From Candidatus Woesearchaeota archaeon (GTDB lineage Archaea > Nanobdellota > Nanobdellia > SCGC-AAA011-G17 > CAYHUI01), in contig CAYHUI010000001.1 of assembly GCA_964360175.1 (NCBI GenBank), forward strand, positions 16,855 through 61,767: DNA of 44,913 nucleotides, given 5' to 3'. The translations under genes and the position numbers were made by a program. Every line of letters begins with the position of its first letter. Position 1 is the first letter of the stretch. This document shows, in pieces, positions 1-44,913 of this stretch. The notes beneath the pieces were generated by a model, which did no database searches, was not told the origin of the DNA, and worked only from the letters and a program-made list of their open reading frames with translations.

Positions 1-1
1 T

Positions 2-1498
2 AAAGCTACTACAGAAACTGTTGCTGAGGTTCCTTATAAAGTTGGAAAGGGAGGGAGAAACCCAATTCTAGAAGTTTTTGATAAAATATTTACATGGTTT
101 TTTGGTTTAGCTAAAATTATTGCTACACTTTTAATAGTTTTTTTAGTAATAGTAATTCCAGTTAGACTTTATGTCACAGGAACAACTGATTATGCTCTAA
201 CAAAATCAGGAGTCGTATTAACAGATACAGGAACACCAATAGCTGCTAGAACAGGTTTTGCAAAAGTAATAGACTTAATTTGGAATCCTTATAAACCAAT
301 TACAGAAGGTTCTTTTGATATAGAACAATCTAATACTAAAAAATTTGTAGAGATAACAAAAGTAACTGCTATAAGAAAATTTCAATCAGGAGAACTTATT
401 ATAGTAGCTGCTAATTTTATGGCCCATAATTTAGAAAAAGATTCTAAAGCTGGTGTTTCTGCTAAACTTCCTGAATATGAAAGCCAATCTGACATACAAC
501 CCCCTATAATTGAGCTTCCAATAAAAGAAGGTGCTGAAAAAAATATAATTATTATACCAAAAGAACAAGAATATCCTTTTACAGCAACTATTTTATTTCC
601 AGATGGTATTAAAACAACACAATCTATAGAAGGAGCTAGTGGTAAAGTTATGCTTACTTACGAAGCTACATCTAAATCAAGTTGGAAAGCATATCAACTT
701 CATTCTAGTATAACAGGAGACGAACGTTTTAAACTTCTTAAACAACTTAACGATCCTTTAATAACATCTAATGGTATAGGTAAATCAGCATTAGCTTATG
801 ATAGCCCTATTAAAATTACTTTTACAGTAGACCAGATACAACCTTTTGAAGAAGATACATTTTATTTTTTTATGGTAGACTTAAGAAAAGATGTATTAAG
901 TGAAGGTAATATAAAAGAACTTAATAAACTTTTATTATACGTTCCTCCAAATATAGAATTAGATCCTGACACAAGATTTTGTAATTTCGAGAAAACAGAT
1001 ACAGAAACAGGAGATATTAAATTGTATAAAGCTACAGCTTCATTTTTAAATTTTGTAAGTAAAGATTGTGATGCTCGTGGTGTAAATAAAAAAGAATGTG
1101 AATCAATATATAAAGAAGAGAATCACGCAGTTTGTAAATTTAAATTTACAGACCTTTCTTCAGAACAAAAAGTTCCAACTTTTGTAGAATTTAAAGCATA
1201 TGCAGAATATAAATTTATTATAGAAAAACCTTTCTTTGTAGGTTTAATTCCAACAAAAACTACAACTAGTACAGATGCATGTAAACCTATAATTGATAAA
1301 GATAAATGTATAGAGTTAAAAGGTTGCAGACCTGTCTTTAAAGAACAGACAAATGATTTTAGTTATTGTGAGGAATGTCCATTAGATTTATTAAAATGTT
1401 CTGATTATCCTAATGAAAATGATTGCACTAATGATTATTGTAGTTTAGGAGAATGTAAATGGGAAACAAGCATCTGTAAAGAAGAGGCTATAGCATAA
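2..1498 (+). CDS. Membrane-anchored, Cys-rich secreted protein, 5'-partial (reading frame open from the window start)
   Basis: The frame of the 419 ORF has no stop back to position 2 (KATTETVAEVPY...FTWFFGLAKIIATLLIVFLVIVIPVRLY...), adding a TM helix upstream of the listed Met. C-terminus is Cys-rich. Confidence 0.75.
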   Translation, partial: KATTETVAEVPYKVGKGGRNPILEVFDKIFTWFFGLAKIIATLLIVFLVIVIPVRLYVTGTTDYALTKSGVVLTDTGTPIAARTGFAKVIDLIWNPYKPITEGSFDIEQSNTKKFVEITKVTAIRKFQSGELIIVAANFMAHNLEKDSKAGVSAKLPEYESQSDIQPPIIELPIKEGAEKNIIIIPKEQEYPFTATILFPDGIKTTQSIEGASGKVMLTYEATSKSSWKAYQLHSSITGDERFKLLKQLNDPLITSNGIGKSALAYDSPIKITFTVDQIQPFEEDTFYFFMVDLRKDVLSEGNIKELNKLLLYVPPNIELDPDTRFCNFEKTDTETGDIKLYKATASFLNFVSKDCDARGVNKKECESIYKEENHAVCKFKFTDLSSEQKVPTFVEFKAYAEYKFIIEKPFFVGLIPTKTTTSTDACKPIIDKDKCIELKGCRPVFKEQTNDFSYCEECPLDLLKCSDYPNENDCTNDYCSLGECKWETSICKEEAIA

Positions 1499-1500
1499 AA

Positions 1501-2412
1501 ATGAAAAAAATAATTTTAATCATCTTAATAACATTTTTAATAATTTTAACCGTTGGTTGTAAACAAAAAGAGATCAAAGTTGGAGGCTTGACTGCAAAAT
1601 TAGAATTTTATCCAACTTCTGAAATAATAAAATCAGATTCTACAATAGATGTCTGGGTAAATCTAGAAAGTAAAGAAATTCATGATATTGATGGAAGGAT
1701 ATGTATTTATGACAGTCCCGATGACGCTCAGTTCGGCGGTATTGAAGGATCAGCTTGTGAAGATTTTAAAATACCAGCTGTTACTGAAAAAGGCGATGCT
1801 AAAACAATAGACGTTAAACCAGTTGAAGCAACAGACATAATATATAAAAAAGGATCTAATCTTAAATCTACTTCTTTTACAGCATTGATTAAGTATAAGA
1901 AAGAAGAAACAGCGAGGTCTAATCCATTCTGTATTCGTAGATATAAAGATGATCCAGCTAATAAATGTAATCTTTTACAAAAAGTATACTTTCAAAAATA
2001 CTCTGTTGTAAAGTCTCTTGATAAATATTTATACGACCTTAAAGGTGATGATAATATTATTGATTTAGCTGTATTAGAAATTGTTTTTGAGGAGGATAAA
2101 GACTGCACTATAATACATCCTGATTTAGTCAATGATTTTAATTTAAATGCAGATGCTGAAGAATATAAAGAAAAAGAGATATATTTTGAAATAGAACTCG
2201 AGCAGTCTGGAATAACTTTAAATAGCGATTCAGAGGAATGCTCGATTGGAAAGGAATCTACTAAAAATCGAAAAGTTATTATATGTGAAGTAAATTTAGA
2301 TATTAATCAAGATTTTTATGAAAACGAACAATTAATTACAAAGTTTAGATACGGATGTGAATTGCCATTAATTTCAAAAATTGTAGAATTTAATGATAAA
2401 AAGGAGGCCTAA
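1501..2412 (+). CDS. Putative lipoprotein / surface protein of unknown function
   Basis: N-terminus MKKIILIILITFLIILTVGC is a basic-hydrophobic-lipobox-like signal; 2 nt after the upstream stop. Confidence 0.75.
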   Translation: MKKIILIILITFLIILTVGCKQKEIKVGGLTAKLEFYPTSEIIKSDSTIDVWVNLESKEIHDIDGRICIYDSPDDAQFGGIEGSACEDFKIPAVTEKGDAKTIDVKPVEATDIIYKKGSNLKSTSFTALIKYKKEETARSNPFCIRRYKDDPANKCNLLQKVYFQKYSVVKSLDKYLYDLKGDDNIIDLAVLEIVFEEDKDCTIIHPDLVNDFNLNADAEEYKEKEIYFEIELEQSGITLNSDSEECSIGKESTKNRKVIICEVNLDINQDFYENEQLITKFRYGCELPLISKIVEFNDKKEA

Positions 2413-2414
2413 AG

Positions 2415-3332
2415 TTGAATAAAAATTACATAATTTTATTTTTAATTTTAGTTATATTTATTTCTGGTTGCAAACAAGCTACTGACAAAACAGAAGGTCC
2501 ATTTAAAGGCGGGAATTCTGGAGTAGATATTAGCTTTGTTGAAGGCACTCCCCCTTCTAACTTTAATCAAGATCAAACTGTCCCTGTAAAAGTTTCTGTT
2601 AAAAATAACGGCGAACATGATTTAGCAACTGGTGTTGTAAAAGCAAAATTATTTGGAGTTATTTTAGATAATTTTGGTTTAACTTCTAGTTATAAAGTTG
2701 CTGAAGGTAATTTAAGAGGCATTAGCGAATTTATTACAGAAGGGGCTGAACGTGAAATTAATTTGGGAAATATGCATTATAATTTAGACGTAGTTAATTT
2801 TAAAACATTTAATCTAAGAGCGCAAGTTTGCTATCCTTATCAAACTAAATCACATATTACAACTTGTGTTAGCTCAACTCAAATAAAAGAAACTGGAAAA
2901 GAAATTTGTTCTACTGAAGGGGAAAAAGTTACTAAAGGAAGTGTTTCAAGTGCTCCTGTACAGATTACTTCATTAAAAGAGCAAGTAAGAGGATCTGATC
3001 AAATTGTTTATGATATTACTATAGAAAATAAAGGTAATGGTATTATTTATGATACAACTATAACTTGTGAACAACTAGAAGACGCAGTTCAAAGAGGAAC
3101 AGCCCAGAGTATTGTTAAATTAGAAGTTCTACCAGCAGATATAAGATGCGGATTTTTAGAAGGCGAAGGTAATAAAGGAGAAGTAAAATTAATTAGCAAT
3201 AAAAAAACTTTAAGCTGCATACAAACTATAAAAGATACAACAAGCAGCGCAGAACAAGATATTTCAATAACTTTGGATTATATGTATGTTAGCGATACTT
3301 CAAAAGAGATTAAGATATTCGAGACTGTTTAA
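2415..3332 (+). CDS. Putative lipoprotein / surface protein (beta-rich, CYPYQT motif)
   Basis: TTG start preceded by AAGGAGG; lipobox-like FISGC; beta-strand patterns with paired Cys. Confidence 0.75.
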   Translation: MNKNYIILFLILVIFISGCKQATDKTEGPFKGGNSGVDISFVEGTPPSNFNQDQTVPVKVSVKNNGEHDLATGVVKAKLFGVILDNFGLTSSYKVAEGNLRGISEFITEGAEREINLGNMHYNLDVVNFKTFNLRAQVCYPYQTKSHITTCVSSTQIKETGKEICSTEGEKVTKGSVSSAPVQITSLKEQVRGSDQIVYDITIENKGNGIIYDTTITCEQLEDAVQRGTAQSIVKLEVLPADIRCGFLEGEGNKGEVKLISNKKTLSCIQTIKDTTSSAEQDISITLDYMYVSDTSKEIKIFETV

Positions 3333-3485
3333 ATTTTTCTAATCTATGAGCATAAATACAATCACTGTGTCTTGCTTTAAACTTCAAATACTACATGCCG
3401 TATATACACGGTTTGCGATTTAAATAAATTTCTAGGATTATAGTGTTAAGGCTTTCACAACACCCTTGCCTTCACTTCAAAGCCG

Positions 3486-3526
3486 TACCCCTACAAAATA
3501 GAAATGTTTATAAATATGTAGGGGTA
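3486..3526 (+). promoter_or_regulatory. Fic gene promoter: TATA box flanked by a perfect 10-bp inverted repeat (putative operator)
   Basis: TACCCCTACA (3486-3495) and TGTAGGGGTA (3517-3526) surround TTTATAAATA (3507-3516); ATG at 3536. Confidence 0.7.
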
Positions 3527-3535
3527 TAGGTATTT

Positions 3536-4486
3536 ATGTTTATTAGAAGTAGAATAATTAATGGAAAGAGAAGGGATTACTTAGAGAGTTCAATAAGACT
3601 GATAAACGGTAAGATCAAAAAATATTCTCTTTACTTAAAAAATTATAGACTGAGTAAGAATGATTTAGGACATTATAATATATTATTAAAGAATAAAATA
3701 ACTGAAGAACTTCTAAATTTTGCATCAAAATATTACAAGAAAGACTATATCTTTGATGAAAATTTAGTTAAAAAATTAGAAGAGATAAAGTTAAGTTATA
3801 AGGAAATCATTAAAAAATTCAGCAAGAAACAGTTACAAGATGTTATAGACAGGTTTACTGTTAATTTCACATATGAGTCTAATTCTATCGAAGGGAATTC
3901 TCTCACATTAAAGGATGTAACTTTAGTTTTGCATGAAAAAAAAGCGATAAAAGGAAAAGACTTGAGAGAAATTTACGAAACATTAAACACAAGAGAGGCT
4001 ATGCAATTAATTTTCAATAACAAATTAAAGATAAATGAAAAAGACATAATTAAACTTCATAAAATTCTTGTTAAAGATACCGGCATAGCTACTGGTTATA
4101 AAAAATTACCTAATTTTTTATTAGGCAGAAATGTGGAAACAACCCCTCCTGAAAAAGTAAAACAAGAAATGAAGAAATTAATACAAGATTATGGGAGAAA
4201 CAAAACTATTCATCCTTTACAAAGAGCTGCGGTATTTCACGGAAAGTTTGAAAAAATTCATCCTTTTGAAGATGGAAACGGCAGAGTTGGTAGGCTTTTA
4301 ATAAATATAATGTTGTTAGATAATGGCTATCCGCCGATTATAATAAGAAAAACATATAGAATATCTTATTTTAATGCATTAGAAGCATTTGATAATAGTC
4401 ATAAAATTAAATTAGAGAGGTTTTTAATTGAAAAGTATAAAGAAACTTATAAAAAATTCTTTGAAGTTTATGTTAAGTATCTTTAA
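3536..4486 (+). CDS. Fic family protein (AMPylase-type) with N-terminal autoinhibitory motif
   Basis: Canonical HPFEDGNGRVGR motif; SNSIEGN matches the (S/T)xxxE(G/N) inhibitory helix. Confidence 0.92.
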   Translation: MFIRSRIINGKRRDYLESSIRLINGKIKKYSLYLKNYRLSKNDLGHYNILLKNKITEELLNFASKYYKKDYIFDENLVKKLEEIKLSYKEIIKKFSKKQLQDVIDRFTVNFTYESNSIEGNSLTLKDVTLVLHEKKAIKGKDLREIYETLNTREAMQLIFNNKLKINEKDIIKLHKILVKDTGIATGYKKLPNFLLGRNVETTPPEKVKQEMKKLIQDYGRNKTIHPLQRAAVFHGKFEKIHPFEDGNGRVGRLLINIMLLDNGYPPIIIRKTYRISYFNALEAFDNSHKIKLERFLIEKYKETYKKFFEVYVKYL

Positions 4487-4542
4487 ACTCTTTATGAAAA
4501 CCTAAAGTGTTTTAATATTTGATATGATATATAAGATATAAT

Positions 4543-4574
4543 AATTTATAAACCTTTCAATAAAAAATCCGAAA
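4543..4574 (-). repeat. 32-bp dispersed repeat, copy A (BRE/TATA-like on the minus strand)
   Basis: 30/32 identical to 27471-27502. Confidence 0.7.
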
Positions 4575-4643
4575 TCTTTCAGTGATTTATAAGGTTAAAT
4601 TTATAAACATTAAAAATTTTTAATTTACTAAGGGATTAATTTA

Positions 4644-5864
4644 ATGGAAATAATTGCAGATTTACAAATTCACAGCAGATATGCAAGAGCAACAAGCAAC
4701 CAAATTAGTATTGATAATCTAGAAAAATATGCAAAAATTAAAGGTGTTAATTTATTAGGAACAGGAGATTTTCAGCATCCAAAATGGTTTGAAGAAATTA
4801 ATAAAAATTTAACAGAAGATTCTAATGGAATTTTATATACAAAAAATAAATTTCCTTTTCTATGGCAAACAGAAGTTAGCTTAATGTACAGTCAAGACGG
4901 AAAAAGAAGAGCGGTTCATCTTTTAATTTTTTCTCCTAATACAGAAATTAGTAACAAAATAATAAAATATTTAGGAAGTAAGGGAAGATTAGATTATGAT
5001 GGCAGACCAATTTTTGGAGTTTCTTGTATAGATATTGTAAAAGATTTGAAAGAGATTGATGATAAAATAGAAATTATACCCGCTCATTGTATGACCCCTT
5101 TCTTCGGAATTTTTGGAAGTAAAAGTGGTTTTAATTCATTAGCAGACTGTTTTAAAGATCAAGTAAATAAAATTTATGCTATTGAATCAGGAATGAGTGC
5201 TACTCCAGATATGTTATGGCGCTTTAAAGAAAATATTAATATTGTTAGTTTCAGCGATGCACATAGTTTCTGGCCATGGCGTTTAGGTAGAGAAGCAACT
5301 ATTTTTGATATTCCAAAATTAAATTACGATAATATAATTAAAGCAATAAGAACCGGACAAGGATTAAAATCAACAATTGAAACTTTTGCAGAATATGGAA
5401 AGTATCACTGGGATGGTCATAGAAACTGTAATTTTTCTTGCTCATCAGAAGAAACTAAAAAATTAAATGGGATATGTCCAAAATGTAAAAAACCTTTGAC
5501 TGTTGGTGTTGAATATAGAGTTGAAGAAATTGCTAAAGAACCACAAGGCTATAAACCTAAAAATTTTATTCCATTTAAAACTTTACTTCCTTTATCAGAA
5601 TTAATTGCTGCTTTTCATGGTATTAATCAATTATATTCAAAAAAAGTTTGGGAAACCTATAATAATCTAATTAAGAATTTTAACTCTGAGTTTAATATTT
5701 TATTAGATGTTGATGCAGAAGACTTAAAAAAAGTCGTTGATGAGAAATTAGCAGATTTAATCATTAAAAACAGAGAAGGAAAGTTAGAAGTTAAACCAGG
5801 CTACGACGGTGTTTATGGAGAATTAGTTTATAAAAAAAGTGAAAAACAGAAAAAACTTATTTAA
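4644..5864 (+). CDS. endoQ: Endonuclease Q family protein (PHP domain + Zn finger)
   Basis: DLQIHSRYARATS, GTGDF, SDAHS, GREA, GKYHWDGHRNC, CPKC...GVEYRV and PGYDGVYG motifs. Confidence 0.85.
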   Translation: MEIIADLQIHSRYARATSNQISIDNLEKYAKIKGVNLLGTGDFQHPKWFEEINKNLTEDSNGILYTKNKFPFLWQTEVSLMYSQDGKRRAVHLLIFSPNTEISNKIIKYLGSKGRLDYDGRPIFGVSCIDIVKDLKEIDDKIEIIPAHCMTPFFGIFGSKSGFNSLADCFKDQVNKIYAIESGMSATPDMLWRFKENINIVSFSDAHSFWPWRLGREATIFDIPKLNYDNIIKAIRTGQGLKSTIETFAEYGKYHWDGHRNCNFSCSSEETKKLNGICPKCKKPLTVGVEYRVEEIAKEPQGYKPKNFIPFKTLLPLSELIAAFHGINQLYSKKVWETYNNLIKNFNSEFNILLDVDAEDLKKVVDEKLADLIIKNREGKLEVKPGYDGVYGELVYKKSEKQKKLI

Positions 5865-6640
5865 CCAATATAATTTAAGTCATCTTCATCAATTTTTTGT
5901 ATTGGTAATTTTTTATTAACTCTCCTATCTGTAAATGTTTTTCTAATTTGTTTTTCTATTTCATTAATCTCATCATCTAGTTCTTTTAAATTTAATTTTA
6001 ATCCTAATTTTTTATTTAATACTTTCAATATTTCTCTAGAACCTTTAATACCTAAAAAAGTTGGATGACCAAATGTTTCCGCTAATAAAGAGATTGCCGG
6101 TATTTTTCTTCTTCCAGCTAATCCAATTAGTAAACCAGAAACACCAACTATCGGTCCAACAACACCATGTATATTATTACTAACCATTCGAGATTTATAT
6201 TTATCAATAATCTTTGAATCATTTCCAGTACAATACAATTTTGGGTTCTTTGGAATTTGTTTTAAACCAATACCTCCTAAAGTAATAATCTCTTTACCTT
6301 TATTCTTTTCAAATATATCTAAAATCTCATTGCAGAATTCATAACAAGATTTTTCATCTAACGGTTGGATATCCCCTGTAATAAAAACTAACGTTTTATT
6401 TTTTAGTTTCTTCTGAAAAACTTCAATTACTGGTAACTCAACTAAATTATCTTCATTTACAAATACACAATTTGGAAAAGAATGAGAATAAATCTCAAAA
6501 ACTTTTTCTGCTTTTAATCTGTCTATCAGAAAATCGACGGCAATCTTACCTACATTACCCATTCCAGGTAAACCGGTTATCATTATAGGGTTTATATCTT
6601 CTAATTTTTTTAATTGATTTATTTGCCAGCTCATTTCCAT
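5861..6640 (-). CDS. PAC2 family proteasome assembly chaperone
   Basis: GLPGMGNVGKIA, IITLGG, GPIVGVSGLL; conserved position downstream of aIF2a-nop10. Confidence 0.88.
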   Translation of the reverse strand: MEMSWQINQLKKLEDINPIMITGLPGMGNVGKIAVDFLIDRLKAEKVFEIYSHSFPNCVFVNEDNLVELPVIEVFQKKLKNKTLVFITGDIQPLDEKSCYEFCNEILDIFEKNKGKEIITLGGIGLKQIPKNPKLYCTGNDSKIIDKYKSRMVSNNIHGVVGPIVGVSGLLIGLAGRRKIPAISLLAETFGHPTFLGIKGSREILKVLNKKLGLKLNLKELDDEINEIEKQIRKTFTDRRVNKKLPIQKIDEDDLNYIG

Positions 6641-6700
6641 ATAATCTTTATATCTTAAATCTTTATAAATATTATGGTAATTTTTTATAACTTTTTAAGG

Positions 6701-6862
6701 TTACATGATTTTTTCTTTATAAACTCGTCTATACTTGCCAAATTTATCATCCAAACTAAATTTAGCCGGTTTTGTTGTAATACATTCAGAATTGCAAACA
6801 CTACAAATTTTTTTAAAAGTATAATCATAACATTTCACACATCTTAATATTTCTTTTTTCAT
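6701..6862 (-). CDS. nop10: H/ACA RNP protein Nop10 (53 aa, not in ORF track)
   Basis: Translated by hand: MKKEILRCVKCYDYTFKKICSVCNSECITTKPAKFSLDDKFGKYRRVYKEKIM. Zn ribbon plus PAKFSxDDKFGKYRR; ATGA overlap with the aIF2a stop. Confidence 0.93.
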   Translation of the reverse strand: MKKEILRCVKCYDYTFKKICSVCNSECITTKPAKFSLDDKFGKYRRVYKEKIM

Positions 6863-7647
6863 TTCTCTTTACCTAAAAATTCACCAACACCTTTATTATC
6901 CTTTATTTTATTTAAGGCAAAATCAACAATCTCTTTTAAAGTAGCTTCTGCTGATTTGTAATTAGTAGAATCAATATTAATCCTATATCTAGGAGCACTT
7001 ATATAGGAAATTTCTACTTTATCTTCTTTACTTATTTTTTCTGCATCTATCAAAATTTTTTTAATGAGTTCTATACCATTTGGTAAATTATTTTGTAAAG
7101 ATATTAAAGCAGATATTTTTATTCTGGATGGCTTCATACGTTCGTTAACTATCTCTAATAAAATTTTCTCTATTTTATCAGATAATTTAAGTTCTTTTAT
7201 CAACGCACCATTTAATAATAACTCTTGAAAATAAGAGTTTAAATTTTCATATTTATTGATTATATCATAACCAAATTTTTTATATACATCTTCTAAACTT
7301 ATATCAAGTTTTTTTGCAACACTGCTTAATATTTTTTCTGCTTTTTGTGCTTGTTTGTATTCATTAATCTTATTTATTCTTTGACCTTGATTAACTCTTC
7401 TTAAAGATAAATCAATATGCCCTTTTTCTTCATCAACTTTTAAAACTTTACAAACAATCTTTTTTCCTTCTTTTACGTAATCTCTAATATTTCTAATACG
7501 CCCAGGAGAAACTTCAGATATATGTAACAAACCTTCTAACTTTTTGTATTCATCTAAATCAACGAAAACAGAATGAAATAAAATTTTTTTGATAGTACAT
7601 AAAACAATATCACTTTCTTGGGGAATACCCTCTTTTTTATAGAACAT
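6859..7647 (-). CDS. eif2a: Translation initiation factor aIF2 alpha subunit
   Basis: S1 domain (LHISEVSPGRIRNIRDYV, KGHIDLSLRRV), SAPRYRI; operon context. Confidence 0.95.
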   Translation of the reverse strand: MFYKKEGIPQESDIVLCTIKKILFHSVFVDLDEYKKLEGLLHISEVSPGRIRNIRDYVKEGKKIVCKVLKVDEEKGHIDLSLRRVNQGQRINKINEYKQAQKAEKILSSVAKKLDISLEDVYKKFGYDIINKYENLNSYFQELLLNGALIKELKLSDKIEKILLEIVNERMKPSRIKISALISLQNNLPNGIELIKKILIDAEKISKEDKVEISYISAPRYRINIDSTNYKSAEATLKEIVDFALNKIKDNKGVGEFLGKEK

Positions 7648-7832
7648 TAACTTAATACCTCCAAAATTCTTGATTTAATCCTCCCCTTTCCTCCTGCTGG
7701 TTCTACTAAAATTTTTTCACAAACTAAACATTTTATTTTAGTCGATGGTTTTCCAAATACTATTTGTTCATTTTTACATTTAGAACATCTTACCTTTATA
7801 AATTTACTATTTGGTTCTCTTATAATCCCCAT
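7647..7832 (-). CDS. rps27e: 30S ribosomal protein S27e
   Basis: SKFIKVRCSKCKNEQIVF...CLVC...PAGGKG. Confidence 0.96.
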   Translation of the reverse strand: MGIIREPNSKFIKVRCSKCKNEQIVFGKPSTKIKCLVCEKILVEPAGGKGRIKSRILEVLS

Positions 7833-7833
7833 T

Positions 7834-8142
7834 TTATATTAACTCCAATTTTTTAGTTCTTATACCTTTTCGTTGAAGTGTTGATTTTTTGCAAACACTA
7901 CAAGTGTACATTATATTTGTTTTTTTACTAGATTTTGCTCCAATCATTTTTGGTTTTGTAGGTTTTGATCCCCATCTCCCTCTATTACCCATACCCCTAC
8001 CTAAACCCCTTTTTCTAGCTCTACTTATAGAACCTCTTTTTAAAGATCCTCTTTTTAGTCCAGTTTTTACTATAACTAATTTTTGTTGAGTATGTTTTTT
8101 ACAAAATTTACAATATCTTTTTAATGTTTTTACTTTTTTCAA
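7834..8142 (-). CDS. rpl44e: 50S ribosomal protein L44e
   Basis: RYCKFCKKHT...K.SKK...YTCSVCKK; adjacent to S27e. Confidence 0.93.
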   Translation of the reverse strand: MKKVKTLKRYCKFCKKHTQQKLVIVKTGLKRGSLKRGSISRARKRGLGRGMGNRGRWGSKPTKPKMIGAKSSKKTNIMYTCSVCKKSTLQRKGIRTKKLELI

Positions 8143-8735
8143 TTTTTAATTTCCTCTGCTCTATTATTTTTTATTAGTAAATCAGCTACATCTAATGGGA
8201 CATTAGCAACATCTTCTTTATCAAAAGGTCCATAAATATTTAAATCAGTTCCAACAAATTTAGGTATAACTTCTAGTATCCTTATCATTTTTGTATCTTC
8301 ATCGTCAGTTAGTATTTTAGTCTCCTCTTTATTTATAATCTTATCTAAAATACTATTTCTAAATAAACTAAGTTCCTTGATAAATACATTGTAAAATTCT
8401 TTTTCTTCAGGTAGCATCGCAGACATGTCATCTACCCATTCTTCATTTCTAGATGAAATCAAAGCTAAGTTTACTATCTTCGATTCTCTTTTTTCATAAA
8501 GCTCTTTCAACAATTTTTTTATTTGTTCTAGTTGATTTTTTGTTTTTTCTATTTCTGCTTTAAATATACTATCTTTACCCTCTTGAGATTTTAAAATATT
8601 TTGTTTTTCTTCTAAGTAAGAGGATACTTGATTAATAAAATCTTCATCTAATCTTTGTAATTCTGGTTTGCTTTTCTCCATTCTTAACAAATTAAATAAA
8701 GTTTCATACGTTATCATATTATCTTTCTCATTCAT
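8139..8735 (-). CDS. DNA replication GINS subunit (Gins15/Gins51 type)
   Basis: EKSKPELQRLDEDF, KRESKI, C-terminal IPKFVGTDLNIYGPF..DVANVP; conserved position upstream of L44e. Confidence 0.85.
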   Translation of the reverse strand: MNEKDNMITYETLFNLLRMEKSKPELQRLDEDFINQVSSYLEEKQNILKSQEGKDSIFKAEIEKTKNQLEQIKKLLKELYEKRESKIVNLALISSRNEEWVDDMSAMLPEEKEFYNVFIKELSLFRNSILDKIINKEETKILTDDEDTKMIRILEVIPKFVGTDLNIYGPFDKEDVANVPLDVADLLIKNNRAEEIKN

Positions 8736-8788
8736 TTTAAAGTATAATATTGGAATAAATTTTTAAAGGTTTTGAATTTCATATAACT

Positions 8789-9718
8789 ATGTTTAAGATA
8801 AAACAAATACCAGAAGACTTTAAAGTTAAAGAATTTATGAAATTTAAATTAGATAGAGGAGGATATTTATATTTCATTTTAAAAAAACGAAATTATAATA
8901 CATTAGATGCCATAGCACAAATATCAAATAAGTTAAAGGTTGATATAAAAAGATTCGGATTTGCAGGTAATAAAGATAAAAAAGCAATTACCCAACAATA
9001 TGTTTCTGTTTTTAATATAAATAAAGAAAATTTAGATAAATTGAATTTAAAAGATATAGAAATAAAATCTTTAGGTTATTCAGATAAACCAATAAGTATA
9101 GGTAGTTTAGACTATAACGAATTTGAGATTACAGTTAGAAATTTAGATAGTAAAAATTATAATGAATTTGATTATTTAGAGAATTATTTTGATGAGCAAA
9201 GATTTGGTTTTAATAAAAATAATCAATTAATTGGAAAAGCGATTATTAAAAAAGAATTTGAGAAAGCTTGTAAACTTTTGAATCTATATGTAAAAAATAA
9301 CGATTATATAAATGTATTAAAAAGTATCGGAATTAAAAAATTAAGATTTTATATACATGCATTTCAATCTGATTTATTTAATAAAGTTTTACAAGAATAT
9401 TTAAAACAAAATAAAGTTTCTAAGAATTTTAAAATACCTTTAATAAATTTTGATACAAGGTTTAAAGATAGAGTTTTAGAATGGATATATAAAAAAATTT
9501 TACAACAAGAAGATGTAAAATTAGAAGATTTTTTAATAAGACAATTACCAGAATTAATTTCAGATACTGTTGAAAGAAATGCTTTTGTTAAAATAAAGAA
9601 TTTTAAAATTGATTTTTATAAAGATGAATTAAATAAAGGAAGATTAAAAGCTGTTTTAAAGTTTAGATTACCTAAAGGAGCTTACGCAACTTTAGTTGTA
9701 AAAAAATTATTTAGTTAA
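8789..9718 (+). CDS. truD: tRNA pseudouridine(13) synthase TruD (compact form)
   Basis: KQIPEDFKVKE, FAGNKDKKAITQQ, NYFDEQRFG, HAFQS.LFN, F.LPKGAYAT. Confidence 0.92.
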   Translation: MFKIKQIPEDFKVKEFMKFKLDRGGYLYFILKKRNYNTLDAIAQISNKLKVDIKRFGFAGNKDKKAITQQYVSVFNINKENLDKLNLKDIEIKSLGYSDKPISIGSLDYNEFEITVRNLDSKNYNEFDYLENYFDEQRFGFNKNNQLIGKAIIKKEFEKACKLLNLYVKNNDYINVLKSIGIKKLRFYIHAFQSDLFNKVLQEYLKQNKVSKNFKIPLINFDTRFKDRVLEWIYKKILQQEDVKLEDFLIRQLPELISDTVERNAFVKIKNFKIDFYKDELNKGRLKAVLKFRLPKGAYATLVVKKLFS

Positions 9719-9790
9719 AAATTATCCACTTTAAAGTGATATCAATAGAAAGGTTTATATACTAACTATCATTAAAATTAATCTATAAAA

Positions 9791-10489
9791 ATGAAACCTT
9801 CAGAACTTAGTTTGAAGTATATACCAGGTAACTGGACTATTGGAAAAATAGTACATCCTTCTACTAAAATAGTTTAGACTGTTAATCTTGCTGATAAACT
9901 TTTACCAGAAAGAACACAAGAAGAACATGTAAAACATAAAATTAAAGCAGCAAAAGATGAATTTACAGCAGTAGATGCTCCTCTCTACAATTCATTATTC
10001 TAAACACTTTTTTCAAATAGAGGTAATCCTAGCTATAAAAACGGAATTGAAGAAATAAGAGAATTTTTACAAGAATCTTTTGGAAAATATTTAACTACAC
10101 TTACAGAAATAAAATACAATCCAGAAGGTAAACAAGATGAAGTAGTACATAATCCTGGAATTCTTGATCAACCATCTATAGAAAGAGCTAATATAGTTGG
10201 TCCAGATGGTCTTATAACATACTTAGCTAAAACTGATAAAAATATTATAAAAGCTCTTAACTCTATTTATAGAATAGATAATATTGAATTAACTAATCAA
10301 GTTTATAAATGGATTACTGGAAAAGATATTTATATATGGCGTTTAAATTCAAAACCAAAAGAAACTATAAAGACTGTGGCGGGGTTCAAAGCTGATTCCA
10401 TCAAGGGTTTCCTCCATTGCTTTAGGGGCCCCCAGTACTCGTCTTCTGCGCTTGGGGTACGTGCCGTAAAAATTGGAAAAGAATTATAA
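9791..10489 (+). pseudogene. Putative DGR target (variable, CLec-like) protein gene interrupted by two in-frame stops
   Basis: One frame of 233 codons from ATG 9791 to TAA 10489, with TAG at 9875 and TAA at 10001 and no frameshift. Ends YKWITGKDIYIWRLNSKP...VAGFKADSIKGFLHCFRGPQYSSSALGVRAV. Upstream GAAAGGTTTATATA BRE/TATA-like element. Confidence 0.7.
10376..10465 (+). mobile_element. Putative DGR variable region (VR)
   Basis: 52/90 G+C and only 12 A in an extremely AT-rich gene; encodes the VAxFxAxS...LxC...P..S...LGVR pattern. Confidence 0.62.
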
Positions 10490-11377
10490 ATTTATTTCCA
10501 TAAAATCTTCTGCACATACAGTATTTTTAAAAATAGATTTTGCTTCTTTTTCTGTATCTTTTGTATCTTTATAACGCTGACTAAAATGGGTTAAATATAA
10601 ATTTTTTACATTAGCTTGTTTTGCAATTAAAGCTGCTTGCTCTGCTGTTAGATGTTTACGTTCTTTAGCCAAATTCTCCAAATCTTTAAGAAAAGTTGAT
10701 TCTGTTATCAATACATCAGCATCTTTTGCAATATCAAAACAACCTTGGCAAATTTTTGTATCTAAAACTATTGCAATCTTTTTACCTTTTTTAAAAATAG
10801 TCGCCTCTTTTGCACTTATCTTATCACCTTTATAGGTTATATCACCACCTTTTTGTAATTTTCCGAGTAATGGATGTTTAGTAAGTTTAAATTTTTTCAT
10901 ATATCCTAAGTTTATGGTCTTTTTATCTTTTTCAACAAAAGCATAACCTAAACAAATTGTTGAATGATCTAACTTTTTAGCTTCTAAATAATAATTTTCA
11001 TTTTCAAAAAATACACCATCTTTTTTAATTTCTTTTAAATTATATTTTATCTCATCTTTTTTAACAAACATTTGCATAATTTTATCTAAATATTCTTTAC
11101 TATTTTTAGGTCCAAATATCTCAAGTGTTTTACTATATTGGGCTACTGTCATTGTTTGTAATAATGGAATTAATCCAAATACATGATCTCCATGCCAGTG
11201 TGTTATTAGAATTTTATCAATTTTAGTAGGACTAATATCAAGCATTCTTAATTGACGTTGGGTCCCTTCAGGGCAGTCCACTAAAATATTATCTCCATTA
11301 TATCTAATAAAGATTGATGTCGGATTCCTATCCTTTAATGGGGACAACGAAGCTGTACCTAAAAAAATTATTTTCAT
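10484..11377 (-). CDS. rnz: Ribonuclease Z
   Basis: FLGT, DCPEGTQRQ, THWHGDH, LDT, ESTF, HLT, LTHFSQRY. Confidence 0.95.
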   Translation of the reverse strand: MKIIFLGTASLSPLKDRNPTSIFIRYNGDNILVDCPEGTQRQLRMLDISPTKIDKILITHWHGDHVFGLIPLLQTMTVAQYSKTLEIFGPKNSKEYLDKIMQMFVKKDEIKYNLKEIKKDGVFFENENYYLEAKKLDHSTICLGYAFVEKDKKTINLGYMKKFKLTKHPLLGKLQKGGDITYKGDKISAKEATIFKKGKKIAIVLDTKICQGCFDIAKDADVLITESTFLKDLENLAKERKHLTAEQAALIAKQANVKNLYLTHFSQRYKDTKDTEKEAKSIFKNTVCAEDFMEINL

Positions 11378-11428
11378 AAAAAGCTTATAACCAAAAATCT
11401 TTTAAATAGTTTACGTTTTATAGGATTC

Positions 11429-12019
11429 ATGACAAAGAAAAAAGCTAAATTAAAAAAAGAAGAAAAACCAGTAGAACAAATTAAAGAAGAAAATAAAATT
11501 AATATAAACGCTACCTTAATCGGAGAGAGAGTTATAGCAGATGAAACCACAGATACTAAATCTTTATACGATCAAAGTAGATTTGGAGAATTAAAAGAAG
11601 GTAAAATACAATATTCTTTAGTCGAAGCTCTTTATTTGCTGGAAAAAGAAAAAATGGAAATTGTAGATGTGGATAATAAAAAAGTAGATTATGATATTTT
11701 TATAAAAAAAGCTAGTAAAATTGAACCTAATTTTTGGGTGAGATATGTTGTTTTTAGGGATATGAGATCGAGGGGTTATATAATTAAAACTGCTTTGAAA
11801 TTTGGAGCTGATTTTAGAGTTTATGATCGTGGTATAAAACCAGGAGAAGACCATGCTAAATGGGTTTTATATCCTGTTCATGAAAGTTCGGTTTTTACAT
11901 GGACGGAATTTGCAGCTAAAAATAGAGTTTCTCATTCTACTAGAAAAAAATTGTTGTTGGCTGTAGTAGATGATGAAAATGATGTTTCTTTTTGGGAAAC
12001 TAGGTGGTTAAGACCTTAA
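11429..12019 (+). CDS. endA: tRNA-intron lyase (splicing endonuclease), catalytic alpha subunit
   Basis: LVEALYL, KTALKFGADFRVY, HAKW, RVSHSTRKK; Tyr-His-Lys triad present. Confidence 0.93.
   Translation: MTKKKAKLKKEEKPVEQIKEENKININATLIGERVIADETTDTKSLYDQSRFGELKEGKIQYSLVEALYLLEKEKMEIVDVDNKKVDYDIFIKKASKIEPNFWVRYVVFRDMRSRGYIIKTALKFGADFRVYDRGIKPGEDHAKWVLYPVHESSVFTWTEFAAKNRVSHSTRKKLLLAVVDDENDVSFWETRWLRP
11460..11491 (+). repeat. 32-bp exact direct repeat, copy 1 (in endA)
   Basis: AAGAAAAACCAGTAGAACAAATTAAAGAAGAA, identical to 12582-12613. Confidence 0.85.
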
Positions 12020-12121
12020 ATTATTTTCTAGTGTAACACCCATTTTAATCATATAAAGTAAAATAGCTATTTAATCCTTTCTATCAAAAAACTTTTATAT
12101 TTAACCTTTCTCTAATAAAAC

Positions 12122-13063
12122 ATGGAAGATCTTAAACCAAGAGCTTTATCTATTGTAAGAATTAGTGGACCATTATTACCAGTAACAATATCTAAACAAA
12201 TTAACTGTAATATATTATTTGCAAGTGCTATTCTTTCTGAATTGGCTTCTAATAAACAAGTTTTAATTACAAATACAAAGAGGGGGGGATCTCCTTTTTA
12301 TTATATTAAAGGTCAAGAATTCAAATTACAAGAGTTAGGTAAATATTTACAAGATAAAGAAAAAGAAGCTTATGATTTATTAAAAGAAAAAAGAGTTGTC
12401 AGAGATAGAACAGCTTTACCATGGCAGAGAGTTGCTTTAAGAGAGATAAAGGATTTTGCTATCCCTATTGATGTGGGCATTCAAGAAGAAGTTGAATTAT
12501 TCTGGAAATGGTATCTATTACCAGATGAAGAAGCTAAAAATTTTATTAAAAAGATAATTACAGAAGAAAGTCTTTTAGTTCAAGAAAAACCAGTAGAACA
12601 AATTAAAGAAGAATTAGAAGAACAAAAACAACCAGTTAAACCATTAGAAAGACAAATAGAAAAACCACAAGAAATGTTAGTAGAAAAACTAGAAGTTAAA
12701 CTAAAACCAATAATAAAAGAAAAAGTTAAGTTTGAAGAAATAACTAAAAAAGAAGAAATAGACTTTAATTTAAAGATTAATTCTTACTTTAAAAATAATT
12801 CAATTATGATAATAGAAAGAGAAATCTTAAGAAAAAACAAAGATATTAATTTTATAATAAATCTTCCATCTAAAATTGGGAATTTAACTTATTTTGTAAA
12901 AGCTAAAAATAAAAAAACTATTACCGATGCTGATTTTTTACTAGCTTTTAATGAAGGACAGCAAAAAAAACTTCCAGTTTTATTTTTAAGTTCTGGAAAA
13001 TTAACAAAAAAAGCTGAAAAACATTTACAATCTAATAAAAACTTAATTTTTAAGAATTTGTAA
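12122..13063 (+). CDS. Conserved hypothetical protein (N-terminal winged-helix-like region, Glu/Lys/Pro linker, C-terminal domain)
   Basis: Long ORF with typical codon usage and upstream TATA-like element; GPLLPVTISK...ASAILSEL...GGSPFYY. Domain calls are tentative. Confidence 0.7.
   Translation: MEDLKPRALSIVRISGPLLPVTISKQINCNILFASAILSELASNKQVLITNTKRGGSPFYYIKGQEFKLQELGKYLQDKEKEAYDLLKEKRVVRDRTALPWQRVALREIKDFAIPIDVGIQEEVELFWKWYLLPDEEAKNFIKKIITEESLLVQEKPVEQIKEELEEQKQPVKPLERQIEKPQEMLVEKLEVKLKPIIKEKVKFEEITKKEEIDFNLKINSYFKNNSIMIIEREILRKNKDINFIINLPSKIGNLTYFVKAKNKKTITDADFLLAFNEGQQKKLPVLFLSSGKLTKKAEKHLQSNKNLIFKNL
12582..12613 (+). repeat. 32-bp exact direct repeat, copy 2
   Basis: Identical to 11460-11491. 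Confidence 0.85.
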
Positions 13064-13348
13064 TTTACGACCTTCCAATTTAATAAGAACTTCTTCACCT
13101 TTTTTTAAATTTAAAGCAGTTTCTATATCTTTTGGTAATCTTAAAATTAGATTGCTTCTTATTCTACCTAATTTTGCTCTAATTACTTGTTTTTTTAATT
13201 TATTTATCAATAAAATTTTCTCTGCTTGTTCTGGATTAAAATAAGCTTCTCCACAACTACATTTCCAACCATCTATCCTATACTCATTAAATTTTAAATC
13301 TTTTCGGTAATCCATTTTTTTATTACATTTATGGCATCTCATTTTCAT
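13043..13348 (-). CDS. Zn-ribbon + AbrB/MazE-type DNA-binding protein (antitoxin-like)
   Basis: CHKC...KCSCGEAYF (YgiT/MqsA-like Zn ribbon) followed by SNLILRLPKDIETALNLKKGEEV (AbrB fold). Confidence 0.75.
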   Translation of the reverse strand: MKMRCHKCNKKMDYRKDLKFNEYRIDGWKCSCGEAYFNPEQAEKILLINKLKKQVIRAKLGRIRSNLILRLPKDIETALNLKKGEEVLIKLEGRKLQILKN

Positions 13349-13437
13349 TTCCTTTCATTAATTCTCTCGTTGCCGAAATAGATGGTAAAATTTTTAACCC
13401 TTCGTACTCTATCAAAAACATCTGGATAAATCATATG

Positions 13438-14169
13438 TTAAAGACATATGTTCTTCCTATCTAAACTTTTCTTTTTCACAACATCAAAAATTATTATAAA
13501 TAAAAATAAAATTAAGAAAATCCCAAAAATTTTTGCTTTATTCCCAATTTTAAATTTTTCGTTTATTACCTCTGTATTTCTAGGAGTACAGGTCGTATTA
13601 AAAATATCTAGAGCGACTGTATAAATTAATCCCATTGCTTCACCAACTTCTTTTTCAGGTATTTCTTTATTATAACCTTTAAGCCACTCTTCCCAATCTT
13701 CATTATTTTTAGTAGCTTTAAATAAAGATAAATTTAAATCGTAATCAAATTTTCTACATTCTATATCTATATTTTTAACTTGATCTTCAAATCTTGAATG
13801 TAAGTAATATTCCTCCCCTTTTATATTATGTGGAGCTGAAAAACTATCTGAAATATAATGGGTAGCTATACCAAACGCATAACTGGCATTTTCATAATCT
13901 TTATTTTTTAACGAATTTTTAGTTATATTTAACCAATATAAAGCTTTATCATAAGAGTTAGGATAACTATGCATTTTATGGTCTTTAAAATATTTATCTG
14001 GTGTTATTGAACCTTTTCTTATCAAATCTAAATCTAAATTTTCTTGTAAATCAGCTGGCATAGAAAAATATACTTCATCTACAATAGCTTTATGTGTTTC
14101 AAAATTCCAACCTGATACTTTAGGTATTAAAAAAATAATTATAAAAATTACAAATATAAATTTTTTCAT
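13438..14169 (-). CDS. Secreted, membrane-anchored zinc-dependent phospholipase C / S1-P1 nuclease family protein
   Basis: Signal peptide then mature W...H (WNFETH), GSITPD, HYISD...PH, H..FE; C-terminal TM helix. Confidence 0.8.
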   Translation of the reverse strand: MKKFIFVIFIIIFLIPKVSGWNFETHKAIVDEVYFSMPADLQENLDLDLIRKGSITPDKYFKDHKMHSYPNSYDKALYWLNITKNSLKNKDYENASYAFGIATHYISDSFSAPHNIKGEEYYLHSRFEDQVKNIDIECRKFDYDLNLSLFKATKNNEDWEEWLKGYNKEIPEKEVGEAMGLIYTVALDIFNTTCTPRNTEVINEKFKIGNKAKIFGIFLILFLFIIIFDVVKKKSLDRKNICL

Positions 14170-14320
14170 AAATAATCAAATTTTAAATTTATTATAAGGT
14201 CTTACTAATAAATTATATAATCTTTACAATTAAACTCGAAATATATTCAGTAAAATCAAATATAATAGAAAGATTTTTAAATAAAATAAGCTTAATTTAT
14301 ATTGAAAAAAGGGTTGAATT

Positions 14321-16123
14321 ATGAAAATCAATAAATTTTTAATCTTAATTTTTATTACTTTAATATTTTATAATATATCAGTGGATGCTGGAGAAAATTT
14401 TAGTGTTGCTACAGGTTTAGATTGGTTAGAAGACAATATTGATTGGCAGCAAGATAATATAGATGAAGTTAGCTTAACTATACTTGCTTTGAGAAGTAAC
14501 GGTCGTAGTTCTAGTGAAGGTTTAACTGCTTTAGAATCTAAACAAAGTAGCGATCATTCTTGGGATAAAGATGTAAAAAATACAGCACTAGCTACACTTG
14601 CTTTGTTCGAAAGTAGTAAAAATATAGATGATGAATTAGACTGGTTAACAAATGCCAGTGAAGGAAAATTTACACAAGGAGATTGGTTTGTTCAAATTAA
14701 AAGTGAAGCTAATGGAACTTGTAGTGTAAGTTATGATAGTTCAACTCTTAATATTGAAGTTATTGATGATATAGTAATATGTAGAAACAGAAGAGATTTC
14801 TGGATAAATACAGATTGCTTTGGTAGCAAATATAGCGAATTTGAATTTGATTGTAGTAATTTGGGTAGTCCTCTAATCTCTTCAATTTTCCAAAGTTCGC
14901 AAGGTATATTTCTATTAGATGATAATCAAGGAAGTTATAGGGCTTTAATAGATTTACAAAATGGTTGTTTTGGTAGTAAAGGAGGAAGCAGAGTTTGTAA
15001 TTATGATCCTAGTTTATACGCTAGTTGGATATTATCTAAATTAAATACAGATCCAAAAACTAAAAATTATCTTGAATTAAATATAAGGGATACATCGAGA
15101 TTGAGGATTATAGATCACGCACTTTTACTTCTTATAACACAAGATCAGAAACATGCTAATTTTCTAGCAGAAAATCAAAATAATGTATCTGGTAGTTTTG
15201 ATAACGATGTTTTAGCTACATCACTTGCGATATTAGCATTAAGAAATTCAGGAAGCCAAGCTGATATTGATAAGGCAGTAACATGGTTAGAAAGAAAACA
15301 AGATAGTGATGGTTCTTGGGATAAAAGTATACAAAATACAGCTATTGCTTTATATGCTGTTTTTTCAACTCAAGCACCTTTAATAGGAACTTGTAACAAT
15401 AACAATCTATGTGATCCGGGAGAAGATAGTGCAAGTTGTCCGACTGATTGCCAACAATCTTCAATTTGTACTTCAGATTTAGATTGCCCTTCTGGTTTTG
15501 TATGTAATAATTCGACAGGAGTGTGTATAGAATCAGGTTGTACATCAGATCAAGATTGTGATTTTGATGAAGTTTGTAGTACAACAACAAATACTTGTGT
15601 TTCAGATACAACTATCGATCCTACTTGTAACAATAATAATGTATGCGATTCTAATGAAAATTATATAGGTTGTTCTAGTGATTGTAGTTGCGGAGATGAT
15701 GTTTGTGACAGTGCAGAAGATATAGTAATATGTCCAACTGATTGTGAAGTTGAAGCATCAGTTTGCGGAGATAATGTTTGTAGTAGCGATGAAAATGAAA
15801 CAAGTTGCCTAGACGATTGTAAAGTTGAAGCAGGTGGATTTCCAAAATGGATTATTACTTTGATTATAATAATCATTTTAGCAATAGGTTTATTTTTCGG
15901 AGCTAAAAAATTCAAAGGAAGAAGAAAAGGTAAAAAGCCAAGCTTCGAAGAATTCTTAAAAGAAAGACAAAAATCAGAAGTCGCAAAACCAGTTCAAAGA
16001 TCTACACAAATAACGAGACCAATACCAATACAGAGACCAAGAACGACTTCCAAAGATTCAATATTAGAAAAACAACTCGATGAATCTATAAGAAAGGCAA
16101 AAGAATTGCTTAAGAAAAAATAA
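14321..16123 (+). CDS. Surface protein with prenyltransferase/squalene-cyclase-like (QW) repeats, Cys-rich repeats and C-terminal TM anchor
   Basis: Signal peptide; QSSDHSW, QNNVSGSF, WLERKQDSDGSW repeats; multiple CGDxxC..E....CPxDC repeats; TM helix plus basic tail. Confidence 0.78.
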   Translation: MKINKFLILIFITLIFYNISVDAGENFSVATGLDWLEDNIDWQQDNIDEVSLTILALRSNGRSSSEGLTALESKQSSDHSWDKDVKNTALATLALFESSKNIDDELDWLTNASEGKFTQGDWFVQIKSEANGTCSVSYDSSTLNIEVIDDIVICRNRRDFWINTDCFGSKYSEFEFDCSNLGSPLISSIFQSSQGIFLLDDNQGSYRALIDLQNGCFGSKGGSRVCNYDPSLYASWILSKLNTDPKTKNYLELNIRDTSRLRIIDHALLLLITQDQKHANFLAENQNNVSGSFDNDVLATSLAILALRNSGSQADIDKAVTWLERKQDSDGSWDKSIQNTAIALYAVFSTQAPLIGTCNNNNLCDPGEDSASCPTDCQQSSICTSDLDCPSGFVCNNSTGVCIESGCTSDQDCDFDEVCSTTTNTCVSDTTIDPTCNNNNVCDSNENYIGCSSDCSCGDDVCDSAEDIVICPTDCEVEASVCGDNVCSSDENETSCLDDCKVEAGGFPKWIITLIIIIILAIGLFFGAKKFKGRRKGKKPSFEEFLKERQKSEVAKPVQRSTQITRPIPIQRPRTTSKDSILEKQLDESIRKAKELLKKK

Positions 16124-16132
16124 TTATTCAAA

Positions 16133-17404
16133 ATGAAATTTCTTTTATTATTAATTTTTATAGTTTTAATAAATCTAATGAATGTAAGAGCAGATATAGT
16201 TGATGTAAATTTTGGAAAAGAGAATTATGCATCGCAAGAAACTTTGCAAGCTGAAATTAATTTTAATATAAATTTATTAAAACAAATAACAGTTTTAAAT
16301 TTTGAATTACTTGATAACGAAGGTAATAAAATACCAGTGGGTTATTTTTTAACAAAATTAGATAATAGGGAATATTATGTTTATTTTAATTTACCTAATA
16401 TAAATTCTGGAGATTATACTTTAAAAATAAAAGACGTAACCTATATAGATGAAAATAATATATTAAAAAAAGAATCAAAAGAATCAAAATTTTCTATTAT
16501 AAATAAAGATTTTATTATTCAAGTAGATCCGGCTATTCTAAAAGTAGATAATCCAAACGATTTTCCAGAATTTACTATAAAAATAAAGAATTTAGCTAAC
16601 TTAACTAATATCACAATAGGAACAGAAGACGAATTTATCCAATTATTTAATACTTTTTCTATTATAAATAAAAATGAAGTTAAAACTTTTAAAATTATTA
16701 TAGATTCTAATAATCTAGACAATTTTAACAAAGGTAATATAAATGTAGTCTATAATAATGAAACTTATATAATACCTGTATACCTAATTAGGGATTTACA
16801 AGATCTTCCTGAAAGAAATATACCGCAAGATGCAATTGGATTTATTGAAGAGAATAACATAATTAATAAAACTTTATTTTTAGATGAAAGTATTGAAGGT
16901 AGTTTAAGATTTAAAAATTTCTTTAATGAAACTATCTTAAATTTAAAATTTGAATTAACCAACAATCTAAATGAAGTTATTGAATTAGAATTAATCGACG
17001 TTTCTATTAATGAGAATGAAACTAAAGAACAATATTTAATTATAAATAAAAATATAAATGCAACAGCGAAATTTTATTCAGGAGATTTAATCTTGAAAAA
17101 TCAAGATATAAGAATTTTATTTCCTATATATCTAAATTTTAAAGAACGAGAACAAATTAAAGAAGAAGTAGAAGATAATATTACAGTAGAAGAAAAGGAA
17201 AATAAAACTACAAATTTATTTGAAGAAACAGAAGCTGAAGAGGAAGAAAAAGATATTAGTGAAAATAAAAAAACATTAATCATAGTTTTAATGGTTATCT
17301 TAATTACGTTAATAGCTTTAGGATTAGGAGCTTACTTTAAAAGAAAAAAAGTCATTAAACAAAGTTTTAGCGAATTTGCCGAAAGTTTTGAGAAAAAGAA
17401 ATAA
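16133..17404 (+). CDS. Secreted beta-rich protein with C-terminal TM anchor
   Basis: Signal peptide, many NxS/T sequons, acidic linker, TM helix and tail (SFSEFAES) resembling the upstream gene's tail (SFEEFLKE). Confidence 0.72.
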   Translation: MKFLLLLIFIVLINLMNVRADIVDVNFGKENYASQETLQAEINFNINLLKQITVLNFELLDNEGNKIPVGYFLTKLDNREYYVYFNLPNINSGDYTLKIKDVTYIDENNILKKESKESKFSIINKDFIIQVDPAILKVDNPNDFPEFTIKIKNLANLTNITIGTEDEFIQLFNTFSIINKNEVKTFKIIIDSNNLDNFNKGNINVVYNNETYIIPVYLIRDLQDLPERNIPQDAIGFIEENNIINKTLFLDESIEGSLRFKNFFNETILNLKFELTNNLNEVIELELIDVSINENETKEQYLIINKNINATAKFYSGDLILKNQDIRILFPIYLNFKEREQIKEEVEDNITVEEKENKTTNLFEETEAEEEEKDISENKKTLIIVLMVILITLIALGLGAYFKRKKVIKQSFSEFAESFEKKK

Positions 17405-17646
17405 CACCAAAAATTCATTTAACAAACCTATATTCTTTAAACGGAAAGAAAATAAAAAAATCAGAAATTTGTTCTGAGTTTGGTGTTAATATCTTAATCG
17501 AGGATTCCTTAGATGAAGCAAAAGTATGTGCAATGAAAGGAATAAAAGTATTATTACTAGATCGTCCATGGAATCGAGCTAAAAAATTACCAGAAGAAGT
17601 TACGAGAGTTTATTCTTGGGAAGAAATATTAGATAGAATCAATTAG
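17401..17646 (+). pseudogene. 5'-truncated remnant of a HAD-family 5'(3')-nucleotidase
   Basis: Open frame without an upstream start: ...KKSEICSEFGVNILIEDSLDEAKVCAMKGIKVLLLDRPWNR...VTRVYSWEEI; has motifs III/IV (K, IED, PWN), lacks the N-terminal DxD half. Confidence 0.75.
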
Positions 17647-17680
17647 AAAGATTTATTTATCAAATTTAATCTATATTTAT

Positions 17681-18598
17681 ATGAACATAACAATTCCGCA
17701 AAAATTTAAAGATCGTTATACTAAATTAGTTGATGATCCTAATAATTTTTTTAATATTCTATCAAAACCCCTTCAGAAATCCTTTAGAGTTAATACTTTA
17801 AAATCTTCAATAAATGAAATTAGAGAAAGATTTAATATTTATGGAATAAATATCAAACAAGTACCGTGGTATTCAGACGCTTTTATTTCTGAAAGTCTTG
17901 CTGTTGGCGTTACATTAGAATATTTTCTCGGCCATATCTATATTCAAGAACTTACTTCGATGTTGCCACCATTACTAATTATAAAGGAACTTCAAAATGC
18001 AAAAATCGTTCTTGACGGTTGTGCTGCACCAGGATCAAAAACAACCCAACTTGCAGATTTTATGAAGAATCAAGGTACGATCATAGCTAACGAATTAGAT
18101 TATGCTAGATTATACATCTTAAAATTCAATTTAGAAAGAATTGGTGTTATTAATACTATCCTTACAAGATACGATATGAGATTTTTTCCAAATGAATTGG
18201 AATTTGATGTCATTCTTGTTGATGTACCTTGTTCCGGTGAGGGAACTATAAGGAGAGACCCAAAGGCTTTATCAAACTGGTCAGAAAATCGAATTCTAAG
18301 ATATGTTGGTATTCAAAAACAAATCATCTTAAAAGCTTTTGATCTTCTAAAACCTGGAGGTCATATTGTATATTCTACTTGCACTTTTGCTCCAGAAGAA
18401 AATGAAAATGTAGTGGACTTTTTACTTAATAAAAGACCTGCAAAAATAGAGAAAATAAATATACCTAAAATAAAACTTACACCAGGTATACAAGAATGGA
18501 ATGGTAAAACATTTAATTCAGACATAAAAAAAACAGTTAGGATTTGGCCCCATCATAACGATACTAATGGATTTTTCTTAGCAAAAATTAAAAAATGA
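17681..18598 (+). CDS. RsmB/NOP2/NSUN family RNA m5C methyltransferase
   Basis: FRVNTLK, YIQE, DGCAAPGSKT, DVPCSGEG, VYSTCT..PEENE, GFFLA. Confidence 0.93.
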   Translation: MNITIPQKFKDRYTKLVDDPNNFFNILSKPLQKSFRVNTLKSSINEIRERFNIYGINIKQVPWYSDAFISESLAVGVTLEYFLGHIYIQELTSMLPPLLIIKELQNAKIVLDGCAAPGSKTTQLADFMKNQGTIIANELDYARLYILKFNLERIGVINTILTRYDMRFFPNELEFDVILVDVPCSGEGTIRRDPKALSNWSENRILRYVGIQKQIILKAFDLLKPGGHIVYSTCTFAPEENENVVDFLLNKRPAKIEKINIPKIKLTPGIQEWNGKTFNSDIKKTVRIWPHHNDTNGFFLAKIKK

Positions 18599-19047
18599 TC
18601 AAAAAATGTCCATCAAAAAAACAACGTTTAGTATTTAATTATTTAGAAAAGAGATTTGGTATTAAAAGAGATAGTTTTAATGATTTTAATTTATATACGG
18701 AAGAAAAAGGTAAAATTTTCCTTGGACCAAAAACATTTATTAATCGATGTATCTCTATCGGTTTAGTTATCGCCCGAATCGATAATTCTATTGAACCATC
18801 TAATAATTTACTCCAAACTTTTGGAAAATATGTTAAGAAAAATTTTATATTGTTAAATAAAGAAGACGCACTTAGCTATATCAAAGGTGAGGATTTAGAA
18901 TTTTTGCAAGATGAAATTAAAGAAGCAACCGAAGGATATGTATTACTTAAATATTCCAATTTTCCACTCGGATGCGGTTTACTAAAAGGGAAGCATTTAA
19001 AAAATATGTTGCCAAAAGCAAAAAGATTAAAATTAGAATTTCTATAA
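18595..19047 (+). CDS. NIP7/RsmF-type PUA-like accessory domain protein, partner of the m5C methyltransferase
   Basis: ATGA overlap with the MTase; YIKGEDL, GYVLL...PLGCG....LKNMLPK. Confidence 0.75.
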   Translation: MIKKCPSKKQRLVFNYLEKRFGIKRDSFNDFNLYTEEKGKIFLGPKTFINRCISIGLVIARIDNSIEPSNNLLQTFGKYVKKNFILLNKEDALSYIKGEDLEFLQDEIKEATEGYVLLKYSNFPLGCGLLKGKHLKNMLPKAKRLKLEFL

Positions 19048-19440
19048 ATCACTTTCTAATCTTCTTTTAAGTAATTTATTTTCAATTATCAATTTCTTTA
19101 AAGCCATATCATATTTATGTAACGCAGTTAAAATATCATTAAACCATAAAGTTAAATTTTTTTGATCTAAATTTAAATTTCCAGGTTCTAGTATTTCTAT
19201 GCTTGAAGGTAAAAAGGCAAAACAAAATTCTATTATCTTGTTTAAATCTTTAAAAGAGATATTAACATCAATGAAAGTGCTCCAAAGATTTTTAATCTCT
19301 TTTGCTTCTCCTAAATTTTGCTCTACGATTTCCCAATCTTTGCTATTTTTTAACTTCTCAACAATTTTTTGCATTGTATCTTCTATATGTTCCTTAGGAA
19401 ATCCGGCAATTTCAATTATTGATTTTATTATTATTTTCAT
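19042..19440 (-). CDS. Conserved archaeal hypothetical protein
   Basis: EIAGFPKEHIE and PSSIEILEP motifs; directly downstream of the lamin-tail gene. Confidence 0.7.
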   Translation of the reverse strand: MKIIIKSIIEIAGFPKEHIEDTMQKIVEKLKNSKDWEIVEQNLGEAKEIKNLWSTFIDVNISFKDLNKIIEFCFAFLPSSIEILEPGNLNLDQKNLTLWFNDILTALHKYDMALKKLIIENKLLKRRLESDL

Positions 19441-20919
19441 TTAAACTTCTTTTCCCTTTATTATCCCAATTATTATTGCAACTAACAATGCTGCAAATAA
19501 GTAAATACCAAATTTACTTGATTTTAAATCACTAGATTCGTATATTATATTGCCTGTTAAAGAATTTTTATTTATATTACTTTCGTTTAGCTTAACTTCT
19601 ATATTCTCTTCTTTTTTATTAGATTTAGTTTCTTCTTTCTCTTTAACAGTTTTATTTATTTGTATCTTAATTTCTTTACATAAAGATTTATCTATTCCTT
19701 CTATATTAAAATCTTTTTTATCTTTAGTGTCTAAACCTTCTAAAAATAAATTATAGGTACCGTTATTCAATTTTCCGTCACAATTAGGATAAATTTGCAA
19801 TGGTATTACCAGTTCGTTATCTGTAAATTTTTTATATATATTAAAACTAGTTCTCTTGCTAATTTCCTTATCTTTAATTGCATATAAATCTATACTATTT
19901 TTTGTTGAATTACCTTTGTAAATACGTACTTTAACTCTTAAATTATCTCCGAATTTAGCTTGTTTGTCGTTACCTAAATATATTTCTTCTATTATTAATT
20001 TAGATTCCCAAACTTCTTCTATCTTCATATTTTCACTTCCTGGGGTTGGTATAGTTAATTGCCAAATATCATTAACTTTGCTCCAAGAATTACTTTCTTG
20101 AGTATGACTATAGCTAACTTCATCTATTAAATTTGTTTTATCAAATAACTTTATTGTATCTAAATCATTATTTAAACTAAAACTTCCATGTTCATTTCTA
20201 TATACAACCAAATAATTTTTACTTTTTATTATAGTATCATCTAAAGTATTTACATCTGTAATTTGCAAGCTATTATTTTTAGAATCATAAAAAGTTAAAC
20301 CTTCTAAATCTAAATCTTCATCTCCATAATTATAAAGTTCGATCCATTCCCCTCCTGGCATAGCTGCATCATCTTCACCTTCAGGATCTGCTAGAAATTC
20401 ATTTATTTTAATATTGTTATAATCTTCATTTATTTCAAATTCATTTTTATTTCCTGCTGTAGAAAAACATTCTTGCCATAATCCTATTTTATCTGGTAAT
20501 TTACATAAAGAAAAATTATTTCCATCAGCTCCCCATTTACTATTATAGCTTAAAGCATCTAAAATTTTATTTTCCCTATCTTTTAAAATTATTAAATCGT
20601 TATCGTTATTTAAATTATTTCCTATTGTAGAACCAGCAGAATATATAGAAGCATTTATATCAGTGTAATTAAACTCTTCTTCTACAATTAAAGCATAATT
20701 ATTTTCATAATAAAATAATAAAGTTAAATTATCTTGACTGTCTTTATCTTCAATTATATAATTAGTTAAATTAATTATTTCATCATAAAAAATTTCTATG
20801 TATTCTTTATTGTTATCATTACCTTCAGGGTTATACATTATTTCATTAATATAAATTTCAGCACTAACAAATTCTAAACATAATATAAATATTATAAATA
20901 AAATTAATTTTTTAAACAT
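19441..20919 (-). CDS. Secreted lamin-tail-domain protein (two LTDs) with C-terminal TM helix
   Basis: INEIMYNPEG..EYIEI and INEFLADPEG..EWIELYN, LNND.D.I.L.D, PTPGSEN. Confidence 0.85.
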   Translation of the reverse strand: MFKKLILFIIFILCLEFVSAEIYINEIMYNPEGNDNNKEYIEIFYDEIINLTNYIIEDKDSQDNLTLLFYYENNYALIVEEEFNYTDINASIYSAGSTIGNNLNNDNDLIILKDRENKILDALSYNSKWGADGNNFSLCKLPDKIGLWQECFSTAGNKNEFEINEDYNNIKINEFLADPEGEDDAAMPGGEWIELYNYGDEDLDLEGLTFYDSKNNSLQITDVNTLDDTIIKSKNYLVVYRNEHGSFSLNNDLDTIKLFDKTNLIDEVSYSHTQESNSWSKVNDIWQLTIPTPGSENMKIEEVWESKLIIEEIYLGNDKQAKFGDNLRVKVRIYKGNSTKNSIDLYAIKDKEISKRTSFNIYKKFTDNELVIPLQIYPNCDGKLNNGTYNLFLEGLDTKDKKDFNIEGIDKSLCKEIKIQINKTVKEKEETKSNKKEENIEVKLNESNINKNSLTGNIIYESSDLKSSKFGIYLFAALLVAIIIGIIKGKEV

Positions 20920-21009
20920 AATCTTATAAAAAATTTAATAATTAAATTACTTTGTAAGAAAAAACCGGAAATTTTTTAATTAAGTTGTAAATATTTTTAA
21001 ATAGAAATT

Positions 21010-21396
21010 TTATCTTATTAATTCTTTAAAACTTAAACCTTTTTTTTGTGCGTCTTCTATAGAAATATTATAATTACCATTCTTACTTTTCTCTAATTTA
21101 TCTGGATTTAAAAAATACCAACCATGATTATCAAATTTAATTGCTATTATCGGAATAACTCCGAAATTTTCAGAAAAAATTAATAATTCTTCAACAGCTT
21201 CTTTATCTATATATTTTTTATTTCCCTTAATATTTTTGCACTCTATTGCAAATTTTTTATCCTTTTTACCAGCTAACAAATCTGGTGCTGGAAATGGAGA
21301 TGAACCGCTACCTGCTACTCTACAACAACTCCAATCATTTTCATAAAACATATGTAAAAGTTCTCTTTCTGCTCTTGTTCCTTTTATTTTTCCCAT
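21010..21396 (-). CDS. hjc: Holliday junction resolvase Hjc
   Basis: KGTRAEREL, RVAGSGS, PDLLAG, AIECK. Confidence 0.95.
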   Translation of the reverse strand: MGKIKGTRAERELLHMFYENDWSCCRVAGSGSSPFPAPDLLAGKKDKKFAIECKNIKGNKKYIDKEAVEELLIFSENFGVIPIIAIKFDNHGWYFLNPDKLEKSKNGNYNISIEDAQKKGLSFKELIR

Positions 21397-21443
21397 AATA
21401 ATAAGTAAGAATAACTTAATTAAATATTTTTTTATATGAAATA

Positions 21444-21629
21444 TTATAAATCTTTAGATTGTACAGTTCTTCTACCATTAGCTTCAGCTCTCTCACAAGC
21501 TTTTTTTATATGCCATTCAACTAACTGACTAAGTACGTTTGCAAAATCCCCAGATACATTCATTGTTTCCCCTTTTTTGTTTTTTGCATAATCTTTAAGC
21601 TTAGATCTTACTACTAGTAATTCACTCAT
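21444..21629 (-). CDS. Small histone-fold protein (face-to-face / DUF1931-like type)
   Basis: LLVVRSKLKDYA, NVSGDF, A.ERAEANGRRTVQSKDL; strong SD (AAGGAGG) upstream. Confidence 0.85.
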   Translation of the reverse strand: MSELLVVRSKLKDYAKNKKGETMNVSGDFANVLSQLVEWHIKKACERAEANGRRTVQSKDL

Positions 21630-21760
21630 TTTAATCCTCCTTATCCAAATATTTTTATTAAATTATAATGAATATATAAAGCTTTTGAAAAGATTTTTGA
21701 AAGATTTATAGAATTTATCATAATTAATTCAGTTTATCAAACCAAAATATTTAAATAGAG

Positions 21761-21780
21761 TGATTATATTGATATAATCA
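21761..21780 (+). promoter_or_regulatory. Palindromic operator of vapBC-1
   Basis: TGATTATAT-tg-ATATAATCA, a perfect 9-bp inverted repeat between the TATA-like TATTTAAATA and the ATG. Confidence 0.7.
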
Positions 21781-22007
21781 TGGTAGAAACAGAATCAATA
21801 GTTAGGATATGGGGGAGATCTTTAGGTATAGTCATTCCTAAAGATGCTGTTAAAAAAGCTCGTATTAAATCAGGAGAAAAAATAAGACTTATTATTTTAA
21901 AAAATAGCAATGTAATAGAAGAAACTTTTGGTGCATTGAGGGGGAAATGGAAAAAACCTACCAATCAAATAATGAAAGAGATAGATAAAGAATTATGGGG
22001 AGAATAA
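21780..22007 (+). CDS. vapB: AbrB/MazE-type antitoxin (VapB)
   Basis: WGRSLGIVIPK...FG.L...MKEIDKELW. Confidence 0.88.
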   Translation: MVETESIVRIWGRSLGIVIPKDAVKKARIKSGEKIRLIILKNSNVIEETFGALRGKWKKPTNQIMKEIDKELWGE

Positions 22008-22375
22008 TGAAAGAAGCTTATTTTTTTGATACATATGCTATAATTGAGATTATAAAAGGTAATAAAAATTATGAAAAATTTAAAGAAGCTAAATTAGCAA
22101 TTACAATATTTAATATTACAGAACTTCATTATTCGTTACTAAGAGATTTTTCTCAGAATATTGCAGGTAAATTTTCTAATAAATACTGGGATTTTGTAGT
22201 TGATCTAAACTTAGATTTAATAAAAGAGGCTAATTATTTCAAATTAAAACATAAAAATACAAAATTTTCTGCTGCAGATGTTATTGGTTACATAACAGCA
22301 AAAAGACTTGGTGTTAAATTTCTTACAGGGGATAATGATTTTAAAGGGATGTCTAATGTAGAATTTATAAAATAA
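21995..22375 (+). CDS. vapC: PIN-domain toxin (VapC); real start probably ATG 22007 overlapping the antitoxin stop
   Basis: FFDTYAIIE, E, S.AD, FLTGD.DF. Confidence 0.9.
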   Translation: MGRIMKEAYFFDTYAIIEIIKGNKNYEKFKEAKLAITIFNITELHYSLLRDFSQNIAGKFSNKYWDFVVDLNLDLIKEANYFKLKHKNTKFSAADVIGYITAKRLGVKFLTGDNDFKGMSNVEFIK

Positions 22376-22377
22376 GT

Positions 22378-23847
22378 TTATTTTGGTCTCATAAAAGGGA
22401 ATAAAATAACATCTCTTATTGAATCAGTATTTGTTAATACCATAACTAATCTATCTATTCCAATACCAAATCCACTTGTGGGAGGCATTCCGTATTCCAA
22501 AGATCTTATAAAATCTTCATCTAATCTTTGGGCTTCCACATCCCCCTTTTTAAAATTTTTTTCTGCTTCTCTCCAATATTCTTTAAGTCTTTCAGGATTA
22601 TTTTCTTCAGAGTAGCTTAAACCTAATTCAACTCCATTAATTATAGGTTCAAATGCTTCTGAAAATCTTTCATCTTTTCTATTTACCTTTGCCAATCCAA
22701 ATGCTTCTCTAGGATAATCATAAACTAATGTTGGTTGTATTAATTTAGGTTGAACCATAGTTTCAAAAATAGCTATTAATATTTCTCCGGTATTTTCAAA
22801 TTTACTTATATCAATTTTAAAATCCTTTGCATATTTTTTAGCTTTTTCAAGAGTTAAATCGTTTATATCAACTTTAGCGTACTGCTTTAAAGCATCAGAA
22901 AATCTAATTCTTTTCCAAGGTGTTTTTAAATCAATAATATTATTTCCAACTTTAATTTTTAAATCACCCAGAACTTTTTTTGCTATATAACTTATCATAT
23001 CTTCACAAAATTTCATATTATCTTTGTAATCTGCATAGGCCCACATAGTTTCCATCTGTAAAAATTCTGGGTTATGAACTTTGTCTATACCTTCATTTCT
23101 AAAATCTTTGCTAAATTCAAATATTCTTTCATAACCTCCAACAATCAATCTCTTTAAATATAATTCATTAGAAATTCTCATATAGACTTTCATGTTTAAA
23201 GCATTTAAATAAGATTCAAAAGGTCTTGCACTTGTACCGCCGTAAATTGGTTGTAGTATTGGAGTTTCAACTTCAACAAAACCATTTTTTATTAAAAATT
23301 CTCGCATAGCTTGAATTATTTCATTCCTTTTTAGAAATATTTTTTTAACATCTGTATTTACAATCAAATCAACATATCTTTGTCTGTAACGAGCTTCGAC
23401 ATCTTTCAAACCATACCACTCTTTTGGTAGAGGTCTTAAATTTTTAGTTAATAATTCTAAACTTTTAACTAAAATAGAGATTTCTCCTTTTTGTGTTCTA
23501 AAAACTATTCCATTAATTCCAATTATATCTCCAATATCTAATTTATTAAAAATTTCATAGGTATCTTTACCGACTTCATCTTCTTTAATATAAAATTGAA
23601 TATCTCCTGTAAAATCTTTTATATGTCCAAAACTAGCTTTGCCCATAACTCTTAAACTTATTATACGACCAGCAACAGAAACTTCTTTATTTGTTTTTTC
23701 ACCATCTTTTAAATTTTTATTATCTTCTAGAATTTCTAGGGCTGTATTTTTCTTATCAAATCTATAATTATAAGGATTAATATTTTTATCTCTTAAAAAT
23801 TTTAATTTTTTTATTCTTTGCTGCATTAATTCTTCTTCTGGTTTCAT
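22378..23847 (-). CDS. lysS: Lysine--tRNA ligase, class II
   Basis: OB-fold anticodon domain, RYRQRYVDL, EVETPIL, FRNEGID..HNPEF, YGMPPTSGFGIGIDRL. Confidence 0.97.
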   Translation of the reverse strand: MKPEEELMQQRIKKLKFLRDKNINPYNYRFDKKNTALEILEDNKNLKDGEKTNKEVSVAGRIISLRVMGKASFGHIKDFTGDIQFYIKEDEVGKDTYEIFNKLDIGDIIGINGIVFRTQKGEISILVKSLELLTKNLRPLPKEWYGLKDVEARYRQRYVDLIVNTDVKKIFLKRNEIIQAMREFLIKNGFVEVETPILQPIYGGTSARPFESYLNALNMKVYMRISNELYLKRLIVGGYERIFEFSKDFRNEGIDKVHNPEFLQMETMWAYADYKDNMKFCEDMISYIAKKVLGDLKIKVGNNIIDLKTPWKRIRFSDALKQYAKVDINDLTLEKAKKYAKDFKIDISKFENTGEILIAIFETMVQPKLIQPTLVYDYPREAFGLAKVNRKDERFSEAFEPIINGVELGLSYSEENNPERLKEYWREAEKNFKKGDVEAQRLDEDFIRSLEYGMPPTSGFGIGIDRLVMVLTNTDSIRDVILFPFMRPK

Positions 23848-23870
23848 ATTATTTTTGCTAATTATTTTAT

Positions 23871-24995
23871 TTAAATACTTTTCTTAAAAACTAAAATATT
23901 ATATTTTGCTTCTCCAATAAAAGCTTGTAATTCTTTAAATAATCTAAAATTATATTTTTCAGCAATTTCTTTTATAAAATCTGTTTTATTAATAACTAAG
24001 ATTATTAAACATTTTTTCTTTAGAATATTCTTAGATTGATTAAAAAATTCTCTGTAATTTTTTTCTACATCTTTATCTCTTTTTGAAATCACAAATTGTG
24101 CTATAATTTTATCAATGCTATTTTCCTTAAATTTTGTATCAAGCCATTCAATATTATAATTTTCAAATTTAATTTTGTCATCAACAGTAGCTATTTTTGC
24201 ATTTATAATACTATTCCTAACATTATAAAATAAACCATCAATACCTATTATCTTTAATTTTATTTTTTTATTAATTTCATTATCAAATTGATTAAAAAAA
24301 TTAGAATTTAGATTAAGTAATCTTAAAAATGGAAATTCTTCTTTTCTATTAAAACCTTGTGGAATTTTACAAGCGTACAAAGCAGCTTCTATTAAAACTT
24401 CTCCTGTACCACAATTTACATTTAACAAAGTTTCTTTAGTCTTCCATCCAGCAATTTTTAATAAAGAAAAAGCTAAACACGCATTTAAAGAATTTCTATA
24501 ATTTTTTACTTTATAAAATCTTTTATTTAATAAATTACCACTAAAATCAATTCCTATAACACAATTAGTATCATTAATATCTAAATAAATTATTGTTGTT
24601 GCATTTTTTAAATCGACTTTTGTTTTATATTTTTCTAGTATAACCTCACCAACTTCTCTTTCTATTTCATTAGAATTAAAATTATGATTTCCTAACCGAT
24701 TACATTTAACCACGAAACTATTTTTAATAAATTTAGAAAAATTAATTTCTGAAATTTTTTTGATTAAATCTTTTTTAGTAGAAAAATTAAAAATTTTATA
24801 TAAATAAATAATTTTAGTTACAGATCTTAAATTATAAGCTAATTTACATAAATCAGTTTCTTTTTTAAAATCGAATAAAACTATCCCAGTCAATTTTTTA
24901 GTATTTGTTTTTAAAATACTTTTAATCTCATTAGCAGCTATATCTTCTAATCCATTCATTGTTAAAGCGAGTCCTTTCATATTAATATATCTCAA
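23871..24995 (-). CDS. THUMP-domain RNA methyltransferase-like protein (Trm14/RlmL family), degenerate motifs; likely start ATG 24980
   Basis: GLEDIA..E, THUMP region, L.KR.Y, CGTGEVLIEAAL; no NPP(Y/F) motif. Confidence 0.78.
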   Translation of the reverse strand: MRYINMKGLALTMNGLEDIAANEIKSILKTNTKKLTGIVLFDFKKETDLCKLAYNLRSVTKIIYLYKIFNFSTKKDLIKKISEINFSKFIKNSFVVKCNRLGNHNFNSNEIEREVGEVILEKYKTKVDLKNATTIIYLDINDTNCVIGIDFSGNLLNKRFYKVKNYRNSLNACLAFSLLKIAGWKTKETLLNVNCGTGEVLIEAALYACKIPQGFNRKEEFPFLRLLNLNSNFFNQFDNEINKKIKLKIIGIDGLFYNVRNSIINAKIATVDDKIKFENYNIEWLDTKFKENSIDKIIAQFVISKRDKDVEKNYREFFNQSKNILKKKCLIILVINKTDFIKEIAEKYNFRLFKELQAFIGEAKYNILVFKKSI

Positions 24996-25021
24996 GAAAT
25001 ATAATATAAATACCTATCTAA

Positions 25022-25303
25022 TCATTCTTTAGGATAAATTATTTTAAAATCTTTAAATTCTCCAGTATAATTTTCTTCTTTTACATCTAAATTAGTTATA
25101 AAAGCTTCTTCTGGTCCTTTTCTGCAAAATTCCAACATTCTTTCTATCTTTTCTTGATCTCCTTCAAAAACAGCTTCAACTTCACTATTAATATTTTTAA
25201 CCCAACCTTTAATACTAAACGTATTAGCTAATTTCATTATATTATCCCTAAAGAAAACACCTTGGACTTTACCAAAAATCATAACATTAACTCTTTTTTT
25301 CAT
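25022..25303 (-). CDS. acyP: Acylphosphatase
   Basis: GKVQGVFFR, GWVKN, VEAVFEG, GP. Confidence 0.95.
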   Translation of the reverse strand: MKKRVNVMIFGKVQGVFFRDNIMKLANTFSIKGWVKNINSEVEAVFEGDQEKIERMLEFCRKGPEEAFITNLDVKEENYTGEFKDFKIIYPKE

Positions 25304-25369
25304 AAATATATATAGAACTAACTATTTTTAAAATTTATTAAAAAGAAAATAAAAAAAAAGAAAATATTT

Positions 25370-25720
25370 TTATCTTCTAGCCAAACTGAATACTGACTTA
25401 AGTGCTACAATTATAGTTGCTGGTACAAACATTATTAACAATGCGTCGTATACACCACTAATCCAACTAGTTGCTGGTCCTTCTGGTATTACTCCGCTAC
25501 CAAGGGCACCAATAATTACTAAGACAGCTCCTGCCATTAAAAATGCATTTACTTCCTTTTCTGCAATGTTTAATAGACCAACTATAACTCCTAATACAAA
25601 TAATACTAGGGTCATTGTTGTATTAACGATTCCTGCTGCTCCTAATATTACTGCTAATATAACTCCTATTAAAAATGCCCAGCTACCAACATACGATGTT
25701 CCTTCTCTCTTAGCAGCCAT
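25370..25720 (-). CDS. Small multi-pass membrane protein
   Basis: About 4 hydrophobic segments, GSWAFLIG, GLLNI..KE...FL, FVPA; SD AAGGAGG upstream. Confidence 0.75.
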   Translation of the reverse strand: MAAKREGTSYVGSWAFLIGVILAVILGAAGIVNTTMTLVLFVLGVIVGLLNIAEKEVNAFLMAGAVLVIIGALGSGVIPEGPATSWISGVYDALLIMFVPATIIVALKSVFSLARR

Positions 25721-25846
25721 TTATGTTCCCTCCTTTCTTTTTTTGAGGATCAACCTCTAAAATTCTAACTTATTTTACCATTTATAAAGTTTTTGTATTT
25801 AGATGAGTAGCGAAACTGTTATTTTTTGTAATTTTTTCAGAAAATT

Positions 25847-26824
25847 TTATTTGTATGTATTTCTTTCCATAAAAACTTTAGATGTTTTAACTGCAACTGC
25901 TTTTTCTTCTGATAAAATTTCTTCAGAATTAATTAAAGCCTTACCTAAACACACTAATTTATTTTTCAATGTTAATATAGCAACTGAATCATCTTTTTTA
26001 ACACAAGATTCTAATTTTGAAATTCCTGGAACTGATAAATTTGCACCATGACAAACAGTATTAACCGCAGAATCTAAAATCCAAATTTTAGGTAAGTGTC
26101 TTATTGCATCTTCTACTGGCAAAATTATTTTTTTAAGATCTTTTTCATTATTTTCTTCTTTATATAATGTGTAAGCATCTTTTAAATCATGCAAACTATA
26201 CCAATCTTTATCTGTAAAAGGTCCTGCTTTAGTCCTAACAAGTTGAACTAAGTGAGCATTAGTATTTAATTTATTTGCAAACTGCACGCAGAATTTTCTA
26301 ATGTAAAATCCAGCCTCACAACCTATCTTAAATAAAACCTCTTTATCACTAATTTCTAAAATTTTTAAATAATAAATTTCTCTTTCTCTCTCCCTTCTTT
26401 TTACAGCTGATCTTATTGGAGGTATTTGTTTTATTTTTCCTATAAATTCTTTTGCTAATATATTAATTTCACTTTCAGAAACTTCTTTGTGTAAATGCAT
26501 TAATCCTACATATTCTTTTCCGCTTTTTAGTAAAGTTTGAACTATTCTTGTTGCTCTACCTAAAGCTATTGGTAATGCACCTGTAACTTTTGGGTCTAAA
26601 GTTCCACTATGTCCAGCTTTAGATATATTTAAGATCCTTTGCACGTAATCTGAAACTTGATGTGAGGTTGGACCACTTGGTTTATTTAAATTAATAATCC
26701 CATAATTAATTAATTCTTCTATAGGTCTTTCATTAGGAAAACAACCAAATTCATCTGAACCTATTGCTTCTCTTTTTATTAAGACTTCCCTATCTATCTT
26801 TTCAAAAGGCAATAATTCTTCCAT
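25847..26824 (-). CDS. cbf5: H/ACA pseudouridine synthase Cbf5 (TruB family + PUA)
   Basis: KPSGPTSHQV, GHSGTLDPKVTG, QIPPIRSAVKR, AGFYIRK, CHGA.L..PG. Confidence 0.96.
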   Translation of the reverse strand: MEELLPFEKIDREVLIKREAIGSDEFGCFPNERPIEELINYGIINLNKPSGPTSHQVSDYVQRILNISKAGHSGTLDPKVTGALPIALGRATRIVQTLLKSGKEYVGLMHLHKEVSESEINILAKEFIGKIKQIPPIRSAVKRREREREIYYLKILEISDKEVLFKIGCEAGFYIRKFCVQFANKLNTNAHLVQLVRTKAGPFTDKDWYSLHDLKDAYTLYKEENNEKDLKKIILPVEDAIRHLPKIWILDSAVNTVCHGANLSVPGISKLESCVKKDDSVAILTLKNKLVCLGKALINSEEILSEEKAVAVKTSKVFMERNTYK

Positions 26825-26859
26825 AGAAATTTTATAATTAAAAATCTTTATAAATTTAA

Positions 26860-27237
26860 TTATCTTACAAATTCTACATTAGGCAAATCTTTGAATTGTG
26901 AATCTCCTGTAAGAAATTTTATCCCAATCTCTTTTGCTATAATATAACCTACACAATCTGACATAGATAACTTCCTTTTTTTATATTCTAATCTAAACTT
27001 TGAAGCTTCTTCTATAATAAATTTTCCATAATCAACTACAGAAATATAATACTTATCTAAAATATTTTTAGCTTTATCTCTACCTTCCTCTCTTAAAATT
27101 TTATAGAATATTTCAAAGATATTTAATTTAGTTAAAACTGAATTTTTATTAATATATTCTTTGTAATTTTTATTTCCATTAAGTATTTCTATTATTGCAT
27201 ATGTGTCAAAAAAATAAGTTTCGTCCATTTTAATCAT
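26860..27237 (-). CDS. vapC: PIN-domain toxin (VapC), paralog 2
   Basis: FFDTYAIIE, LSMSDC.GY, FLTGDSQF..LPNVEF. Confidence 0.9.
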   Translation of the reverse strand: MIKMDETYFFDTYAIIEILNGNKNYKEYINKNSVLTKLNIFEIFYKILREEGRDKAKNILDKYYISVVDYGKFIIEEASKFRLEYKKRKLSMSDCVGYIIAKEIGIKFLTGDSQFKDLPNVEFVR

Positions 27238-27448
27238 ATAATTCGTCTCTTATTTCATCTTTAATTTTCTGCGCAGATTTTTTAAATTTTAATATTCCGA
27301 ATGTATTTTTAATATCTTTGTTTTTTCTTACAACTATAAAATGTAAAATTTCATTTTCTCTTATAAGATTTTGTTTTAATTCTAATTTAGGTATAACTAT
27401 TCCTAATGAATTTCCCCATTTTTTAACTTTAGTGTCAAATTCTAACAT
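27230..27448 (-). CDS. vapB: AbrB/MazE-type antitoxin (VapB), paralog 2
   Basis: KKWGNSLGIVIPK, FG.L, Q.IKDEIRDELY. Confidence 0.88.
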   Translation of the reverse strand: MLEFDTKVKKWGNSLGIVIPKLELKQNLIRENEILHFIVVRKNKDIKNTFGILKFKKSAQKIKDEIRDELYD

Positions 27449-27502
27449 TTAGTTATACTTATGTCTAACTAATTTATAAACTTTTCCATAAAAAATCCGA
27501 AA
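27449..27502 (-). promoter_or_regulatory. vapBC-2 promoter (BRE/TATA) with palindromic operator; includes 32-bp repeat copy B
   Basis: TTAGTTA (27449-27455) ... TAACTAA (27466-27472) inverted repeat next to the start codon; minus-strand GAAAAGTTTATAAA. Confidence 0.65.
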
Positions 27503-27524
27503 ATTTTACAAATTTTCTAGAAAA

Positions 27525-28130
27525 TTAAATCAAAATCAGTAAAGAACCAACTGGATTTGCAATTAATAAATTAGTTAATCCTTTTATAAAAAAACTTGAA
27601 AAATTAAAATTAGGTTTTACATTTATCATAATTCTTGCTCCGACTTTATGGTAAATACCCAAACCATTATTTTCTTGTTTATTTGGACCTGCTAAAATTA
27701 AAGCTTCATACTTTCCAGGTTTAAGATTAGTTGTATCAACTTCAACATTAATAAGTTGGCAACCTTGTTCTTGTGTACATCCATTTCTAGATTTTCCATT
27801 TAAAAAAGGATCAATCTCAAATTTATTTGGATGAATTTTAATATTTCCATCTAAATTACCAGTACTAACAACAATAAATTCTCTAACTTCACCATCAAAA
27901 TTTAATACCATAAATTCTTGTTTTATAATCTCTCCTGATTTTACATTAACAAATTCACATTTATTCTCTTCATCCAATTTTAAACAACCAGGAGAGATAG
28001 CAGCACCAGTCGGAGTATCAGCTTTAACTAAATATGCTAAAATTGCTAGTAATACAAATATCATAATCATCATCGATATAAGTTGATTTGTTGTTCTTTT
28101 TAATTTTTCCAAATTTTTATAAGATACCAT
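27525..28130 (-). CDS. Hypothetical secreted/membrane protein (Ig-like beta domain likely)
   Basis: N-terminal TM/signal, LKPGKYEA strand motif, hydrophobic C-terminus. Confidence 0.6.
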   Translation of the reverse strand: MVSYKNLEKLKRTTNQLISMMIMIFVLLAILAYLVKADTPTGAAISPGCLKLDEENKCEFVNVKSGEIIKQEFMVLNFDGEVREFIVVSTGNLDGNIKIHPNKFEIDPFLNGKSRNGCTQEQGCQLINVEVDTTNLKPGKYEALILAGPNKQENNGLGIYHKVGARIMINVKPNFNFSSFFIKGLTNLLIANPVGSLLILI

Positions 28131-28135
28131 TTTTA

Positions 28136-28960
28136 TTAAGAAGGAAATGCTTGAATGCTTATATCACCTTTAAATGCTTGTTCTGATATCCCGCTTGGTA
28201 TAGTTAACCAAAAGTAAACCTCTTCTCCTTTATTAGGAAGTAAATTTTGTGATAAAATTTGTAAATCTTTAGATAGAGTTTTATAATTTGATTTATCTAA
28301 AATTGTATTATAATGTAAATTTTCTACATTAATTTTTTGCTCTGAAATTTGTTGACCAACCATATCACTACCACTTATTTTTAAAGTTATATCAGTATTA
28401 CCGCTATTAGTTATTTTCATAGGAAATCCTTGGATATCATCTTTATCATCTAATATGTTATCAGCTTCTACATCTAAACTATTAACATCTTTTTCTCCAA
28501 AATCTATTGGTACTTGATCTAAATCAATAGAAACAACTATATTCACTTTAAATGAGCTAGCAAGAATGGCTTGTTTATTCCCACTATCGATTGCAGTTAC
28601 TTCTACTTTCCAAGTTCCAGGAGGTGCATTGCTATTCAAAGTGTATGTATTTAGATATAAATCTAAAGTTTTATCATATTTTAACTCTAATTCTTCTTTT
28701 ATATTATAATCTTTATTTTCTATAACTGCAACTACATTAGTAATATCATTATTAAGATCACGAACTTTAGCTTTGATAGTTAAAGTATCATAAGGAACTG
28801 CTGGATCTGGGTTTATTAAAACTTCTTCTACACTAGGTGCAGCATTTCTAACATAAACATAAGTATAAGTTTTTTCTTCTGTTTCTTGAGAAAAAGAAAT
28901 TGACATTAAAGATATGAATAAGAAAATCCCCCAAACTAAAATTAAAGTCTTTTTATTCAT
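28136..28960 (-). CDS. Secreted protein with Ig-like domains
   Basis: Signal peptide; NAAP.V, A.V.D.N.DI..V, PPGTWKVEVTAID, IDFG, N.GN.DI. Confidence 0.68.
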   Translation of the reverse strand: MNKKTLILVWGIFLFISLMSISFSQETEEKTYTYVYVRNAAPSVEEVLINPDPAVPYDTLTIKAKVRDLNNDITNVVAVIENKDYNIKEELELKYDKTLDLYLNTYTLNSNAPPGTWKVEVTAIDSGNKQAILASSFKVNIVVSIDLDQVPIDFGEKDVNSLDVEADNILDDKDDIQGFPMKITNSGNTDITLKISGSDMVGQQISEQKINVENLHYNTILDKSNYKTLSKDLQILSQNLLPNKGEEVYFWLTIPSGISEQAFKGDISIQAFPS

Positions 28961-29101
28961 TATTTTAACCTATATTTTTACTGTAAAAGGTTAAATTTAC
29001 TGTATTTTACTTTAGTATAGGCAATATTATATTAATAATTACCATAGCTATTTATAAATATCCCAGGACAAAATTTTTAAATTTTTCACCAAAAAATAGA
29101 A

Positions 29102-30550
29102 TTAAGGTAAAACTCTATATGGTCTCATATCAGTACCATAAGGCAAACCATCTACTGTAGAATATATTCTCAATTCAGGATCTGTTAAAGAAGTTCTTGT
29201 ATATGGTTTAAATCCATGAATCATTGGACTTGTTGAATCAGATGGAGCTACTACCCAACCACCAGCTGTTTTTCCTGTAATTTTTTCTCCTAATATTTTA
29301 GCTATACTTAAATGAGGTATTCCTAATGAATCAGCTACTTCTCTCAGATCTGGTGTAATTAAAACATCCCCTCTTGTTGGATAAGCAGGATCACCTACAT
29401 ATCTGTTTAAAACTAGTAAACCCCAGCTTCTTGGAATTGTTGAATCTATACTACAATTCCAACCAAATGTATCAGGTAATGGACTAGAAATAACCTTAAT
29501 ATAAAGATCTTTTCCTGGTTGATTCCATAATTCAATTCCTGCTTTAATTGCATTTCTAAATAAAGTATCTAAATCAATTGAATCAGGTAAAGAAATATTA
29601 ATAGTATCTGTATCCCATAATTTTAAATTTGATAAATAAGGAAAAGAAGGTGTTATTTCTTTTACTAATTTTAATTCATCTATTATATCCCCCTCTATTG
29701 TAAAAACTGTATCTGGATTTGAAAATTGATTAGGATATGCAAAAATCGGTGTATAGATTGAATCCCCTTCAGCTACAAAAAAAAGTGGGGGTGGTGATGC
29801 TAATCCATAATTTATTCTTTGTTCTAAGTTAAGGTTGGAGTTATTATTATCTTTATCCCCTTTAATAAATACTAATTTTCCATTTATATTTTTGCCATTA
29901 ACCTTAAATCTATAAAAGTAAATTCCATTACTTACTTTTCTATCATTATTATCTATACCATCCCATCTATATTTATAATTACCTTCATTTAAATTAGCAT
30001 CAACTAAGGTTCTAATTAATCTTCCAGAAAGATCAAATATATCTAAATTAACTTCACTTCTTTCTTCTAAATTTAAATTAAAAAAAGTTTTTGTACTAAA
30101 AGGATTTGGATAATTTCCAATATTAAAATTTATATTTTTTTTATTATCTTCATCTATTCCAACAACACAATCTAAAAAAAATCCTCCATCAACATCTGTA
30201 ATATCACTAGCACAAGGAGGATTAACTCTAAAGGAATCAGGCCATTGATAAAAGCTAACAACATGACCCCTAACAGGTTGCTTATCTCTTGCAGATATTA
30301 AATATGATGTATAATTTTGCTTTTCTAAATTAGGTTGTTCAGCAGAAATTGTAGGTGTTAAAGCTAAACCACTGAATAAAGCTGCTACACCTGCTGCAAG
30401 AATTCTTGTAGTTTTACTAAACCTTTGCTTTTCTTCTACAAGATATAAAGGACTTTTTCTAAATAAACCTCTTATAGGTGGTTTAATATTTACTTGATGC
30501 CCAGTAATACTTTCAGCTATATTTTCAGCAGTTATTAATTCAATTGACAT
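29102..30550 (-). CDS. Secreted protein with an internal FlgD-Ig / T9SS C-terminal-like domain
   Basis: NYPNPFS...LDIFDLSGRLIRTLVD....G.Y...WDG.D.....VSNGIYFYR. Confidence 0.72.
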   Translation of the reverse strand: MSIELITAENIAESITGHQVNIKPPIRGLFRKSPLYLVEEKQRFSKTTRILAAGVAALFSGLALTPTISAEQPNLEKQNYTSYLISARDKQPVRGHVVSFYQWPDSFRVNPPCASDITDVDGGFFLDCVVGIDEDNKKNINFNIGNYPNPFSTKTFFNLNLEERSEVNLDIFDLSGRLIRTLVDANLNEGNYKYRWDGIDNNDRKVSNGIYFYRFKVNGKNINGKLVFIKGDKDNNNSNLNLEQRINYGLASPPPLFFVAEGDSIYTPIFAYPNQFSNPDTVFTIEGDIIDELKLVKEITPSFPYLSNLKLWDTDTINISLPDSIDLDTLFRNAIKAGIELWNQPGKDLYIKVISSPLPDTFGWNCSIDSTIPRSWGLLVLNRYVGDPAYPTRGDVLITPDLREVADSLGIPHLSIAKILGEKITGKTAGGWVVAPSDSTSPMIHGFKPYTRTSLTDPELRIYSTVDGLPYGTDMRPYRVLP

Positions 30551-30634
30551 TTTATTTTTAAATATAAAGTATTATTTATAAATCTTTTTATTGTTGTTAT
30601 TTTTAAGTAATTATAAATAAAGAAAATTAAGATT

Positions 30635-31504
30635 TTATTTATTTAATCTAGATAATTGATATTCTTCGTAGTTTCTTCTTGATGTGGTAATAGCTGTATC
30701 ACAATTTGCTCTTGCTAATAAACATTCTTCTGGTGTTGAATAATCTGAATTTGGATAATTAGAATTCATACAAACATCTAGCCATAAATCTAATACAGCT
30801 TGCCAACCACTCCAATAAATTTCTACAGGTATATCAGTTGGTATAACTAATCCTTGCTCTATAAACAAAGTATCTCCAACCATAAGTGGCGCTTTATCTA
30901 AAGAAATTAAAATAATATTATTTAAAACTAAAGTATTTCTATCAGGTTCGTCTGGCTTAATTATATCTTTTATTGGCGAATTTACTAAACCAGGTCTTTG
31001 ATACATATCTAATACAGTAGCTTCTTTTACATCTATTTTATTTATAATAATATTTGGTTCTATAAAAGGATCTTCGATAATAGCTCTATCTACTACGATA
31101 TTACCAGAATCTATTACAGACCCTTTTATAAATAATGGATTATCTTTACTAGCTTGTATAATCGGACCAGTACCATCTAAATATGGATAAATTGGTGTTG
31201 GTACTACTAAAGTAACTCCATTCCCTACAAAATCATCCCATTGAGGTGTTCTAAGACCATAAAAATTAGTTTTGTCTAAATTATCATTTAATTGAGATCT
31301 TTGCCAAAAATTATATAATTGATTAAATGGATCTAAAATTATATTTAATAAAGTACCTCTAGGAACTCCTCTGTAAAAATCTACTCCTCCACCACTATCA
31401 CAAGCTAATACTTCTTTGGAATTAATAGAAAAAATAATAGTAGAAGTTAAAATTAACACTATTAATAAAATTACAATATTTTTATTTTGATACTTCCTAA
31501 TCAT
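30635..31504 (-). CDS. Hypothetical secreted protein
   Basis: N-terminal signal/TM; long ORF; no recognised domain. Confidence 0.6.
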   Translation of the reverse strand: MIRKYQNKNIVILLIVLILTSTIIFSINSKEVLACDSGGGVDFYRGVPRGTLLNIILDPFNQLYNFWQRSQLNDNLDKTNFYGLRTPQWDDFVGNGVTLVVPTPIYPYLDGTGPIIQASKDNPLFIKGSVIDSGNIVVDRAIIEDPFIEPNIIINKIDVKEATVLDMYQRPGLVNSPIKDIIKPDEPDRNTLVLNNIILISLDKAPLMVGDTLFIEQGLVIPTDIPVEIYWSGWQAVLDLWLDVCMNSNYPNSDYSTPEECLLARANCDTAITTSRRNYEEYQLSRLNK

Positions 31505-31652
31505 AGCTAAATCAATCGTTTTTATTTATAAAAGATTGGTAGGACGAAAAATTTAATAAAATGACTAAATTATAAAAATCATCCTCGATTAAGCTCTAAA
31601 AAATTAAAAAAAGATAAATTTATATAGACATTTTTACTACGTTTATGACCAT

Positions 31653-32876
31653 ATGACTAAGAGATTATTTGATAAAAAAATCTTAGAATTTATGTATAAT
31701 TTAACTAGAAGACAAAGTTTTATGAATTCTGTTGAAATTGCAAATTCTGTTTTAGTCAGTAATAAAAAGATTAGTGATAGAACAATAAGGCGCTGGTTTA
31801 ATCATCTAAAAAAAAATGTGTTTACATATTATCCTTACATAAAATATGAAAGTCTTGGCTTAATTCCAGTAATAGTGCAAATAAGTGATTTAAAAAATGA
31901 AAAATTATTAGATATAATCCCCCATAAAATCTATCTTGTAAAAGGCGTCACTTTTAAAAATTTTGAGAATTCTTATTTAACAATGTATTTATTACCAATA
32001 GCTAGATTAGAAGAGTTTAAGATATTTTGGAATACTGCATTAGAAAAAGATTTAATAAAAGATTTACATATTTTTGTCTCAAGAACACCAATAGCTTATT
32101 ATTCTCCATTCCATAAAATAGTTAATCATAAAGGACATTTAGAATTTCCACATGAATCAGAGTTAGATAATTCTTATTTTAACTCAATTTTACATAAAAA
32201 TATTTCTAGTAAGCATAAAGTTAAATTACATCCAAAAATCGCAGATAACCCTTTTATAATACCGGTAATATTTGAATATTTCAGAGAGCATAAATCTTCT
32301 AAAAAAGTCTGGGCTAAATTAAAAGAAGTTTTTGGAGATTCTATATGGGATAATATTAGTTCACCAAGAGTTAAAAGGATTAAAAGTGAGAATTTAGGTG
32401 TTGCTCACATACAAAAAATAATGAGAGATTTACATGAAAATTTTGATGACTTTTTCCAGCAGATAAGAATACAATACGATCCTTTTGCTTTTAACGAGAA
32501 CGTTGCTTTTTATTTATTTTTAAAACTAAAAAATAAAAAACAAATAATAGAATTTTCTGAAAAAATTTCAAAAAATGTTTTATCAGTTGTTGTTTTTCCA
32601 TCAATCAATGAAAATGAAGATCTAACTTTATTTTATATTTTAACAAGCAATTCAAAAATGGTTCATATTTTAAGTAATATCCTCCCTGAATATAGAGCAA
32701 AACATATTGAAAATAAAATTTTTTTAATAGATTATCCAAAATCAGCAAAATATTGGAGAGAAGAAACAAACTTTCAAGAGACATACAAACAGAATTTTTA
32801 TCGCTTATTTAATCCAAAAACTTTAACATGGAATTATGATCATAAAGAATATTTGCAAAATTTAAATAGGTTATAA
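31653..32876 (+). CDS. Putative transcriptional regulator (N-terminal wHTH, Lrp/AsnC-like architecture)
   Basis: EIA...ISDRTIRRW...L....YPYIKYESLGL pattern; divergent from the surface-protein genes. Confidence 0.55.
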   Translation: MTKRLFDKKILEFMYNLTRRQSFMNSVEIANSVLVSNKKISDRTIRRWFNHLKKNVFTYYPYIKYESLGLIPVIVQISDLKNEKLLDIIPHKIYLVKGVTFKNFENSYLTMYLLPIARLEEFKIFWNTALEKDLIKDLHIFVSRTPIAYYSPFHKIVNHKGHLEFPHESELDNSYFNSILHKNISSKHKVKLHPKIADNPFIIPVIFEYFREHKSSKKVWAKLKEVFGDSIWDNISSPRVKRIKSENLGVAHIQKIMRDLHENFDDFFQQIRIQYDPFAFNENVAFYLFLKLKNKKQIIEFSEKISKNVLSVVVFPSINENEDLTLFYILTSNSKMVHILSNILPEYRAKHIENKIFLIDYPKSAKYWREETNFQETYKQNFYRLFNPKTLTWNYDHKEYLQNLNRL

Positions 32877-32877
32877 T

Positions 32878-33246
32878 TTATTTATCTTTAATATTTTTAA
32901 CTTCTCCTTTCTCTTCAATTTTTTCTTCTTTAACTTGGTCTTCTAATTTTTCTTTAGAAATTTCTTTTTTAACATCTTTTGGTTTTTCAAATTCTACATT
33001 AACTAATTCTACTTTAGCAATTTCATTTTCTTTAATAGCCTTAACTTGAATTTTATGTGGAGGATTTTTTCTACCACGTTCGTGAAGTTTTTTATTTAAA
33101 TATTTTCCAATTTTAACTTCATTTACTTTCATATGTTTTTTTATAAAATTCCTTACCTCAACAACACTTCTTTTAGTTCTTCTATAGTTTGCGACTTTAG
33201 AAATTTCTTTTCTTAATGGTATTGTATAAATTAATTCATCTGCCAT
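32878..33246 (-). CDS. rpl31e: 50S ribosomal protein L31e
   Basis: YTIPLR, RRTKR, FIKKHMK, LN..L..RG..NPP.KI.V; ATG at 33246 preferred over the track's TTG 33252. Confidence 0.94.
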   Translation of the reverse strand: MADELIYTIPLRKEISKVANYRRTKRSVVEVRNFIKKHMKVNEVKIGKYLNKKLHERGRKNPPHKIQVKAIKENEIAKVELVNVEFEKPKDVKKEISKEKLEDQVKEEKIEEKGEVKNIKDK

Positions 33247-33248
33247 TT

Positions 33249-33422
33249 TCAAACTTTAGTTTTAACTCTCCTCCAATGTCTTTTAATAGATGTATGTCTG
33301 CTAGGATGAACCCTTCTTCCTAATCTGTAAATTTTAGGAATAATCCAAAAGGGAGCCCATCTAGTCTGTCTCCCTTTTTTTGCCAATCTTGCCTTTTTTG
33401 CAGTACTTTTATAATGCGCCAT
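33249..33422 (-). CDS. rpl39e: 50S ribosomal protein L39e (57 aa, not in ORF track)
   Basis: Hand translation: MAHYKSTAKKARLAKKGRQTRWAPFWIIPKIYRLGRRVHPSRHTSIKRHWRRVKTKV; directly upstream of L31e. Confidence 0.92.
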   Translation of the reverse strand: MAHYKSTAKKARLAKKGRQTRWAPFWIIPKIYRLGRRVHPSRHTSIKRHWRRVKTKV

Positions 33423-33453
33423 TTTTTGTCTTATTTAAACTTTTTAAAAAATT

Positions 33454-33786
33454 TTATATTCTTCTTATTTTAAACTCTTTTTTAGTTTGTAATTTTTGTA
33501 GTAATAATTTAAATTCTGCATCTGTGATTTTTTCTGTTATATTATTAGATTGAATTGCTTGTGCTATTAATGTAATAACTTGAATTGCTTTTTCAGGATG
33601 GGCGGCTTTTAAATTTCCGTATCTTGAAATTGATTCTTTAGCTAGATATTTTTTAACTACTGATTCTAAATATTCGATTTGTTGTTGTAGTTCAAGTTGT
33701 TCTTTTAAAGATTCATTTTGTTGTTGTATCAATTGTTGTTCTAATTCTTGTAATTTTTTCTTTTTTAATCCTTCTAGATCATTCAT
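33454..33786 (-). CDS. PDCD5-related DNA-binding protein
   Basis: L..E..SRYGNLKAAHPEKA, KITD.EFK.LL, KEFKIRR; conserved S19e-PDCD5-L39e-L31e cluster. Confidence 0.88.
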   Translation of the reverse strand: MNDLEGLKKKKLQELEQQLIQQQNESLKEQLELQQQIEYLESVVKKYLAKESISRYGNLKAAHPEKAIQVITLIAQAIQSNNITEKITDAEFKLLLQKLQTKKEFKIRRI

Positions 33787-34196
33787 TTTCCTAATTTATC
33801 TAAAAACGATTTTCCTTTTGTAGTTAATATCCTTCCTTTTCTCCCTTTTTTATCTAATTGTTTTACAAAACCAGCCTTTTCTAATTGTTGAAATATAGTT
33901 CTTATTATTTTTCCTGAACCTTTATAAGTTCGTTCTGGTTTATGGCCTAGATTTTTTTTACCACCATATTTTTTTCTTAATTTTGAAACCCCAATTGGAC
34001 TATTATAGATATAGAGTTTTCTTAATACAGAAGCACTTCTAGCATACCACCAATCTCTATCTACTGGGGGTCTTTCTTTACTAGTACCTGTTTTAACAAA
34101 TCTGCTCCATTCAGGTGCTTTCATTACATCTATTTTTTTAAGTTCTTCAGATGCTTTTTTTATTAGTTCATTTACTTGTATATCATATATACCCAT
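33783..34196 (-). CDS. rps19e: 30S ribosomal protein S19e
   Basis: PEWSRFVKTG..KERPP...DWWY.RSASVLRKLY, KYGG, GSGKIIR..QQLE.AG. Confidence 0.97.
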   Translation of the reverse strand: MGIYDIQVNELIKKASEELKKIDVMKAPEWSRFVKTGTSKERPPVDRDWWYARSASVLRKLYIYNSPIGVSKLRKKYGGKKNLGHKPERTYKGSGKIIRTIFQQLEKAGFVKQLDKKGRKGRILTTKGKSFLDKLGK

Positions 34197-34234
34197 TGTA
34201 GAAATTTAGGGATTATATGTTTTTAAAAATGTTT

Positions 34235-35596
34235 CTATTTAATAAATTTAACTTCAACACCTTTTTCTGTATCCTCTAAAATAACTTCCTTTTCTCTTAA
34301 TTGAGCCCTTATCTTATCAGCTAATTTGTAATTTTTTTCTTTCCTTGCTTTTTCTCTTTTTTCTATTAACAATTTAATTTCTTTGGAAATCTTTTCTTCT
34401 TTTAATTTTAATATCCCTAAAACTTTATCTAATTCTAACATTAATTTATAACATTTTTTTCCTGCACCTAATTTATTTGCATCTCTGATAAAATTAAATA
34501 TAACAGCTAATGTTTTTGGTGTATCAAAATCATTGTCCATTGCTTCAATAAAATCTTTATTTGTTTTTTGTATTAATTTATTACTAACTTTATCTTTTTT
34601 ATTTTTAATATTATTCATAAAATCATTTATTCTTTGTAATGCATTTTTACTTTGTACTAAATTCCTTTCAGAAAAATCAATTGGACTTCTATAATGTGTT
34701 GAGATAAAGAAAAATCTTAAAGTTTCTGCATCATATCTTTTTAAAGCATCTCTAATAGTAACAAAATTTCCTAAAGATTTTGACATTTTTTTACCTTTAA
34801 CATTTAAAAAACCAGTATGCATCCAATATCTTACCAAAGGTTTTTTTCCAGAAATTGATTCCATTTGTGCTATTTCTGCTTCATGATGTGGGAAAATTAA
34901 ATCTTGAGCACCACCATGTATATCATATTGAGGTCCTAAATATTTTTCTGTTATTGCTGTATCTTCAATATGCCAACCCGGTCTTCCATTTTTTATTTCT
35001 TTAACATTAGTTTTCCATGTTGGTTCATTTGGTTTAGAAAATTTCCATAAACAAAAATCACCTTTATTTTTTTTGGTTTTAGATTCGTCAATTCTTGTAA
35101 CAGCATCTTCTGCTTGTAATATATTTCTCCTAGATAATTTACCATAATTTTTAAATTTTTTTAAGTTAAAATAAATTCCATCTGAAATTTCATAAGCATA
35201 ACCTTTTTCTATTAATCTTTTAACTTGACTTATAATTTCTTTAATATGATCAGTTGCTCTTGCATATTTATTTACTGAATTTATTTTTAGAGATTTCATA
35301 TCTTCTAAATAAATTTTCTCAAATTTTCTAGAAATTTCTTTAACACTTGTATTTAATTCTTGAGCCCTGTTAATAATTTTATCGTCTAAATCTGTTACAT
35401 TTTGTAAGTAAAATAAATTATATTTTTTATATCTTAAATATCTAACAATAACATCAAAATTAACATAAGTTTTAGCATGTCCTATATGGGGATAATCATA
35501 ACTTGTAAAGCCGCAAACAAATAAATTTACTTTATTCTTCTTAATAGATTTAAAGATTTCTTTTTTTCTTGTTAATGTGTTATATATTTTTAACAT
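34235..35596 (-). CDS. cysS: Cysteine--tRNA ligase
   Basis: YNTLTR, HIGH, DF.LWK, GRPGWHIE, DL.FPHHE.E, KMSKSLGN. Confidence 0.96.
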   Translation of the reverse strand: MLKIYNTLTRKKEIFKSIKKNKVNLFVCGFTSYDYPHIGHAKTYVNFDVIVRYLRYKKYNLFYLQNVTDLDDKIINRAQELNTSVKEISRKFEKIYLEDMKSLKINSVNKYARATDHIKEIISQVKRLIEKGYAYEISDGIYFNLKKFKNYGKLSRRNILQAEDAVTRIDESKTKKNKGDFCLWKFSKPNEPTWKTNVKEIKNGRPGWHIEDTAITEKYLGPQYDIHGGAQDLIFPHHEAEIAQMESISGKKPLVRYWMHTGFLNVKGKKMSKSLGNFVTIRDALKRYDAETLRFFFISTHYRSPIDFSERNLVQSKNALQRINDFMNNIKNKKDKVSNKLIQKTNKDFIEAMDNDFDTPKTLAVIFNFIRDANKLGAGKKCYKLMLELDKVLGILKLKEEKISKEIKLLIEKREKARKEKNYKLADKIRAQLREKEVILEDTEKGVEVKFIK

Positions 35597-35597
35597 T

Positions 35598-35822
35598 TTA
35601 TTCTTTTATTTCTAGCGCGTTTTTATAAGTTTCTGAAAATAATTTTTTCATTAATTCTACAAAAGCTTTATCCCTAATAAAAATACTTGTATTTGCATTT
35701 ATTAAAGTTATTAAAATATTATTATCATCCCTCATAGATATAGCTATTCCTTCATTTTCTATTGATTTAATTTTTTTAGTTTCTTCATCGTACCTAGTTA
35801 ATATCTTAATATCAGATTTTCT
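35598..35822 (-). pseudogene. 5'-truncated remnant resembling the C-terminal domain of a TrmB-like regulator
   Basis: 75-codon open frame with no start at its 5' end: RKSDIKILTR...IAISMRDD...SIFIRDKAFVELMKKLFSETYKNA. Confidence 0.45.
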
Positions 35823-35824
35823 TT

Positions 35825-36982
35825 TTATCTCTTTTTAAATATATTCACCAACAAAATTAAAGCTAATATTAAAACAGATATTGCTATTATAATAAATGTA
35901 GTTTGTAATGAAATTGTATCACTTAAATAACCTGCAACAGGAGCAAAAATGATAAATGATAAATTAGTTAAAGCACTTTTAACAGATAAAACAGTAGCTC
36001 TATTATAAGATTTTATATGTTTATTAAAATAATCACTTAAAATAGGTCTATTTAATCCATCAGAAAAACTCAAAAAATAATAAAAAATAAATGCAAAATT
36101 AAAAGAGAAAATTCCCATTAAACCATAGCTTAAAATAATCAAGATAGGGAATAAATACATTAAGGTTTTTTCTCCTAATCTTCCTTCAATTTTATAAGCA
36201 TATTTAGATATAATAGCAATTAATATTGATGATATGCCTAAAACAACCCCAAACATTTCTACTGGTAATCCAATTAATCTAAAATAGGGTTGATTTAAAA
36301 AATAACTTAATACAACAGCTGTAGTTATTACAACTGAAAATAAAACTAAACTCCTTAAATAATCATGAGTAAATAAAAATTTTATACTTTCTTTTATATG
36401 AATAAAATGAGATTTTTTTGGTAAAGTTCTCTTAGGTTCTTCAAAAGTTGAAGCTATAATCAAAGCAATAAAAATCATTATTGCAGTCATAATGTAAGGA
36501 AGTCTAACATCAATTTTAAATAAAAATCCACCAAGTAAAAAACTTATTGCAATCATTAAATTAGTTAAGAAAAATTTAACACCTTGTATTTTCTTAAAAT
36601 CTTTTACATTTTTACTTTGGATTAAGCTATCATAAATTAAAGATTCTGAAGTACCTGATTCAAATGACCAACCAATAGCCATTAAAATATAAGCTATTAT
36701 AAATAATAAATAAGAATTTCCAAATGCAAATACTAAAAACGTTAAAAATAAAATTAATGAAGATATGATTAAAGTTTTTTTCCTTCCTATATAATCCGAT
36801 ACAGCTCCAGTTGGAATTTCAAAAAATAAAGTTGTTATTCCCTATGCAGATAGAAAAAACATAATTTGAGTTAAAGATAAATTAAACCTTTGAAAAAATA
36901 ATACATATACTGGACCATAAAATTTTGCTTCAAATAATGCTGAATGTAAATAATATTTTATAGTATTAGCTTTAATATTCAT
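35825..36982 (-). pseudogene. MFS transporter with a single in-frame TAG at codon 47
   Basis: ATG 36982 is in frame with the track ORF at 36682. MNIKANT...QIMFFLSA*GITTLFFEIPTGAVSDYIGRKK; TAG at 36842-36844; 386 codons in total, a full-length MFS. Confidence 0.85.
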
Positions 36983-37013
36983 AATTAAATAAAAATTTAA
37001 TTAATATTTAAGT

Positions 37014-37562
37014 TTATCCAAATAAACCTTTCTTCTGCACAACATTAATTACCAAACTTTCAGTTTTATCAGAATCACTACTTCCGCTTACCGTAATAGT
37101 GCAAACTTTAGTTCCTAAACCACCAGTTCCAAGTTCGTCTACTATCAGTTGTATTGCAACTTGTTCTCCTGAAGCTATAGTATAAGATTTAGATGTCGTA
37201 CTTAATTGAGGAGAATCTCCAAATACACAATCTATGCCTTGTGGACTAGATACTGTAGCAATTGATGTAATATCCTCAGCCTCAAAATTAGCTATTATAA
37301 CATCGACAACACTAGCAGATCCTTTAGCAACGTCAATTCTTCTTGGAGATATTGTAATTAAGCTATCAACACCAGAAATTTTTCCAATCTCCCCTTCAGC
37401 AGTTTCAAAAGATCTTTTTGTTAGTTGTTCTACTTGACTGAATATCCCTCTTACAAAAATTAAACCTAAGCTAAGTAAAGTTACTCCTAAAACAATAACT
37501 ATTATGGTAGTTATAGAAAGTTCAATTGCACCTTTTTTATCTCTTCTAAAAATTTTAAACAC
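37014..37562 (-). CDS. Type IV pilin-like protein (class III signal peptide)
   Basis: RRDKKG|AIELSITTIIVIVLGV prepilin-type cleavage site followed by a hydrophobic helix and beta-rich domain; GTG start. Confidence 0.75.
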   Translation of the reverse strand: MFKIFRRDKKGAIELSITTIIVIVLGVTLLSLGLIFVRGIFSQVEQLTKRSFETAEGEIGKISGVDSLITISPRRIDVAKGSASVVDVIIANFEAEDITSIATVSSPQGIDCVFGDSPQLSTTSKSYTIASGEQVAIQLIVDELGTGGLGTKVCTITVSGSSDSDKTESLVINVVQKKGLFG

Positions 37563-37618
37563 CTCTCTTTTAAATTTTATTAAGTTTACTTATTTATTAA
37601 TTTTTCTATAAATTTAAA

Positions 37619-37692
37619 TGGGAACGGTGGGATTTGAACCCACAACACCATGATCTTCAGTCATGTGCTCTCCCAGGTTGAGCTACGTTCCC
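37619..37692 (-). tRNA. tRNA-Phe (GAA), no intron, CCA not encoded
   Basis: GGGAACG acceptor stem pairs with CGTTCCC-A; anticodon arm CATGA-CTGAAGA-TCATG; T arm GTGGG-TTCAAAT-CCCAC; TATA-like element about 28 nt upstream. Confidence 0.97.
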
Positions 37693-37778
37693 AAACTACT
37701 TTAAAAATTTAGACCAAGCTATTTAAATATTTCGACAAATATGGAAATGTTTATTAATTAAATATTTTTTAAAATAAT

Positions 37779-38582
37779 ATGGGGTTTTTTGATAGGTTGG
37801 CAAATGCATGGTATATCTTTACTAAAAGTTTATCTTTTATTGGGAGAGATAAATCACTTCTTGTAATCCCATTTTTATTAATTTTTAGCGTAATTATATT
37901 TTGTATTTTATTTTTCTTTTTATTTCCTATTTCTTTTTTATTAGCAAGTAAAACTGGAGTAGCTATAAATGTCTCAATATCTATTATTGCAAATTTTTTA
38001 ATTTTTATTTTATTTATTTATGTATGGACAACATTTCTTGGAGCAGCACAATCTTGGATGGTTCACGAAGTTGCACAAGGTAAAAACACAAAAGTATTGT
38101 CTGGATTAAAACGTGCAATAAAAAATATTTTAGATATTTTATTATTTTCTTTAGTCGAACTTTTAATAACTATATTAATAAGTTCTTTAAGAAGAAAAGG
38201 AGGATTATTAAGAGCAGCAGGTGGTTTTATTGGATTAATTACAGGTATTGCAGGTAAACTTGTACTCCCAGCGATGATCGTAACTGAAAGAAATTTTATT
38301 GAATCAGTTAAGCAACTTGGTAAAGCAATAAAAATTATTCCTGAAATTGCCACTTTCGAAATAGGTATTAGACCATTAACAAGTTTAATTACATGGATTA
38401 GTTTAGGAATCGCATTTTTATTTGGTTTTGCATTTGGATTTCCTACTGGTATTATTATTTTTATTATTTTAATTTCAATAGTTATTATGTTTTCTATTTT
38501 AATAAATCAAATTTATTACACTTTACTTTATCTTACTATGATTGAGAAAAAGAAAGTTCCTGGTTTAAAACTAAGTAGATAA
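37779..38582 (+). CDS. Multi-pass membrane protein (DUF6159-like)
   Basis: MG.FDR....W...KS......DKSLL..P, several TM helices, LVLPAMIV.E. Confidence 0.6.
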   Translation: MGFFDRLANAWYIFTKSLSFIGRDKSLLVIPFLLIFSVIIFCILFFFLFPISFLLASKTGVAINVSISIIANFLIFILFIYVWTTFLGAAQSWMVHEVAQGKNTKVLSGLKRAIKNILDILLFSLVELLITILISSLRRKGGLLRAAGGFIGLITGIAGKLVLPAMIVTERNFIESVKQLGKAIKIIPEIATFEIGIRPLTSLITWISLGIAFLFGFAFGFPTGIIIFIILISIVIMFSILINQIYYTLLYLTMIEKKKVPGLKLSR

Positions 38583-38641
38583 ATTGTATTTATTTTTAGT
38601 ATGTAGAAAGTTATTTAAAATACTTCTAGAATAAGATTAAC

Positions 38642-41002
38642 ATGTTTAATCCAAAAATAAAAGATAAAATATGGTCCAAAGATTTTGAAAAACCAATTTA
38701 TGAATCATGGAAAAAAAATCAAATTTACAAGTTTGATAAAAAAACAAAGAAAAAGATTTATTCTATAGATACCCCCCCACCTTATGTAAATACACCAGTT
38801 CATATAGGACAAGTTACAACTTATGTTTTAATGGACATGTTTGCACGTTTTAAAAGAATGTTAAATTACGAAGTTTTATTTCCTTTAGGATTGGATAGAA
38901 ATGGTTTGCCAATAGAGATTGCAGCTGAATACAAATTTAAAGTTAAACTAACAGAATTATCAAGGGAGGAAGCAATAGAACTTTGCAAAAAAATATTAGA
39001 AGAATCTAGTTTAGCTTCTGTTGAATCTTTTTTAAGATGCGGAATTAGTTTTAACTCTTGGAATAAAGGTAATGATATAGGAGAAATTTACGAAACTGAT
39101 TCTGCTGATTATAGAAAATTAACACAAGAAACTTTTATTGATTTATTTAATAAAAATTTAATTTATGAAGATGAGCGCGTTAATAATTTTTGTCCTGGCT
39201 GTCAAACAACTTTAGCAGACGCAGAAATTGATTATAAAGAATTACCAACGACTTTTAATGATGTAAAATTCAAAGTGAAAGAAACTAAAGAAGATATTAT
39301 CATAGGAACAACAAGGCCTGAATTAATATGCACATGCGCTATGGTTATATATAATCCAAAAGATAAAAGATATAAACATTTAAATGGAAAAACAGCAATT
39401 ACTCCAATTTTTAACAAAGAAGTTCCAATAAAATCACATCCATTAGCAGAGATTGAAAAAGGAACTGGTTTGGTTATGATGTGTTCTGCAGGGGATATAT
39501 CAGATATAAGATTTTTTAGGGAGATGAAATTACCTTTAGTTATAGCAATAAATAAAGATGGGGTTATGAATGAACATGCAGGATTTTTAAAAGGTTTAAA
39601 AGTTAAAATTGCAAGAGAAAAAATTATTGAAGAATTAAAGAATAGAAATTTGTTAGTAAAACAAGAAAAAATAATACATAGACATCCTGTATGTGAAAGA
39701 AGTAAAGATCCAATTGAATTTATAGAAATGCCAGAATATTATTTAAAACAACTAGAATTTAAAAACGAAGTTAAAAAATTAGCAAAAAAAATTGATTTTT
39801 ATGATTCTAAAAGTAAACAAATTTTATTTGATTGGATTAATTCTATAAGTATGGACTGGCCTATTAGCAGAAGAAGATTTTATGCAACTGAAATTCCTCT
39901 GTGGTATTGTGAAAATTGCAATGAAATTGTTGTTCCAAAAAAAGGAAAATATTATCAGCCGTGGAAAGAAAAACCTCCAATTAATAAATGTAAATGCGGT
40001 TCAACTGAATTTATAGGAGAAACAAGAGTTTTTGATACATGGTTTGACAGTTCTAACACTCCATTTTACATTTTAGGATATTCTAAAAATAATAAATTCT
40101 TTAAAAAAGTATTTCCGTGTACATTAAGACCACAAGGAAAAGAAATAATTAGAACATGGTTATATTATACTTTAATTAAATCTTATTTGTTAACTAAAAA
40201 AAATATATTTAAAGATGTCTGGATAAATTATCATATTGTTGATAATAAAGGTTATAAAATGAGTAAAAGCGAGGGTAATGTAATTGATCCTAAAGATATA
40301 TTAGATAGATTTGGAGCAGAACCATTTAGATTATGGTGCGCAACAGAAGGTAATTTAACCAAAGGTGATTTAAGATGTTCTTTTGATAGGATAGAAGGTG
40401 CATCTAAAACTTTAAATAAAATTTGGAATATTGCAAGATTTATTTCTATGTTTAAATACACCAAAACAAATAGATTAGAAGAATTAGACAAATGGATAAT
40501 ACAAGAGTTAAATAATTTAATTGAGTTTGCTGAAAAAAATTATGCAAAATATGATTTTCATAATCCAACCATAAAAATAAAAAGTTTTATTTGGGAAGTT
40601 TTTGCATCTCATTATATCGAATTGGTAAAATCAAGAGCTTATAAAAATGACAAATCAGCAATTTATACATTAAATTATTGTTTAGACAACATATTAAAAT
40701 TATTATCTCCGGTTATACCATTAATCACATATAAAATCTATAAAGATTTAAGAAATAAAGATATTCATTTTGAAAAATTCCCAAAAATAGAAAATAAATA
40801 TAAATTAAAATTTTCAACTAAAGATTTAATAGAATTAAATAGTAGAATTTGGAAGGAAAAAAAAGATAATGGTTTAAGTTTAAATTCAGAATTAAAAAAA
40901 TTAACTTTGCCTTTAAAATTTAAATCCATTTCAAAAGAAATCAAAGAAACACATAATGCAAAAGAAATCAATTTTGGAAAAGAATTTAAGATAGAATTTT
41001 AA
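38642..41002 (+). CDS. valS: Valine--tRNA ligase (archaeal type)
   Basis: SIDTPPPY, HIGQ, TTRPE, GTG.VM, DW.ISRRRFYATEIP.WYC, VFDTWFDSS, LRPQG.EIIRTW, KMSKS. Confidence 0.95.
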   Translation: MFNPKIKDKIWSKDFEKPIYESWKKNQIYKFDKKTKKKIYSIDTPPPYVNTPVHIGQVTTYVLMDMFARFKRMLNYEVLFPLGLDRNGLPIEIAAEYKFKVKLTELSREEAIELCKKILEESSLASVESFLRCGISFNSWNKGNDIGEIYETDSADYRKLTQETFIDLFNKNLIYEDERVNNFCPGCQTTLADAEIDYKELPTTFNDVKFKVKETKEDIIIGTTRPELICTCAMVIYNPKDKRYKHLNGKTAITPIFNKEVPIKSHPLAEIEKGTGLVMMCSAGDISDIRFFREMKLPLVIAINKDGVMNEHAGFLKGLKVKIAREKIIEELKNRNLLVKQEKIIHRHPVCERSKDPIEFIEMPEYYLKQLEFKNEVKKLAKKIDFYDSKSKQILFDWINSISMDWPISRRRFYATEIPLWYCENCNEIVVPKKGKYYQPWKEKPPINKCKCGSTEFIGETRVFDTWFDSSNTPFYILGYSKNNKFFKKVFPCTLRPQGKEIIRTWLYYTLIKSYLLTKKNIFKDVWINYHIVDNKGYKMSKSEGNVIDPKDILDRFGAEPFRLWCATEGNLTKGDLRCSFDRIEGASKTLNKIWNIARFISMFKYTKTNRLEELDKWIIQELNNLIEFAEKNYAKYDFHNPTIKIKSFIWEVFASHYIELVKSRAYKNDKSAIYTLNYCLDNILKLLSPVIPLITYKIYKDLRNKDIHFEKFPKIENKYKLKFSTKDLIELNSRIWKEKKDNGLSLNSELKKLTLPLKFKSISKEIKETHNAKEINFGKEFKIEF

Positions 41003-41004
41003 AA

Positions 41005-42102
41005 ATGGCATTAACTTTAAAACAAAAACTAAGTCTAAAAAAATTTATCAAAGAATTAGCTAATATTAGAGGCAGGCATACAGAATTAGTTTCAGTTTAC
41101 ATTCCAGCAGGTTATGATTTAATTAAAATAATCCAACATTTACAACAGGAACAAGGCACTGCAACTAATATAAAAGATTCAAGAACAAGAAAAAATGTTA
41201 TAGATTCTTTAGAGAAGTGTATTAGACATTTAAGATTGTATAAAAAAACTCCTGAAAATGGATTAGCAGTATTTGCTGGAGATGTTTCTCAAAAAGAAAG
41301 TCAAATTGATATTAAAGTATGGAGCATAGAACCACTCGAACCTATCAAAACTAGAATGTACAGATGCGATCAAACTTTTGTTTTAAATATTCTGGAAGAT
41401 ATGTTAGAAGTGAAAGAAACATATGGTTTAATAATTTTAGATAATAGAGAAGCTAGTATTGGATTGTTAAAAGGAACTTCTATTATAGAGTTAGTAAATT
41501 TAACTTCTGGTGTTCCTGGAAAAGTTAAGGCTGGAGGCTTCAGTCAAGCCCGTTATGCAAGATTAAGAGAAGAAGCTGCTAATGAATTTTATGATAGGAT
41601 TGGAGAGGCTGCTAAAAAAGAATTTTTTGAAATGAAAGAACTTAAAGGTATTATATTAGGGGGACCAGGTCCTACAAAAGAATATTTTTTAGAAGGAGAT
41701 CATTTAATTAAGGAATTAAAGAAAAAAGTTATTGGAATGAAAGATTTAGGTTATACAGGAGAATTTGGATTGCAAGAATTAGTTGAAAAAAGCAAGGATT
41801 TACTTATACAAGAGGAAATTACAAAAGAAAAAAATTTAATGCAACAATTTTTTGAATTGCTAAACAAAGATACAGGCAAAGCAATTTATGGTAAAGAAAA
41901 GGTAGATAAAGCTTTAGAATTGGGTGCTATAGAAATTTTATTATTATCTGAAAGTTTGGATGATAAAGAAATAGAAGATTATGAAAATAAAGCAAATAAT
42001 TATGGGACTAAGGTAGAAATAATTTCTGTAGAAACAAGAGAAGGTATGCAGTTAAAAGGTATTGGTGGTATTGCTGCTATATTAAGGTTTGTTATAAGTT
42101 AA
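41005..42102 (+). CDS. prf1: Peptide chain release factor aRF1 with variant motifs (TATNIKD, GGFSQ)
   Basis: RGRHTELVSVYIP, NIK, P.NGLAVF.G, YRCDQTF, GGPGPTK, GGIAAILRF; N, M and C domains all present. Confidence 0.93.
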   Translation: MALTLKQKLSLKKFIKELANIRGRHTELVSVYIPAGYDLIKIIQHLQQEQGTATNIKDSRTRKNVIDSLEKCIRHLRLYKKTPENGLAVFAGDVSQKESQIDIKVWSIEPLEPIKTRMYRCDQTFVLNILEDMLEVKETYGLIILDNREASIGLLKGTSIIELVNLTSGVPGKVKAGGFSQARYARLREEAANEFYDRIGEAAKKEFFEMKELKGIILGGPGPTKEYFLEGDHLIKELKKKVIGMKDLGYTGEFGLQELVEKSKDLLIQEEITKEKNLMQQFFELLNKDTGKAIYGKEKVDKALELGAIEILLLSESLDDKEIEDYENKANNYGTKVEIISVETREGMQLKGIGGIAAILRFVIS

Positions 42103-42143
42103 ATTTTTTCTTAAATAATAAAATTAATTAAAGATAAAGAGAA

Positions 42144-44843
42144 TTAAAATCTTACAAATAATAATACTGCTATTGTATAACCCGTTCCACCACCGCCATA
42201 ATCTCCACTACTACCGCCAGATTCTCCCCCGTAACTTCCTCCACTATAACTTTCATGTCCTCCTGAATAACTTTCTCCACCATAATAATCTCCTGTTTGA
42301 TAACTTCCCCCTCCATAATAAGATCCACTGTATCCTTCTCCGCTTTGGTAAGATCCACTGTAATCCTCTCCAGTGTACGAAGGGTCGTAATAATAATATC
42401 CTGATGTTGAATCATAAACAACATTATAATAACTTCCTTGATAACCTTCTCCACTAGATTCAGGAACTACATAACTGCCCTTATCATAATCATAAGAACC
42501 TGGTACATAATCATAATATTGTCCACTAGTAGTAGATTGATAAGCCCAAGTTCCTTTAGATGGATCATAATCATAACTTAAATGTTCTCCAGTAGATGAT
42601 TGATAAATATATTCTCCTCTCGCTTCATTATATTTATAAGTCCAAGTATCTCCTGAAGTTTCATCAGTATAAGATGTTAATGAAGGTTCATAGGTTTTTC
42701 CTGTTGAAGATACCCATCTTCCTTTTGATTCATCATAATCCCATTCTTCTCCTTCATCAGTTGTATAAGATCCTTCATCTTCCCATCCTGCTGGATAATA
42801 TACTAATGAAGGTGTATAAGTATTTCCTTTATCAGAATTCCATCTATCCTTTTCAGGATTATAAGTCCATATTTCTCCTGTTTCAGGATCTTCATGCGAA
42901 TAATCTTGTTCTGCATTATCATATATTATCTCTCCATATCTCTCTCCTTCAGGTTTGTAAATCCAACCATTGGATGAAACAAATGTATTCCATTCAGGAT
43001 GATAATCATACGGAATATTTGATTCTCCTGTATAGAATTCATAACCTGTTGGTTTATAAGTAAATTTTTCTCCACTAGATGTTGAATAAGTATCTCCTAT
43101 ATCATATTTATAAGTTTGCTCTGTTCCATCAGGTAATGTAACTTTATAGCCTGTTGGGGTATAAGTATGTATTGTTCCATCTTCTAATGTATAGGTATGA
43201 ACCTCATTACCTTGTTTATAAGCTTCTGGAAATACGTAATCTTCATTGTATTTTACTTCATATTCAATGCCAGCAGGTGTTTTAAAAAAGTAATGGTCCC
43301 TATAAAATGTATATTCAAATTTAGACTGAGGATTTGTATAAGTATAACCTTCAACAAAACCACCAACTTCTTTACCAACCCCCTCACCTTCTTTTATATC
43401 AATAGGGGGTAGACCAAGAGGAAATACATCTAACTCTATAGCTTCATGAGATATACCTGGTGGAATAAAAGGTTCACCATAAGCAATTTCGTATTCTTGA
43501 GCAAATTTTTCTATTAATATTCTACTAGCTTCCTCTTCACCAACCTCTACCATCAATCTTTCAAAGTCTATATTATTATACTCATCTTTTAATTTTTCAG
43601 CAAGCTCTATTACGTTCTTTGATCGCTCATACATACTTTCGTATTTGTATTGTTCATCTTCTGGTAATGTTGATATTAATTCATCTTTAACTTCTTCATA
43701 TTCTATAACAAATTCTGTATTTTCTTCTTCAATCTCATCGTGATGGAATTCAACTATCTCTAAAAGATCACTTAAATCACCTTCAATTTGTGGTTCTAAA
43801 TTAATTCTATCCTCTTCAGAAAGAGTTTCTAATTCTTCATAATGTGTAAGTATTTCATCAACATTTAAAATTGACTCTTCTGCCTCAACAAGATCTTCAA
43901 ATGCTTCTCTGAATTCATCTAAATTATAATTATATTCACATTTTTGCAATTTTAATTCTATATCATCTGTAATTGTATGAATTTCGTTAAATGTAGCTTC
44001 ATCAATAATCCCTTCTTCTAATGCTGTTTCAGCTTCTAATTTAATTTCTTCTAAAGAAGCTTCTGCAGCTTGAAATTCTTCAGTAACTTCTTGTTCAAAT
44101 ACATCATTCAAACCTGCTTCTTCTTCTAATACATTAGTAACTTTAAGCTCTACTTCTAATTCTGTTGTTCCGGTTTCTAATGCAACTAATTCTTCTAATT
44201 CATCCTTTTGAGTTTCAACTGCACTTTCAAGAGAAGCAAATTGAGTTAAAACATCATCTATATGAGTAGCTGAAGCATCTTCTGTTGTAATTTCACCTGC
44301 ATCTACAGCTTCTACTAATCCCACTTTTATTTCATCTAAAATATCATCTTGTTGCAAAACTGTTAGCTCTTCTTCTATAATATTATCAATACCTTCAACA
44401 TCATTAATAGAATCTTCATGTTTTTCTATGGCATTAACAAGCTGCTCTGCTGAATCTCCTGCATCTACATAATCTCCTTCTTCTATTTCTACTTGTATTT
44501 CAAGAATTTTTTCTTGTATAACTAATTCTGGATCTTCAAAATTGTAATCCCACCATCTATCAAAAAAATAGAAAAAATCACCATGAGTTAGACCTTCATC
44601 AAAATCCTGAAATTCTTCTTCATCTTCATGTTCTTTGGTAAAGAATACATCTTCCCATGAATTTATATCTTCTGTGATTATTTCTTCACCAGTTATAGGA
44701 TCTATTATTTTACCAGTTTCTGGATCGATGTAAACAGGATGGCTTGGAGCAATAACGATTTTAGAAGAAAAAGATATTAAAAATGCAATCATTAATAAAA
44801 ATATTAGAATCCCCCTCACTACAACTGCATTACTTTTCTGCAT
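42144..44843 (-). CDS. Large acidic secreted protein: DUF5667-like helical N-region, Tyr/Thr/Gly beta-hairpin repeats, Gly/Ser/Tyr tail
   Basis: Signal peptide; GLTHGDFFYFFD...KILEI; Glu-rich helices; repeats like TGE.W.Y.....RW.SSTG.TY.P; YSGSY/YGG low-complexity end. Confidence 0.72.
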   Translation of the reverse strand: MQKSNAVVVRGILIFLLMIAFLISFSSKIVIAPSHPVYIDPETGKIIDPITGEEIITEDINSWEDVFFTKEHEDEEEFQDFDEGLTHGDFFYFFDRWWDYNFEDPELVIQEKILEIQVEIEEGDYVDAGDSAEQLVNAIEKHEDSINDVEGIDNIIEEELTVLQQDDILDEIKVGLVEAVDAGEITTEDASATHIDDVLTQFASLESAVETQKDELEELVALETGTTELEVELKVTNVLEEEAGLNDVFEQEVTEEFQAAEASLEEIKLEAETALEEGIIDEATFNEIHTITDDIELKLQKCEYNYNLDEFREAFEDLVEAEESILNVDEILTHYEELETLSEEDRINLEPQIEGDLSDLLEIVEFHHDEIEEENTEFVIEYEEVKDELISTLPEDEQYKYESMYERSKNVIELAEKLKDEYNNIDFERLMVEVGEEEASRILIEKFAQEYEIAYGEPFIPPGISHEAIELDVFPLGLPPIDIKEGEGVGKEVGGFVEGYTYTNPQSKFEYTFYRDHYFFKTPAGIEYEVKYNEDYVFPEAYKQGNEVHTYTLEDGTIHTYTPTGYKVTLPDGTEQTYKYDIGDTYSTSSGEKFTYKPTGYEFYTGESNIPYDYHPEWNTFVSSNGWIYKPEGERYGEIIYDNAEQDYSHEDPETGEIWTYNPEKDRWNSDKGNTYTPSLVYYPAGWEDEGSYTTDEGEEWDYDESKGRWVSSTGKTYEPSLTSYTDETSGDTWTYKYNEARGEYIYQSSTGEHLSYDYDPSKGTWAYQSTTSGQYYDYVPGSYDYDKGSYVVPESSGEGYQGSYYNVVYDSTSGYYYYDPSYTGEDYSGSYQSGEGYSGSYYGGGSYQTGDYYGGESYSGGHESYSGGSYGGESGGSSGDYGGGGTGYTIAVLLFVRF

Positions 44844-44913
44844 TAATAAATTTAAAAATAAAACTTATTTATAAAATTTTCTTTTTTTAACTAAATAAGG
44901 CATTTTTATATAA

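What the first reader, a model, noticed from the sequence alone, without database searches (positions are those of the whole stretch)
41533..41547. Full-length aRF1 with GGFSQ in place of the universal GGQ motif
Seen: GGA GGC TTC AGT CAA gives KAGGFSQARYARLRE, with Phe at the catalytic Gln position (codon 179) and a Gln two residues later. Established: GGQ is essentially invariant in class I release factors, whereas GG(F/W)SQ is typical of the Vms1-like aVLRF1/acVLRF1 clade, which lacks the stop-codon-recognition N domain. This protein keeps the N, M and C domains and sits 2 nt downstream of valS like a housekeeping gene. Inference: either a canonical terminator using a shifted catalytic Gln, or an intermediate or chimera between aRF1 and VLRF1. 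Gln to Phe needs at least two substitutions (here all three positions differ from CAA/CAG), so a simple sequencing error is unlikely.
Basis: partly seen in the sequence, partly recalled or inferred. Interest (0 to 1): 0.8.

Follow-up and report, generated by a model that had tools for sequence, protein, structure and literature searches.

The report
Release factor lacking its catalytic glutamine
The only translation-termination factor of this tiny archaeon has phenylalanine where every textbook release factor has its catalytic glutamine, and the same swap recurs across related small-genome archaea together with loss of the enzyme that normally methylates that glutamine.

Summary
Window 41005-42102 (+) encodes a 365-aa aRF1 (TIGR03676 428 bits, cut-off 234.7). 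It has all three domains, NIKD, YRCDQTF and a GGFSQARY loop, with Phe179 aligned without gaps to the Gln of solved aRF1s. It is the only eRF1-family gene found in a 605-kb genome that is 92% complete. Contigs from two other samples reproduce it.

It is not a one-off. In its order, 17 genomes carry GG[F/W/Y]SQ.RY. Trees need six changes of state, and an AU test rejects a single clade (p 2.5e-5). In Aenigmatarchaeota, 40 of 79 readable loops are non-Gln, mostly GGWSQ. Genes in these clades are under strong purifying selection (dN/dS 0.04-0.16).

The Mtq2-type glutamine methyltransferase is missing or degenerate in all 62 non-Gln genomes checked. It is present in 125 of 138 GGQ genomes. Gln at +2 and Tyr at +5 co-vary with the swap.

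My best reading is a functional terminator with a remodelled, methylation-independent catalytic loop. The loop converges on the GGxSQ loop of VLRF1/baeRF-10 proteins; it is not a chimera. I found no paper describing this. The scan had earlier noted only the aRF1 intein at this site.

The parts
41005..42102 (+). aRF1 gene (365 aa plus TAA stop), the only eRF1-family gene found in the genome
   Evidence: ORF. TIGR03676 scores 428.3 bits against a cut-off of 234.7. It is the sole match for TIGR03676 and PF03464 in G000 at E<=10.
41038..41406 (+). N domain (eRF1_1, residues 12-134), the stop-codon recognition domain
   Evidence: PF03463 scores 56.2 bits against a cut-off of 23.8. Coordinates.
41167..41178 (+). 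NIKD, the local form of the NIKS decoding motif (residues 55-58)
   Evidence: The GGQ-bearing relatives in the same order also read NIKD.
41359..41379 (+). YRCDQTF, the YxCxxxF decoding motif (residues 119-125)
41422..41805 (+). M domain (eRF1_2, residues 140-267), which carries the catalytic loop
   Evidence: PF03464 scores 131.8 bits.
41533..41556 (+). Remodelled catalytic loop G177-G178-F179-S180-Q181-A182-R183-Y184. Canonical aRF1 reads GGQS(A/S/Q)xR(F/Y) here.
   Evidence: The three co-varying sites are 179 (Q to aromatic), 181 (to Q) and 184 (F to Y).
41821..42093 (+). C domain (eRF1_3, residues 273-363)
   Evidence: PF03465 scores 94 bits.
38642..41002 (+). valS (valine--tRNA ligase). 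It ends 2 nt before the aRF1 start, in a housekeeping gene context.
   Evidence: NF009687 scores 847.1 bits. Spacing.

Best explanation
This gene is the organism's one working class-I release factor. It reads all three stop codons through an intact N domain and releases the peptide with a remodelled catalytic loop, GG-Phe-Ser-Gln-x-Arg-Tyr.

Shown: orthology, sole copy, purifying selection, recurrence, and co-loss of the methyltransferase.

Inferred:
- The two glycines and the main-chain NH of residue 179 still do the chemistry-critical positioning in the peptidyl-transferase centre.
- The aromatic side chain (Phe here; Trp or Tyr elsewhere) takes over the packing role that N5-methyl-glutamine plays against A2451, C2452 and U2506.
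- Gln181, probably helped by Tyr184, supplies the polar group near the hydrolytic water, as proposed for the GGxSQ loops of VLRF1-type factors.
- Because no Gln remains at the canonical spot, the Mtq2 methyltransferase has no substrate, and it has been lost or is degenerating.
For: Orthology and integrity:
- TIGR03676 scores 428 bits; eRF1_1, eRF1_2 and eRF1_3 all pass their cut-offs; NIKD and YRCDQTF are present.
- The protein nests among GGQ aRF1s of its order.

Sole release factor:
- It is the only TIGR03676 and PF03464 match in G000, which is 92.3% complete with 0% contamination.
- No bacterial RF-1 domain was found in 5 of 5 non-Gln genomes.
- In 5 of 5 other DPANN genomes the variant is the only aRF1. 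That set includes a record titled chromosome. The weak second hits in two of them are pelota.
- G000 uses all three stops: TAA 351, TAG 43, TGA 39 among 433 long ORFs.

Selection:
- dN/dS is 0.036-0.065 within the GGF clades and 0.16 within the GGW genus.
- The GG pair is kept in every variant.

Recurrence:
- 12 of 111 contiguous loops in the order are non-Gln.
- 5 of the 18 intein-bearing genes I read are GGW.
- The tree needs 6 changes of state. An AU test rejects one clade, p 2.46e-5.
- 77 of the 117 stretches returned by a capped genome-wide scan are aRF1-like ORFs with a non-Gln loop. All come from records labelled as DPANN lineages or unnamed 'archaeon'.
- 9 of 9 variants tested score 389-482 bits on TIGR03676.

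Co-variation:
- Gln+2 occurs in 35 of 40 non-Gln loops against 3 of 39 GGQ loops in Aenigmatarchaeota. Tyr+5 occurs in 34 of 40 against 7 of 39.
- In the order, 17 of 17 non-Gln loops have both Gln+2 and Tyr+5.
- The window's clade sits among GGQSA sequences, so Q179F and A181Q arose on the same stem.

Mtq2 (TIGR00537):
- Order: 0 of 17 non-Gln genomes have a strong match (12 none, 5 weak at 1e-21 to 1e-25). Of 99 GGQ genomes, 88 are strong (hand tally).
- Aenigmatarchaeota: 36 none and 4 weak of 40 non-Gln, against 37 over the cut-off of 39 GGQ.
- Other DPANN genomes: 0 of 5.
- G000 has none by lineage-specific tblastn or HMM.
- The surviving homologue in the GGF genus reads NAPY where six GGQ genomes read NPPY.

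Literature (passages read):
- The Gln side chain has a 'packing role', and methylation adds van der Waals contacts with U2506, A2451 and A2452. Main-chain NH helps hold the water (PMC5799190).
- HvoMtq2 methylates the GGQ Gln of aRF1 (PMC6144793).
- aVLRF-1 and acVLRF-1 carry GGxSQ (PMC6514570).
Against: - No biochemistry exists for any of these proteins, so activity and the roles of Phe179, Gln181 and Tyr184 are inferred.
- Gln+2 is not universal: GGWSA(N/S), GGWSS, GGFSAH and GGSSA(A/P) loops exist.
- Some GGQ genomes also lack Mtq2: 7 of 99 have no match and 4 are weak. Two families are 0 of 3 each. Many of these genomes are incomplete.
- Formal paired tests have little power, with only 2-3 independent pairs. 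None goes the opposite way.
- G000 is 92% complete, so a second factor or Mtq2 on unassembled DNA cannot be excluded for this one genome.
- In model organisms, changes to the GGQ Gln are reported lethal or toxic (PMC9589212 passage; yeast Q182E could not be propagated, PMC12440015 passage).
- I saw no consistent 23S change near the peptidyl-transferase centre that would explain the tolerance, but that compared only 3 non-Gln with 5 GGQ sequences.
Confidence: 0.6

Rival explanations
1. The protein is a functional terminator, but no side chain substitutes for Gln. Release relies only on the GG backbone and the main-chain NH of residue 179. Gln181 and Tyr184 are structural or historical passengers, and the aromatic residue is merely tolerated.
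For: Loops without Gln+2 persist in sole-copy aRF1s: GGWSA(N/S) and GGWSS in 12 of 77 scanned ORFs, plus GGFSAH and GGSSA(A/P). In the Aenigmatarchaeota tree, the Gln+2-less forms are nested inside GGWSQ clades. Met, Ala and Ser also occur at position 179. [quoted passage not shown]
Against: The replacement is strongly biased. Of the 77 scanned ORFs, 71 have an aromatic residue at this position (62 W, 7 F, 3 Y less overlaps's table: GGW 62, GGF 7, GGY 3; the remainder are M 3 and S 2). It is coupled to Gln+2 and Tyr+5. The window's clade changed positions 179 and 181 on one stem.
Confidence: 0.22
2. The codon change is driven by the intein that homes into this exact site (GGQ|S). A non-Gln codon at -1 would make the allele a poor target for the homing endonuclease, and function is rescued by Gln+2.
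For: Inteins sit exactly between residue 179 and Ser180 in many relatives (and earlier scan notes). The changed codon lies inside the presumed recognition site.
Against: Five genomes carry the intein in GGW alleles (GGW|C...HN|SQ) in both mini and large forms. This idea does not explain the loss of Mtq2. It does not explain why the residue is aromatic. Synonymous changes would also blur a DNA target.
Confidence: 0.06
3. The variant no longer hydrolyses peptidyl-tRNA. It acts like pelota, or like a Vms1-type factor that cuts the tRNA's CCA end, and ordinary release is done by something not yet recognised.
For: The loop matches the GGxSQ motif of the VLRF1 families. No pelota was found in G000.
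Against: It is the only eRF1-family protein and keeps the stop-codon motifs. No bacterial-type RF is present. The GG pair is strictly kept under strong purifying selection. Many GGQ relatives also lack a second eRF1-family hit. Cutting CCA at every termination event would be costly.
Confidence: 0.05
4. The variant is an artefact, a decaying gene, or is corrected after transcription.
For: None found.
Against: Contigs in two other samples are identical. There are 24 non-Gln sequences in six clades of the order. Six different codons are used at position 179: TTC, TTT, TGG, TAC, TAT and ATG. The reading frames are intact and dN/dS is 0.04-0.16.
Confidence: 0.01

Closest known systems
Canonical archaeal/eukaryotic class-I release factor aRF1/eRF1 (TIGR03676; solved examples 4af1, 3agk/3vmf)
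   Same: It has the same three-domain architecture, the NIKS-type and YxCxxxF decoding motifs, and the Gly-Gly pair. The loop has the same length and aligns without gaps. The protein is an orthologue by tree and the only copy in its genome.
   Different: The catalytic Gln is replaced by Phe (Trp, Tyr, Met, Ala or Ser in relatives). Gln appears at +2 and Tyr at +5. The Mtq2 methyltransferase that modifies the canonical Gln is absent.
aVLRF-1 / acVLRF-1 (Vms1-like RF1 clade) and bacterial baeRF family 10, with their GGxSQ loops (Burroughs & Aravind 2019, PMC6514570)
   Same: The loop pattern is identical. Six bacterial proteins pulled out by my scan read VPGKxxxGGWSQxR[FY] with the same spacing. 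Their best Pfam hit is baeRF_family10 (75-101 bits), with acVLRF1 second. The paper gives GGxSQ for aVLRF-1 and acVLRF-1.
   Different: Those are accessory or rescue paralogues with other architectures: acVLRF-1 lacks the N domain, and aVLRF-1 lacks the C domain and has a coiled coil. This protein is a full-length housekeeping aRF1. It scores 37.8 against a cut-off of 125 bits on NCBIfam's acVLRF1 model. Its resemblance is confined to the loop, which indicates convergence. The paper's supplementary alignments could not be seen.
Pelota/Dom34
   Same: It is an eRF1-family protein without the catalytic Gln.
   Different: Pelota lacks the whole GGQ tip and the NIKS and YxCxxxF motifs (PMC2613156 passages). 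This protein keeps them. It scores 115 against a cut-off of 178 bits on TIGR00111. True pelota genes score 248-290 bits.
Laboratory Gln mutants of GGQ in RF1/RF2/eRF1
   Same: The same residue is changed. The literature ascribes a packing and nucleophile-selecting role to the side chain and a main-chain contribution to catalysis (PMC5799190 passages; PMC9589212 passage).
   Different: Those mutants are reported lethal or toxic in vivo. Here the change is fixed in nature, recurrent, and accompanied by two further loop changes and by loss of the methyltransferase.

Membership tests
aRF1/eRF1 (class-I release factor of archaea and eukaryotes) | Whole-protein match to the curated equivalog model | tested here: met
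   TIGR03676 scores 428.3 bits against a cut-off of 234.7.
aRF1/eRF1 (class-I release factor of archaea and eukaryotes) | Three domains N, M and C | tested here: met
   PF03463 56.2 bits, PF03464 131.8 bits and PF03465 94 bits, all over their cut-offs.
aRF1/eRF1 (class-I release factor of archaea and eukaryotes) | Stop-codon recognition motifs NIKS and YxCxxxF | tested here: met
   NIKD at residues 55-58 and YRCDQTF at 119-125. NIKD is also the form found in GGQ relatives. Atkinson 2008 notes that the S of NIKS varies (L, N or D).
aRF1/eRF1 (class-I release factor of archaea and eukaryotes) | GGQ catalytic tripeptide | tested here: not met
   GGF at residues 177-179, aligned without gaps to the GGQ of 4af1 and 3agk. 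I still file the protein as an aRF1 orthologue on descent (tree), while noting that this defining motif fails.
aRF1/eRF1 (class-I release factor of archaea and eukaryotes) | Orthology: it nests within aRF1s of related genomes and is a single copy | tested here: met
   60-66% identity to GGQ aRF1s of the order. Tree placement. Sole hit in G000.
aRF1/eRF1 (class-I release factor of archaea and eukaryotes) | Stop-codon-dependent peptidyl-tRNA hydrolysis | not testable with these tools
   This needs a release assay.
VLRF1 clade (aVLRF-1 / acVLRF-1) | GGxSQ catalytic loop | tested here: met
   GGFSQ. The motif is as given in PMC6514570.
VLRF1 clade (aVLRF-1 / acVLRF-1) | Family-level model match | tested here: not met
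   NF041024 scores 37.8 bits against a cut-off of 125. Pfam acVLRF1 at 43.7 bits passes its own cut-off but is far below eRF1_2 at 131.8 bits on the same stretch.
VLRF1 clade (aVLRF-1 / acVLRF-1) | Architecture: acVLRF-1 has no N domain; aVLRF-1 has no C domain and has an N-terminal coiled coil | tested here: not met
   The N and C domains are both present and there is no N-terminal extension; the N domain starts at residue 12. The architectures are as described.
Pelota/Dom34 | Model match and absence of the GG tip and decoding motifs | tested here: not met
   TIGR00111 scores 115.4 bits against a cut-off of 177.65. The GG tip, NIKD and YxCxxxF are present.

The most novel reading that the evidence does not exclude
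DPANN archaea have repeatedly evolved a second, methylation-independent solution for peptide release. An aromatic side chain at the tip of the GG loop plugs the A-site pocket of the peptidyl-transferase centre, as an aromatic aminoacyl or puromycin side chain would. A Gln two residues on, paired with Tyr at +5, handles the water. The supposedly universal GGQ-plus-methyltransferase system becomes dispensable. The GGWSQ loops of the VLRF1 and baeRF-10 rescue factors would be the same solution, either by convergence or by descent from such an aRF1.
Probability: 0.35. Interest if true: 0.92.

Novelty: new variant of a known kind. Interest (0 to 1): 0.86.

Why it matters
GGQ is the textbook invariant of peptide release. 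Two unrelated release-factor families share it, and papers I read call it 'universally conserved' in e/aRF1 (PMC2613156) and say Mtq2 orthologues occur in all archaeal phyla (PMC6144793). Here the only release factor of many organisms lacks the Gln, repeatedly and under purifying selection. The methyltransferase disappears with it.

This has several consequences:
- It is a natural experiment on a long-argued question: what the Gln side chain and its methylation actually do (water coordination, or packing and nucleophile exclusion).
- It gives comparative evidence that modifying GGQ is the selected job of archaeal Mtq2.
- It offers ready-made loop designs (GG[W/F/Y]SQxRY) to test in model archaea, in yeast, or in mtq2-deletion backgrounds.
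- It gives a context for the disputed chemistry of GGxSQ rescue factors.
- In practice, annotation or quality filters that demand GGQ would wrongly flag these essential genes.

Tried and rejected
- Sequencing error or pseudogene: rejected.
- Second aRF1, pelota or bacterial-type RF in G000: none found.
- Altered genetic code: all three stops end long ORFs.
- Chimera with VLRF1: rejected on whole-length identity, tree placement and model scores.
- Single origin of the variant in the order: rejected by the AU test.
- Intein-escape idea: weakened, because GGW alleles carry the intein.
- 23S rRNA co-variation: G000 has no assembled LSU rRNA, and 11 of 20 genomes searched gave one. Comparing 3 non-Gln with 5 GGQ sequences, 4 of 977 columns separated the groups, none in the central-loop motifs I could anchor. 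This test has low power. My first anchoring attempt failed.
- Paired correlated-evolution tests: only 2-3 independent pairs, none opposite, so they cannot reach significance.
- A within-genus matched pair (G139 against G140): G139 has no assembled aRF1.
- RNA evidence: no RNA holder was listed for this stretch.
- Papers not held: Shaw & Green 2007 and Seit-Nebi 2001. I cite only what other papers say of them, or their titles.
- Prior description: none found in searches on VLRF1/GGQ/aRF1, VLRF1, GGQ+DPANN, GGQ+archaeota+aRF1, Mtq2/DPANN/phylum names/aRF1 (20 of 585 listed), or the scan's own notes.
- Not run: structure prediction, complex prediction, the metagenome scan and the large representative search. 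None could settle what the loop does on the ribosome.
Full report
**1. The observation**

The window carries an ORF at 41005..42102 (+) of 365 residues. At 41533-41547 the DNA reads GGA GGC TTC AGT CAA, which is Gly177 Gly178 Phe179 Ser180 Gln181, followed by Ala-Arg-Tyr.

The protein matches NCBI's aRF-1 equivalog at 428.3 bits (cut-off 234.7) and all three Pfam eRF1 domains. It keeps NIKD and YRCDQTF. phmmer aligns the loop to solved aRF1s without gaps: 'ggfsqaryarlr' against 'ggqsaqrfarlr' (4af1) and 'ggqsqrryerii' (3agk). Phe179 therefore occupies the catalytic Gln position.

valS (847 bits on NF009687) ends 2 nt upstream. Contigs of two further samples cover 41400-41700 with no difference; they belong to the same study as the likely source. 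Two database proteins, 99% and 86% identical, also read GGFSQ. Gln and Phe codons differ at all three positions, so the change is never a single slip.

**2. It is the only release factor**

The genome (G000) has 604,967 bp in 34 contigs and is 92.3% complete with 0% contamination. Searches with TIGR03676 and with eRF1 domain 2 at E<=10 find only this gene. There is no second aRF1 and no pelota. No bacterial RF-1 domain is present in G000 or in four other non-Gln genomes.

Long ORFs end in TAA (351), TAG (43) and TGA (39) at 26.6% G+C, so I see no sign of a reassigned stop.

**3. It is recurrent**

Close homologues. Among the 120 best homologues plus the query, 8 read GGFSQ and 1 reads GGYSQ. 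The other 112 read GGQ, and 10 of those carry an intein directly after GGQ. Source names on these homologues are Woesearchaeota, Nanoarchaeia or Nanoarchaeota.

The window's order. A pattern scan covered all 240 genomes and found a contiguous loop in 111. Twelve of these are non-Gln:
- G000;
- four genomes of genus g69 (Phe);
- two of g73 (Trp);
- one of g84 (Tyr);
- one of g107 and two of g6 (Phe).

All twelve are followed by Ser-Gln and by Arg-Tyr. I then examined 30 genomes that had no contiguous loop. Eighteen had an aRF1, and all eighteen were split by an intein. Thirteen read GGQ|C and five read GGW|C...HN|SQ(Q/A)RY.

Trees. On a tree of 165 aRF1s with the loop columns removed, the 24 non-Gln rows need six changes, and at least five are forced by well-supported branches. 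An IQ-TREE of 67 rows also needs six changes and rejects a single clade (delta lnL 234.7, AU p 2.46e-5). The window's clade (P0001, P0002, P0003) sits among GGQSA sequences. Q179F and A181Q therefore both arose on its stem.

Genome-wide scan. I scanned one genome per prokaryote species for V-P-G-K-x3-G-G-(codon not starting with C)-... Seventy-seven are aRF1-like ORFs with YxCxxxF: GGWSQ 50, GGWSA 11, GGFSQ 6, GGYSQ 3, GGMSQ 3, GGSSA 2, GGWSS 1 and GGFSA 1. Their record titles name Aenigmatarchaeota, Nanoarchaeia/Woesearchaeota, Micrarchaeota, Pacearchaeota, Iainarchaeum or unnamed archaea. Nine variants I tested score 389-482 bits on the aRF-1 model.

Sole copy elsewhere. In five of these genomes from four lineages, the variant is the only aRF1. 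One is a record titled chromosome. The second hits in two of them are pelota.

Aenigmatarchaeota. In a sample of 121 genomes, 79 loops were readable. Thirty-nine are GGQ and forty are non-Gln (Trp 35, Tyr 2, Met 2, Ala 1). On their tree the non-Gln rows form essentially one large group, with two GGQ rows nested inside (3 changes).

**4. The genes are maintained**

dN/dS is 0.036 to 0.065 within the Phe clades and 0.16 within the Trp genus. The Gly-Gly pair is invariant in every variant I saw.

**5. What changes with the Gln**

Two further loop positions co-vary with it. In Aenigmatarchaeota, Gln at +2 occurs in 35 of 40 non-Gln loops and in 3 of 39 GGQ loops. Tyr rather than Phe after the Arg occurs in 34 of 40 against 7 of 39. 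In the window's order, all 17 non-Gln loops have both. Gln+2 is not obligatory: GGWSA(N/S) forms are nested inside GGWSQ clades, and GGFSAH and GGSSA(A/P) exist.

**6. The methyltransferase**

TIGR00537 is the archaeal HemK/Mtq2-type model. It passes its cut-off in the four archaeal control genomes.

- Order: it matches at E<=1e-14 in 199 of the 240 genomes. By my hand tally, none of the 17 non-Gln genomes has a strong match. Twelve have none, including genomes 98-100% complete, and five have weak matches between 1e-21 and 1e-25. Of the 99 GGQ genomes with a contiguous loop, 88 are strong, 4 are weak and 7 have none.
- Aenigmatarchaeota: 37 of 39 GGQ genomes pass the cut-off. Of the 40 non-Gln genomes, 36 have no match and 4 have weak ones.
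- Five further non-Gln DPANN genomes: 0 of 5.
- G000: lineage-specific tblastn and an HMM built from relatives also find nothing. The best tblastn hit is E 5e-4 at 27% identity, and the ORF has no NPPY-type motif.
- The weak homologue kept in the Phe genus g6 reads NAPY, where six GGQ genomes read NPPY.

Some GGQ lineages also lack the enzyme (two families, 0 of 3 each), so neither order of events is fixed. Paired tests on trees have only two or three independent contrasts. None goes the other way, but they cannot reach significance. van Tran et al. 2018 showed that HvoMtq2 methylates Gln187 of the aRF1 GGQ and wrote that Mtq2 orthologues occur in all archaeal phyla (PMC6144793, passages).

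**7. How it most likely works**

Established points, from passages I read:
- The glycines adopt glycine-only torsions.
- The Gln side chain has a packing role.
- N5-methylation adds van der Waals contacts with U2506, A2451 and A2452.

From this I infer three things. The GG backbone and the NH of residue 179 still act as usual. The aromatic ring fills the pocket that methyl-Gln fills. Gln181, perhaps with Tyr184, offers the polar contact, as Burroughs and Aravind propose for GGxSQ loops (PMC6514570). None of these steps has been tested.

I found no consistent 23S change. That comparison had low power and used no sequence from G000 itself.

**8. Comparison with known families**

The protein is an aRF1 by descent and architecture, but it fails the GGQ criterion. 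Its loop equals the GGxSQ of aVLRF-1 and acVLRF-1. It also equals the GGWSQ of six bacterial proteins from my scan, whose best Pfam family is baeRF_family10. It shares neither their architecture nor their model scores. I read this as convergence on one loop design.

I found no paper that reports an aRF1 without the Gln or a DPANN lineage without Mtq2. Earlier notes of this scan describe the intein at GGQ|S in DPANN aRF1 but not the loss of Gln.

**9. Verdict**

I rate it highly surprising for the translation field and directly testable. The mechanism remains an inference.

Noticed in passing
L178, L179, L180, L182, L186 (genomes G110, G111, G112, G103, G118); also L027-L033 and L170-L187: Inteins are inserted exactly between residue 179 and Ser180 of aRF1 in many relatives, both mini (about 130-144 aa) and large (about 360-430 aa). 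Five sit in GGW alleles (GGW|C...VHN|SQ) and the rest in GGQ alleles. Splicing with Trp at the -1 position therefore appears to be tolerated.
   Followed up: partly
Genomes G099, G100, G101, G113 (family f22); G114 contig ends (L188-L190): No aRF1 was found with PF03464 or TIGR03676 in four genomes, one of them 98% complete. G114 has only fragments at contig ends. This is probably an assembly gap at an intein-bearing gene, but I did not show that.
   Followed up: partly
L213 (G005:C1:419800-420900), L214 (G033:C1:538600-539700): The Mtq2-like gene kept in the GGFSQ genus g6 has NAPY instead of the catalytic NPPY, and GGVYG instead of GGKKG. It is still an intact 191-aa ORF conserved between the two species. 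It may have a new substrate or be slowly decaying.
   Followed up: partly
Genomes G324 and G355 (Aenigmatarchaeota; L275, L276): Two GGQSAARF aRF1s are nested inside the large non-Gln clade. G324 has a full Mtq2 and G355 a weak match. This could be reversion, transfer of both genes, or a binning or tree artefact.
   Followed up: no
G000 (whole genome): No pelota/Dom34 gene and no LSU rRNA were found in the 92%-complete assembly. Many GGQ relatives also show no second eRF1-family hit.
   Followed up: partly
L104, L148 (records titled uncultured Desulfurococcaceae archaeon); L046 (Bathyarchaeota): These eRF1-family genes carry GGWSQRRF or GGSSQRRY outside DPANN-labelled records. L148 scores 368 bits on the aRF-1 model and has NIKL. 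I did not check whether they are second paralogues or belong to co-binned symbionts.
   Followed up: no
window 42144..44843 (-): This 899-aa ORF has an N-terminal hydrophobic segment, a very acidic middle (Glu/Asp-rich) and a Tyr/Gly/Ser/Thr-rich C-terminal third. It has no NCBIfam match. It is possibly a surface protein.
   Followed up: no
window 22378..23847 (-): The lysyl-tRNA synthetase is of the class II (lysS_bact) type (630 bits on NF001756), not the archaeal class I type.
   Followed up: no
window 17681..18598 and 18595..19047 (+): A NOL1/NOP2/RsmF-type RNA cytosine methyltransferase is followed by a separate 150-aa ORF, overlapping by 4 nt, that matches the C-terminal part of RsmF. 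The gene is either split or has two parts.
   Followed up: no
window 29102..30550 (-): This 482-aa ORF has a weak match to the bacterial T9SS C-terminal sorting domain (TIGR04183, 39.6 bits), which is unexpected in an archaeon.
   Followed up: no
L202 (G118 23S rRNA); L201, L206 (G021, G001): In the 23S peptidyl-transferase region, G118 (GGW) reads CGACGUCGG where the other seven sequences of the order read CGAUGUCGG. G021 and G001 (both GGQ) read GAUAAUU where the others read GAUAAC(A/U). Neither difference tracks the Gln state.
   Followed up: partly
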